Assembly: GCA_036785375.1 (NCBI GenBank)
Contig: JAWMAR010000242.1
Coordinates: 558,001 to 622,000 of the forward strand
DNA: 64,000 nucleotides
Reading direction: 5' to 3'
Source: Leucoraja ocellata
Lineage: Eukaryota
The notes beneath the pieces were generated by a model. It was not told the DNA's origin. It did not search any database and saw nothing but the letters and a program-made list of their open reading frames with translations. Both the position numbers and the translations under genes were made by a program. Positions within the stretch are counted from its first letter, which is position 1. Each line of letters opens with the position of its first letter. Below, in pieces: positions 1 through 64,000 of this stretch.

Positions 1-159
1 TACAGTATAAAGTATGGAGACGTAAGGCCTAATGTTACATAGAATTGTGCTTCAGAACATGGTACTATAGTTATTTTATTATTTTAATTTAGTGATTCAA
101 AATATCATATGAATAAATACAGCCCATAAACAATGACATTGTCTATTATAGTAGATATA

Positions 160-480
160 GGGGCGGCACAGTGGCATATAGGGCGACAGGCTGGTACAGT
201 GGTAGAGCTGCTGCCTTACAGCACCATAGACCAAGATTTGATCCTGACTGGAGGCTGTGTATGTCCCTTCTCCATGTGACCGCGTGTGTTTTCTCTGGGT
301 GCCCCGGTTTCCTCCCACACTCCAAAGATGTATAGGTCTATTAATTGGCTTTGGAAACGAATGTAGATTGTCCCTAGTGTGTTGGATAGTGCTAGTGTAT
401 GGGCACCACTGGTCGGCGTGGGCGCGGAGGTCCGAAGGGCTTGTTTCCACGCTGTGTCTCCAAACTAAACACAACTAAAT
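160..480 (+). mobile_element. tRNA-derived V-SINE (HE1-like); paralogous copies at 15583-15875 and 23161-24775, other copies ~39075-39330 (+) and ~60290-60735 (-)
   Basis: GGGCGGCACAGTGG… head, conserved core GGTTTCCTCCCACACTCCAAAGA, CR1-like tail with (CTAAA)n. Confidence 0.75.
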
Positions 481-649
481 ATGAGGAAAGAAAATACAAT
501 GCACTGTGAAAAGAGCGGTCCTTGTTCCCCATGATCATTATTTTCTTTTTGTGTCCAGTGAGTTTAATTAATATGGAGGCTGGGTCTAACATGGTTTATG
601 CGGGGCAAAGACAAGCTTAGATAATACAAGAAGTTGGACAATATACCAT

Positions 650-1300
650 CGTTTTTATTATTTTTAGTGTGTTTTGAAATTTGTGCTAATGTTCTCTGGT
701 TTGTTTTATGTGGGGGGTGAGGGAGGGGATCGGAGGAAAGTTTTGTTCCTTGCCGGAGATGCGATTGTTTTCCGGATCGTATCTCCGGTCGCTCTGCGGC
801 CTAACATCATGGAGCTGGCGGCCTTGCTCAGGACTGACTTTGAGCCCCACCGCTGGGCGTGGACTTACATCAAAGCTGATTCCTTGCCTGGGATCGACGC
901 TCCAACCGCGGCCTATGGACTTTAACATCAAAGACCTCGCAATCTCGGGACGACCGACGTCGGGAAGCTCCAACGATACAGAAGGTTTGACCAGCCTCGA
1001 CCCGGGGGTCAGATCGCCCGGCGCGGGGAGCTGAGATCCCCCCGATGCAGGAGCTTGATCTCCCTCACGCGGAGGGACCGCCGCCGGCTACGGGAGTCAA
1101 GATCAACGGAAGCTCGAGGCCCCCGACCGCGGGAGAACAAAGAAGGGACGAGATTGTGGAGGAGTCACTGTGGTGGATGTTCATGTTAAAATGTATTTTG
1201 TGTGTTCTGTTGCTTTTTATTGGTATGACTGGATGGCAAATCAAATTCCTCGTATGTTGCAAAACATACTTGGCTAATAAAGTATAATTATGATTATGAT
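650..1300 (+). mobile_element. GC-rich non-autonomous retroelement with a Rex1-type 3' tail (copies 16045-16705, 24945-25600)
   Basis: Ends …GTATGTTGCAAAACATACTTGGCTAATAAAGT + (ATGATT)n; no coding capacity. Confidence 0.55.
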
Positions 1301-1514
1301 ATTGTGAGTAAATAAACAACATGATATAAACGCGTAAAATGCATGTTGCCTCTGATTGTGGTGAATACAGAAAACAGACTAAATATATATGCACGTGCAG
1401 AGATTTATTGAATATTGGCTGTAACGGGACCTTAGGAAGGCAATGTTTGTGCCGAACATTAAGCCCAATTAAACTGATCTGCCTGTCCTGATCCATATCC
1501 TTGTACTCCATTGT

Positions 1515-2170
1515 ATCATTTTCGCCACCTCCAACAGGATCCCACTACTAGCCACATCTTCCCATCTCCACCCCTTTCTGCTTTCAACAGAGACAGCTCC
1601 CATCGCAAATCCTTGACCAACTCCTCCCTTCCCACCCAAGCCATCCAGGTACTTTACCCTGCAACACCTGTCCCTATACCTCCCCATCAACTCCATCCAA
1701 GGACCCCAACAGTTTTGTCAGGTGAGGCAGAGTTTCACTCACCTCCTTCAACCTCATCTACTGTATCCGCTGTTCCAGGTGTGGATTCTTGTATATCGGC
1801 GAGACTAAGCGTAGGTTCGGCGATCATTTTGTAGAACATCTCCGCTCAGTCCGCCTAAACTTACTTGATCTCCCGGATGCTCAGCACTTTAACTCACCCT
1901 CCCATACCCACACTGAAGTTTCTGTCCTGGGCCTCCTCCATTGTCAGTGCAAATTGGAGGAACAGTACTTCATATGTTGCTTGGACAGCTTACACCCCAG
2001 CGGTATGAACATTGACTTCTCTAACATCAAGCAGCTTTTGCTTTTCCTCTCTGGCCATTCCCTTCCCCTTCCCAGTTCTCCCACCGGTCTTGCTGGCTCC
2101 AACTACATTTTAACTCTGTACCGCCCACTCCCCTGACATCAGTCTGAAGAAGCCCGAAACGTCACCCATT
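1515..2170 (+). mobile_element. Penelope-like element 3' fragment (GIY-YIG endonuclease remnant + pLTR); paralogue 17155-17890
   Basis: YIGETKRRFGDHFVEHLRSVR…HFNSPSH…LHPSGMN, followed by CTGAAGA…GAAACGTC. Confidence 0.85.
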
Positions 2171-2740
2171 CCAGGCCCGTACGAAGCTTTTCAAAAAAGG
2201 GGGGTGGCATGACAGGATTACAAAAACTTAATGTGAAATAAGCGGGCCCTGGAAGCTCAGGGGTTTTAGATGCTCTCTGATGCATACTGAGCCTTATTTT
2301 GGAGCTTTTTTTTGCACCATATTTATGACCAATATTTGAGAAATTAACAGGAATCTGAGAGGTAGCTTTTTCACATAAAGGGTGCTGGGTGTATGTAACG
2401 AGCTGCCAGAGGAGGTAGTTAACGCTGGGACTATCCTAATGTTTAAGAGACATTTGGACATGTACATGGATAGGACAGATTTGGATGGATATGGGCCAAA
2501 CGCGTGTGATGGGGACTAGTTTAGATGGGACATGTTGGTCGGTGTGGGCAAGTTGGGCTGAAGGGCCTGTTTCCACACTGCATCATTCTATGACTAAAAA
2601 GTAAAGAAGAAAAATGTAGATAAGTAGAGCAGATTTGAAAGAGGAGTGAAATGTAAAGGCAGAGAGAGGTTTATGGGTGGAAAGGAACATAGGAAAGGAG
2701 GGGGGAGAGTGGGTTTGGGCAGATGGGTGAAGGGAAATTA

Positions 2741-3092
2741 GTCACAGAGTGCTGGAGTAACTCAGTGGATCAGGCAGCATCTGCAGAGAATATGAATAAG
2801 CGACGTGTCACAGAGTGCTGGAGTAACTCAGCGGGTCTGGCAGCATCTGTGGAGAACATGGGTAGGTGACATGTCACAGAGTGCTGGAGTAACTCAGCGG
2901 GTCTGGCAGCATCTCTGGAGAACATGGATAGGTGACATGTCACAGAGTGCTGGAGTAACTCAGCGGGTCTGGCAGCATCTGTGGAGAACAGGGATAGGTG
3001 ACATGTCACAGAGTGCTGGAGTAACTCAGTGGGCCAGGCAGCATCTCTGGAGAAAAGGTATGGATTATATTTCGGGTCAAGACCGTTCTTCA
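2741..3092 (-). repeat. 66-bp tandem repeat (5 copies; 4 copies in paralogue 18452-18737) derived from Penelope-type pLTR sequence
   Basis: GTCACAGAGTGCTGGAGTAACTCAG starts at 2741, 2807, 2873, 2939 and 3005. Confidence 0.88.
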
Positions 3093-3269
3093 GTAATATT
3101 CATGATGTGGCATGCATGGACATTCCTGAATGTTACCCAAACCATCGTGAGTTACTTTGTTACGGTGCTTGCCCTCTCCTATAACGACTCTACTGCCTTG
3201 GGTGATGCAGGACAGGACACAAGCTTTGGGACATGGTGTGAAGCTGTTGCCGTCTGTCCCAGCTGGTGA

Positions 3270-4510
3270 AAAACCTGGATGGCGTTGATGTGGAGAGGAT
3301 GCTTCCACTAGTGGGGAATCTATAACCAGTGGCCACAGCCTCAGAATTAAAAGACATTCCTTTAGGAAGTAGATGAGCAGGAATTTCTTAAGTCAGAGAG
3401 TTGGGAACTGTCAAATTAATTGCCACAGACAGCTGTGGAGGTCAAGTCAATGGACATTTTTCAGGAGGAGATTGATAGATTCTTGATGGCTACGGCTGTC
3501 GGAGGTAATGGGGAGAAGGCAGGAGAATGGGTTTGAGAGGGAAAGATAGATAGAGTCATGGAGTGATACAGTGTGGAAACAGCCCCTTCGGCTCAGCATG
3601 TCCCATCTACACTAGTCCCACCTGCCCACGTTTGATCCATATCCCTCCGAACCTGTCCTATCCATGTACCTGTCTAACTGTTTCTTAAATGTTGCGATAG
3701 TCCCTGCCTCCACTACCTCCTCTGGCAGCTTGTTCCATACACCTACCACCCTTTGTGTGAAAAACATACCCTACAGATTCCTATTAAATCTTTTGCCCTT
3801 CACCTTAAACTTATGTCCTCTGCTCCTCGATTCACCTACTCTGGGTAAAAGACTCAACCATATCTATTCAAATCATGATTTTATGCACCTCTATTAGATC
3901 ATCCCTCATCCTCCTGTGCTCCATGAAATAGAGTCCCAGCCTACTCAACCTCTTCCTATAGCTCTGGCCCTCTCGTCCTGGCAACATCCTCGTAAATCTT
4001 CACTGTTCTCTTTCCAGTTTGATGACATGTTTCCTATAACATGGTGCCCAGAACTGAATACAATACTCTGAATGCGGCCTCACCAACTTCTTATGCAACT
4101 GCAACATGACCTCCCAGCGTCTATACTCAGCCTGACCCGCTGAGTTACTCCAGCACTCTGTGAAACGTCACGGAACAGGGCAAGATTAGCAAGTTTGCTG
4201 ATGATACAGAAGTGAGTGGTTTTGCAGATAGTGAAGATGGTTGTGCAAGATTGCAGCAGGATCTGGATCAATTAGCCAGGTGGGCAGAGTGATGGTTGCA
4301 TGGTTCCTTGAAGGTCGTGTCGCAAGTATATCAGGTGGTAAAAAAGTATTTTGGCACTTTGGCCTTCATCAGTCAGAGTATTGAGTATAGAAGTTGGGAG
4401 GTCATGTAGCAGTTGTATAAGACGTTGGTGAGACCGCATTTAGAATATTGTGTTCAGTTCTGGGCACCATGTTATAGGAAAGATGTCAAACTGAAAAGAG
4501 TACAGAGATC
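3270..4510. mobile_element. Cluster of CR1 LINE 3' fragments on both strands
   Basis: CR1 RT C-terminal motifs ([16 protein letters not shown]) and 3'UTR. Confidence 0.8.
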
Positions 4511-5590
4511 CCCATCCTGGATCAGTCCAATCAGGGTTGTGTCACCCACAAACTTGAGAAGCTTGACATAGTTGTCTGTGGAGGTGCAGTCGTTGGTGTG
4601 GCGAGAGTAGGGGAGAGGGGAGAGTACGCATCTTGCGGTGCTCCTATGCTGAGCGTTTGTGGGTGATATGCTTTCCCGCCTCACATGCTGCTTCCTGTCT
4701 GTCAGAAAGCTGGTGATCCACCGACAGAGGGGTTCAGGCACAGTCAACTCAGAAAGTTTGGAGCGTAGTAGCTCTGGCACAATGGTGTTGAATGCAGAGC
4801 TAAAATCAAAATACAAAATCCTCGCATAGGTCCCCTGGCGGTCTAGGTGCTGGAGGATGAAGTGCAGGCCCAGATTGACTGCGTCATCTACATATCTATT
4901 GGCCCAATATGCAAAATGCAGAGTTTCCAGCAGAGGGATTGTGATATTTTTCAGCTTGGCCAGCACAAGCCTTTCAACGGTCTTCATGACTACAGAGGTC
5001 AGTGCGATTAGCCTGTAGTCATTAAGACCAGTAATCCTTACCTTTTTGGGTACAGGGACAATAGTGGAGACTTTGAAGCAAGCAGGGACAGTACATCTTT
5101 GCAGGGACTGGTTAAAAATGAGTAACTGGGTGTGAAGTGGTGATTGGAATGGGGTGGGTGTAGAAGGGCCCAGTCTTTGCAGATTGAGGTCAGGCTGTGA
5201 GTGTGTGTGTGTGTGAGATGTTGGTTGGGGTGGGAAAGAGTCCACACTTTTCATACTGGAGCCTTGCCTTAAGTAGGTGTGAAGTGGTGAATGGGAAGGA
5301 GAGGGTGCAGGGTCCATTCTTTACAGACTGGGGTCTGGCTGTGTTGTTGGGCAGGGGGTACCAGGATTACGTTTCTGACTTTCAAACCTAGAATAAAACT
5401 CATTCAGGTCATTCGTCAGCTGACGATTGTCCAAAGAGTGGGGGGGCTTTCTTCTTATATTCTTCCATGCCCTTCCAAACTGAAGAAGTCATTAGCTGAG
5501 AACTTGCTCCTCAACTTCTCAGAGTACCTTTCCTTGGCAGCTCTGATTCCTCTTCTCAGCTCTTTATCGATTAGGCTATCTTTTAACTTT
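4510..5590 (-). mobile_element. Rex1/Babar-type LINE RT fragment (paralogue 20395-21330)
   Basis: IVPVPKK…[11 protein letters not shown]…DFSSAFNTI in ORF 4472..5317. Confidence 0.85.
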
Positions 5591-5742
5591 TTAACGATTA
5601 GGCTATCGGCTTGACACATATTTGCCCCCACCCCCCGATCTCGAAATTGAAATGTTACATCTGTATATAATGATCCCATTAAAATATATATTTATGTCAC
5701 AAACTATGGAATTCATATTTTTCAATATTGTTATCAAGGAAA

Positions 5743-5967
5743 GGGGTGGCGTGGGCCAAGCGGGGGTGGCGTGGGCCCAGCAGGGGTGGCGTGGGCCCAG
5801 CGGGGGTTGCGTGGGCCCAGCGTGGGTTGCGTGGGCCCAGTGGGAATCAGCGGGGGTGGCGTGGGCCCAGCAGGGGTGGCGTGGGCCCAGCGGGGGTGGC
5901 GAGGGCCCAGTGGGCGTCAGCGGGGGTGGCGTGGGCCCAGTGGGAGTCAATGGGGGTAGCGTGGGCT
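5743..5967 (+). repeat. ~20-bp GC-rich minisatellite (CAGCGGGGGTGGCGTGGGCC)n, probably inside a decayed DNA transposon
   Basis: About 10 units visible; 3-4 units remain at 21345-21420. Confidence 0.85.
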
Positions 5968-6639
5968 GAAGGTGGCTTGTGCCCCGGCGATGGGGGGAGG
6001 CAGGGGAGCGGGCCCCACCGCAGCGGCGTCTGGTGTTGGGGTTACAGCCGCTGGGTTCAGATTCAGCCACTCCCGCCTGGCGACGTGTGAACGGAGAACT
6101 GGCCATTTCCAAAGTGGAAACGCTGATTTTTTTTTCCAATTTTTTTATCTGTTCATTTTTTCTTACTATGGGGGGAAAAGGGGGGTGCGGTCGAACCCAA
6201 CGCACCCCCCTTTCGGACGGCCATGCATTCCTTCTCACAAGAGATTCTGCCAGTCCCACTGAATTACTCCAGCATTTTGTGTCTGTCTTCCACCTATTGG
6301 ATGTTGATGTTACATGTTGTGTCCTGTTTATGCATTTTATTATTTTGTTAACCCATCTTTATGCTTTGTATGGAACTGATTTTTAAATTATGTAAAGCAC
6401 TTTGGGGTCAATGAAAATAGACTATAAATGTGCTATATAAATAAACATTATTATTATTATTATTGTTTGCCAAACTTTGCCCTGCCAAACCCAGTCTTTT
6501 CCAATTTTCTCCCCACCCCGACGGCAATTACTCAGAAGAAAGCATCCCGTTAGGACTCGTCATTTGTCCAGCCCCTCCACAGATGTTTATTGGCTCGCTG
6601 AAACGCTACATCAGTTTGTGTATTGTTTGAAAAGAGGAG

Positions 6640-7690
6640 ATTTTTGCTATTGAGGGAAACATAGAAACATAGAAAATAGGTGCAGGAGCCTTCAATTGAA
6701 GGAGCATTCGGCCCTTCGAGCCTGCACCGCCATTCAATATGATCATGGCTGATCATCCAACTCAGTATCCTGTACCTGCCTTCTCTCCATACCCCCTGAT
6801 CCCTTTAGCCACAAGGGCCACATCTAACTCCCTCTTAAATATGGCCAATGAACTGGCCTCAACTACCTTCTGTGGCAGAGAATTCCAGAGATTCACCACT
6901 CTGTGTGAAAAATGTTTTTCTCATCTCGGTCCTAAAAGATTTCCCCCTTATCCTTAAAGTGTGACCCCTTGTTCTGGACATCCCCAACATCGGGAACAAT
7001 CTTCCTGCATCTGCCTGTCCAATCCCTTAAGAATTTTGTAAGTTTCTATAAGATCCCCCCTCAATCTCCTAAATTCTAGTGAGTACAAGCCGAGTCTATC
7101 CAGTCTTTCTTCATATATCTTTCCTCAAATTAGGAGACCAACACTGTATGCAATACTCCAGGTGTGGTCTCATCAAGACCCTGTATAACTGCATGGGAGT
7201 GCAGCGCAGGTTCACGAGGTTAATTCCCGGGATGGCGGGACTGTCATATATTGAAAGAATGGAGTGACTGGGCTTGTATACTCTGGAATTTAGCAGGATG
7301 AGAGGATATCTTATTGAGACATATAAGATTATAAATGGATTGGACAGGCTAGAGGCAGGAAACATGTTCCCGATGTTGGGGGAGTCCAGAACCAGGGGGC
7401 ACAGTTTAAGAATAAGGGGTAGGCCATTTAGATTGGAGATGAGGAAAAGCTTTCTCACCCAGAGAGTTGTAACCTGTGAAATTCTCTGCTTCAAAAGTCA
7501 GTGGAGGCCAATTCTCTGGATGCTTTCAAGAAAGAGCTAGATAGAACTCTTAAAGATAGTGGAGTCAGGGGATATGGGGAGAAGGCTTGAACGGGCTACT
7601 GATTGTGGATGATCAATCATAATCACAGTGAATGGCGGTGCTGGCTCAAAGGGCCAAATGGCCTACTCCTGTACCTAATGTCTAATGTCT
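6640..7690. mobile_element. Two divergently oriented CR1 3' fragments (- 6655-7190, + 7190-7690)
   Basis: (TCTATGTT)n-type tails and CR1 RT C-terminus in ORFs 7111..7494 and 7274..7540. Confidence 0.85.
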
Positions 7691-8494
7691 ATTGTCTATT
7701 GTCAATCGAGAAACACTGCATAAAGATGCTGTCCCATCATTCGTGGTCGCTTTGCACTTCCATAATATCACGGCGGATGCCACCGAAGAATCCTCATCAC
7801 CTTTCCACTCATTCCACGTACTCCTTGCCTTATTTGATATTTTTCTCCACCAGCATCCAATTGAAATATTGTCAATATATTCATATCCATTGTTTTCGGG
7901 AATGGAGAATTCCAAAGTGCCACAACTCCTTGTCACAAATTACTCTTAATCACCGATTGCATTAGCTACCCCTTATTCTGAATCCATGCTCCTTAGTCCT
8001 GAACACCACTGTAGAAAAAATAATCTCAACAGCTAGCCCATCAACCCAGCTCAGAATATTAACAATAGTAAGGTCATCTCAAAGTCTTGAAATTTTATGC
8101 AGTGGCCTCTTTCTGTTTATCTGCCTCTCCACGTCATCTTGTCATGTAGGAATCAGCTTAGTGAACCTTGCACTACCACCCTTACAATAGTCCCAAGCAT
8201 TGTATTTCGGTATTAGAGATGTCTCCAGACATGATCTCATTAGAAACCTACAAAACGTCCCATCGTCCGTATCCTTCCTCCAGCCATCTGCCAATCGATA
8301 TCCTCACCTGCACTCTCCCAAAAGGCCTAAGCATGGTAAACGGTGCATTTATTGAAGTTATTAATATGCATTGTAAACAATTGACATATCATCACTGATC
8401 TATGCAAGTACCTCATTCAAAACAAACCAGGACATACATTCCATCTTCAAAGACTTACAACAACTTTGTCAAATACCATTCCTTTTTCTAAAAA

Positions 8495-10270
8495 TGATGA
8501 ATATTCAGTATTCAGGAGGGATAGACAGAAAGGAAAAGGAGGTGGGGTAGCGTTGCTGGTTAGAAAGGAAATTAACGCAATAGAAAGGAAGGACATTAGC
8601 TTGGAGGATGTGGTATCAATATGGATAGAGCTGCGAAACATTAAGGGGGAGAAAACGCTAGTGGGAGTTGTGTACAGGCCACCTAACAGTAGTAGTGGAG
8701 TTGGGGATGGCATCAAACAGGAAATTAGAAATGCGTGCAACAAAGGTAAAACAGTTATAATGGGTGACTTCAATCTACATATAGATTGGGTGAATCAAAT
8801 TGGCAGGGTTGCTGAGGAAGAGGATTTCTTGGAATGTATGCAGGATAGTTTTCTAAACCAACATGCAGAGGAACCAACGAGAGAGCAGGCTATTCTAGAC
8901 GGTATTGAGTAATGAGGAAGGGTTAGTTTGCAGTCTTGTTGTGCGTGGCCCCATGGGGACAGAGTGACCATAATATGGTTGAGTTCTTCATTAGGATGGA
9001 GAGTGACATTGTTAATTCAAAAACAAGGGCCCTGAACTTAAAGAAAGGTGACTTTGAGGGTATGAGACGTGAATTGGCCAAGATAGACTGGCAATTGATT
9101 CTTTAAGGGTTGAAGGTGGATATGCAATGGAAGGCATTTAAAGACTGCATGGATGAACTACAACAATTGTTCATCCCAGTTTGTCTAAAGAATAAATCAG
9201 GGAAGGTAGTGCATCCGTGGATAACAAAGGGAAATCAGGGATAGTATCAAAAGAAAAGATGAAGCATACAAATTAGCCAGAAAAAACAGTCTACCAGGGG
9301 ACTGGGAGAAATTCAGTCCAGCATAGGAGGACAAAAGGCTTAATTAGGAAAGGGGAAATAGATTATGAAAGAAAACTGGCAGGGAACATAAAAACTGACT
9401 GCAAAAGTTTTTATAGATATGTGAAGAGGAAAAGATTAGTTAAAACAAATGTAGGTTCCTTGCAGTCTGAAACAGGTGAAGGGATCATGGGGAACAAGGA
9501 CTTGGCAGACCAATTGAATAACTACTTTGGTTCTGTCTTCACTAAGGAAGACATAAATAATCCGATTAGGAAAAGGGGAGATGCAACGAGACCTGGGTGT
9601 CATGGTACACCAGTCATTGAAAGTAGGCACGCAGGTGCAGCAGGCAGTGAAGAAAGCGAATGGTATGTTAGCATTCATAGTAAAAGGATTTGAGTATAAG
9701 AGCAGGGAGGTTCTACTGCAGTTGCACAGGGTCTTGGTGAGACCACACCTGGAGTATTGCGTACAGTTTTGGTCTCCTAATCTGAGGAAAGACATTCTTG
9801 CCATAGAGAGAATACAGAGAAGGTTCACCAGACTGATTCCAGGGATGGCAGGACTTTCATATGAAGAAAGACTGGATAGACTCGGCTTGTACTTGCTAGA
9901 ATTTAGAAGTTTGAGGGGGGATCTTATAGAAACTTACAAAATTCTTAAGGGGTTGGACAGGCTAGATGCAGGAAGATTATTCCCGATGTTGGGGAAGTCC
10001 AGAACAAGAGGTCACAGTTTTAGGATAGAGATGAGAAAATCATTTTTTACAGAGAGTGGTGAATCTGGGGAATTCTCTGCCACAGAAGGTAGTTGAGGCC
10101 AGTTCATGAGCTATATTTAAGAGGGAGTTAGATGTGGCCCTTGTGACTAAAGGGATGAGGGGGTATGGAGAGATGGCAGGTATGGGATACTGAGTTGGAT
10201 GATCAGCCATGATCATAGTGAATGGCGGTGCAGGCCGAATGGCCTACTCCTGCACCTTTTTTCTATGTTA
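8495..10270 (+). mobile_element. CR1 LINE, internally deleted (APE endonuclease region joined to RT C-terminus and 3' tail)
   Basis: GGGVALLV, VVYRPP and MGDFN motifs; ORF 9581..10096. Confidence 0.9.
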
Positions 10271-11326
10271 ATCTGTTAGAAGCGCTTATGAACCCTAAGC
10301 ACCCGGATATTATCTTCTTAATCATGGCATTCAATATCTCCCCTCTGATTAGATATTTGACATTTTTCGTACTCATTTCGGGCTCTCCTCCTTCTTAATC
10401 GTAGTCACTTTTGCAGTTTTAACTCAATTAGAGTTTTTCCACAATGTTACATCATTTCTAAATGTTATTTTCTAATATATTATAATCCATACTCTCTCTT
10501 TGTCTACATCTACTTATTTCTAACGGTCACATTCAAGTCATTGGGTCCAGGTGACTTGTCGATGTCTAGCGCATTATTTTACTGCATTTTCTCTGGTGAT
10601 TCAGCGTACTTCATAAGTTCAGATATTCATGAATCATAGCAGCATAATTGTATCATTCGGCCCGTCGAGTCTACTCTGCCATTCAATCGCCGCTGACTTA
10701 TCTTTCTCTCTCGTACCCATTCTGCTGCCTTTCCGCCAAAGCCCTTGACTCCCTAACTAAACACAAATCTGCCAATCTCCACTTTAAAACAGAACCATAT
10801 AACTTGGCCTCCACGGCTGCCCATGGCAATGAATTCCACAGATTCACCGCTGACTAAATAAATTCCTCATTTCCTTTCTAAGTCTATGTACTTTTACACT
10901 GAGGCTGTGCTCTCTTGTCCTAGACTTTCCAGTGAGTGGAAACATCCTCTCCACATCAACCCTCCTCGGGCCTTTCATTCTTCAATCAGTCGCAATAAGG
11001 TCTCACCACATCCTTTTAAAGTCCAGCATGCATCGGCCTAGTGCTGTCAAACGCTCATCAAAGGTTACCCCAATCATCCCCAGGATCATTATTCTAAGCC
11101 TCATCGGATCCCTCGGATCCCTCTCCAAGTCCAGCTTTTCCCTCCTCAGATACTGTATGGGCCCAAACTCGGCTCAACATTTTCCATATCCTTGTTGGCC
11201 AATTCTACCAACCTGTCCAGTTCATCTGCAGGCTCCCTGCTTCCTCTACACTACCTGTCCCTCTACCTATGTTCATATCATGTGGTAACATGGCCACAAA
11301 GTCAAGTGCTTTGAGATTTTCTGCAT

Positions 11327-14300
11327 TTCTCCGTGGAGCTGGAGACCACCACCCGACCCGTGGAGCTGGAGACCACCACCCGACCCGTGGAGCTGGAGAA
11401 CGCCACCCGACCCGTGGAGCTGGAGACCACCACCCGACCCGTGGAGCTGGAGAACGCCACCTGACCCGTGGAGCTGGAGACCACCACCCGACCCATGGAG
11501 CTGGAGAACGCCACCCGACCCGTGGAGCTGGAGACCACCACCCGACCCGTGGAGCTGGAGAACGCCAGGTAAGCCCCGGGGCTGGAGACCATCAGCAGAG
11601 CCGCGGGGCTGAAGACCGCCTGCGGAGTAAAGCAGACGCGGAGCAACGGAGCGGCAGAACACCAGCGCGCACCAAGCCAGCTCGGCCCACCAGAAGCACC
11701 AACAGACGGCGACGGGTACGAAAACACCGCCGGGGACGCAGAGGTGGGTTAAAGGCCAGGTTAGAGCTAGCCCCACACAGGGCAGCGATTCCTAGCCTTT
11801 TCCTCGCCAACGTGCGCTCACTGGCAAACAAAATGGATGAACTCCGGCTAAGGATCACCTCCCACAACCGGATCAAGGACTGCAACATCTTGATCTTCAC
11901 TGAAACTTGGCTCAACACTGACGTTCCTGACAGCGCCATCCAGCTATCGGGGCGTCATTTACTCCGAGCGGACAGGACATCAGACTCTGGTAAGACCAGA
12001 GGGGGGGGGGTCTGTGCATTTATGTAAACAAAGCATGGTGCACGGACTCCACCATCATCGAGAGTCACTGCTCAGCTAACCTTGAATTCCTCTTGGTTAG
12101 ATGCAGACCGTTCTATCTGCCCAGAGAGTTCACCTCCAATGTTGTGACTGCAGCCTATATCCCTCCTGATGCTAATGCCAAGCTTGCAATGAAAGAGCTG
12201 CATACTGCCATTAGCAAACAACAGACTCACAACCCCGAGGCAGCCTTCATTGTTGCGGGTGACTTCAATCACTCCAACCTGAAGACTGTACTCCCCAAAT
12301 TCCACCAACATGTATCCTTCCCCACTAGAGTAGACAAGACACTGGACAAAGTCTACACCAACATGGCTGAAGCTTACAAAGCCATCCCCCTCCCCCACCT
12401 TGGTCAGTCTGATCACGTCTCATTGTTCCTGCTCCCTAAGTACTCCCCACTCATCAGACGGGTTAAACCAACTGTAAGGACAGTTAAAGTCTGGTCAGAG
12501 GAAGCGGACTTCACACTTCAGCAGTGTTTTGGAAACACTGACTGGAAGGCGTTTGCAGCCCAGGCCACCCTTGACTCTCACACGGACATTGATTCCTATA
12601 CATCCTCTGTTCTGGACTTTATAAACTCCACCATCAATAGTGTCACCTCCCTCAAACAGGTGACCATATACCCGAATCAGAAGCCATGGATGAACAGCGA
12701 GGTCAGGCTACTGCTGAAAGCACGGGACACCGCTTTCAGGTCAGGCGATGCTCGAGCCTACAGTTCATCCAGGGCTAACCTGAAGAGGAGCATCAGGAAG
12801 GCCAAGCACTGCCATAAGCTCAGGATTGAGGAGCACTTCAACAACAACTCCGACCCCCGACGCATGTGGCAAGGCATCCAGGCCATCACGGACTACAGAC
12901 CCTCCAACATCACCCCCACATCCAGCGACGCCTCCTTCCTTGAGGAGCTTAATCACTTCTATGGCCGCTTCGACAGGGACAATCTAGAGACAGCCATCAA
13001 GGCTGTGCTACCTGCCGATCACCAACCCCTCACACTCACCCCCTACGACGTGTACGTGGCACTGAGTAGGACTAATGCACGTAAGGCTGCTGGCCCTGAC
13101 GGCATCCCCGGGCGCGTGCTCAGTGCCTGTGCTGCGCAGCTGACAGACGTCTGGACTGACATCTTCAACCTGTCACTTGCCCAAGCAGTTGTCCCCACTT
13201 GCCTTAAAGCCACCTCCATCGTGCCAGTGCCAAAACACTCCACTGCGGCAAGCCTCAACGACTTCCGCCCAGTTGCACTTACCCCCATCATCACCAAGTG
13301 CTTCGAGAGGCTGGTCCTGGCACACCTCAAAAGCTGCCTACCCCCACACTGGATCCCTATCAGTTTGCCTACCGCAAGAACAGGAGTACGGAGGATGCCA
13401 TCTCAACGGCACTTCACTCCGCCCTCTCCCACCTTGACAACAGAGACACTTATGTAAGAATGCTGTTCATCGATTACAGCTCAGCATTCAACACCATTAT
13501 TCCATCAAAACTGATCACCAAACTCGGTAACCTGGGCATCGACCCCTCCCTCTGCAACTGGATACTGGACTTTCTAACCAACAGACCCCAGTCTGTGAGG
13601 TTAGACAAGCACACCTCTTCAACCCTCACCCTGAACACCGGCATTCCTCAGGGCTGTGTGCTGAGCCCCCTCCTCTACTCCCTCTTCACCTATGACTGCA
13701 CACCTGTACATGGTACTAACACCATCATCAAGTATGCAGATGATACAACGGTGATTGGCCTCATCAGCAACAACGATGAGCTGGCCTACAGGGAGGAGGT
13801 CCAGCACTTAGCAGCATGGTGCGCTGACAACAACCTGGCCCTTAACTCCAAGAAGACCAAGGAGCTCATTGTAGACTTCAGGAAGTCCAGAGGCGGCACG
13901 CACACCCCCATCCACATTAACGGGACGGAGGTGGAACGTGTTTCTAGCTTCAGGTTCCTGGGAGTCAACATCTCCGATGACCTCTCTTGGACCCACAATA
14001 CCTCTACTCTGATCAAGAAGGCTCATCAGCGTCTCTTCTTCCTGAGGAGACTGAAGAAGGTCCATCTGTCTCCTCAGATCCTGGTGAACTTCTACCGCTG
14101 CACCATCGAGAGCATCCTTACCAACTGCATCACAGTATGGTATGGCAACTGCTCTGTCTCCGACCGGAAGGCACTGCAGAGGGTGGTGAAAATTGCCCAA
14201 CGCATCACCGGTTCCACGCTCCCCTCCATTGAGTCTGTCCAAAGCAAGCGCTGTCTGCGGAGGGCGCTCAGCATCGCCAAGGACTGCTCTCACCCCAACC

Positions 14301-14597
14301 ATGGACTGTTTCCCCTCCTACCATCCGGGAGGCGCTACAGGTCTCTCCGTTGCCGAACCAGCAGGTCGAGGAACAGCTTCTTTCCGGCGGCTGTCACTCT
14401 ACTAAACAACGTACCTCGGTGACTGCCAATCACCACCCCCCCCCCCCCCCCCCCCCCCCCCGACACTTATTATTTATTTTTTATTCAAATCGTTTGCTAT
14501 GTCGCTCTTCAAGGGAGATGCTAAATGCATTTCGTTGTCTCTGTACTGTACACTGACAATGACAATTAAAATTGAATCTGAATCTGAATCTGAATCT
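11327..14597 (+). mobile_element. Near full-length Rex1/Babar non-LTR retrotransposon (APE + RT), two homopolymer frameshifts
   Basis: ANVRSL, ETWL, GDFN and SDH endonuclease motifs; PQGCVLSP and YADD RT motifs; (CTGAAT)n tail. Absent from the paralogous site at ~22180. Confidence 0.95.
11331..11615 (+). repeat. 27-bp in-frame tandem repeat (RGAGDHHPT / RGAGERHPT), about 10 copies
   Basis: Directly visible in DNA and in ORF 11269..12027. Confidence 0.92.
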
Positions 14598-15432
14598 ATA
14601 AGCTTAGATAATTTACGGTGATGTTAAAATAGATGCAAGATGCAGTATTTCCATCATTGCAGGTTTCCATCTTTCTTTTAACGGAGAACCAAAGTGATTA
14701 ACTAGTCTAAAGAAGGGTTTCGGCCCAAAACGTTGCCTATTTCCTTCGCTCCATAGATGCTACAGCACCCACTGAGTTTCTCCAGCACTTTTGTCTACCT
14801 TCGATTCTCCAGCATCTGCAGTCTCTTCTTGAACACCAAAGTGATGATATCAGTTGATAATGTTTATTCAGAATTTTCATATACTTGTATTTTTTGTATA
14901 TTTGTTGCACAAAAAGTGGCGCAGCCCAGATCCGGAAGTGGAACTGAGAAAATATGTGACCTTAACCCAACTTGCCAACATGGATAACTTTATTCTGGAC
15001 TGCTACAGTCTCTGTAGGATTAATTCAGTTTTTGGTGAAGTCTGAAATAAATATAGATGTGTCCTCGCGCTTTAGAGCCGGCAGCATTTTGGGGTGTAAT
15101 TATTGTTGACATAGTGCAGCATATGAAGTGGATAGGTGCTTGAAACACATTGTGTAATGCACCAGAAGTATTTAGATAGGCATATGGATATGCAGAGAGT
15201 GGCGGGATGTGAATCATTTGCACATAGGTGAGATTGGTTTATCTTGGCATTCTATTTAGTAGAGAGATTGTGAGTGGAAAGGCATGTAACTGTACTGTAC
15301 ATTTCTATGGTCTATATAGTGCACAATTTGCAAGACTATTGTGGAGTGTACTCAGTGTAAGGTACAGAAGGTTGAGACAGATTGTGATTTAAGCAAATAC
15401 AGACGTTGGGCTTGACAGATGGATACGTGTTT

Positions 15433-18400
15433 CAGTATAAAGTATGGAGACGTAAGGCCTAATGTGACATAGAATTGTGCTTCAGTACTATAGTTATTTT
15501 ATTTTTTTAGTTTAGTGATTCAAAATATCATATAAATAAATACAGCCCATAAACAATGACATTGTCTATTATAGTAGATATAGGGGCGGCACAGTGGCAT
15601 AAAGGGCGACAGGCTGGCACAGTGGTAGAGCTGCTGCCTTACAGCACCATAGTGTATGTCCCTTCTCCATGTGACCGCGTGCGTTTTCTCCGGGTGCTCC
15701 GATTTCCTCCCACGTTCCAAAGACGTATAGGTCTGTTAATTGGCTTTGGAAACGAATGTAGATTGTCCCTAGTGTGTTGGATAGTGCTAGTGTATGGGCA
15801 CCACTGGTCGGCGTGGGCGCGGAGGTCCGAAGGGCTTGTTTCTACGCTGTGTCTCCAAACTAAACAAAACTAAATATGAGGAAAGAAAACACAATGCACT
15901 GTGAAAAGAGCGGTCCTTGTTCCCCATGACCATTATTCCCTTTTTATGTCCAGTGAGTTTAATGAATATGGAGGCTGGGTCTAACATGGTTTATGCGGGG
16001 CAAAGACAAGCTTAGATAATACAAGAAGTTGGAGAATATACCATCGTTTATATTATTTTTAGTGTGTTTTGAAATTTGTGCTAATGTTGTCTGGTTTGTT
16101 TTATGTGGGGGGTGAGGGAGGGGATCGGGGGAAAGTTTTGTTCAATCTCTTACCTTGCCGGAGATGCGATTGTTTTCCGGATCGTATCTCCGGTCGCTCT
16201 GCGGCCTAACATCATGGAGCTGGCGGCCTTGCTCAGGACTGACTTTGAGCCCCACCGCGGGTCGTGGACTTACATCGAAGCTGGTTCCTTGCCTGGGATC
16301 GATGCTCCAACCGCGGCCTACGGACTTTAACATCAAAGACCTCGCAATCTCGGGACGACCGACGTCGGGAAGCTCCAACGATACAGAAGATTTGACCAGC
16401 CTCGACCCGGGGGTCAGATCGCCCGGCGCGGGGAGCTGAGATCCCCCCGATGCAGGAGCTTGATCGCCCTCACGCGGAGGGACCGCCGCCGGCTACGGGA
16501 GTCAAGATCAACGGAAGCTCGAGGCCCCCGACCGCGGGAGAACAAAGAAGGGACGAGATTGTGGAGGAGTCACTGTGGTGGATGTTCATGTTAAAATGTA
16601 TTTTGTGTGCTCTGTTGATTTTTATTGGTATGACTGGATGGCAAATCAAATTCCTCGTATGTTGCAAAACATACTTGGCTAATAAAGTATAATTATGATT
16701 ATGATATTGTGAGTAAATAAACAACATGATATAAACGCGTAAAATGCATGTTGCCTCTGATTGTGGTGAATACAGGAAACAGACTAAATATATATGCACG
16801 TGCAGAGATTTATTGAATATTGGCTGTAACGGGACCTTAGGAAGGCAATGTTTGTGCCGAACATTAAGCCCAATTAAACTGATCTGCCTGTCCTGATCCA
16901 TATCCTTGTGTCCCTGCGTTTCCCTGTACCTACAATGAGCCTCTTAAACACCGCTATCATATCCACCCACACCACCATCATGCGTTCCTGCTCCGTACCA
17001 CACTCCGTATAAAATACTTGCCTCGCCCATCTGCATTCAATGTTCTCCCTCACACCTTATAGCTACGTCTTCTAGCGTTGGACATTTCCATCCTGGAAAA
17101 TGATACTGACTGTCTACCCTATCAATGACTCATCATTGTATACACTTCTATCAAGTTCGTAACAAGGACAGATTCCCCCTTGTCCTCGGCTTCCACCCCA
17201 TCAGCTGCCGCATATAGCACATAATCCTCCAACATTTTCGCCACCTCCAACAGGATTCCACTACTAGCCACATCTTCCCATCTCCACCCCTTTCTGCTTT
17301 CCGCAGAGACAGCTCCCATCGCAAATCCTTGGCCAACTCCTCCCTTCCCACCCAAGCCATCCAGGTACTTTTCCCTGCAACACCTGTCCCTATACCTCCC
17401 CATCAACTCCATCCAAGGATCCCAGCAGTTTTGTCAGGTGAGGCAGAGTTTCACTCACCTCCTTCAACCTCATCTACTGTATCCACTGTTCCAGGGGTGG
17501 ATTCTTGTATATCGGCGAGACCAAGCGTAGGTTCAGCGATCATTTTGTAGAACACCTCCGCTCAGTCCGCCTAAACTTACTTGATTTCCCGGATGCTCAA
17601 CACTTTAACTCACCCTCCCATACCCACACTGACGTTTCTGTCCTGGGCCTCCTCCATTGTCAGTGCAAATTGGAGGATCAGTACTTCATATGTTGCTTGG
17701 ACAGCTTACACCCCAGCGGTATGAACATTGACTTCTCTAACATCAAGCAGCTCTTGCTTTTCCTCTCTGGCCATTCCCTTCCCCTTCCCAGTTCTCCCAC
17801 CGGTCTTGCTGGCTCCAACTACATTTTAACTCTGTACCGCCCACTCCCCTGACATCAGTCTGAAGAAGCCTGAAATGTTACCCATTCCAGGCCCGTACGA
17901 AGCTTTTCAAAAAAGGTGGTAGCATGACAGGATTACAAAAACTTAAGGTGAAATAAGCCGAGCCCTGGAAGCTCAGGGGTTTTAGATGCTCTCTGATGCA
18001 TTCTGAGCCTTATTTTGGAGCTTTTTTTTGCACCAAATTTATGACCAATATTTCAGAAATCAACAGGAATCAGAGAGGTAGCTTTTTCACATGAAGGGTG
18101 CTGGGTGTATGTAACGAGCTGCCAGAGGAGGTAGTTAAGGCTGGGACTATCCTAATGTTTAAGAGACATTTGGACATGTACATGGATAGGACAGATTTGG
18201 ATGGATATGGGCCAAACGCGTGTGATTGGGACTAGTTTAGATGGGACATGTTTGTCGGTGTGGGCAAGTTGGGCTGAAGGGCCTGTTTCCACACTGCATC
18301 ATTCTATGACTAAAAAGTAAAGGAAAATGTAGATAAGTAGTGCAGATTTGAAAGAGGAGTGAAATGTAAAGGCAGAGAGGTTTATGGGTGGAAAGGAACA

Positions 18401-21400
18401 TAGGAAAGGAGGGGGGAGAGTGGGTTTGGGCAGATGGGTGAAGGGAAATTAGTCACAGAGTGCTGGAGTAACTCAGTGGGTCAGGCAGCATCTGCAGAGA
18501 ATATGAATAAGCGACGTGTCACAGAGTGCTGGAGTAACTCAGCGGGTCTGGCAGCATCTCTGAAGAACATGGATAGGTGACATGTCACAGAGTGCTGGAG
18601 TAACTCAGTGAGTCAGGCAGCATCTGTGGAGAACAGGGATAGGTGACATGTCACAGAGTGCTGGAGTAACTCAGTGGGTCAGGCAGCATCTCTGGAGAAA
18701 AGGTATGGATTATATTTCGGGTCAAGACCGTTCTTCAGTAATATTCATGATGTGACATGCATAGACATTCCTGAATGTTACCCAAACTATCGTGAGCTAC
18801 TTTGTTACGGTGCTTGCCCTCTCCTATAACGTCTCTGCTGCCTTGGGTGATGCAGGACAGGACACAAGCTTTGGGACATGGTGTGAAGCTGTTGCCGTCT
18901 GTCCCAGCTGGTGAAAAACCTGGATGGCGTTGATGTGGAGAGGATGCTTCCACTAGTGGGAGAGTCTAGGACCAGTGGCCACAGCCTCAGAATTAAAAGA
19001 CATTCCTTTAGGAAGTAGATGAGCAGGAATTTCTTAAGTCAGAGAGTTGGGAACTGTCAAATTAATTGCCACAGACAGCTGTGGAGGTCAAGTCAATGGA
19101 CATTTTTCAGGAGGAGATTGATAGATTCTTGATGGCTACGGCTGTCGGAGGTAATGGGGAGAAGGCAGGAGAATGGGTTTGAGAGGGAAAGATAGATAGA
19201 GTCATAGAGTGATACAGTGTGGAAAAAGCCCCTTCGGCCCAGCATGTCCCATCTACACTAGTCCCACCTGCCCACGTTTGATCCATATCCCTCCGAACCT
19301 GTCCTATCCATGTACCTGTCTAACTGTTTCTTAAATGTTGCGATAGTCCCTGCCTCCACTACCTCCTCTGGCAGCTTGTTCCATACACCTACCACCCTTT
19401 GTGTGAAAAACATACCCTACAGATTCCTATTAAATCTTTTGCCCTTCACCTTAAACCTATGTCCTCTGCTCCTCGATTCACCTACTCTGGGTAAAAGACT
19501 CAACCATATATATTCAATCATGATTTTATACACCTCTATTAGATCATCCCTCATCCTCCTGTGCTCCATGAAATAGAGTCCCAGCCTACTCAACCTCTCC
19601 CTATAACTCTGGCCCTCTCGTCCTGGCAACATCCTCGTAAATCTTCACTGTTCTCTTTCCAGTTTGATGACATGTTTCCTATAACATGGTGCCCAGAACT
19701 GAATACAATACTCTGAATGCGGCCTCACCAACTTCTTATGCAACTGCAACATGACCTCCCAACGTCTATACTCAGCCTGACCCGCTGAGTTACTCCAGCA
19801 CTCTGTGAAACGTCACGGAACAGAGCAAGATTAACAAGTTTGCTGATGATATAGAAGTGAGTGGTTTTGCAGATAGTGAAGATGGTTGTGAAAGATTGCA
19901 GCAGGATCTGGATCAATTAGCCAGGTGGGCAGAGTGATGGTTGCATGGTTCCTTGAAGGTCGTGTCGCAGGTATATCAGGTGGTAAAAAAGTATTTTGGC
20001 ACTTTGGCCTTCATCAGTCAGAGTATTGAGTATAGAATGTTTAAGAGGGAACTGCAGATGCTGGAAAATCGTAGGTTACACAGAAAAGCTGGAGAAACTC
20101 AGCGGGTGCAGCAGCATCTATGGAGCGAAGGAAATAGGCAACGTTTCGGGCCGAAACCCTTCTTCAGACTGAAGAAGGGTTTCGGCCCGAAACGTTGCCT
20201 ATTTCCTTCGCTCCATAGATGCTGCTGCACCCGCTGAGTTTCTCCAGCTTTTCTGTGTAACCTATTGAGTATAGAAGTTGGGAGGTTATGTAGCAGTTGT
20301 ATAAGACGTTGGTGAGACCGCATTTAGAATATTGTGTTCAGTTCTGGGCACCATGTTATAGGAAAGATGTCAAACTGAAAAGAGTACAGAGATCCCCATC
20401 CTGGATCAGTCCAATCAGGGTTGTGTCATCCACAAACTTGAGAAGCTTGACAGAGGTGTCTGTGGAGGTGCAGTCGTTGGTGTGGCGAGAGTAGAGGAGA
20501 GGGGAGAGTACGCATCTTGCGGTGCTCCTATGCTGAGCGTTTGTGGGTGATATGCTTTCCCGCCTCACATGCTGCTTCCTGTCTGTCAGAAAGCTGGTGA
20601 TCCACCGACAGAGGGGTTCAGGCACAGTCAACTCAGAAAGTTTGGAGCGTAGTAGCTCTGGCACAATGGTGTTGAATGCAGAGCTAAAATCAAAATACAA
20701 AATCCTCGCATAGGTCCCCTGGCGGTCTAGGTGCTGGAGGATGAAGTGCAGGCCCAGATTGACTGCGTCATCCACATATCTATTGGCACAATATGCAAAA
20801 TGCAGAGTTTCCAGCAGAGGGATTGTGATATTTTTCAGCTTGGCCAGCACAAGCCTTTCAACGGTCTTCATGACTACAGAGGTCAATGCGACTAGCCTGT
20901 AGTCATTAAGACCAGTAATCCTTACCTTTTTGGGTACAGGGACAATAGTGGAGACTTTGAAGCAAGCAGGGACAGTACATCTTTGCAGGGACTGGTTAAA
21001 AATGAGTAATTGGGTGTGAAGTGCTGATTGGAATGGGGTGGGTGTAGAAGGGCCCAGTCTTTGCAGACTGAGATCAGGCTGTGAGTGTGTGTGAGATGTT
21101 GGGTGGGGTGGGAAAGAGTCCACACTTTTCATACTGGAGTCTTGCCTTAAGTAGGTGTGAAGTGGTGAATGGGAAGGAGAGGGAGCAGGGTCCATTCTTT
21201 ACAGACTGGGGTCTGGCTGTGTTGTTGGACAAGGGGTACCAGGGTTACGTTTCTGACTTTCAAACTTGCAATAAAACTCATTCAGGTCGTTCGTCAGCTG
21301 ACGATTGTCCAAAGAGCGGGGGGGCTTTCTTCTTCTCGGGGGTCAGCAGGGGTGGCGTGGGCCCAGCAAGGGTGGCGTGGGCCCAGCAAGGGTGGCGTGG

Positions 21401-23004
21401 GCCCAACGGGGGTGGCGTGGCTTGTCAATGTCTAGCGCATTATTTTACTACATTTTCTCTGGTGATTCAGCGTACTTTCATAAGTTCAGATATTCATGAA
21501 TCATAGCAACATAATTGTATCATTCGGCCCGTCGAGTCTACTCTGCCATTCAATCGCCGCTGACTTATCTTTCTCTCTCGTACCCATTCTGCTGCCTTTC
21601 CGCCAAAGCCCTTGACTCCCTAACTAAACACAAATCTGCCAATCTCCACTTTAAAACAGAACCATATAACTTGGCCTCCACGGCTGCCTATGGCAATGAA
21701 TTCCACAGATTCACCGCTGATTAAACAAATTCCTCATTTCCTTTCTAAGTCTATGTACTTTTACACTGAGGCTGTGCTCTCTTGTCCTAGACTTTCCAAT
21801 GAGTGGAAACATCCTCTCCACATCAACCCTCCTCGGGCCTTTCAATCTTCAATCAGTCGCAATAAGGTCTCACCACATCCTTTTAAAGTCCAGCGTGCAT
21901 CGGCCTAGCGCTGTCAAACGCTCATCAAAGGTTACCCCAATCGTCCCCGGGATCATTATTCTAAGCCTCATCGGATCCCTCTCCGTCCAGCTTATCCCTC
22001 CTCAGATACTGTATGGGCCCAAACTCGGCTCAACATTTTCCATATCCTTGTTGGCCAATTCTACCAACCTGTCCAGTTCATCTGCAGGCTCCCTGCTTCC
22101 TCTACACTACCTGTCCTTCTACCTATGAACATATCATCTGCTAACATGGCCACAAAGTCAAGTGCTTTGAGATTTTCTGCATCTATAAACTTAGATAATT
22201 TACGGTAATGTTAAAATAGATGCAAGATGCAGTATTTCCATCATTGCAGGTTTCCATCTTTCTTTTAACAGAGAACCAAAGTGATTAACCAGTCTGAAAA
22301 AGGGTTTCGACCCAAAACGTTGCCTATTTCCTTCGCTCCATAGATGCTACAGCACCCACTGAGATTCTCCAGCACTTTTGTCTACCTTCGATTCTCCAGC
22401 ATCTGCAGTCTATTCTTAAACACCAAAGTGATGAGATCAGTTGATAATGTTTATTCAGAATTTTCAAATAATTGCTGTATTTTTTGTATATTTGTTGCAC
22501 AAAAAGTGGCGCAGCCCAGATCCGGGAGTGGAACTGAGAAAATATGTGACCTTAACCCAACTTGCCAACACGGATAACTTTATTCTGGACTGCTACAGTC
22601 TCTGTAGGACTAATTCAGTTTTTGGTGAAGTCTGAAATAAATATAGATGTGTCCTCGTGCTTTAGAGCCGGTGGCATTTTGGGGTGTAATTATTGTTGAC
22701 ATAGTGCAGCATAAGAAGTGGATAGGTGCTTGAAACACATTGTGTAATGCACCAGAAGTATTTAGACAGGCATATAGATATGCAGAGAGTGGCGGGATGT
22801 GAATCATTTGCACGTAGGTGAGATTGGTTTATCTTGGCATTATATATAGTAGAGAGATTGTGAATTGAAAGGCATGTAACTACTGTACATTTCTATGGTC
22901 TATATAGTGTCTTTGCAATACTATTGTGGAGTGCTACAGAAGGTTGAGGCAGATTGTGATTTAAGCAAATACAGACGTTGGGCTCGACAGATGGGTGCGT
23001 GTTT
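15433..23004 (+). repeat. Tandem segmental duplication copy B
   Basis: Collinear with 1-5450 and 10555-15432; lacks the Rex1 insert and most of A 5450-10555. Confidence 0.93.
20038..20264. mobile_element. Penelope-derived insertion forming a perfect palindrome (96-bp arms) with a 14-bp TSD
   Basis: 20072-20167 is the exact reverse complement of 20169-20264. TATTGAGTATAGAA at 20024 and 20263; empty site at 4379. Confidence 0.93.
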
Positions 23005-23219
23005 CAATATAAAGTATGGAGACGTAAGGCCTAACGTGACATAGAATTGTGCTTCAGAACATGGTACTATAGTTATATTATTTTTTTGTTTAGTGATTCA
23101 AAATATCATATAAATAAATACAGCCCATAAACAATGACGTTGTCTATTATAGTAGATATAGGGGCGGCACAGTGGCATATGGGGTGACAGGCTGGCACAG
23201 TGGTAGAGCTGCTGCCTTA

Positions 23220-24497
23220 AGGGCCTGTCCCACGAGCATGCGACAGCATGCGGCAAGCGTGACCAATCCGGAAGCGGGGGCCGCGCGGAGGTCGAGTGAT
23301 CCCGTACGGGTTGACATGAAGTTTGAGCGAAGTACGCGGGAAGTTCGCGCTAGTCGTACGCCGTCAAGATTCTACGTACGCCATCAAAACGCTGCGTATG
23401 GCATCGAGACGCTGCACACGTCCGTCGAGGCGGTGCACGGAATTTTGGATAGTGTCAATTTTCCGGAGCTTCGCGCGATGTCGGGACCAGCTCCGCACAA
23501 CTCAATACGGCTCCAGTGATCAAAGTGGGACCGGCCCCGCGAGGCCATATGGCTCAAGCGACCATGTTGATGGTAAGATGGCGGACTGCGGGGGTGATGC
23601 GCCGTTGTGTATGGCTGCTCCTCCTGCAGTCCATCCTTTCACCCTTTTTTATTTTTATTTTTAGTCCTGTTCGTATAAGGTGTTTCTTGGAGGTCTTCTT
23701 TTATGTGGTGGGTGGGGGAGGGGAAGGGGGAAACTATTTTAACCCCAGTCCTACCTGGTCGGAGATGCGGTTTTTCTCCGAATCGCATCTTCGTCCTCTC
23801 TGTGCGGCCTACAGTCGAACTGGAGCAGCGCTGTAGCGGCGTTACCTGCGGGGACTGCAGCTTCGCCGGCGGTGTAGATGCTGGGACATCTACAAGGAGC
23901 GGGCGATGCCTTACCGGGTCGCCTTGCGGTAAGCTCCGGGGCACTGTGACCGTCGACAGCACTGCGGAGCCTGGGATCAGAGATCGACAGAGTCGGAGGT
24001 TCGGCCGGCGCGGCCTGTGAACTTTGGTCGTTGCAGTCTTCGGGGGGGAAGCGGCCGCTTCAGTCCAAGCCGCTGATGGATGTTCACCGATGCCGATGAT
24101 CCAGCTTTGCGGCAGGAGGGCCTGAGAACACCGGGTTGGCTGTGGAGGCCAGATATAGGCCCCGACCTCGGGTGGACTATGAGGGGGAGAACTGGATATT
24201 TTTGGTGCCTTCCCTCACAGTGAATTCTGCTGTGGGGGGACGTTTCATGTTGATTTCTATAGTGTACTGTTTCTGTGTCTTTTTTCTTTTTCTCTTTTTT
24301 TTTCTCTTTTTTGATTTGTATGGATTTATTGCATTGATCTGTTCAATTAATTTAATCAATCTCTGTAAAGCACTTTGGTTCAAATACTGGTTTTATTGAA
24401 AAGTGCTATATAAATAAACATTATTATTATTATTATTATTATTATTATGTTAGGTCGCGCTTGCCGCATGCAGTCGCATGCTCGTGGGACAGGCCCT
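23220..24497. mobile_element. PIF/Harbinger-like non-autonomous DNA transposon (MITE) carrying a nested retroelement
   Basis: ~45-bp TIRs AGGGCCTGTCCCACGAGCATGCGAC…; TTA/TAA flanks; interrupts the SINE that is intact in copies A and B. Confidence 0.85.
23572..24447 (+). mobile_element. GC-rich non-autonomous retroelement with an L2-type 3' tail
   Basis: Starts AAGATGGCGG; ends TGTAAAGCACTTTG…AAGTGCTATATAAATAAA(ATT)n. Confidence 0.65.
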
Positions 24498-27269
24498 TAA
24501 CAGCACCAGAAACAACGTTTTGATCCTGACTGGAGGCTGTCTGTACGGTGTATGTCCCTTCTCCATGTGACCGCGTGCGTTTTCACCGGGTGCTCCGGTT
24601 TCCTCCCACACGCCAAGGACGTATAGGTTTGTTGGTTGATTGCCTGTGGAAATGAATGTAGATTGTCCCTAGTGTGTTGGATAGTGCTAGTCTATGGGCA
24701 CCACTGGTCGGCGTGGGCGCGGAGGTCCGAAGGGGATGTTTCCGTGCTGTGTCTCCAAACTAAACAAAACTAAATATGAGAAAAGAAAACACAATGCACT
24801 GTGAAAAGAGCGGTCCTTGTTCCCCATGATCATTATTTCCTTTTCATGTCCAGTGAGTTTAATGAATATGGAGGCTGGGTCTAACATGGTTTATGCGGGG
24901 CAAAGACAAGCTTAGATAATACAAGAAGTTGGAGAATATACCGTCGTTTATATTATTTTTAGTGTGTTTTGAAATTTGTGCTAATGTTCTCTGGTTTGTT
25001 TTATGTGGGGGGTGAGGGAGGGGATCGGGGGAAAGTTTTGTTCCTTGCCGGAGATGCGATTGTTTTCCGGGTCATTTCTCCAGTCGCTCTGCGGCCTAAC
25101 ATCATGGAGCTGGCGGCCTTGCTCAGGACTGACTTTGAGCCCCACTGCGGGGCGTGGACTTACATCGAAGCTGATTCCTTGCCTGGGATCGACGCTCCAA
25201 CCGCGGCCTACGGACTTTAACATCAAAGACCTCGCAATCTCGGGAGAGACCGACGTCGGGAAGCTCCAACGACACAGAAGATTTGACCAGCCTCGACCCG
25301 GGGGTCAGATCGCCCGGCGTGGGGAGCTGAGATCCCCCCGATGCAGGAGCTTGATCGCCCTCATGCGGAGGGACCGCCGCAGGCTACGGGAGTCAAAATC
25401 AACGGAAGCTCGAGGCCCCCGACCGCGGGAGAACAAAGAAGGGACGAGATTGTGGAGGAGTCACTGTGGTGGATGTTCATGTTAAAATGTATTTTGTGTG
25501 TTCTGTTGATTTTTATTGATATGACTGGATGGCAAATCAAATTCCTCGTATGTTGCAAAACATACTTGGCTAATAAAGTATAATTCTGATTATGATATTG
25601 TGAGATTAAATAAACAACATGATATAAACGAGTAAAATGCATGTTGCCTCTGATTGTGGTGAATACAGAAAACAGACTAAAAATATATACACAGGTGCAG
25701 AGATTTATTGAATATTGGCTGTAACGGGACCTTAGGAAGGCAATGTTTGTGGCGAACATTAAGCCCAATTAAACTGATCTGCCTGTCCTGATCCATATCC
25801 TTGTACTCCCTGCATTTCCCTGTATCTACAATGAGCCTCCTAAACACCGCTATCATATCCACCCACACCACCATCATGTGCTCCAGGTCCGTACCACACT
25901 CCGTGTAAAATAGTTGCCTCGCCTGTCTGCATTCAATGTTCCCCCTGACACCTTATAGTATGTCTTCTCATGTTGGACATTTCCATCCTGGAAAATGACA
26001 CTGACTGTCTACCCTATCAATGACTCTCATCATTGTATATACTTCTATCAAGTCTCCCACGAATCTCCGACATTCCAGGGAAAACAATCCATGGATATCC
26101 AATCTCTCCCTGTGGCTGATCCAGGCAGCATTCTGGTTAACCTGTTTTTTACCCTCCAAAACCTCCATTTCTTCCCTTTAATGGGGTGATCGGATCTGTA
26201 CTCAATACTCCAATTGCTGCCTCATCAAACTCATATAGAACTGCATCATGTTCCTGACCCTTATGCTCAACACCCCTAGCAATGAACGCAAGTATACCAT
26301 ACATCCACTTTACCATCTACATGTGCTGTCAACTGCAGCGAGCTATGAACTTGGATTCCAAGTGCTCTCAGCACATCCATGTTCTTCAGAATCTAGCAAT
26401 TTACTGTATAATTGATGATCATTGAATGGTGGCGGCTTCACGTGAATTAAAATGGATTTAAGTTGGTAAGCGAGGATCAAATGTGAGGGAAATGCCTTCT
26501 GGTTTAAATGGAAACTGATTATAATATGTTCACTGTGGAGGAATGATGTGTTGTTTCCAAGACCATATGTAATAACAAAAGGGATTGAAGCATCTTTTAC
26601 ATACAGCGCCAAGCCAAATGTTATTAAGTAACTAAGAAGAGACATTGAGGGTATGAGTCGGGATTGGCTGGGATAGACGGGCAAATTATACTTAAAGTGT
26701 TGATGGTGGAGATGCAATTCCAAATATTTAAAGACTGCATGGATGAACTCCAAAATGTGTTCATCCCCGGCTAGAGAAAGAAATAATATGGGGAAGGCGG
26801 CTCAACGTGACTAACGAGGGAAATCAAGGATAGTGTTAAATCCAAGGAAGAGGTTATATAAATTGGCCAGAGGACTGGGAGAAATTTAGAACTCAACAGG
26901 GGACGAAAAAAGGGTTAATTAAGGCGGGAAAGGAGAGCATGAAAGAACGCTGGCGTGGAATATCAAAACTGACTGCAATAGCTTCTTTAGATATGTATAA
27001 AGGAAAAGATCAGTGATGAAAATGTAGGTCACTTACAATCAGAGACAGGTGAATTTCTAATGGAAAGCAAGGAAATGGCAGAACAACCAAGTACTTTGGT
27101 TCAGTATTTACTAAGGAAGACACAAACAATCTCCCAGAAATACTAGGGGACCGAGGATTTAGTGGGAGGGAGGAACTGAAGGGAACCCACGTTAGCCATG
27201 AAATGGTGTCATATACAGTAAATTGTAACCCTCCACTCCACTCTGGACCACTTGGACAACAAAAACTCA

Positions 27270-29703
27270 TATGTCAGACTGTAATTCATCGATTACAGCT
27301 CGGCATTTAACACAATCATCCCCTCCAAGCTTGTTACCAAACTCGCAGAACTGGGTCTCTGCGCATCCCTCTGCAATTGGATCCTCGACTTCCTCATTCA
27401 CAGACCACAGTCTGTTCGTATTGGTGGAAATGTGTTAGCCTTGATTACAATCAGCACGGGAGCACCTCAAGGCTGCGTGCTCAGCCCCCCACTGTACTCA
27501 CTCTATACTCATGACTGCGTAGCCAGTCAAAGTGCGAACTCCATCATCAAATCGCTGATGACACCACTGTTGTGGGACGTATTACTGATGGGGATGAGTC
27601 AGAGTATAGAAGAGAGATCGAGCAACTGTCCATATGGTGTCAGCGCAATAACCTGGCCCTCAACACCAGCAAAACCAAGGAGGCATAGATCATGCGAGTC
27701 TCAGCTTATCCTGACGACAAATTACCTGGCCAAGTACCTTGATAGTAACGTCATCATGGATTTAGTTGTGCTGGACTTTTCTAAGGCATTTAATGTCATC
27801 CCACACCAGAGACTGCTTCGGAAGCTTGACTTCTATGGTATTCGTTCCAACACTAAACGATGGATTTCCAGTTTCCTGACAAAACATCTTCAGCGTGTGT
27901 GTGTGTGTGTGTGTGTGAACGGAAAGAGCTCCAATTGGCATCCAGTGTTGAGTGGTACACCTCAGGGCACAGTACTTGACCCACATCTATTTTTGCTTTA
28001 CATAAATGACATCCATGAAAAAGTCGCAAGTACGACCAGACTTTTCGGTGATGATTGTTTGCTGTACCGTCCAATTAAGTCAGCTGATGATGAAGATGCT
28101 CTCCAAAAGGATCTCGATACAATGGTTGAGTGGTCACAACAATGGGGCATGCAGTTCAACCCTTCCAATTGTGAAACTATGCGTGTCACCAGAAAGAGGA
28201 ATCCAGGCGAAACATCTTACAATATACTTGGTACCACCCTTGAAGAATCCAAACAAACCAAGTATCTTGGCATCAAATTGCAGAATGATCTGCGTTGGAA
28301 TAGTCAGACTCATCATGCAACGGTGAAAGCAACAGGTGTCCTAAACTTTCTGAGGCGCAACTTTCATCATTGTTCAACTTCTGTCATGGAGAAGCTATAC
28401 TTCTCCATCGTTAGACCTCATTTGGACTACGCAGTTGCAGCATGGGACCCATACACAAATAAAAACATTTCTTCCATCGAACATGTCCAAAGACGGGCAG
28501 CTCGATTTGTTACTAACACCTATGAGAGAGAAGCGAGTGTCACCAAACTTCTGAATTCTCTGTGGTGGAAACCTCTCCAAGACAGACGTGAAGCTCACCA
28601 TTTGACCTGTTTTTACAAAATGTTAAATGGTCAACTCGACATAGACTACAAGACCTACACCAAACCCAAACCAATTAGGAGCAGACGAGAGCATTCGATG
28701 CAATTTGTGATCCCAGCTACAAAGACAGATGTGTACAACAATTTGTTCTTCCCCCGCATAATTAAAGCATGGAATAATCTCCACCCAACTATAGTTACCC
28801 AACCAGATGCAACTAAATTTAAAGTAGCTCTTTCTTCCCAATAACCCTTTCTGGCTTAATCCCTCCCTTCACCACCTCCAGTTTAAATTCCATTTGGAAT
28901 ATTTTGGAGGACCAAGTAACCAAAAACCAAGAACTGATCGTGGACTTTGGAAGTAGTAGGAGGGGGACCCACAGCCCCATTTATATCAACGGGTCGATGG
29001 TTGAAAGGCTCAAGAGCTTCAAATTCCTGGGTGTGCACATCTCTGAAGATCTTTCCTGGTCCGAGAACACTAACTCAATTATCAAGAAAGCTCATCAGCG
29101 CCTCTACTTCCTGACAAGATTACGGAGAGTCGGTTTGTCAAGCAAGACTCTCTCTAACGTTTACAGGTGCACAGTAGAGAGCATGCTGACCGGTTGCATC
29201 GTGGCTTGGTTCGGCAATTTGAGCGCCCTGGAGAGGAAAAGACTACAAAAAGTAGTAAACACTGCCCAGTCCATCATCGGCTCTGACCTTCCTTCCATCG
29301 AGGGGATTTATCACAGTCGCTGCCTCAAAAAGGCTGGCAGTATCATCAAAGACCAACACCATCCTGGCCACACACTCATCTCCCTGCTACCTTCAGGTAG
29401 AAGGTACAGGAGCCTGAAGAGTACAACAACCAAGTTCAGGAATAGCTACTTCCCCTCAGCCATCAGGCTATTAAACCTGGCTCGGACAAATCTCTGATTA
29501 TTAATAACCCATTTTCTGTTATTTGCACTTTATCAGTTTATTTATTCATGTGTGTATATATTTATATTATGGTATATGGACACACTGATCTGTTTTGTAG
29601 TAAATGCCTACTATGTTCTGTGTGCTGAAGTAAAGCAATAATTTCATTGTCCTATACAGGGACACATGACAATAAATTCACTTGAACTTGAACTTGAACT
29701 TGA
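27270..29703 (+). mobile_element. 5'-truncated Rex1/Babar LINE, split by another LINE
   Basis: DYSSAFNTI…[10 protein letters not shown] before 27680; ELIVDF…RRYRSL after 28930; (CTTGAA)n tail. Confidence 0.88.
27681..28930 (+). mobile_element. 5'-truncated CR1-group LINE (Crack/Daphne-like) RT fragment, frame open for ~385 aa
   Basis: [28 protein letters not shown] and SFFPR-like motifs in ORF 27432..28844. Confidence 0.8.
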
Positions 29704-31043
29704 ACTGTTGGGACTGAAGGCAGATAAATCTGCAGGGCCTGATGGTCTGTATCCCAGAGTACTCAAGCAGGTGGCCCTAGAAATTGTGAATGCATTGGTG
29801 ATCATTTTCCAATATTCTCCCGACTGGACCCATTCCTGTGTACTGGAGGGTAGCCGTTGTAACTCCACTTTTTAAGAAAGAGGGAGAGAGAAAACGGGGA
29901 ATTATAGACGTGAGCCTGACATCAGTAGTGGGGAAGATGCTGGAGTCGATTATTAAAGATGTTATAGCAGCGCATTTGGAAAGCAGTGACAGGATTGGTC
30001 AAAGTCTGCATGGATTTATGAAGGGAGATCATGCTTGACTAATCTGGAATTTTTTGAGGATGTAGAATGGATAAGAGAGAGCCAGTGGGTGTGGAGTATC
30101 TGGGCTTCCAAAAAACCTTTGACAAGGTCCCACGCAAGAGATTAGTGTGCAAAATTAGATCACATGGTAATGGGGGAAGGGTATTGACCTGGATAGAGAA
30201 CTGGTTGGCAGACAGGAAGCAAAGAGTAGGAAAAAACGGGTCCTTTTCAGAATGCCAGGCAGTGACAAATGGTGCTGGGAACCCAGTTATTTACAATATT
30301 TATTAACGATTTAGACGAGGGAATTAAATGTGTAATTTCCAAGTTAAGTCTACGGATGACACAAAGCTGGATGGCAGTGGGAGCTGTGATGAGGATGTTA
30401 TGAGGCTGCAAGGTGACTTAAAATAAGACAGATGCATGGCAGATGCAGTATAATGTGGATACATGTGAGGTTATCCACTTTATTGGCAAGAACAGGAAGG
30501 CAGTTTATTATTTGAATGGTGTCAGATTTGGAAAAGGGGAGGTGCAACGAGACCTGGGTGTGTTTGTACATCAGTCACTGAAAGTAAGCACGCAGGTACA
30601 GCAGGCAGTGAAGAAAGCGAATGGCATGTTGGCCTTCATTGCATGCCATTCAATCTAATGGCATGTTGGGATTTGAGTTTCGGAGCAAGGAGGTCCTTCT
30701 GGCAGTTGTACAGGGCCCAGGTGAGACCACACCTGGAGTATTGTGTGCAATTGTGGTCTCCAAATTTCAGGAAGGACATTCTTGCTATTGAGAGAGTGCA
30801 GCATAGGTTCACCAGGATAATTCCCGGGATGGTGGGACTGAGAGGTTAGATGCAGGAACAATGTTCCTGACGTTGGGGTAGTCCAGAACCAGGGGTCACA
30901 GTTTAAGAATAAGGGATAGGCCATGTAGGACTGAGATGAGGATAAAAAAATTCACCCAGAGAGTTGTGAATCTGTGGAATTCTCTGCCACAGAAGGCAGC
31001 GGAGGCCAGTTCTCTGGATCTTTTTAAGAGGGAGTAATGCCAC

Positions 31044-31260
31044 TGTCCCACTTAGGAAACCTGAACAGAAACCTCTGGAGACTTTGCGCCCATCCAAGGT
31101 TTCCGTTCGGTTCCCGGAGGGTTGTAGGTGGTTGCCGGAGGTTGCGGTAGTGGAAGCAGGTAGGGACAAAAACCGACAAAAACCTCCGGGAACCGCACGG
31201 AAACCTTGGGTGGGGCACAAAGTCTCCAGAGGTTTCCGTTCAGGTTTTCTAAGTGGGACA
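31044..31260. mobile_element. MITE with ~75-bp TIRs (TGTCCCACTTAGGAAACCTGAAC…), Harbinger-like
   Basis: The arms are reverse complements; inserted in the CR1 3' region. Confidence 0.85.
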
Positions 31261-31552
31261 TTTAGCTCATAAAACCTATGGAATCAAGGGATATGGGGGA
31301 AAAGAAGGAACGGGGTACTGAATTTAAATGATCAGCCATGATTATGTTGAATGGTCCCTGTTCGAAGGGCCGAATGACATACACCTGCACATCTTTTTCT
31401 ATGTTTCTATGTTTCCTCTATGTTTCTAACAGATGTGTGTCAAGTATCAAGAATGTATAATTTTCATAAGTGCGGAGAGCGGTACAATTAAATTCTTACT
31501 TGGGCCTGGACATACATGGCAGTGGATCTTGCTTGATGTATGCGTGCTGTAA

Positions 31553-31699
31553 TGTGTGTGTTTGTCAGTGTGTGTGTGTCTGAGTGCGTGTGTATGCGTG
31601 TGTGTGTGTGTGTATGCGTGTGTGTGAGTGTGTGTGTGTGAGCGTATGTGTGTCTGAGTGTGTGTGTGTCTGAGTGTGTCTGCGTGTGTCTGAGTGTAT
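31553..31699. repeat. Imperfect (TG)n microsatellite running into an assembly gap
   Basis: Visible directly. Confidence 0.9.
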
Positions 31700-32004
31700 N
31701 NNNNNNNNNNNNNNNNNNNNNNNNNNNNNNNNNNNNNNNNNNNNNNNNNNNNNNNNNNNNNNNNNNNNNNNNNNNNNNNNNNNNNNNNNNNNNNNNNNNN
31801 NNNNNNNNNNNNNNNNNNNNNNNNNNNNNNNNNNNNNNNNNNNNNNNNNNNNNNNNNNNNNNNNNNNNNNNNNNNNNNNNNNNNNNNNNNNNNNNNNNNN
31901 NNNNNNNNNNNNNNNNNNNNNNNNNNNNNNNNNNNNNNNNNNNNNNNNNNNNNNNNNNNNNNNNNNNNNNNNNNNNNNNNNNNNNNNNNNNNNNNNNNNN
32001 NNNN
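31700..32004. other. Assembly gap (others at 46429-47001 and 48185-48353)
   Basis: N runs. Confidence 1.
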
Positions 32005-33899
32005 GAAAAACCTACAGTGGAGGTGTGGAAAGCACTCGATTCCTCCATTGACCTCGCTTGCTTAGACATTTCTTCAAGTGGAGATTCAAGTGGACAGCAA
32101 AATATTCTGGTGAATCTGTAATATAAACGCACCATTTTATTTGAACAAGATATGATATAAATAGACACCCTCGAAGAATCCAGTTGATTCGCGCCAACTG
32201 CCAATATTGTTAAAACATATAATCGCCGTCGAGAATGATATCTTCATTGCCTTGTTTGTGTTGATCTAAAAATGGCTGGAAACAGAGATGAGCTGATTTA
32301 AATAAACAGTGATTTCAACAGCCCCAGACCCAGGTTCGTTTACTGAAGGACAGAAACAGAAGCAATGTTTCCCCAGAGGCGGAAAACAGATAAAGTGAGA
32401 AAGAAATGCAAATCTCTGAACAGATTACACCAGAGACATTTATTTTAAATTGTCAATGTTCTCTCCTGTAAAAATAAAGTTGAAGTGCATATGGATGATG
32501 TTAGTCAATAATATTTCTACAAAGCTAGGTTTACTGAGAACATGTATCATATCCCTTTATTTATCAACAATGGCTGGGATCAATAACATTCTCTGCATAC
32601 ATATGAATGTCACACGTGACAAATTCACAGATGCATAGAAAATACAATGATAAATTAAAATTCAAGTCATAGAAGAATACTATGTTGGAGCGCAGGAAAC
32701 TTTAATTGCCCGTATGCACCTTAAATTTTCGACACTCCTCGTGTTTGCCTCACAAATCGGTGAACTACTGTTTCTATTTATCTCCTCAGATAACTCTAGT
32801 GGATTCTTCTTCAGATATCTCTATTAGATTTTTCGACACCATCCGCCCTACCAGTGCAGTTTGAATCATTGAAATATTATCCAACAAATATGCTCATTGG
32901 TTGATTGGTTAGAACGTGCCTTCATTCAACTTTGCTCTTTGGAAGCAGCATCTGAAAATCAACACTACATGAATCATCCCTAATGCCGATCATTTCTCCA
33001 ATCACTCCACAGATCTACAATTCCCCTCCTGCAATATGCCATCTATTAATTTCCTTCCAATCTCTTAATGACATTTTAATAGAATCTTGTGTTTGCTTTG
33101 TATCAATTTCCTCTACTGCCTTTGATGTAACCAATCTCGATATTGACATTTTATCTGTACAGCTGTATGGTGACCACACATTTCACTGTATCAACTGGGA
33201 CATGTAACAAATAAATGTATCTTGATATTGGAATGGACAGTCCCAATATTGTTCGAACGGCTCATATTGATAACTACGAATGTGTAGGAAAGAACTGCAG
33301 ATGCTGCTTTAAATCGAAGCTAGACACATAATGCTGGAGTAACTCAGTGGGACAGGCAGCATCTCTGGAGGTCTGAAGAAGGGTCTCGACCCAAAACGTC
33401 AAACATTCCTTCTCTCCAGAGATGCTGCCTGTCCCGCTGAGTTTCTCCAGCATTATGTGTCTACCTAACAATGAAGGCAGGTCTGTCTGTCTGTCTGCCT
33501 GTCTGTCTTTCTTGCTCAAATATTTTTCCTCACCTCCTCTCTCTCCCTCTCACACACGCAAGCACACACCCAGAAACATTTTAATATACATTTGAGGAAT
33601 TCCAAACATATTTTATGGAACAACTGCACTATGAAATCAATCTTGAAACCATCTTATTTACAACTATACCATGAGTTTTAAACGTGCTTTTCCACCCCTT
33701 ACACAATATAAACTTTATAGAAACATAGAAAATAGGTGGAGTTTAAAAAAATCAAATAAGGCAAGGAGTACGTGGAATGAACGGAAAGGGGATGAGGATT
33801 CTTAGACGGCATCCGTCGTGATATTATGGAAGAGCGAAGCGACCACGAATGATGGGTCAGCATCTTTCTGCAGTGTTTGTCGATTGACAATAGACAATA

Positions 33900-35830
33900 G
33901 ACATAGAAACATAGAAACATAGAAAATAGCTGCAGAGGTAGGCCATTCGTCCCTTTGAGCCTGCACCGCCATTCAATATGATCATGACTGATCATCCAAC
34001 TCAGTATTCTGTACATGCCTTCTCTCCATAACCCCTGATCCCTTTCGCCACAAGGGCCACATCTAACTCCCTCTTAAATATAGCCAATGAACTGGCCTCA
34101 ACTACCTTCTGTGGCAGAGAATTCCAGAGATTCACCACTCTCTGTGTGAAAAATGTTTTCCTCATCTCGGTCCTAAAAGATTTCCCCCTTATCCTTAAAC
34201 TGTGACCCCTTGTTCTGGACTTCCCCAACATCGGGAACAATCTTCCTTCATCTAGCCTGTCCAACCCCTTAAGAATCTTGTAAGTTTCTATAAGATCCCC
34301 CCTCAATCTTCTAAATTCTAGCGAGTACAAGCCGAGTCTGTCCAGTCTTTCTTCATGAGTCCTGACATCCCAGGAATTAGTCTGGTGAACCATCTCTGTA
34401 CTCCCTCTAAGGCAAGAATGTATTTCCTCAGATTAGGAGACCAACACTGTACGCAATACTCCAGGTGTGGTCTCACCAAGACCCTGTACAAATGCAGTAG
34501 AACCTCCCTGCTCCTATACTCAAATCCTTTTGCTATATATTGCTTATATTTTGCTTATATTGTGTAAGGGGCGGAAAAGCGATATAGTTGGGATCACGGA
34601 GACATGGCTCCAGGGTGACCAAGGCTGGGAGCTGAACATCCAGGGATATTCAATATTCAGGAGAAACAGACAGAAAGGAAAAGTAGGTGGGGTAGCGTTG
34701 CTGGTTAGAGAGGCGATTAACGCAATAGAAAGGAAGGACATTAGCTTGGAGGATGTAGATTTGGTATGGGTAGAGCTGCGAAACACTAAGGGGCAGAAAA
34801 CGCTAGTGGGAATTGTGCACAGGCTATCTAACAGTAGTAGTGGAGTTGGGAATGGCATCAAACAGGAAATTAGAAATGCGTGCAACAAAGGTAAAACAGT
34901 TATAATGGGTGACTTCAATCTACATATAGATTGGATGAATCAAATTGGCAGGAGTGCTGACGAAGAGGATTTCTTGGAATGTATGTGGGATAGTTTTCTA
35001 AACCAACATGTAGAGGAACCAACGAGAGAGCAGGCTATTCTAGACTGGGTATTGAGTAATGGGGAAGGGTTAGTTAGCAGTCTTGTTGTACGTGGCCCCT
35101 TGGGCAAGAGTGACCATAATATGGTTAAGTTCTTCATTAGGATGGAGAGTGATGTCATTAATTCAGAAACAAGGGTTCGGAACTTAAAGAAAGGTAACTT
35201 TGAGGGTGTGATTTGAGTATAGGAACAGTGAAGTTCTACTGCAGTTGTAGTGCAGGGTCTGGTGAGACCACACTTGGAGTATTGCGTACAGTTTTGGTCT
35301 CCTAATCTGAGGAAAGACATTCTTGCCATAGAGAGAGTACAGAGAAGGTTCACCTGATTCCTGACTGATTCCTGGGATGTCAGGACTTTCATATGAAGAA
35401 AGACTGGATAGACTTGGCTTGTACTCGCTAGAATTTAGAAGATTGAGGAGGGATCTTATAGAAACTTACAAAATTCTTAAGGGGTTGGACAGGCTAGATG
35501 CAGGAAGATTGTTCCCGATGTTTGGGAAGTCCAGAACAAGGGGTCACAGTTTAAGGATAAGGGGGAAATCTTTTAGGACCGAGATGAAAAAAACATTTTT
35601 CACACATAGAGTGGTGAATCTCTGGAATTCTCTGCCACAAAGGGTAGTTGAGGCCAGTTCGTTGGCTATATTTAAGAGGGAGTTAGATGTGGCCCTTGTG
35701 GCTAAAGGTATCGGGGGTATGGAGAGAAGGCAGGTACAGGATACTGAGTTGGATGATCAGCCATGATCATATTGAATGGTGGTGCAGGCTCGAAGGGCCG
35801 AATGGCCTACTCCTGCATCTATTTTCTATG
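33900..35830. mobile_element. CR1 3' fragment (-; 33900-34530) and internally deleted CR1 (+; 34570-35830) immediately upstream of VH
   Basis: ORFs 34001..34393, 34467..35216 (GITETW, GDFN, SDH) and 35377..35766. Confidence 0.9.
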
Positions 35831-35834
35831 TGTC

Positions 35835-36051
35835 TAATAGATGTGATAGCGTGAGTCCATGTTGCTGTTGAGTTGGGAGCCGTGTTTCAGCTCCGCCCGC
35901 TGCACCACTCGGTTTACAAGTCCCGCCCATAGCCGCGCCCTCTTTTGCCGGGTATTTAATTCTCTCTAAGAGGGGCCGAAATCCAACTTCCTTGCAGTTG
36001 GTTTGTTGCGAGGTTCTGTACAGAAACAACAGGGTCACACTTCCCAGCGGG
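35835..36051 (+). promoter_or_regulatory. Putative VH promoter / 5'UTR
   Basis: Lies immediately upstream of the leader ATG. TATA-like TATTTAA 35953-35959, GC boxes CCGCCC at 35893 and 35923, ETS-like ACTTCC at 35986. No ATGCAAAT octamer. Confidence 0.6.
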
Positions 36052-36097
36052 ATGAGGTCGGCGGTTTCACTGAGTTTGTTCCTGGCGTTAATAGTCC
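36052..36097 (+). CDS. IGHV: IgH leader exon (MRSAVSLSLFLALIV-)
   Basis: ATG at 36052, hydrophobic signal peptide, phase-1 donor C|GTGAGT at 36098. Confidence 0.93.
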
Positions 36098-36271
36098 GTG
36101 AGTGATGTTGGACAAATTCCCCACGCAAGTTTCCCAGTGGTGTATCCACTACACCATTCCCCTTCTACCCACTCTAGAACCGTCCCAATTTATTTCCTCT
36201 TGATAATTAGAGTCGGGGATCAATGGTCAATATTTTATCCTCGCCATTCATGCCTTGTTTTTAACTTGCAG

Positions 36272-36575
36272 GTGTCCATTCCGATATCGTTCTAACCCAG
36301 CCCGAGACAGAGACGGCCACTCCTGGAGGCTCCATCACACTGACCTGTAAAGTCAGCGGGTTCAGTATTAGCAGCAACTATATGGCTTTGGTCCGTCAGG
36401 TCCCCGGGCAGGGGCTGGAGTGGCTGCTTTCCTACTACGGTTCTGGTAACGAGTACTACGCTCCGGGGATAAAGAGCCGATTCACTCCGTCCAAAGACAA
36501 TACGAATAATATCTTCACCGTGACGGCCAGCAGCCTGAAGATCGAAGACACGGCTGTCTATTACTGTGCAGGACA
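36272..36575 (+). CDS. IGHV: VH segment: (R)[100 protein letters not shown]
   Basis: Acceptor TTGCAG at 36266-36271. Open frame with both Ig cysteines and the GLEW and DTAVYYC motifs, followed by a 23-RSS. Confidence 0.97.
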
Positions 36576-36614
36576 CACAGTGTGAGCATTCAGTGTCAGA
36601 CCCGTACAAGAACG
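36576..36614 (+). other. V 3' recombination signal sequence (23-bp spacer)
   Basis: CACAGTG 36576-36582, 23 nt, ACAAGAACG 36606-36614. Confidence 0.93.
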
Positions 36615-36982
36615 GCACGTTAGGAAGTCCAGCTTTTACCATCAGACTAGAGGTGAGCAATTATTCCTACAGCTATAATAACAGTCGGGAAATGGAGGCA
36701 AAGTACCATTCGCAAATCCAACACGATATTCAAAAATGTAGTGTATTCGTGTGAGTTTTTTTATATTCGCTTCACGCATACCCATAGGCGTTGTGTAAAA
36801 CCATAGACCAGGATAATATGCTCATTCCATTATGCAAGTGAGATGAAGGGAGATTGTTGGTGTTGTGTATATTTATATTGTTGGTGTTGTGTATATTTAC
36901 TGTGTTCTCTGTGAATTGCTGGACCATTTAAAATCGTGTCGAAGGCCGTTGCAAATGAAACCTGAGTGTGAACTGTATGGGA

Positions 36983-37061
36983 GGTTTTTGTGCGGGTCTG
37001 TCTCACTGTGTACAACAGTGGGTCACGGTGCTACAAACAGCGACTTCCCCGTACAAAAACC
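36983..37061 (+). other. IGHD: D1 segment TACAACAGTGGGT (37011-37023) with 5' 12-RSS and 3' 22-RSS
   Basis: GGTTTTTGT-12-CACTGTG | D | CACGGTG-22-ACAAAAACC. Confidence 0.95.
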
Positions 37062-37309
37062 CTGACACCTAGTTTTCTCCTGCTCCAACCTACAAGCACC
37101 GTAGGAGAGGCCCAGTGAAGAAAAATCAAATAAAATGTCACCGTTTAAAGTTACATGGATTGTTTTGAGAAATGTCCAACTGTCTTCCGACCAATTAACG
37201 TTATTTTATGAGCTTTAGAAGAACAGCCTTTAGCTGTATAAGTGACAGCGAAGAGTCCCCTGGGACATATCGTCTGTGAGCAGTACATGCACCAGTTCTT
37301 GAAGAGCGA

Positions 37310-37377
37310 GGTATTTGACATGGTATGTTTCACTGTGTATACTGGATGGCACAGCGGTTCCCACCAATACAAAAACA
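37310..37377 (+). other. IGHD: D2 segment TATACTGGATGG (37338-37349) with 12-RSS on both sides
   Basis: GGTATTTGA-12-CACTGTG | D | CACAGCG-12-ACAAAAACA. Confidence 0.94.
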
Positions 37378-37705
37378 TCCACAACCCATAATACGGTGGT
37401 CTGGGCCAGTATATGATATTTTCAATTCAATATTTCATACAACAGGAGCATAAACATGTCCAGGAATATTTTCGCACATTTTGTTGTATAGGTAACTTGA
37501 AGTAATTTGTATTTTATATGTAGATAATTCTTATCGCATTTCACTGCCCTGTTTAATACACGGAGCCGTGGTATCTGATTATTGTTGAAAATTATTTATT
37601 TAACGCATTTATTATTTTCAAAGAGCAATAAGTCAATTCGCCTTCGATGTGAAATACGAATAATTACAGGAATGTTGTTCTTTTTTGCCTACCTTGTGCA
37701 GATCA

Positions 37706-37744
37706 TGTTATTGTGTGAGGAAGCCCATAGAATGTAACACTGTG
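37706..37744 (+). other. J 5' recombination signal sequence (23-bp spacer)
   Basis: TGTTATTGT 37706-37714, 23 nt, CACTGTG 37738-37744. Confidence 0.9.
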
Positions 37745-37792
37745 ACTATCTTGACTACTGGGGAGGAGGCACCATGTTGACGGTAACCAACG
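37745..37792 (+). CDS. IGHJ: JH segment (YLDYWGGGTMLTVTN)
   Basis: WGXG motif; phase-1 donor G|GTAAG at 37793. Confidence 0.96.
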
Positions 37793-39840
37793 GTAAGAAA
37801 CTTCATCATATTCAGTATCTAGATGTATCCAGTTGTAATTTTACTCGATATTTCCAATAATTATATTAAATTGTTCTTCTACATTAATGACCCATTCATT
37901 GCAATGTTGGATCGATGTTGCTTTAGAATGTTATGTGATTCCGCTGCAGTGATACTCAGTATTTAAACTTGCCTTGTGTGCTATGACTTTCGATCCTTTG
38001 ACTATGAAACGGTTTCGGTTTAAGTTCATAATTAGTGGGAAAATGTGCATCAATTTGCTTTCACTAGGCTTTCTAATTGTTTGAGATTGTTGTGGTCCTT
38101 GATCTGCGATGCATCGAACTGTATTTTATGATCGACAGCAGGTACTTTGTCTCAGTTTGTTTCTTCTCAGCGCATATGAAACAAACGACAGAAACGGATA
38201 AATCCTGGGTGTAAAATGTTCAAGTGTTTAAAGTGTATGTATTAATTGGTGGAATCACCTTGCCAACTTTAATCCAATCGCTAACAAAACTTGCATGGAA
38301 GAAGTAAAATGTTCTTGCAGCAAAACACAGACTGCAAGGTTCAGCGTCAGTTATATATCTTGAAGTACAATGAATAGGGAGGAACTGTGGATGCTGATTT
38401 ATGTTGCCGATTGACACAAAGCTGGAGTAACTCTGCTTCTCCCGCTGAGTTACTCCAACTTTTTTTGTCTATCTTGAAGTACAATGAGTTGGCCATGTGA
38501 ACCAATGATACAGCAAAGCTAAGAAAGCAAAGTCCGTGAAACGCGATCTACAGAATGACAATGTACCGGGTGTAATAGGGGACAGAGGAACTAGCGTGAC
38601 GGAGGAACTGAATGAAATTCACATTATATGGAAATGTTATCTATGTAATCCACGTGTATTGTGTTATTCCTCGTTATTTCAACAATGATTGGCTCGGTGG
38701 TCAATGGAACAATGAATTTCGGTGGTCTTTGGACAGAGATATTTGGATTTTTGTGAAGAGTTTCAGCAAATTTGTGTTAAGCGATTGATCCCATCTATCG
38801 GCGGTATGATTCAGTCGGTCATTGTGGGAGACGATATTTGGTGCATAATTGGACGTGTTTGTACGTTCCAGTCGATTGGCAGCGACCGGGTATTGCTGTT
38901 GTATGAAGTGTCCGATTCGGTTATTTCAATAAACGCAAAGAAGATATATGTTTAAAAATAAAAATAACAAGAAATTATTAGAAATCATAAATAGGAAGAG
39001 TAAATGTTGCAAACACCTAGAGGGTCACGCAGCCTGTGGCGAAAGACAAATCCCATAGAGGGGAGTCGAATGACAGCTGGTAGCGCCAGAGACACGACTT
39101 CGTTCCTGAAATCAGGTGCAGACTGAGAACTGTGCGTTCTCCCTGCGGTTTGTTACTGGTTCTCTGCTTTCCTCCCACAACCCAAAAGAGTGCAGGTTTG
39201 CAGGTTAATTGACCCGGGTGATTGACCCGGGTGGGTCGGGGGTGCGATAACGTGGAACTTGTGTGTCGCCGTGGATTTGGTTGGCAGAAGGATCTATTTC
39301 TATGCTATATCTCTAATCGAAACCGAATTCGCCATGGTTTATTCTCCCAACGATAGTCGACCTGGCAAATGCTTGCTTTCCTCTTTCCACAAATGCTGCC
39401 TAACCCAATGACACATTTCTCTGTTTTATGTCAAAGATCACGAGTTTTCCCATTTGGAAAATGCGTTGAATGTAAAACGGGGAGATTTCGGAACAGCTGC
39501 AGTTCTTGAATAATTTGTAATCCGTGGATTTATTAGAAAGAGAATTTGAATTCGTGTTTGGCTATGGGCCCCAATGTCATTTAAACACAATGTTCCTCCA
39601 TTTACTGAATTGCTAATGAAAAATGTCCGATTTACGAATAGTTGTGGTAAAAAAAATGAGAGATTGGGAAAAATGGAATGTTGGAAACTGAATTTTCTTT
39701 GCTAATTTAGACAATAGAGGCCATTCGGTCCTTCGAGCTAGTACCGCCATTTAATGTGATGGCTGATCTTCCCTAATTAGTCCCCTTTCCTGCCTTCTCT
39801 CCATATCCCCTGACTCCGCTATCTTAATTTTAATTACAAA

Positions 39841-41130
39841 ACAGGGTATCCCATTAATCATTGAACAGAGTGCGAATTGAAATCCATGGCTTAAAGGAGG
39901 GTTTGAGTGGCGTTCAAATTTACATTTGCATTTATTTAATTAAGACATTGATTTAGCAACATTGTGCATTTTCACTATTATAAGTAGACTTCCTCTATGT
40001 GAATGAAAGCCTTTTCCTGTTAAAGTCACGAAGCAAACTCAGATATGTTTTAATAGATTGCAGGTTATAATTTATAATTGGTATATTTTATATTCGTTTC
40101 CTATCGGACAGTGATACAATGTTTACAATGATACAAACCCGGCTGAAGAAGGGTTTTGTCCCGAAACGTTGCCATTTTCCTTCGCTCCGTAGATGCTGCT
40201 GCACCCGCTGAGTTTCTCCAGCTTTTTTGTGTACCTTCGATTTTCCAGCATCTGCAGTTCCTTCTTGAACACAGTGATACAATGTTAATCATTCGTTCTT
40301 CCGTGCCGATCACATTGTAAACGTAAACTCGTTTTAAAGATGCTGGAAACTGAACTGAATTGCATCAACATTAATTTTAATTGATTATTATTGATTTCAT
40401 TGAGGCAATGGTGTACACAGACAAACATTTGAAACATGTGCCAATTTATTTAATTACGAAGTATTAACATGTTCTTACAATTTATATGTTACATTTAGTT
40501 TCCAGAAGTTGTGGTACATAACCTTTATTAATTCAGATATTGTATTGAGGGAGTTCTTTTTAATCCTTACCAATGCAATCTCATACATGTTTTTAATCTG
40601 GTATGAATGTAATGTTCTTGCCGGCTGGTTTGCTTTTTGGAATGTCCTTGCAATTACGGTCGACATAGAAATGATCGGTATATTTTCGTGAGTGATGGGA
40701 CAACAAAATACAGTTAAAAAGTAACATTTGAAGTGTGTTATTTGTCGCTACCATTTCAATCCCATCCACCCCCTTAGTTGGTTCCGTTCGATGGACACAT
40801 TTAAGGCCAAATTACACGAACAAGATTGTGATTGTTTATTTTTTGTCTTCTCCCAAATTATGTTCGGGACCCGATGTGGAAACCACAGCCATCCTTCCAT
40901 TGTTTCTGATTTTATCGGATAATCTCTGAACCATTTATGCCAAAAACTCTTCCATCTTCCTTCAAATCAAAAGTTTAGCCACGGGCATTCTCAGTGGCCC
41001 AAGCGAAACCTGCCTAAATTATTTAATTTTAATTAAATAAATGCAAATGTAATTTTGAACGTCAGTCAAACCCTCGTTTGAACCATTGATTTCAATTCCC
41101 ACTCTGTTCACGGATTAGTGGGATAACTGT
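39841..41130. repeat. ~100-bp imperfect inverted repeat (arms 39841-39943 and 41029-41130), each arm with a perfect Ig octamer
   Basis: The reverse complement of the left arm aligns to the right arm (~85% by eye). ATTTGCAT 39924-39931 and ATGCAAAT 41041-41048. Confidence 0.85.
40124..40270 (+). mobile_element. Penelope-derived pLTR fragment in the J-C intron with a 16-bp flanking direct repeat
   Basis: ACAGTGATACAATGTT at 40108 and 40271; CTGAAGAAGGG…CCCGAAACGTT core. Confidence 0.8.
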
Positions 41131-41189
41131 TCGATTCAAATAGCAGAGAAAATGTTGTTTCCAACATTGCACATCATTTCACCAATTTT

Positions 41190-41660
41190 CATTTAGTTGG
41201 GTACACGGGACAACCCCTGACACAGACTGGCCGATTCCCCGAACTCTTCCTCTTGTTCCCATGCAGAACTCATCGACTTCATTGTCTACAAACTTTGACC
41301 GTACGATCAAATTCCCCGGGTCTATCCCCGACACATACCTCCCCTTTGTTGATCTCACCGTCTCCATCGCAGGAGATAGACTATCGACTGACGTAAATGA
41401 CAAATCTACGGACTCCCACAGCTATCAGGACTACACCTCTTCCAACCTTGCCTCCTGCAAAGATTCTATGGTCTATTCCCAAATTCATCCATCTCCGTGC
41501 AACTGCTCCCAAGATGAGTTGTTCCATACCAGGATATCCGAGGTCCTCATTCTTTAGGGAGCGGGAATTCTCCACTTTTACAATAGACGAGACTCTCACA
41601 CGTGTCTACACTGTATCCCGTAGATCCGCCCTTGCTCCATCATCCCCAGTCGCAACAAGG
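41190..41660 (+). mobile_element. Penelope-like RT thumb remnant in the J-C intron
   Basis: LPFVDLTV…LSTDV…TDSHSY.DYTSS..ASCKDS..YSQ. Confidence 0.75.
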
Positions 41661-41963
41661 AGTTTGGTGAGATTGTAACACATACGCCAACGTTAGTTAT
41701 AGCCATTGAGCATTCCTGAGAAATCCTGGGAATTTTACAGTACTTAATACTGGAGGCCTATCGATATATTTCCAACTCGAAATTGTGCGTACATTTGGCA
41801 GTAACTGCCAGATATTGGCACCCCAAGACATTTTCAGCCAATGTTTTCCAAGGTGGGATCAAGGCGGAATGATTAACTAATAGTGTGTGATACTCAGGTG
41901 AAGTTGCATGAAATAGACAAGAGAGAGAGAGAGTTTAACATTCATGTGGCCTTTGCTTTGCAG

Positions 41964-42260
41964 CGGCTCCATCCGCGCCCAGTCCCTTCATTCTCTTCAC
42001 CTGCGAGGATCAAGGCTCCGGTGATTCGTTCACCTATGGTTGTTTGGCGTTGGGCTATTCCCCAGCGGGCGCCCGTGTTTCTTGGAAGAAAGATGATACA
42101 CAACTGGGCGACGGAGTGAAGGACTATCCGGCAGTGTTCAATAAGTTGGGAACTTACACCCGGAGCAGCGAGTTAACCATCACCGCGGCGGTGGCAGCGG
42201 GAGGTGACATCTTCTGCGTGGTTCAGCACAACCACAACGAGTATAAAGTGAAAGTACCAG
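41964..42260 (+). CDS. IGHM: IgM CH1 exon (AAPSAPSPFILFTCEDQ...YGCLALGYSP...VSWKK...IFCVVQHNHNEYKVKVP)
   Basis: TTGCAG acceptor and GT donor at 42261. C1-set Cys/Trp/Cys plus the N-terminal Cys for the light-chain disulfide. Confidence 0.94.
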
Positions 42261-42309
42261 GTTTGTGTTGGGGTGCATCGCGAGGCCGAGGGTGGAGTTG
42301 AGAGTCGGG

Positions 42310-42725
42310 AGTCAAGAATGTTTTATTGTCATATGTCCCAGATAGAACATGCACACATACTCAAAACAAACAATAATAGTGCAATAATAATACAATAACT
42401 ATTGTAGTTCAGAGCATATGAGGTTGTAATGTTTAATAGCCTGATGGTTGTAGGGAAGAAGCTGTTCCTCAACCTGGACGTTAGTTTTCAGGCTCCTGTA
42501 CCTTCTTCCCGATGGCAGTGGTGAGATGAGTGTGTGGCCAGGATGGTGTGGGTCTCTGATGATGTTGGATGCCTTTTTGAGGCAGCGACTCCATTACATC
42601 CCTTTGATGATGGGAGGGGGGGGGGGGGGGGGCGAGCCGGTTATGGAATGGGCAAGGGTCACAACTTTTTGCAATCTTTTCTGCTCCTGGATGTTCAAGT
42701 TGCCGAACCAGGCCGTGATGCAATC
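42310..42725 (-). mobile_element. Rex1/Babar 3' fragment in the CH1-CH2 intron
   Basis: Reverse strand encodes AWFGN…HHPGH…GRRYRSL-like sequence and 3'UTR. Confidence 0.75.
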
Positions 42726-43588
42726 CATATAATTCGCGGGATTTGACAATTGAAGATAAGTACTTGACCTAATGTGCCCTGTTCGGTTTTATTCTTCATG
42801 TCATACTGAATGTCGAACGCTCATCTGAGCTCCACGATCCACCTGGTCAAAGACAGACAATTCATGTCTATATAGGGATGTGTAAGTGTAGCTGCATCCA
42901 CAGATGTGATGTAACATCTGGAACACGGATGAAACTCTATTCCAAACTTAACCACCAAAGACCAAAAACACTTAAACCACCCGCCACATTATTCCAGCCC
43001 TTTGCTTTTTTTTAAATCAAACAAAACGGTGAGGTGTGTTTCCAGGCACCGAGGGGCGAGAGCGATATTCATAATACCGAAGCGTTCTTGTGATGGAACG
43101 AAAGGCGGTGCTTCAAATATCGAGACAATTCACCACTCACAAAATCATAAAACACAAAAAAAAATACTTGTAGAGAGCTTGAAAAGAGTGCTGATCAATT
43201 TATTATCATCACCAGCGCGTCCATATAATTCGCGAGGAACTGATCTATACATAGATACGTTACATTTTAACTGGCGAACAATCGAAGCGGCTGAGTGCAT
43301 CATGTTGAGAACATTATCAAGAATATTAAAAGCGCAGACACAGTCACAGAGGACAAAAGCAGAAGTCGGCCCATTACATCCCTGTGACAACGACACCGAA
43401 CTATAAGTTCCCCATTTACGAGCACTCGATGTACCATGATAAACAAAGAATTTAGTAGCATCTCGGGAAGTCCAAGTGAGTGGACGGCTACTTTTAATCA
43501 GAAAATGTGATTTTTTCTTTTGGTGAAAATATTGGGTGTCATTATTAATCGACGATGAGCAATTCCAATGAAGTTTATTTCCTTTCAG

Positions 43589-43906
43589 TCCGCGTGGTAT
43601 ATCATCCTACCGTCACCATTACCATAACTGCTCTTGATGAAATCAAGCGCAGCAGAAAAGCGATCGCCGTGTGTTTGGTCAACGATTTCACCCCAGCCAT
43701 ATTTACTGTGAACTGGCTGAAGAATGGAAAGCCATTGGATTCTGGCATCGTCACCTCTCCCGCCTTCCAGGTGAACGATACCGGTAACTTCTCGGCGACC
43801 AGCCAGTTGACATTCACAGCTGAAGAGTGGTTCGCAGATTTCGTCTATACCTGCCAAGTCAACCATGGAAACGATTTGACAAGCCAAAACATCAGTATGC
43901 CTTCAG
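43589..43906 (+). CDS. IGHM: IgM CH2 exon (VRVVYHPTVT...AVCLVNDFTP...VNWLKNGK...YTCQVNH...SMPS)
   Basis: TTTCAG acceptor, GTAAG donor, C1-set motifs; matches ORF 43555..43989. Confidence 0.95.
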
Positions 43907-44361
43907 GTAAGAAATACAACCGTGGTGTGTCTCGGGATATTAGTGTAAACATTAGCGCTCACGGTTGTTTTTTTATTTGTACCTATTAATACTTCTACCC
44001 CTCCCCCCCCCCCCCCCCCCCACCCCCCACCCAGACTCTCAGTCTAAAGGAGGGTCTCGACCAGAAACAGCATGTATTCATTTTCTGCAGAGATGGTGCC
44101 TGACCCGCTGAGTTACAGTACTCCAGCTCTGCGTGTCTAGCGTGGTATAGCCCATGATGCGACCTCTCATTTCATTTAGTGTGTCGTTCTCTGCACAGAG
44201 ACAAAAGTCAGTTCATGACGATTTAGGACCCATGTTCCCAGAATCACTAATCAGAAGGGGTCATGTACACATTCAAGTTTTGGGGGCGGATGATTGGTGT
44301 AAACCTTCGATCCCGGTTACTCCTGCAAATGCTTATGTTCACATTCATTATTGTGCCACAG

Positions 44362-44664
44362 ATGTTGATTCCTGCGACAAACTGATTATTAAAATCCTTC
44401 CACCACAAGTTGAACAAGAGTTAATGGAGATGACCGTGACGTTAACCTGTCTGGTATCCGATGCACCTTATGGTATCACAGTATCTTGGAAACGTGGGAA
44501 TGTACCTTTGGTATCATACATCCAGCCCACAGGAAATGCAGATATCGTACAGAGCAAAGTCAACATTTCGACTCAAGACTGGCTGAGTGGGGATTATTTC
44601 GAATGCGCGGTGAGCCATGGTAATATGCCAAAGCCAAAAACTGAACGAATCAACTGGAAGAAAG
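44362..44664 (+). CDS. IGHM: IgM CH3 exon (DVDSCDKLIIKILPP...LTCLVSDAPYG...VSWKR...FECAVSH...WKK)
   Basis: CACAG acceptor, GTGAG donor, C1-set motifs and an extra N-terminal Cys (likely inter-H-chain). Confidence 0.95.
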
Positions 44665-45770
44665 GTGAGCCGGTGTGGGCCAGAGGTGACTGGTGCACTT
44701 TTCTTCTGAGATAAAGCTAAAATAAATGATTGAGATCACTCCGTCGGCGAAGCAATATCTATGCAAAATGAAATAGTGCTAAGACTTCACTGATCAGAGA
44801 TGGAAAAGAGAGAATACGAGATGACTTTGCATGAAATGAATGTTGTAACTTGCAGGGATATGGGTTTGCCTACCAAATTACCATGTGGTGATGGTGTCAG
44901 TAGATCGCAGATACTCTCGAGTTGCAGAAATGCCCGTTTCTGAGCTAGGCACATGAAACGAGTTATTCGAAAAAAAACAAAAACCTTCAAATGCCGTATA
45001 TCGGAAAGACGTCAACTTAATGCAGAACATTTAATATTGGCTCCAATGGTCTGCATCTACACAAACGATCGGAGGAATGCCATTCTGAAAGCTTGCCATA
45101 GGGATTAGATATAACACCGAGGAAGACCGCAGACAAAGAGCCTAGAAGTGTTTTGTTTTCCATTTTGCTTGTATTGTCCAGGTCAAAATGGCCATTTCCA
45201 AATTCCCTTTTTACTCTCAACTCCGTCCAACATTATCTCTGTAACTTAAGAATGGGTCATTTCCCCCACGTCATACAAAGGCATCTCTTTTTGCGTACAC
45301 ACTGTCTGACGTGCTCTTTGTTTCCTGCGACCCCTGAATTCATTTTACAATTCCATCATTTGCATCGATTTCGAAAACGCACTTCACAAAGCATCACCTT
45401 GTACGCTCAGCATTCTCCGCTGGCATCCACTAACTACTCCTGCCATGGGTTTGATAACGTCTCATTCAACTGCATTTAGCAATAAATGACAAAAGGAGCA
45501 GAGTCAACCATGGCCATCAGAAATAACATGGATCAGAGAGGGCGCTTGGCTTGATCTTGTGTTGTGAGTGTGTGAAGTGATTCATACAAATCTTCTGCCG
45601 TGCACAGGAGAGACGCACATTCAGGTGTATATGTCTGAACAAAGAGACAAGTCACAAAAGGGGAATGCAATGCCGTTAATACTGTCGGTTGGCAGTTTAC
45701 TCACGGATATATTAGCTTTTAATCGCTTTAACCATCTTGTATAATAAACGCAATTTCAATTGTTCCCTAG

Positions 45771-46162
45771 GTCAACATCTGCTGCCACCTTCCGTCTCAG
45801 TCCTTCTGCCGCCGACAGAAGAAATCTCCGCCCACAAGACTATCACCCTCACCTGCTTCGTGAGAGGATTCTCCCCTCGCAGGGTCTTCGTCACGTGGAC
45901 ACTTGATGACAAGCGGGTGGATAAGAGCAAGTACAAGAACACCGAGGTGGAGGCGGAGAACGGCAATGATACCTTCTTCACATACAGCCTGTTATCCGTT
46001 GGGGCAGAGGAGTGGGCTAGCGGAGCCTCCTTCTCCTGTCTAGTGGGGCACGAAGCACTCCCCATGAAGACCATCGTCAGAACGGTCAATAAGTCCAGCG
46101 GTAAACCCAGTTTTGTCAACGTTTCCCTTGTATTAATGGACACTGTCAATTCCTGTCAATGA
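45771..46162 (+). CDS. IGHM: IgM CH4 exon plus secretory tailpiece (…[25 protein letters not shown])
   Basis: CCCTAG acceptor and C1-set motifs. Internal donor G|GTAAA at 46101 for the membrane splice. Tailpiece has an NVS sequon and a penultimate Cys; TGA ends at 46162. Confidence 0.96.
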
Positions 46163-46189
46163 GAATGAATTAGTTTCAAATTCCTCTGA

Positions 46190-46205
46190 AATAAATGCTA
46201 ATAAA
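46190..46205 (+). terminator. Tandem poly(A) signals of the secretory mu transcript
   Basis: AATAAA at 46190 and 46200, about 30-40 nt after the stop. Confidence 0.8.
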
Positions 46206-47569
46206 TATCTTTAACCTCCAATCTTGAGCTGAACACGTGGCCACCCAATTAATTATATAAAACATTCTGTCAAAACGATGACTATATTAACGTTGATACT
46301 TGAAAATATTGGCGACAATTTACTGAAAACGCATGTAGACGGCACAGTAACGTCGGGGTTTTGGAGATAAGTCACAGCTGCACCACTGCACGCATCGCGG
46401 ACACACTTCAACATTATCGCTCTTGCTGNNNNNNNNNNNNNNNNNNNNNNNNNNNNNNNNNNNNNNNNNNNNNNNNNNNNNNNNNNNNNNNNNNNNNNNN
46501 NNNNNNNNNNNNNNNNNNNNNNNNNNNNNNNNNNNNNNNNNNNNNNNNNNNNNNNNNNNNNNNNNNNNNNNNNNNNNNNNNNNNNNNNNNNNNNNNNNNN
46601 NNNNNNNNNNNNNNNNNNNNNNNNNNNNNNNNNNNNNNNNNNNNNNNNNNNNNNNNNNNNNNNNNNNNNNNNNNNNNNNNNNNNNNNNNNNNNNNNNNNN
46701 NNNNNNNNNNNNNNNNNNNNNNNNNNNNNNNNNNNNNNNNNNNNNNNNNNNNNNNNNNNNNNNNNNNNNNNNNNNNNNNNNNNNNNNNNNNNNNNNNNNN
46801 NNNNNNNNNNNNNNNNNNNNNNNNNNNNNNNNNNNNNNNNNNNNNNNNNNNNNNNNNNNNNNNNNNNNNNNNNNNNNNNNNNNNNNNNNNNNNNNNNNNN
46901 NNNNNNNNNNNNNNNNNNNNNNNNNNNNNNNNNNNNNNNNNNNNNNNNNNNNNNNNNNNNNNNNNNNNNNNNNNNNNNNNNNNNNNNNNNNNNNNNNNNN
47001 NTGAGAGAGGAAGATCCATATATTAATGATAAGAGAATGTAATGGCTCTTTTGATGCACATGATGCTGAATGTGTTCAGGAGCGTAGAGAAGAAACAGCC
47101 GATAGCAACTCAATGAAAGCAACGTAATGCTAAGTACAACTATGTGGAACGTAAAGAACAAGAATAGAGTGTCACCATTAGAGATTGTTCCCATGAAGTG
47201 GGCCATTTAACTCCGGCTTCAGAATGCTGTGGCGTTCAGTTATTAAACGGGCATCACAATGTGTGCAGGCGATTGATGGGATAACCGCTATGAGTGGCTC
47301 GTGAGAACACAAACTTAGATCCAAATATCAGATGCGGCTCGAGCATTAGACAAGGCCACGTCCGTTTCCAGTTCTCCCCCTGATGTACACGAAGCTTACT
47401 CACCACAAAACATCAGCAAGCGCACACAAATAAAATCATTTATGGGGTCGCATAGAAACATACATAAAACGCAATTAACGACATGCTTACCCCATAGCAC
47501 ATGGACATCCACCTAAACACACCAGCAATCAAACATTCATTGAAATGCAAAATAATAGGAACGGTTAGC

Positions 47570-48003
47570 TAAACCATATAAACCATATAACAATTACAGC
47601 ACGGAAACAGGCCATCTCGACCCTTCTAGTCCGTGCCGAACACGTATTCTCCCTAGTCCCATACACCTGCGTTCAGACCATAACCCTCCATACCTTTCCC
47701 GTCCATATAACTATCCAATTTATTTTTAAATGATAAAAACGAACCTGCCTCCACCACCTTCACTGGAAGCTCATTCCACACAGCCACCACTCTCTGAGTA
47801 AAAAAGTTCCCCCTCATGTTACCCCTAAACTTCTGTCCTTTAATTCTCAAGTCATGTCCCCTTGTTTGAATCTTCCCTACTCTCAGTGGGAAAAGCTTAT
47901 CCACGTCAACTCTGTCTATCCCTCTCATCATTTTAAAAACCTCTATCAAGTCCCCCCTTAACCTTCTGCGCTCCAAAGAATAAAGCCCTAACTTGTTCAA
48001 CCT
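47570..48003 (-). mobile_element. Young CR1 subfamily 3' fragment in the CH4-TM intron (near-identical copy 55100-55665)
   Basis: ORFs 47653..48024 and 55177..55662 are nearly identical. Confidence 0.88.
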
Positions 48004-49044
48004 TGTAAAAGCGCATATTTGCACACAAAAAACACATTAATACAACACAAATGCATTTAGGCTCTCACTTTAATACCTATGGACTTTCAAAGCAAAATCC
48101 CTGTGTCAATAATACACGCTAGTAGATTTACTGGTTCATATTATATTTTTCTTCTGCTTAAATGCTGATTGATGTCGAAATAGANNNNNNNNNNNNNNNN
48201 NNNNNNNNNNNNNNNNNNNNNNNNNNNNNNNNNNNNNNNNNNNNNNNNNNNNNNNNNNNNNNNNNNNNNNNNNNNNNNNNNNNNNNNNNNNNNNNNNNNN
48301 NNNNNNNNNNNNNNNNNNNNNNNNNNNNNNNNNNNNNNNNNNNNNNNNNNNNNATGTTAGAATTTAGGCAAACTTATACATGATGATACACATCTAGCTA
48401 GTTACAGGCAAACGGAAGGGCCAATGAGACCATTTATCCAGTAGTTTTCCCCGCGTTCCTAAACACTAAGTATAACCGTAGATCATTCATGCTCCATATT
48501 TTACACTAGAAATATAATGCCTATCAAATGGTTCAAAGTTATATTTGTGTACACAAGCCTTCCTCCATCCCCTAACCGAAAACAGGATACATCAGCCAAC
48601 AGGGTTCTAATGTGGGAATTATGGCACATTATTGGGAGCCAATGTTTCCATTCAGTGAGTTCCTTCACCGAGCTCCGGTCACCATATCCAAATACAGGGT
48701 TATCTGATAACATTGTAAGCAATAACCAGCTCCAAGTGTTATACCATCCTGGTTAGTAACATATATTAATGGGAAGCGGACGGTTATAGAATGAGTAATG
48801 AATCCCAGAAATATGCAAACACATTGCTATCCCCAAACTATTCATAAACGGCTGTTTATTAGCAGCTGTGTCTACAAGTGGCCATGATTGTGGATACAAT
48901 TGTTGAGGATGGATGATCACCTCAATGTAAAAACAGCTCATAGGAAATTAATATCCCTAATATTAATATCCCTATTATTTTGGTAAATAATAAATACAAT
49001 AATTAGAATATATTGTGAACGTCTTCGCGTTCTGCTTTGCGTAG

Positions 49045-49172
49045 ATTACGCCGACAACGTTCCTCTAGAGGACTATGAGGAAGACAGAGACAATATCTGG
49101 ACAACCGCTTCCACATTCATTATCTTGTTCTTCCTGAGCATTTCCTACGGTGCTGCCGTAACTCTGGTGAAG
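49045..49172 (+). CDS. IGHM: IgM TM1 exon ([43 protein letters not shown])
   Basis: GCGTAG acceptor and GTGAGT donor. Acidic spacer plus the conserved antigen-receptor TM motif [13 protein letters not shown]...VT. Not in the ORF track. Confidence 0.95.
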
Positions 49173-49306
49173 GTGAGTCCATTGCACTTACTTTTCCACC
49201 TGATTGAAGAGTAGGGCAAAATAGCGATTGGCCTACTCATTGGATGTCCTGGCATCTTAGTCACAGACTGCTAATACACTTTCATATTCTCTCCCTCTCT
49301 TTACAG

Positions 49307-49315
49307 GTCAAGTGA
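49307..49315 (+). CDS. IGHM: IgM TM2 exon (VK*)
   Basis: Polypyrimidine tract + TTACAG, then GTC AAG TGA, giving the KVK cytoplasmic tail. Confidence 0.9.
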   Translation, partial: VK

Positions 49316-50157
49316 CGATTGAATGTTGAAAACCGCGTATTTATCTGACCGGTCTATGGAGGTCGTTGTAACCAAGGGAAATGTTCAAATCAGAAGCGGA
49401 CAATGTCATAAACAATAGTTCATTCTGTCTATCTGACTTGTTTGATATTGCCTAGTTGCCTTTCGTATAGCGTTAATGTATCAAAATATTTTAATCGTAA
49501 TTTGAATATCATGTGAAAATAAGTCAATTTTCTCAAACGGTAGACGTTTCTTTTCTTCTTTTTATCTTTTTTTCTATACATTCTCTTTTTCTTTAGCATG
49601 GGCCATATTTGTGTCCTTCCGGTGTTGAATGCCGTTGTATAGAAAGTCGGGAACGCTGTTTGTGTGAGATCGTAATCTTCATGTTAAATTCAGACACACT
49701 CTCTATGCCTGTCATTATTCTAACAACTTCTACCGTGTCCCACTTCAACCTCCGATGCGCCAAAGAAAACAATCCATGTTTGCCTCTTCTAGCTAATAAT
49801 TCTAACCCGGGCTGCAGCAGTCTAGTAAACCTCTTCTGCATCTTCTCCAAAGCCTCCACATTATCCCCTTGATGGGACGACCTGACCTCCAAGTGCGGCC
49901 TAACCGAAGGCCTGTAAATAAATGTCATGTAAATGCACGTGTAAATACATACCCAACAATCCAACGCGTGTGCACATATGAGCAAATATCTATTTACTCC
50001 TTTTCTGCTCAATTGTCCTTTCCTTAATTCAGAGCTAACCTTTGACTCTCGAGCCACATGTTCAATGTACCTGGTCTCAGTGTGGAATTCAGTTGTGTTG
50101 ACCACTTCGTGTTATGCTTTTAAAAAGGTCTCTGTAATGTGTTTTTATTAAATCACA

Positions 50158-50163
50158 AATAAA
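50158..50163 (+). terminator. Candidate poly(A) signal of the membrane mu transcript (alternative at 49917)
   Basis: AATAAA downstream of TM2. Confidence 0.45.
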
Positions 50164-50304
50164 AGCGAAACTACAAAAGCCTAACCTGGTTTGCTATATT
50201 CGTTTCTCGAAGGAACCAGCACCTTACGATAAATGCGCACTCGTATTTCTTCGCGTTCCACCATTTCCCTCAATATATTTTCTCTCAGATCGTCACTGGC
50301 GAGT

Positions 50305-51895
50305 AGTAATAATAAAAATAATTAATTTTATTTATGGGCGCCTTTCAAGAGTCTCAAGGACATCTTACAAAAATTTAGCAAGTAGAGGAGAAACATGTAA
50401 GCGTAATGAAGTAAATAGTAGAGACATGACTAGTACACAAATTAAAGACAGAATTCAATTCAAAACACAATATGAGGCAATTCAAGCACAGATGAAAAGG
50501 GAGGGGAACGTGGGGCTAAGGATAGGCAGAGGTGAAGAGATGGGTCTTGAGGGGGACTGGAAGTTGGTGAGGGACACGGAATTGCAGATCAGTTGGGGGA
50601 GGGAGAAGGCTGAGTACGGAGCCTTGCGGAACGCCTTCAGTGACTGTGGCTGTAGCAGAGGTGTGGTTATGGAGAGAGATGAAGTGGGATCTGTTGGAAA
50701 GGTAGGAACGGAGCCAGCTGAGTGCAGAACCTTCAATGCCGAGGTCTTTGAGTCTGGTGAGCAGGATGTTATGGTTCACTGTATCGAAGGCTGTGCTCAG
50801 GTCGAGGAGGATGAGGATGTTGAGGGAACCAGTGTCAGCAGAGGTGAGGAGGTCGTTGAGGACTTTGAGGAGCGCAGTTTCTGTGCTATGGAGGGAGCGA
50901 AAGCCAGATTGGAGGGGTTCAAATAGGTTACACGCAAGGAGGTGGGAATGAAGTTGTGACGCAACGATATGCTCCAGGGTTTTTGAAAGAAAGGGGAGGT
51001 TTGAGATTGGGCGGTAGTTAATGAGAGAGGAGGGATCAAGACCAGGTTTCTTTAAGATTGGTGTGATAGCAGCAGTTTTGAAAGCGGAGGGGACAATTCC
51101 TTGGGACAATGAGGAGTTGAAGAGATTAGTGAGGTAGGGGCAGAGAACGGGGAGGCAGGACTTCAGCAGGGGAGTGGGGAGAGGGTCGAGGGAGCAGGTA
51201 GTGGGTTTGGAAGAGCTGATGAGTTTGGAGATTTCATTAGGGGTGACCAGGTCAAACTGGGAGAGGAAGCAGTGTGGAGGAGGGGTAAGGAGGTCAGTGG
51301 AGATGTTGAAAGGAGGGGCCTTGGTAGGTGGTGGAGTAGATGCTGGGGAGTCGGGTACAAGGGATAAAGATTGATAGATGGTGCTGATTTTATCAGTGAA
51401 AAAGTGGAGGAATGAGTTTCAGAGATCCGGAGTAGAGGTAGGGAGAGTGTTGGTTCGAGGCTTGAGGAGGTTGCCTACTGTGGAGAAGAGGGTTCTGTGG
51501 TTTAGGCAGGGGTCAGTGAATATGGAGGAGAGGTAGGCAGATTTTGCAGCAATGAGGGCATCTTTGTAGGCAGTGAGGTGGAGTTTGTAAGCTTCATGGT
51601 GGACTGTGAGAGATGATTTCTTAGTGAGTCGTTCAAGTCGGCGACGAGTCTGTTTCAGCTTACGAAGTGCAGGTGTGTACCAGGGTGAAGATGTGTTAAA
51701 AGTTACGGTTCTTGTTTTGAGGGGGGCCAGAATGTTTAGGGAGGTAGACAAGGTGGAGTTGAGATGGTTTGTGAGAACATCAGATGAGATATGGGTTGAG
51801 TCCAGGGGGAGAGTGGTGGAGAGCAGGTCAGAGAGATGGTGGGGATCGATGGATTTTAGATTACGGAAGGTGATTTCTCGGAGGAAGCGGGGGCG
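50305..51895 (-). mobile_element. L2 LINE fragment (internally deleted RT) with L2 3' tail
   Basis: NYRPISNLPFLSK, QSGFR..HSTETAL, LDLS.AFDT and GVPQGSVL motifs. Confidence 0.9.
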
Positions 51896-51974
51896 AGGTG
51901 TCGGTGAAGGGACGGGAGTGACTTCGATTATGCGACCATTGCGCGCTCGGGTATCCGATGACGTTAAGGTCATG

Positions 51975-52881
51975 TATAGGGAGGTTTCACGGCAGTCGGG
52001 TCACGACCCATGACCCGTACTGTTGCTACACTACTCAAACTGGAGTACAAGCGATGAACTGCATATAGGCACTAACCATTGTTTCCAGCGTAGCGGGCCT
52101 GTTAAAACCCACCGAAATTGTCCATTTTTGCGCTGTTAATAATTACAGAAATCGGGATAAGCTGAGAGACATTTAGCCTACTTCAGAATTCCAAACGGGA
52201 GTAGAAATGACGGTAAATAGAAGCGAGAGCTGAAGGGACAACAACAGCCAGAGTGCTTAGCGGACATTGGCCGTTTGCTCACTGCATTTCACCAACTAAG
52301 GCATTATTTGTGTTTTTTCTTGATTCCTTTGGCATCTAAAAAGTTTCAGAAGTGATAAATCAGGCTGTAAAATTTTATAATCTCCCATGGTTCTCATGTG
52401 GGTTTTTACCTACAAAATGAAAACGCATCTGAAGCAAAATTTACAGCTAGATTTATCACTTCTGAGACTTTTTAGATACCAAAGGAATCAAGAAAAAACA
52501 CAAATAATGCCTTACTGTTGATGAAATGCAGTGAGCAAATGCGAGGATTCCCAATATTTTCAATTCCGATATCTGCACGGCCAATGTTCGCCAAGCACTT
52601 TAGCTGCTATTGTCCCTTGAGCTCTCACTTCTCTTTACCTTCATTTCGCTTCACGTTTGGAATTCTGAAGTTGGGTACATGTCTCTCACGCTTACCCCGA
52701 CTTACACAATTTTTTAGAGCGCAATAATTCAATATTTTGGCGGTTTTTAACAGGTAGGAAAGTACGCGTTTCTTGCATTCATAAAATATACCGGAAGTTA
52801 CGGATATCCTCCAGATGAATTGAGCGGCCCCGTGCGTCAAGCCCTATGACCCAGTGACCTTACGTCCACACCCCCCTTATA
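51975..52881. mobile_element. Non-autonomous DNA transposon / foldback with long imperfect inverted arms
   Basis: 52098-52375 is an approximate reverse complement of 52437-52755. Confidence 0.75.
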
Positions 52882-52994
52882 TTTGAATGCATTTTATGCC
52901 AAAGTTCTAGGAGAAGAGCGACCATGTAGGCGCTTTTCACAAACGCCCCTTATACAGTAGCTATCTTCTACAAATAGGTCGTTGTGGTGAACTG

Positions 52995-53330
52995 TTTGCT
53001 CCCCGGGACCAAATAGAGTCCTTACCGGGTACATAAAAGTGCACCTGATGTGCTTAGATTCCCACGGAGGCTCCGGCCAATAGTTTGGTAGAAGCTGGTC
53101 ATACCAAGGGTTTGGCGTAGAGCAGGGGGAATGTTCATTCCCAAGAAGAAAGAGTCTCCAGAGTTAAATCAGTTTAGGCTATTTGTCTCCTAAACGTAGA
53201 AGGCAAGATTTTCTTTAGCATAGTGGCACAGAGGCTAGCAAGTTATTTAGAAAGGAACAGGTTAATTGATACCACAGTGCAGAAAGTAGATATACCAGGG
53301 TTCGCAGGTTACTTAGAACACATTAGTAAA
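52995..53330 (+). mobile_element. Decayed HERO-like (R2-group) non-LTR RT fragment
   Basis: Frameshifted translation gives PYRV.K.APDVLRF…VW.K.VIP..WRRAGG..IPK…LLNVEGKIFFSIVAQRL..YL…IDT.VQK..IPGF.G.LEH. Confidence 0.65.
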
Positions 53331-53334
53331 ATAT

Positions 53335-56280
53335 AGAAACATAGAAAATAGGTGCAGGAGGAAGCTGTTCGGTACACATTCAATATGATCATCCAAAATC
53401 ATTACCCATTTCCTGCTTTCTCCCCATATCCCTTGATTCCGTTAGTCCCAAGCAGTATATATAGCTCTCTTGGAAACATCCAGTGAATTGGCCTCCACTG
53501 CCTTCTGAGACAGAGAATTCCACAAATTCACAACTCTCTTGCTAAAAAAAAGTTTTTCCTCATCTCAACACTAAATGACCTAGCCCTTATTCTTAAACCG
53601 TGCCCCATATGTCTGAACTCCCCCAACATCAGGAACATTCTTCCCGCATCCAGCCTGTCCAAACCCTTAAGAATTGTATATGTTTCTATAAGATCTCCTC
53701 TCATCCTTCTTAATCCCTTCATTTAAGCCCAGTCGATCCATTCTTTCATCATATGTCGGTCCAGACATCCCGGGAATTAACCCTGTGAACCTACGCTGTA
53801 CTCATTCAATGACAAGAATGTCCTTCCGCAAATTAGGGTCCAAAACTGCACATGATGCTCAGGTGTGTTCTCACCAGTGCCCTGTACAACTGCAGTTGGA
53901 CCTCCTTGCTCCTATACTCAAATCCTCTCGCTATGAAGGACAACTTGCCAGTTGCTTTCTTCATTGCCTGCCTAACCTGTATGCTTACTTTCAGTGACAA
54001 TTGTACAAGGACACACAAGTCTCGTTGCACCTCCCCTTTTCCTAATCTGACACCATTCAGATAATAATCTGCCTTCTTGTCCTTGCCACCAAATTGGATG
54101 ACCTCACATTTATCCACATTATACTGCATCTGCTGTGCATTTGCCCACTCACCCAACCTATCTAACTCACCCTGTAGCCTTAAATAATCCTCCTCACAGC
54201 TCACACTACCACCCAGTTCGGTGACATCCGCAAACTTGGAGATGCGAAATTTAATTATTTTGTCTAAATCGTTAATCTATATTGAAAATCCTAGCATTGA
54301 ACCATGTGGGCACCCCACCCGTCACGGCCTGACATTCTACAACGGGCCCGTTAATTCCTACTCTTTGCTTCCTGTCTGCCAACCAGTTCTCTTTTCAAAG
54401 GCCTTTTGAAAATCCAGATGCACCACATCCACAGGCTCTCCCTTATCCATTTTCCCTCTTACATACTCAAAACATTCTAGAAAATGAGTCAAGCATAATT
54501 TTCCCTTCATAAATCCATGCTGACTCAGCCCGATCCTGTCACTGCTTTCCAAATGTGCTGCTATTATATTTTTAATAATCGACTCAAGCATCTTCCCTAC
54601 TACCGATGTCAGGCTAACGTCTATAATTCCGTTTTCTCTATCCCTTCTTTCTTAAAAAATGGGGTTACATTAGCTACCCTCCAGTTCACAGGAACTAATT
54701 GAATGTCTATAGAACATTGGAAAATGATCACCAATACATCCGCAATTTCAAGGGTCACCTCCTTGTGTTGTTTCGGATGCAGACCATCAGGCCCTGGGGA
54801 TTTACATGTCTTCTGTCCCAACAGTTTACCTAACAACATTTCCTGAATCATGTGGATTCCCTTCACTTCCTCCCTCCCACTAGATCCTCGGTCCCCTTGT
54901 ATTTCTGGGAGACTGTTTGTGTCTTCCTTAGTGAAGACAGAACAAAAGTATTTGTTTAACTGATCTGCCAATTTCTTGTTTACCATTATAAATTAACCTG
55001 TTTCTGACTGTAAGGGGCCTATATTTGTCTTCACTAATATTATCCCCGCAAGTTTCCTTTCATGCTCTATTTACCCCCCCCTTAATTAATCCCTTTATCA
55101 TATAACCATATAACAATTACAGCACGGAAACAGGCCATCTCGACCCTTCTAGTCCGTGCCGAACACATATTCTCCCCTAGTCCCATATACCTGCGCTCAG
55201 ACCATAACCCTCCATTCCTTTCTCGTCCATATAACTATCCAATTTATTTTTAAATGATAAAAACAAACCTGCCTCCACCACCTTCACTGGAAGCTCATTC
55301 CACACAGCCACCACTCTCTGAGTAAAGAAGTTCCCCCTCATGTTAACCCTAAACTTCTGTCCCTTAATTCTCAAGTCATGTCCCCTTGTTTGCATCTTCC
55401 CTCCTCTCAGTGGGAAAAGCTTATCCACGTCAACTCTGTCTATCCCTCTCATCATTTTAAAGACCTCTATCAAATCCCTCCTTAACCTTCTGCGCTCCAA
55501 AGAATAAAGCCCTAACTTGTTCAACCTTTCTCTGTAACTTAGTTGCTGAAACCCAGGCAACATTCTAGTAAATCTCCTCTGTACTCTCTCTATTTTGTTG
55601 ACATCCTTCCTATAATTAGGCGACCAAAATTGTACCCCATACTCCAGAATTGGCCTCACCAATGCCTTATCCTCCTCTGTTAAATTTTAATTTTCTCCCA
55701 GTCCACCGGTTTGCTGCTTTGTCTGGACAATTTATATGCCTGGATTTAACATTCCCAAATTTCCATCATTTGCCACGGTTGAGCCGCCTTCCCTGTTTTA
55801 TTTTTACACCAGACAGGGGTGAACAATTGGTGCAAATCATCCATAGGATCTTTGAATGTTTGCCATTGCATATCAATCGTTAAGCCTTTAAGTACATTTG
55901 CCAGTTTATCCCAGCCAATTCCCACATCATACCGTCAAAACCTGATTCAGTTTGATCACAGTTATGAATAGCTATGGCACTAGATTCAGACTGCCAAGCT
56001 TGAGAGAAGAGGTTTGCATGGCCTTTATAACAAGAAGAGTTGAGTATAGGAGCAAAGTAGTCCTTCTGCAGTTGTACAGGGCCCTAGTGAGACCACACCT
56101 GGAGTATTGTGCACAGTTTTGGTCCCCCAATTTGAGGAAGGACATTCTTGCTATTGAGGGAATGCAGCGTAGGTTTACAAGGTTAATTCCCGGGATGGCG
56201 GGACTGTCATATGCTGAGAGAATGGAGCGGCTGGGCTTGTATACTCTGGAATTTAGACGGATGAGAGGGGATCTTAATGA
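53335..56280. mobile_element. Nested CR1 fragments (mostly - strand)
   Basis: ORFs 53833..54204, 54358..54591, 54621..54986, 55177..55662 and 55952..56308. Confidence 0.85.
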
Positions 56281-56294
56281 TACACATAGTTTCC

Positions 56295-56995
56295 TTGTAA
56301 GTAAGTAAGTAAATTTTATTTATATAGCACGTTTAAATCAACTCGCGTTGAAACTAAAGTGCTTTACACAAAAGAAACAATAAAGTTTCCGTACATCTAT
56401 AGAAAAATTAAAAAAGAGAAAAATGACACAACACATTATAGAATTCAACAAGAACGTCCCCCCCCATAACAGAATCAAAAATGTCCACTGTGGAAAGGCA
56501 CCAGAAAGTTAAGTCTTCCTCTGTGAATCACTCGAGGTCGGGGCCTATTTGTGGCCTCCGCAGCCAGTCCGATGTTTTCAGGCCCTGTTGCCGGGAAGCT
56601 GGAACTCCGGCGTCAGGTGAACACTCCTCAGCGTCTTGGAAATGTCAGGAGCGGCCACTTCCTCCCTGGAGACCGCGGCTCCCGAAGTTCTCAGGCCGCG
56701 CTGGCGGGAGCTTCGACTCTGGCGATCTCGGATCCCAGGCGCCACGGTACTCCAAATCCAGCACCGCCCGTGGCTGGACGCCCGCAGCCACAGCTCCTCG
56801 GATGTTAGTTGGCGGTGACTGCACTCCGGAGCTTACCGCGCGGCGACCCGGGTAGGGCATCACCCGCTCCGTGTTGGTGTCCCAGCGCTGTGCCACCGTC
56901 GAAGCTGCAGTCCCAGCCGGTACCGACGGGAAACGCAGCTCCAGCCCGAGGTAGGCCGCGAGGAAGGGGCAAAGAAACAGCTCGGAGGGAAACTG
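56295..56995 (-). mobile_element. GC-rich non-autonomous retroelement with L2-type tail
   Basis: Reverse strand ends TGTAAAGCACTTTAG…CGTGCTATATAAATAAA + (TTAC)n. Confidence 0.6.
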
Positions 56996-56997
56996 CT

Positions 56998-58400
56998 TAA
57001 GAAGGAACTGCAGATGCTGGAAAATCAAAGGTACACAAAAATGCTGGAGAAACTCAGCGGGTGCAGCAGCATCTATGGAGCGAAGGAAATAGGCAACGTT
57101 TCGGGCCGAATCCCTTCTTCAGACTGATAGGGGGTGGGGGGAGGCGGTGAGAAGAAAGGAAAAAGGAGGAGGAGCCCGAAGGCGGAGGTAGGAAGGGGAG
57201 GAGACACAGGGCTCTCGCTTAACTTTTTTTCCCTGTTGCCAGCCGGGCAACCTCGGCAGCTCTTTAGGTTGCCAAATGACATTTTAGGTAGTCATTTAAG
57301 ATGGCTTGCATGAAGCGTGCTCGGACGAAGTGCGCAGTTACCAGTCGGAATTATGCATTCACATATTATTTCTGCTTCAAATAAAGTCACAAACTAACAT
57401 ATTCACCAATCAAGACATGATATGCAGCAAAATTATAATAGGGTATCTCAACTCTTTTTACACATTGCAATTAATGCAATTGTTATTATTTCTTTCCACT
57501 TCCAAACAAAAATGTTGTTGGATTATTCACCGTATGATCAACCTGTGTCAATAAATCCTGGACCTTGATAACATATATGCTTAACCATGCACACTACAAG
57601 CATGTTTTCTGTGAAGGACCGAACATTATCATGACATGGCCATAGCATGGGTCGTTATTGCTGTTGGTACAGAAGCATCTTTCCCACAACCAGCGGCGAC
57701 ACAAAACGTCACGTTCCTTTTCTCCAGAGATGCTACTGGATGCGCAGAGTTACTCCTGTTTTTGTGTGTCTATCTTCGGTATAAACCAAGTTGCCAAGCC
57801 GGGCAAAATGACTCGCCGTTTAGGTTGCTCGGCGGCAGTTTGAGTGGTCATTGGCACCCGGGCAACTGTGAATTTCGAGCCCTGAGATAGCAAGGGTTAA
57901 CAGAATTGTGAGAATTCAATGTTCATGCCCCCAGGATGCAGACTCCCCAAGCGGAATATGCGGTGCTGTTCCTCCAATTTCCGGTGTTGCTCGTTCTGGC
58001 CGTGGAGGAGGCCCAGGACAGAGAGGTCGGATTGGGAATGGGAAGGGGAGTTGAAGTGCTTGAGCTACCGGGAGGTCAGGTAGGTTCTTGCGCACCGAGC
58101 GGAGGTGTTCGGCGAAACGATCGCCAAGCCTACGCTTGGTCTCACCGATATAGATCAGCTGACATAATAGATGAGGTTGGAGGAAGTGCAGGTGAACCTC
58201 TGTCGCACCTGGAACGACTGCTTGGGTCCTTGAATGGAGTCGAGGGGGGAGGTAAAGTGACAGGTGTAGCATCTCTTGCGGTTGCAAGGGAAAGTGCCCG
58301 GGGAAGGGGTGGAGCGGGAGGAAGGGAAGAATTGACAAGGGAGTTGCGCTGTTCCTTCTTAAACAGTTGAGGTTCACCTGCACCTCCTCCAACCTCATCT
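56998..58400 (-). mobile_element. Penelope-like element 3' part (GIY-YIG + pLTR) split by a DNA transposon
   Basis: IYIGETKRRLGDRFAEHLRSVR; CTGAAGAAGGGATTCGGCCCGAAACGTT on the - strand at ~57095-57122. Confidence 0.85.
57207..57884. mobile_element. Non-autonomous DNA transposon with CAGGGCTC termini (hAT-like)
   Basis: CAGGGCTC…GAGCCCTG ends, subterminal GTTGCC/GGCAAC motifs; the host element resumes after it. Confidence 0.65.
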
Positions 58401-59334
58401 AACCAATCCTCTGGCTTCCGGCTACTCTTTGCTCTGTTATACATCTTTTCTTTTAGTTTTATTCTATCCCTAACTTCTCTTTATATTCCTGGCCATCTTC
58501 CTCCAATCGCATCTGAATCAATTTCCATCTGATTACACTCCTTGAGGATGTTCATCTACGTGTTCAATTAATAAAACAACAAGATTTATTCAACCTGTTC
58601 AAGGAATTTGGGGTGGGGGTGTGGGGTTTAGAAATAGTCAGTGAGGTAAACGAACATAATAGTTGAGTGGCAAATGACAATAGTGCTACCTTCCCAATAT
58701 TTAACTGAAGGAAATAATGGGTTATCGGGGCTGTATGTTATGGCAGACAGTCTGACAACTTGCATGTCATTTTAATATTACACTTATCCCATCCCCCTGG
58801 ATATTCCGGATTAATAAATTAAGGTTTTGTCAACTAATTACAAATCAGGCTAATTACAAATCAATAACATTAGCCAACTCCGAAACACAAAGCGCTGAGG
58901 ATTGGGGTTAAGGCATCACGGACAACTGGCCTCAGTTCCCCGCTCACATCTGGTAGTGCTCTCCGTCTGAGGTTTCAGGGGCCGTGGAGTGTTTTTGTAA
59001 GTAGGGGGGCTGAGTCACTGTCCTTGGGAGGGAGTGGAACAACCGAGTGGCGGGAGGGTGTGGGAGGGGGGGTAGGGACTTTTTAAAATTTGTTGTATTA
59101 AAATCATCTTTTAGTGCATTGTAGAAGTATGATTTAAATGTTTTTTTGTTTGAAGTATTTTTAAGAGGTAACATTAAGGGGTAACTTCTTCCACACAAAG
59201 GGTGGTGGGTGTATGGAACAAGCTGCCAGAGGAGGTAGTTAAGGCAGGTACTATCCCAAAATTTAAGAAAGTTTGACTGATACATGGATAGGACAGGTTT
59301 GGAGGGATATGGACCAAAAGCTGGTAGCACAACT

Positions 59335-60145
59335 TTAGACCCCCTCTAAACCCATCTAACCCCCTCTAAACCCAATCTAAGGATAAAGTGGAAATCTTTT
59401 AGACTGAGATGAGAAAAACATTTTTAACACAGTGGTGAATCTCTGGAATTCTATGCCACAGAATGTAGTTTCTATGTTTCTAACGCCCTCTAATCACCAC
59501 TAAACCCCTCTAACCCCCACTAAACCAGTCAAAACCTCTCTAAACCCATCCAAACCCGTCTAAACCCGCCTAAACCCATCTAAACCCCTCTAACCCCGCT
59601 AAACACCTATAAACCACCCATTAAACCTCTCTAAAACCCTCTAACAACTCTAAACCCCCTATTAAACCTCTCTAAAACCCTCTAAACAACTCAAAACCCC
59701 TCTAAAGCCCACTAAATCCCTTGGATCCCTCTAAACCCCTCCAAACCTCTAAAACCCACTAAACCCCTCGAAAGCTCTCTAAACACATCTAAAGCCCTCC
59801 AAACCCCGTCCAAAGCACTCTAATCCATCGAAACCCCTGCAAACCTCTCTGCCCCCCCTTACCCCTCAAAGCCCCTCTAAACCCCTCCAAACCTCTCTAA
59901 ACTCGTTTAAACCCGTCTAAACCCCTCTAAACCGCACTAAACCCCTCTGATTCCATCTAAACCCCTCCAAACCCCTGTAACCCCTCTAAACACATTTAAA
60001 CCCGTCTAAACACCTCGAAATATCTCTAAACCCCCCTAAGCCCCTCTAAACCCCTTGAAACTCCTCTATGCCCAACGAAACCCCCTCTAAACACTTCGAA
60101 ACCGCTCAAAACCCCCCAAACCCCTCTAATCCCCTCTAATCCCCG
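59335..60145 (+). repeat. Degenerate ~10-bp satellite (TAAACCCCTC)n
   Basis: Visible directly. Confidence 0.9.
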
Positions 60146-60751
60146 CAAATGTCCAGACGGAAGAACAGCTTCGCACAGGAAGAAGCTGCAGATGCTGCTT
60201 TCAACCGAAGATATACACAAAAAGCTGGAGTAACCCAGCGTGACAGACAGCATCTGTGGGCAAAAGGGTCTCGAAATGGAACTGTGCGAGTCGGCACTGA
60301 CCAGCGACCCCCACACATAATCGATGTCCGACACACACTGGGGACAATTTACATTTAAACCTGTATATCTACACGCCTGCGCGTCCTTGGAGTTCGGGAG
60401 GAAATCGAAGATGTCGGAGAAAATGCACGTGGTCTGGGGGAGAACGTGCACACTCCACACAGACAGCAACCTTAGTCGGGATTGAACCCGCGTCTCTGGC
60501 GCTGTCAGGCAGCAACTCTACCGCTGTGCCACCGTGCTGGATAGCTTGAGCTCAGAAACGCAGATCTAACATATGTGGTCACAAAACTCTGGAGTAACAG
60601 CGGGGCAGGCAGCATCTCTGGAGAAAATCCACGCGGTCACGGGGAGAACGTATTAACCGCGCAGCCGGCGGCCGTGGTCGGAATCGAACCCGGGTCTGAA
60701 CCTGTGAGGCAGCAACTCTACCGCTGCGGCACTGTTTACTGTTGCCCTCCC

Positions 60752-61103
60752 CTAATTCCCCATTTAATGATGCGCTCCGCTAATTCCCCATTTAACGTTG
60801 CGCTCCCCTAATTCCCCATTTAACGTTGCGCTCCACTAATTCCCCATTTAACGTTGCGCTCCACTAATTCCCCATTTAACGTTGCGCTCCCCTAATTCCC
60901 CATTTATTGGTGCCCTCCCCTAATTCCCCATTTATTGGTGCCCTCCTCTAATTCCCCATTTATTGGTGCCCTCCCCTAATTCCCCATTTATTGGTGCCCT
61001 CCCCTAATTCCCCATTTATTGGTGCCCTCCCCTAATTCCCCATTTATTGGTGCCCTCCCCTAATTCCCCATTTATTAGTGCCCTCCTCTAATTCCCCATT
61101 TAT
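60752..61103 (+). repeat. 28-bp minisatellite, about 12.5 copies (CTAATTCCCCATTTA…)
   Basis: Period 28 from 60752; two unit variants. Confidence 0.92.
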
Positions 61104-61227
61104 TGAGATTCGCTCTTTTCGCACCTGGCTCGCAGCTTGTGCGCCCGGCTCACAGTTTGCGGACGAGGTTTGCACTCTACGCTCCAGGCTCGCCCCTTTC
61201 GCACCAGACCCGCTGTCGCTGCTGCTG

Positions 61228-61316
61228 CCGCGCCGTCCCAGCCGCCGCCGTCCCAGCCGCCGCCGTCCCAGCCGCCGCCGTCCCAGCCGCCGCCGTCCCA
61301 GCCGCCGCCGCCGCCG
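61228..61316 (+). repeat. 15-bp GC-rich tandem repeat (GCCGCCGTCCCAGCC) x5
   Basis: Visible directly. Confidence 0.9.
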
Positions 61317-61342
61317 CACCCCGCCCCCCCCCCCCCCCCCAC

Positions 61343-63135
61343 GGGGGGTTTACATGGGGTTTACAGGGGTTTAAGGGTGCCTACATGCGGTATACAAGGG
61401 GTTTAGAGGGCTTTTTAGGGGGTTTAGAGAGGTTTAAAGGGGTATACAGGTGTTTATAGGTGTAGAGAGGTTTAGAGGGGTTTACAGAGGTTTCGATGGT
61501 TTTAGAGGGGTTTCCAGGGGCTTAGAGGTATTTATGGTGTGTTTAGAGGGGTTTACAGAGGTTTACAGGGATCTAGAGGGGTTTACTGGCGTTTACTGGG
61601 GCTTAGCGGGGTTTACCGGGGTTTACAAGTGTTTAGAGGAGGTTAGAGGGATTTACAGGAGTTCAGAGGGATGTACAGGGGTTTATATGGGTTTAAAGGG
61701 GTTACAGGGTGTTAGAGGGTTTACGTGTTTACAGGTGTTTTTAATGGGTTTTTAGGGGTTTAGACGGCTATTTTTAGTTGTTTAGAGATGTTTACAGATG
61801 TTTACGGGGTTTGGGGGGGGGCGATGGGTTTTGAGGGTTTAGTGGGTTTTATATGTGATTAGAGGGGTTTACAGAGGTTTATAGTGGTTTACAGGACTTT
61901 AGCGTTTTTAGAGAGGTTTACAGGGGGTTTTAGAGGGGTTTACATAGGGGTTACGTGTGTTTATAGGTGTCTAAACGGTTTTAGAGAGATTAACAGGTTT
62001 ACAAGGGTTGAGAGGAGTTTTCCAGTGGTTTTGGGGGTTTACATGGTGTTTATATGGGGTTTTTAAGGGGTTAGCGGGCTTTATAGGGGTTTAGAGACGT
62101 CTAGAGTAATTAACTGCGGTTTAGATTGGTTTACATGGGGTTTACAGGGTGTTATAGGGGGTTAGATGGCTTTATATGTGTTTGGTTGGCTTTGGGGGGC
62201 TTTGATGGATGTAGAGGGGGCTTGCAGGAGTTTGGAGGTGTCTGGAGAGCAGTTTGGAGGGGCTAGAGTGGTTCGGAGGGTTTTAGATGTGTTTAGAGTG
62301 GTTTAGAACGGTTTAAAGGGTTTAGAGGGTTTTAGAGATATTTACAGGTGTTTAGTAGGCTTTACAGGGGTTTCGAGGGTTTACACATGTTTAGAGGGTT
62401 TTAGAGAGGTTTATAGGGGTTTATAGGGGTTTACAGGTGTTTACAGGTGGAGAGGGGTTTACAGGTGTAGCGAGATTTAGTATGGTTTACAGGGGATTTA
62501 GAAGGTTTTAGAGAGGTTTACATGAGTTTAGAGGGGTTTACAGGGATCTAAAGGGGTTTACAGTGGTTTACCGGCGTTTACTGGGGCTTTGCGGGGTCTT
62601 TGGAGGGCTTTGAAGGGATTTAGAGGGAGTTTGCATGGTGTTTGGCGGTGTCTGGAGTGGTTTGGGAGGGGTTTAGAGAGATTTACAGGGGTTAGCGGGT
62701 TTTACAGGTGTTTACGGGTGTTTACAGGTATTTAGAGAGGTTTAGCGTGGTTTAGAGCGGGTTAAAGGGTCTTAGAGGTTTAGAGATGTTTTCAGCTGTT
62801 GAGTAGGCTTTACAGGGGTTTAGAGGGGGTTTACAGGTGTTTAGACGGGTTTACGTGGGGTTTACAGGTCTTTACAGGTGTTTACTTGGGTATAGATGGG
62901 TTTAGAGATCTTTATAGGGTGTTTATAGAGGTTTAGAGGGGGTTTACAGGGATCTAGAGGGGTTTACAGGTGTTTATTGGGGCTTAGCGGGGGTTACCAG
63001 GGATTACAAGTGTTTAGAGGTGTTTAAAGGGGTGTTAGAGGGATTTACAGGGGTTCAGATGGGTTTAGAGCGTTTTAGATGGGTTTAGAGGGGTTTACAG
63101 ATAATTGCGGGTGTTTAGAGGGGATTTAGACGGCT
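61343..63135 (-). repeat. Degenerate ~10-bp satellite (GAGGGGTTTA / CAGGGGTTTA)n, inverted relative to 59335-60145
   Basis: Visible directly. Confidence 0.9.
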
Positions 63136-63137
63136 TT

Positions 63138-64000
63138 AATTGTAATTGTAATTGTAAATCTTTATTGTCATTTCCTGAGTATTCGCATACCCAGAGGAAA
63201 CAAAAAAAAGTTGCTCAAACCAGTGTCCATTCAGTTTCCATTACAAAATAAATAGGAATTAAAATTAAAAAATACATGTTCATGAACAAATTTAACCCTC
63301 TAATAAACATTCAACAGCCGTTCCGACCGGCAGCGGCACAACAGTGGCTCTGCTGCAGTGTGGGGGGTTTGTGCGCGATACTTGGCAGGGGGGAAAGTTC
63401 ATTTAACAGTCTTATAGCCTGTGGAAGAAGCTGAGGAGCATCCTGCTGGTTTTGCAGCTAATGCTCCTGTACCTCTTCCCAGATGGGAGGATGGAGAAAA
63501 AGTCATGCGATGGGTGGTAAGGGTCTTTGATGATGGAGATGGCTCTGTTGATACATCTTCTTGTATATGTCCAGCAGGAAGGGAGGTGGAGCACCAATAA
63601 TCCTGCTTGCGGTCTTCACTATCATGTCCAGTTGGTGCCGTTCGTACGCCTTGCAGCTCCCGAACCAGGAAGTGATGCCGTATGTCAGTGTGCTCTCGAC
63701 AGTCCCCCTATAAAAAGTCCGTAGATGTGTGGTGGGGAGGCCTGCTTTCCGTAGTCTTCGGAGAGGGTGAAGTCGCTGCTGGGCTCTCTTGACCAGAGCT
63801 GTGGTGTTGGCCGTGGACGTCAGGTCATCAGACAGATGTAGTCCTAAGAACCTCATGCTGCTGACCCTTTCCACATCAGCTCCGTCGATGTGCAGAGGTG
63901 CATGGTGATGTTTCCCCGCCCTCCTGAAGTCAACCACCATCTCCTTAGTTTTTCCCACGTTAAGAATGAGGTTGTGGGATTTGCACCAACCTGTGAGCAG
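63138..64000 (-). mobile_element. Rex1/Babar LINE 3' part (continues beyond the window)
   Basis: KTKEMVVDFRR…FLGLHL…LRRL…SWFG in ORF 63503..63958; (ATTACA)n tail. Confidence 0.88.

Follow-up and report, generated by a model that had tools for sequence, protein, structure and literature searches.

Two inverted modules, each carrying a perfect octamer, lie in the J-CH1 intron of a V-D-D-J-C1-C4 gene annotated from the sequence of the 64-kb window (the whole stretch of DNA analysed, 64,000 nucleotides) as an IgM cluster, and they raise the question of whether their symmetry serves the immunoglobulin gene or records how the intron was assembled. The initial annotation read the pair as a symmetric intronic enhancer supplying an octamer control missing from the promoter, with the terminal inverted repeats (TIRs) of an old transposon as the alternative. 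Our analysis points elsewhere: the right arm duplicates the left region in inverted form over 176 bp, was probably pasted once by template switching during repair of a germline break, and the symmetry is likely functionless. The copy went in at one point, in one orientation and one time, before the approximately 41 IgM clusters multiplied, and the two arms have since diverged freely.

The host gene and the anatomy of the pair

The host cluster comprises V-D-D-J, four constant exons and a secretory tail. Its VH exon (36265..36575, + strand, 23-RSS at 36576) and JH segment (37745..37793, +, 23-RSS ending at 37744) are followed by the CH1 exon (41963..42260, +) and, at the far end, by CH4 with the secretory tail (45770..46162, +), the best solved relatives of which are mu chains; IgW-type six-domain clusters elsewhere in the genome have a CH1 only about 30% alike to that of the host cluster. 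Forty of the 41 IgM loci found hold V, J and CH1 and are the complete clusters scored throughout, while the 41st ends at a contig edge. The VH segments of all 40 clusters (window 36265-36575 and its paralogues) carry L, once M, before VRQ/IRQ, a position at which a conserved Trp is usual. D1 (36981-37062) has heptamers on both sides that are usable with 12- or 22-nt spacers, and upstream of the cluster, in window positions 1-26053, lie several multi-kb direct segmental repeats of 93-97% identity. In 20 of the 40 clusters (L032-L047, L078-L101) the V-J distance is shortened, meaning partly or fully germline-joined, with one of them, L097, fully joined; passages of PMC3308330 give germline-joined genes and cluster organisation as typical of cartilaginous fish.

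That an inverted, octamer-bearing pair of about 100 bp occupies this intron was borne out, the core arms at 39847-39943 and 41029-41125 being 97 nt long, 89% complementary and 1085 nt apart (91 of 104 positions match if one gap is allowed). The extent first given to them, 39841-39943 and 41029-41130, proved too short, since homology runs from outer limits at approximately 39650 and 41194 to inner limits at approximately 39958 and 41016, so that the full arms, at 39650-39958 (interrupted by a repeat piece at about 39708-39826) and 41016-41191, measure about 176 bp each. No homology was detected beyond their outer ends (score 24, against a mean of 25.6 in shuffles).

The left, likely donor copy consists of an outer part (39650..39707, +) that pairs with 41138-41194 and an inner part (39827..39958, +) that contains the octamer core. 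Between them sits the high-copy repeat piece of about 120 nt (39708..39826, -), recognised by self-BLAST matches in the window and by a gap in the arm alignment. This piece, which we take to be the 3' end of a CR1-like LINE, reaches a depth of about 10^6 in one genome run and is missing from the right copy, and it would have entered the left copy after the duplication. The spacer (39959..40945) is IgM-intron-specific sequence and lies in one orientation in all 40 scored candidates; within it, subfamily 1 carries a SINE-like insertion with a 16-nt direct repeat (40108..40286, joint 40107 to 40271) that is missing from the subfamily 2 loci aligned. The right copy (41016..41191, -) is found at 40 of 40 loci and includes, within 41059..41099 on the minus strand, a CRE half-site (41059-64) and an Ets-IRF-like motif (41090-99), labels that we assign by consensus motifs. 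A search of Rfam gave 0 matches, and the arms pair in a predicted RNA fold, computed with no shuffle control, as any such repeat would.

The right arm, the retroelement and common descent

The decisive observation concerns what flanks the right arm. Immediately before it lies the 5' piece of an old reverse-transcriptase retroelement fragment (40946..41015, +, element positions 508-578), presumably Penelope-like, and immediately after it the 3' piece of the same fragment (41192..41660, +, element positions 578-1089). The 5' piece matches the retroelement at 48 of 70 ungapped positions, against at most 31 for other 70-mers of the intron. In all 40 complete clusters the right arm sits between these consecutive pieces at a single point with no base lost, the insertion measuring 176-180 nt in 38 clusters and 111 nt in the two that have lost about 65 nt of the right arm. 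Because it interrupts a continuous retroelement, the right arm must be a derived copy and the arms are not the ends of an element; the left copy is thus the likely donor, from which the right one was probably templated in inverted orientation, a single time and ahead of the multiplication of the clusters. As to the element itself, a genomic copy gave a weak Pfam RVT_1 match (E 0.0035, below the cut-off) and a second copy had no Pfam match.

Each junction of the right arm shows 2-3 nt of microhomology, a match so short that it may be chance, and neither shows a target-site duplication (TSD). It is from these microhomologies that we infer an MMBIR-type repair pathway, a route to templated insertions described in PMC8421209. 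The likeness to such template-switch insertions lies in a short copy of nearby sequence, inverted, with no target base lost and microhomology at the junctions; the IgM copy differs in being ancient, fixed in the germline and multiplied with the clusters.

A query with the arm returned 81 candidates, of which 40 were scored, and all 30 loci fetched were whole paralogous introns with both arms, while a spacer query returned 41 candidates. A 29-nt core pattern allowing up to 3 mismatches matched 80 times, every time at one of the 41 IgM loci (control, 0), a second arm pattern did so in 53 of 53 cases, and two outer-arm patterns fell at IgM loci in 50 of 52 and 32 of 34 cases, the remainder being one 62-nt piece present twice on contig C109. 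Contig depth over the arms, which is summed and is no copy number, resembled that of unique intron bins in four genome runs (593 and 705 in X1), against 10^4 to 10^6 for repeat bins. A dispersed MITE family away from immunoglobulin loci, which the initial annotation had named as a refutation, was accordingly rejected, with pattern searches that would miss copies diverged by much more than 15%.

Among the 40 introns we distinguish two subfamilies and a lineage with a single member, separated by 7-9%, with about 91% identity between subfamilies, and since the clusters share common descent both arms are present in all of them. Between subfamilies, CH1-CH3 (window 41963-44670) has diverged as fast as the introns (87-91%), and CH4 is 97% identical. 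In a tree of the arms, all left arms cluster in a clade that excludes the right arms (support 0.998), and the left-right distance of 0.149-0.165, no smaller within than across subfamilies, exceeds the 0.07-0.09 for introns of different subfamilies. Majority states of the two arms differ at 8 of 101 sites, and of 62 derived states 2 show mirroring within one locus (two loci with the deletion left out). The clades, the distances and the scarcity of mirrored states together place the duplication before the deepest split and imply that the arms were not homogenised.

Among the loci no outgroup without the insertion was seen, and the genome runs examined carry the same subfamilies. Matches to the secretory tail numbered 69, of which 30 lie away from arm loci (on contigs C10, C404, C755, C1196, C1356, C1454, C1461, C1544, C1661, C2034, C2299, C3295 and C4713 of genome G000); the 10 of these 30 examined are C-region fragments with no V, J or CH1 within 18-20 kb, and no more divergent IgM cluster to serve as an outgroup was found among them. 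The ten comprise orphan fragments spanning CH2-CH4 or CH3-CH4, or a broken CH4; several of them follow complete clusters as tandem arrays and have open CH4 frames.

Octamers, constraint and the enhancer readings

The left octamer (39924..39931, -) is intact in 40 of 40 complete clusters and the right one (41041..41048, +) in 30 of 40, so that conservation across paralogous clusters holds for the left site and fails for part of the right. The two had been described as the only perfect octamers found within the gene, which is incorrect, as a third lies in the CH3-CH4 intron (45358..45365, -); of 5 orphan paralogous fragments in which this site can be seen, 3 have it intact; the window as a whole holds 4 perfect octamers against 3.36 expected. 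The 24-nt block is indeed identical in both arms, as claimed, but its contrast with drifted flanks is within chance (P 0.41), since simulations that placed 11 mismatches in 97 nt gave an identical run of at least 24 in 41% of cases. Since the two arm octamers come from one duplication they count as one event, and when the intron without the duplicate was shuffled, at least one octamer appeared in 30% of 1000 shuffles.

The reading that survives best beside the templated copy, and is compatible with that origin, holds that the left core (about 39850-40110), where the octamer has a CRE half-site and motifs of Ets-IRF-like and ETS type nearby, acts as a conventional enhancer core of the IgM intron, comparable to E-mu or catfish E-mu3', to which the duplicate is incidental; we think it less likely than not, yet a reasonable lead. 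It draws on the octamer kept in every cluster and on the promoter, where, as the initial annotation implied, no octamer within one mismatch occurs in 35501-36052, a parallel to the absence of promoter octamers reported for shark IgH genes in passages of PMC2435157; OCA-B orthologues also exist in cartilaginous fish, according to part of PMC13043367. Only 0.04% of 4873 background windows combine an Ets-IRF-like motif and a CRE half-site, and the slowest 200 columns of the intron start at 39907 (scan P 0.069 on raw counts). Against this, the slow-stretch signal fades on other measures (P 0.35-0.93), 13% of the 8-mers of the intron are equally invariant, and background windows carry two or more of the motif classes in 12% of cases and three or more in 2%. 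The supporting motifs of the left core are themselves kept in only part of the clusters (Ets-IRF-like motif in 22 of 40 clusters, CRE half-site in 21 of 40, a PU.1-like site at 39988 in 17 of 40), neither arm contains a muE5, muE2 or muE3 E-box, and the IgW J-C introns of five near-identical clusters have no arm homology and no perfect octamer between J and CH1 (5 of 5).

Tests of constraint point both ways. Substitutions per site amount to 0.41 in the left arm, 0.33 in the right and 0.41 in the intron, with composition-matched P values for arm constraint of 0.59 (left) and 0.23 (right). In the 24-nt core of the left arm 9.1 substitutions would be expected and 2 are seen (P 0.03, uncorrected), and the contrast of core and remainder between the arms gives P 0.06. 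Of the exons used as controls, CH1 too appeared unconstrained when tested in this way (0.44 per site, P 0.58), and CH4 was constrained (97%, versus 83-94% for neighbouring introns), from which it follows that power for short motifs is low. Three raw-read RNA runs covered the repeats and hardly covered the IgM exons, and are therefore uninformative on intronic transcription; one contig run, guessed to be RNA, gave thin coverage over parts of the intron.

A more elaborate version, in which the left module would be the hitherto unlocated intronic enhancer core of cartilaginous-fish IgM clusters, supplying the octamer missing from their promoters, and the accidental inverted copy would act as a spare, with motifs decaying on alternate arms by subfamily, appears unlikely. 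None of the 40 clusters has lost both of its octamers or both of its Ets-IRF-like motifs; however, 33 of the 94 arm 8-mers are kept in the same way, and one intact motif per cluster was therefore rejected as a sign of selection, the pattern being common among arm k-mers.

That both arms might jointly form a symmetric palindromic enhancer, with the duplicate kept by selection, seems less probable still. It could appeal to the presence of both arms in 40 of 40 clusters, to the right arm's 31 substitutions against 38 expected and to the single intact Ets-IRF-like motif per cluster lying on opposite arms in different subfamilies, but that motif pattern rests on three events. The right arm is moreover a late insertion into a retroelement, and the repeat piece breaks the left arm. 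The right octamer has gone from 10 of the 40 clusters by two different changes, which parsimony resolves into 4 losses (8 of 20 germline-joined clusters versus 2 of 20 unjoined, the clusters not being independent). Nor do the arms show concerted evolution, the hallmark that PMC3068965 reports for the mammalian 3'RR palindrome. With a derived right arm, a lost octamer, no concerted evolution and a rate not below that of the intron, the inference of a symmetric design was not upheld.

Comparison with known immunoglobulin enhancers gives a mixed picture. The mammalian E-mu enhancer contains an octamer and a muE2/muE5/muE3 E-box cluster. The IgM arms share with it a position between J and Cmu (here between JH and Cmu1), a perfect octamer, for which the chance of one in the intron is 0.30, and an AT-rich context; they differ from it in having no such E-box cluster and in being a duplicated pair, which E-mu is not, and in being known from sequence alone. 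Catfish E-mu3' is likewise a fish IgH element with a pair of octamers, yet in PMC1800861 its variant octamers and a muE5 form one functional core 3' of Cmu, whereas the perfect octamers of the IgM arms stand 1.1 kb apart, derive from one duplication and have no muE5 beside them. The mammalian IgH 3'RR palindrome, as described in parts of PMC3068965 and PMC9936319, is also an IgH-linked pair of inverted arms separated by a spacer, but those arms are about 3 kb long, lie 3' of the constant genes and keep their self-matching despite turnover, in contrast to the IgM arms, which are 176 bp long, intronic and freely diverging, and which do not co-evolve. Our literature search found no cartilaginous-fish IgH intronic enhancer and no mention of this element; several primary papers on shark and skate IgH genes lay outside it.

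Mobile-element readings and the order of events

The C109 piece (62-70 nt of the outer left arm) lies at G000:C109:3451254-3451334 and 3301098-3301178 (L105, L103), between repeat fragments, its two copies lying one in each half of a large inverted segmental duplication; its host is apparently an intron of what we take to be a short-chain-dehydrogenase-like gene. With 92% identity to subfamily 2 left arms, 85% to subfamily 1 and 82% to right arms, it is likely a second stray copy from the donor spot that gave rise to the right arm. Alternatively, the arm could be a short mobile unit of low copy number that integrated at three places (left, right and C109), in favour of which each of the copies stops close to one A/T run, at about 39650; we regard this as very improbable, given that the right insertion has no TSD, that the piece on C109 resembles left arms more than right ones and is wedged between repeat pieces, and that pattern searches of the genome yielded no further copies.

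The proposal that the arms are TIRs of an old non-autonomous, Mutator-like DNA transposon is now barely credible, because what looked like its right-hand TSD belongs to the retroelement and carries on from the piece on the inner side of the right arm; that arm is thus no element end. It had first looked strong, and it was this continuity across the right arm that overturned it and disposed of the transposon alternative raised at the outset. A direct repeat of 10-11 nt borders the arms on the outside (10 matches and a single indel, a frequency of 0.0003 among random pairs), long TIRs with a TSD of 8-11 bp define MULEs in passages of PMC6446971, the genome has 13 MULE-domain matches and the outer-arm piece on C109 lies outside immunoglobulin loci. 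Yet the flanking repeat needs two edits in subfamilies 2 and 3, and near 9 of 10 MULE-domain loci there is no arm homology, the tenth giving a 50-nt match (E 0.035). The resemblance to Mutator-like elements (long inverted repeats, a unique interior, the apparent flanking repeat) meets the difference that the right arm lies inside a continuous retroelement and that no family exists in the genome; the unique interior itself, the spacer, also counts against this origin. The same source (PMC6446971, in part) doubts earlier vertebrate MULE reports. The 13 MULE-domain matches occupy loci L140-L171 (C101, C100, C8, C81, C96, C4480, C956, C1224 and C887), of which some have long open frames and are surrounded by short inverted tandem repeats, and beside some lies the reverse-transcriptase retroelement that 40946-41015 matches.

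Under the templated-copy explanation, the history of the intron would have begun with a retroelement landing between J and C, followed by a germline break within that old element. Repair would then have used as template approximately 190 nt of the other strand, located 1.1 kb upstream, with rejoining at 2-3 nt microhomologies. A LINE-like piece would subsequently have entered the left copy, the IgM clusters would have amplified, a SINE would have entered one subfamily, and the right octamer would have decayed in some clusters. Any Oct-binding role would, on this account, rest on the left, original octamer.

As a repair scar the insertion is ordinary in itself, but it orders four later events and provides a clean lineage marker, in that the 41 IgM loci found in this genome all trace back to a single cluster in which it was already present. 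If shark and ray IgM clusters each carry an octamer-dependent enhancer, the left core at about 39850-40110 would be the candidate piece, and the 10 clusters without the right octamer would serve as natural, built-in mutants.
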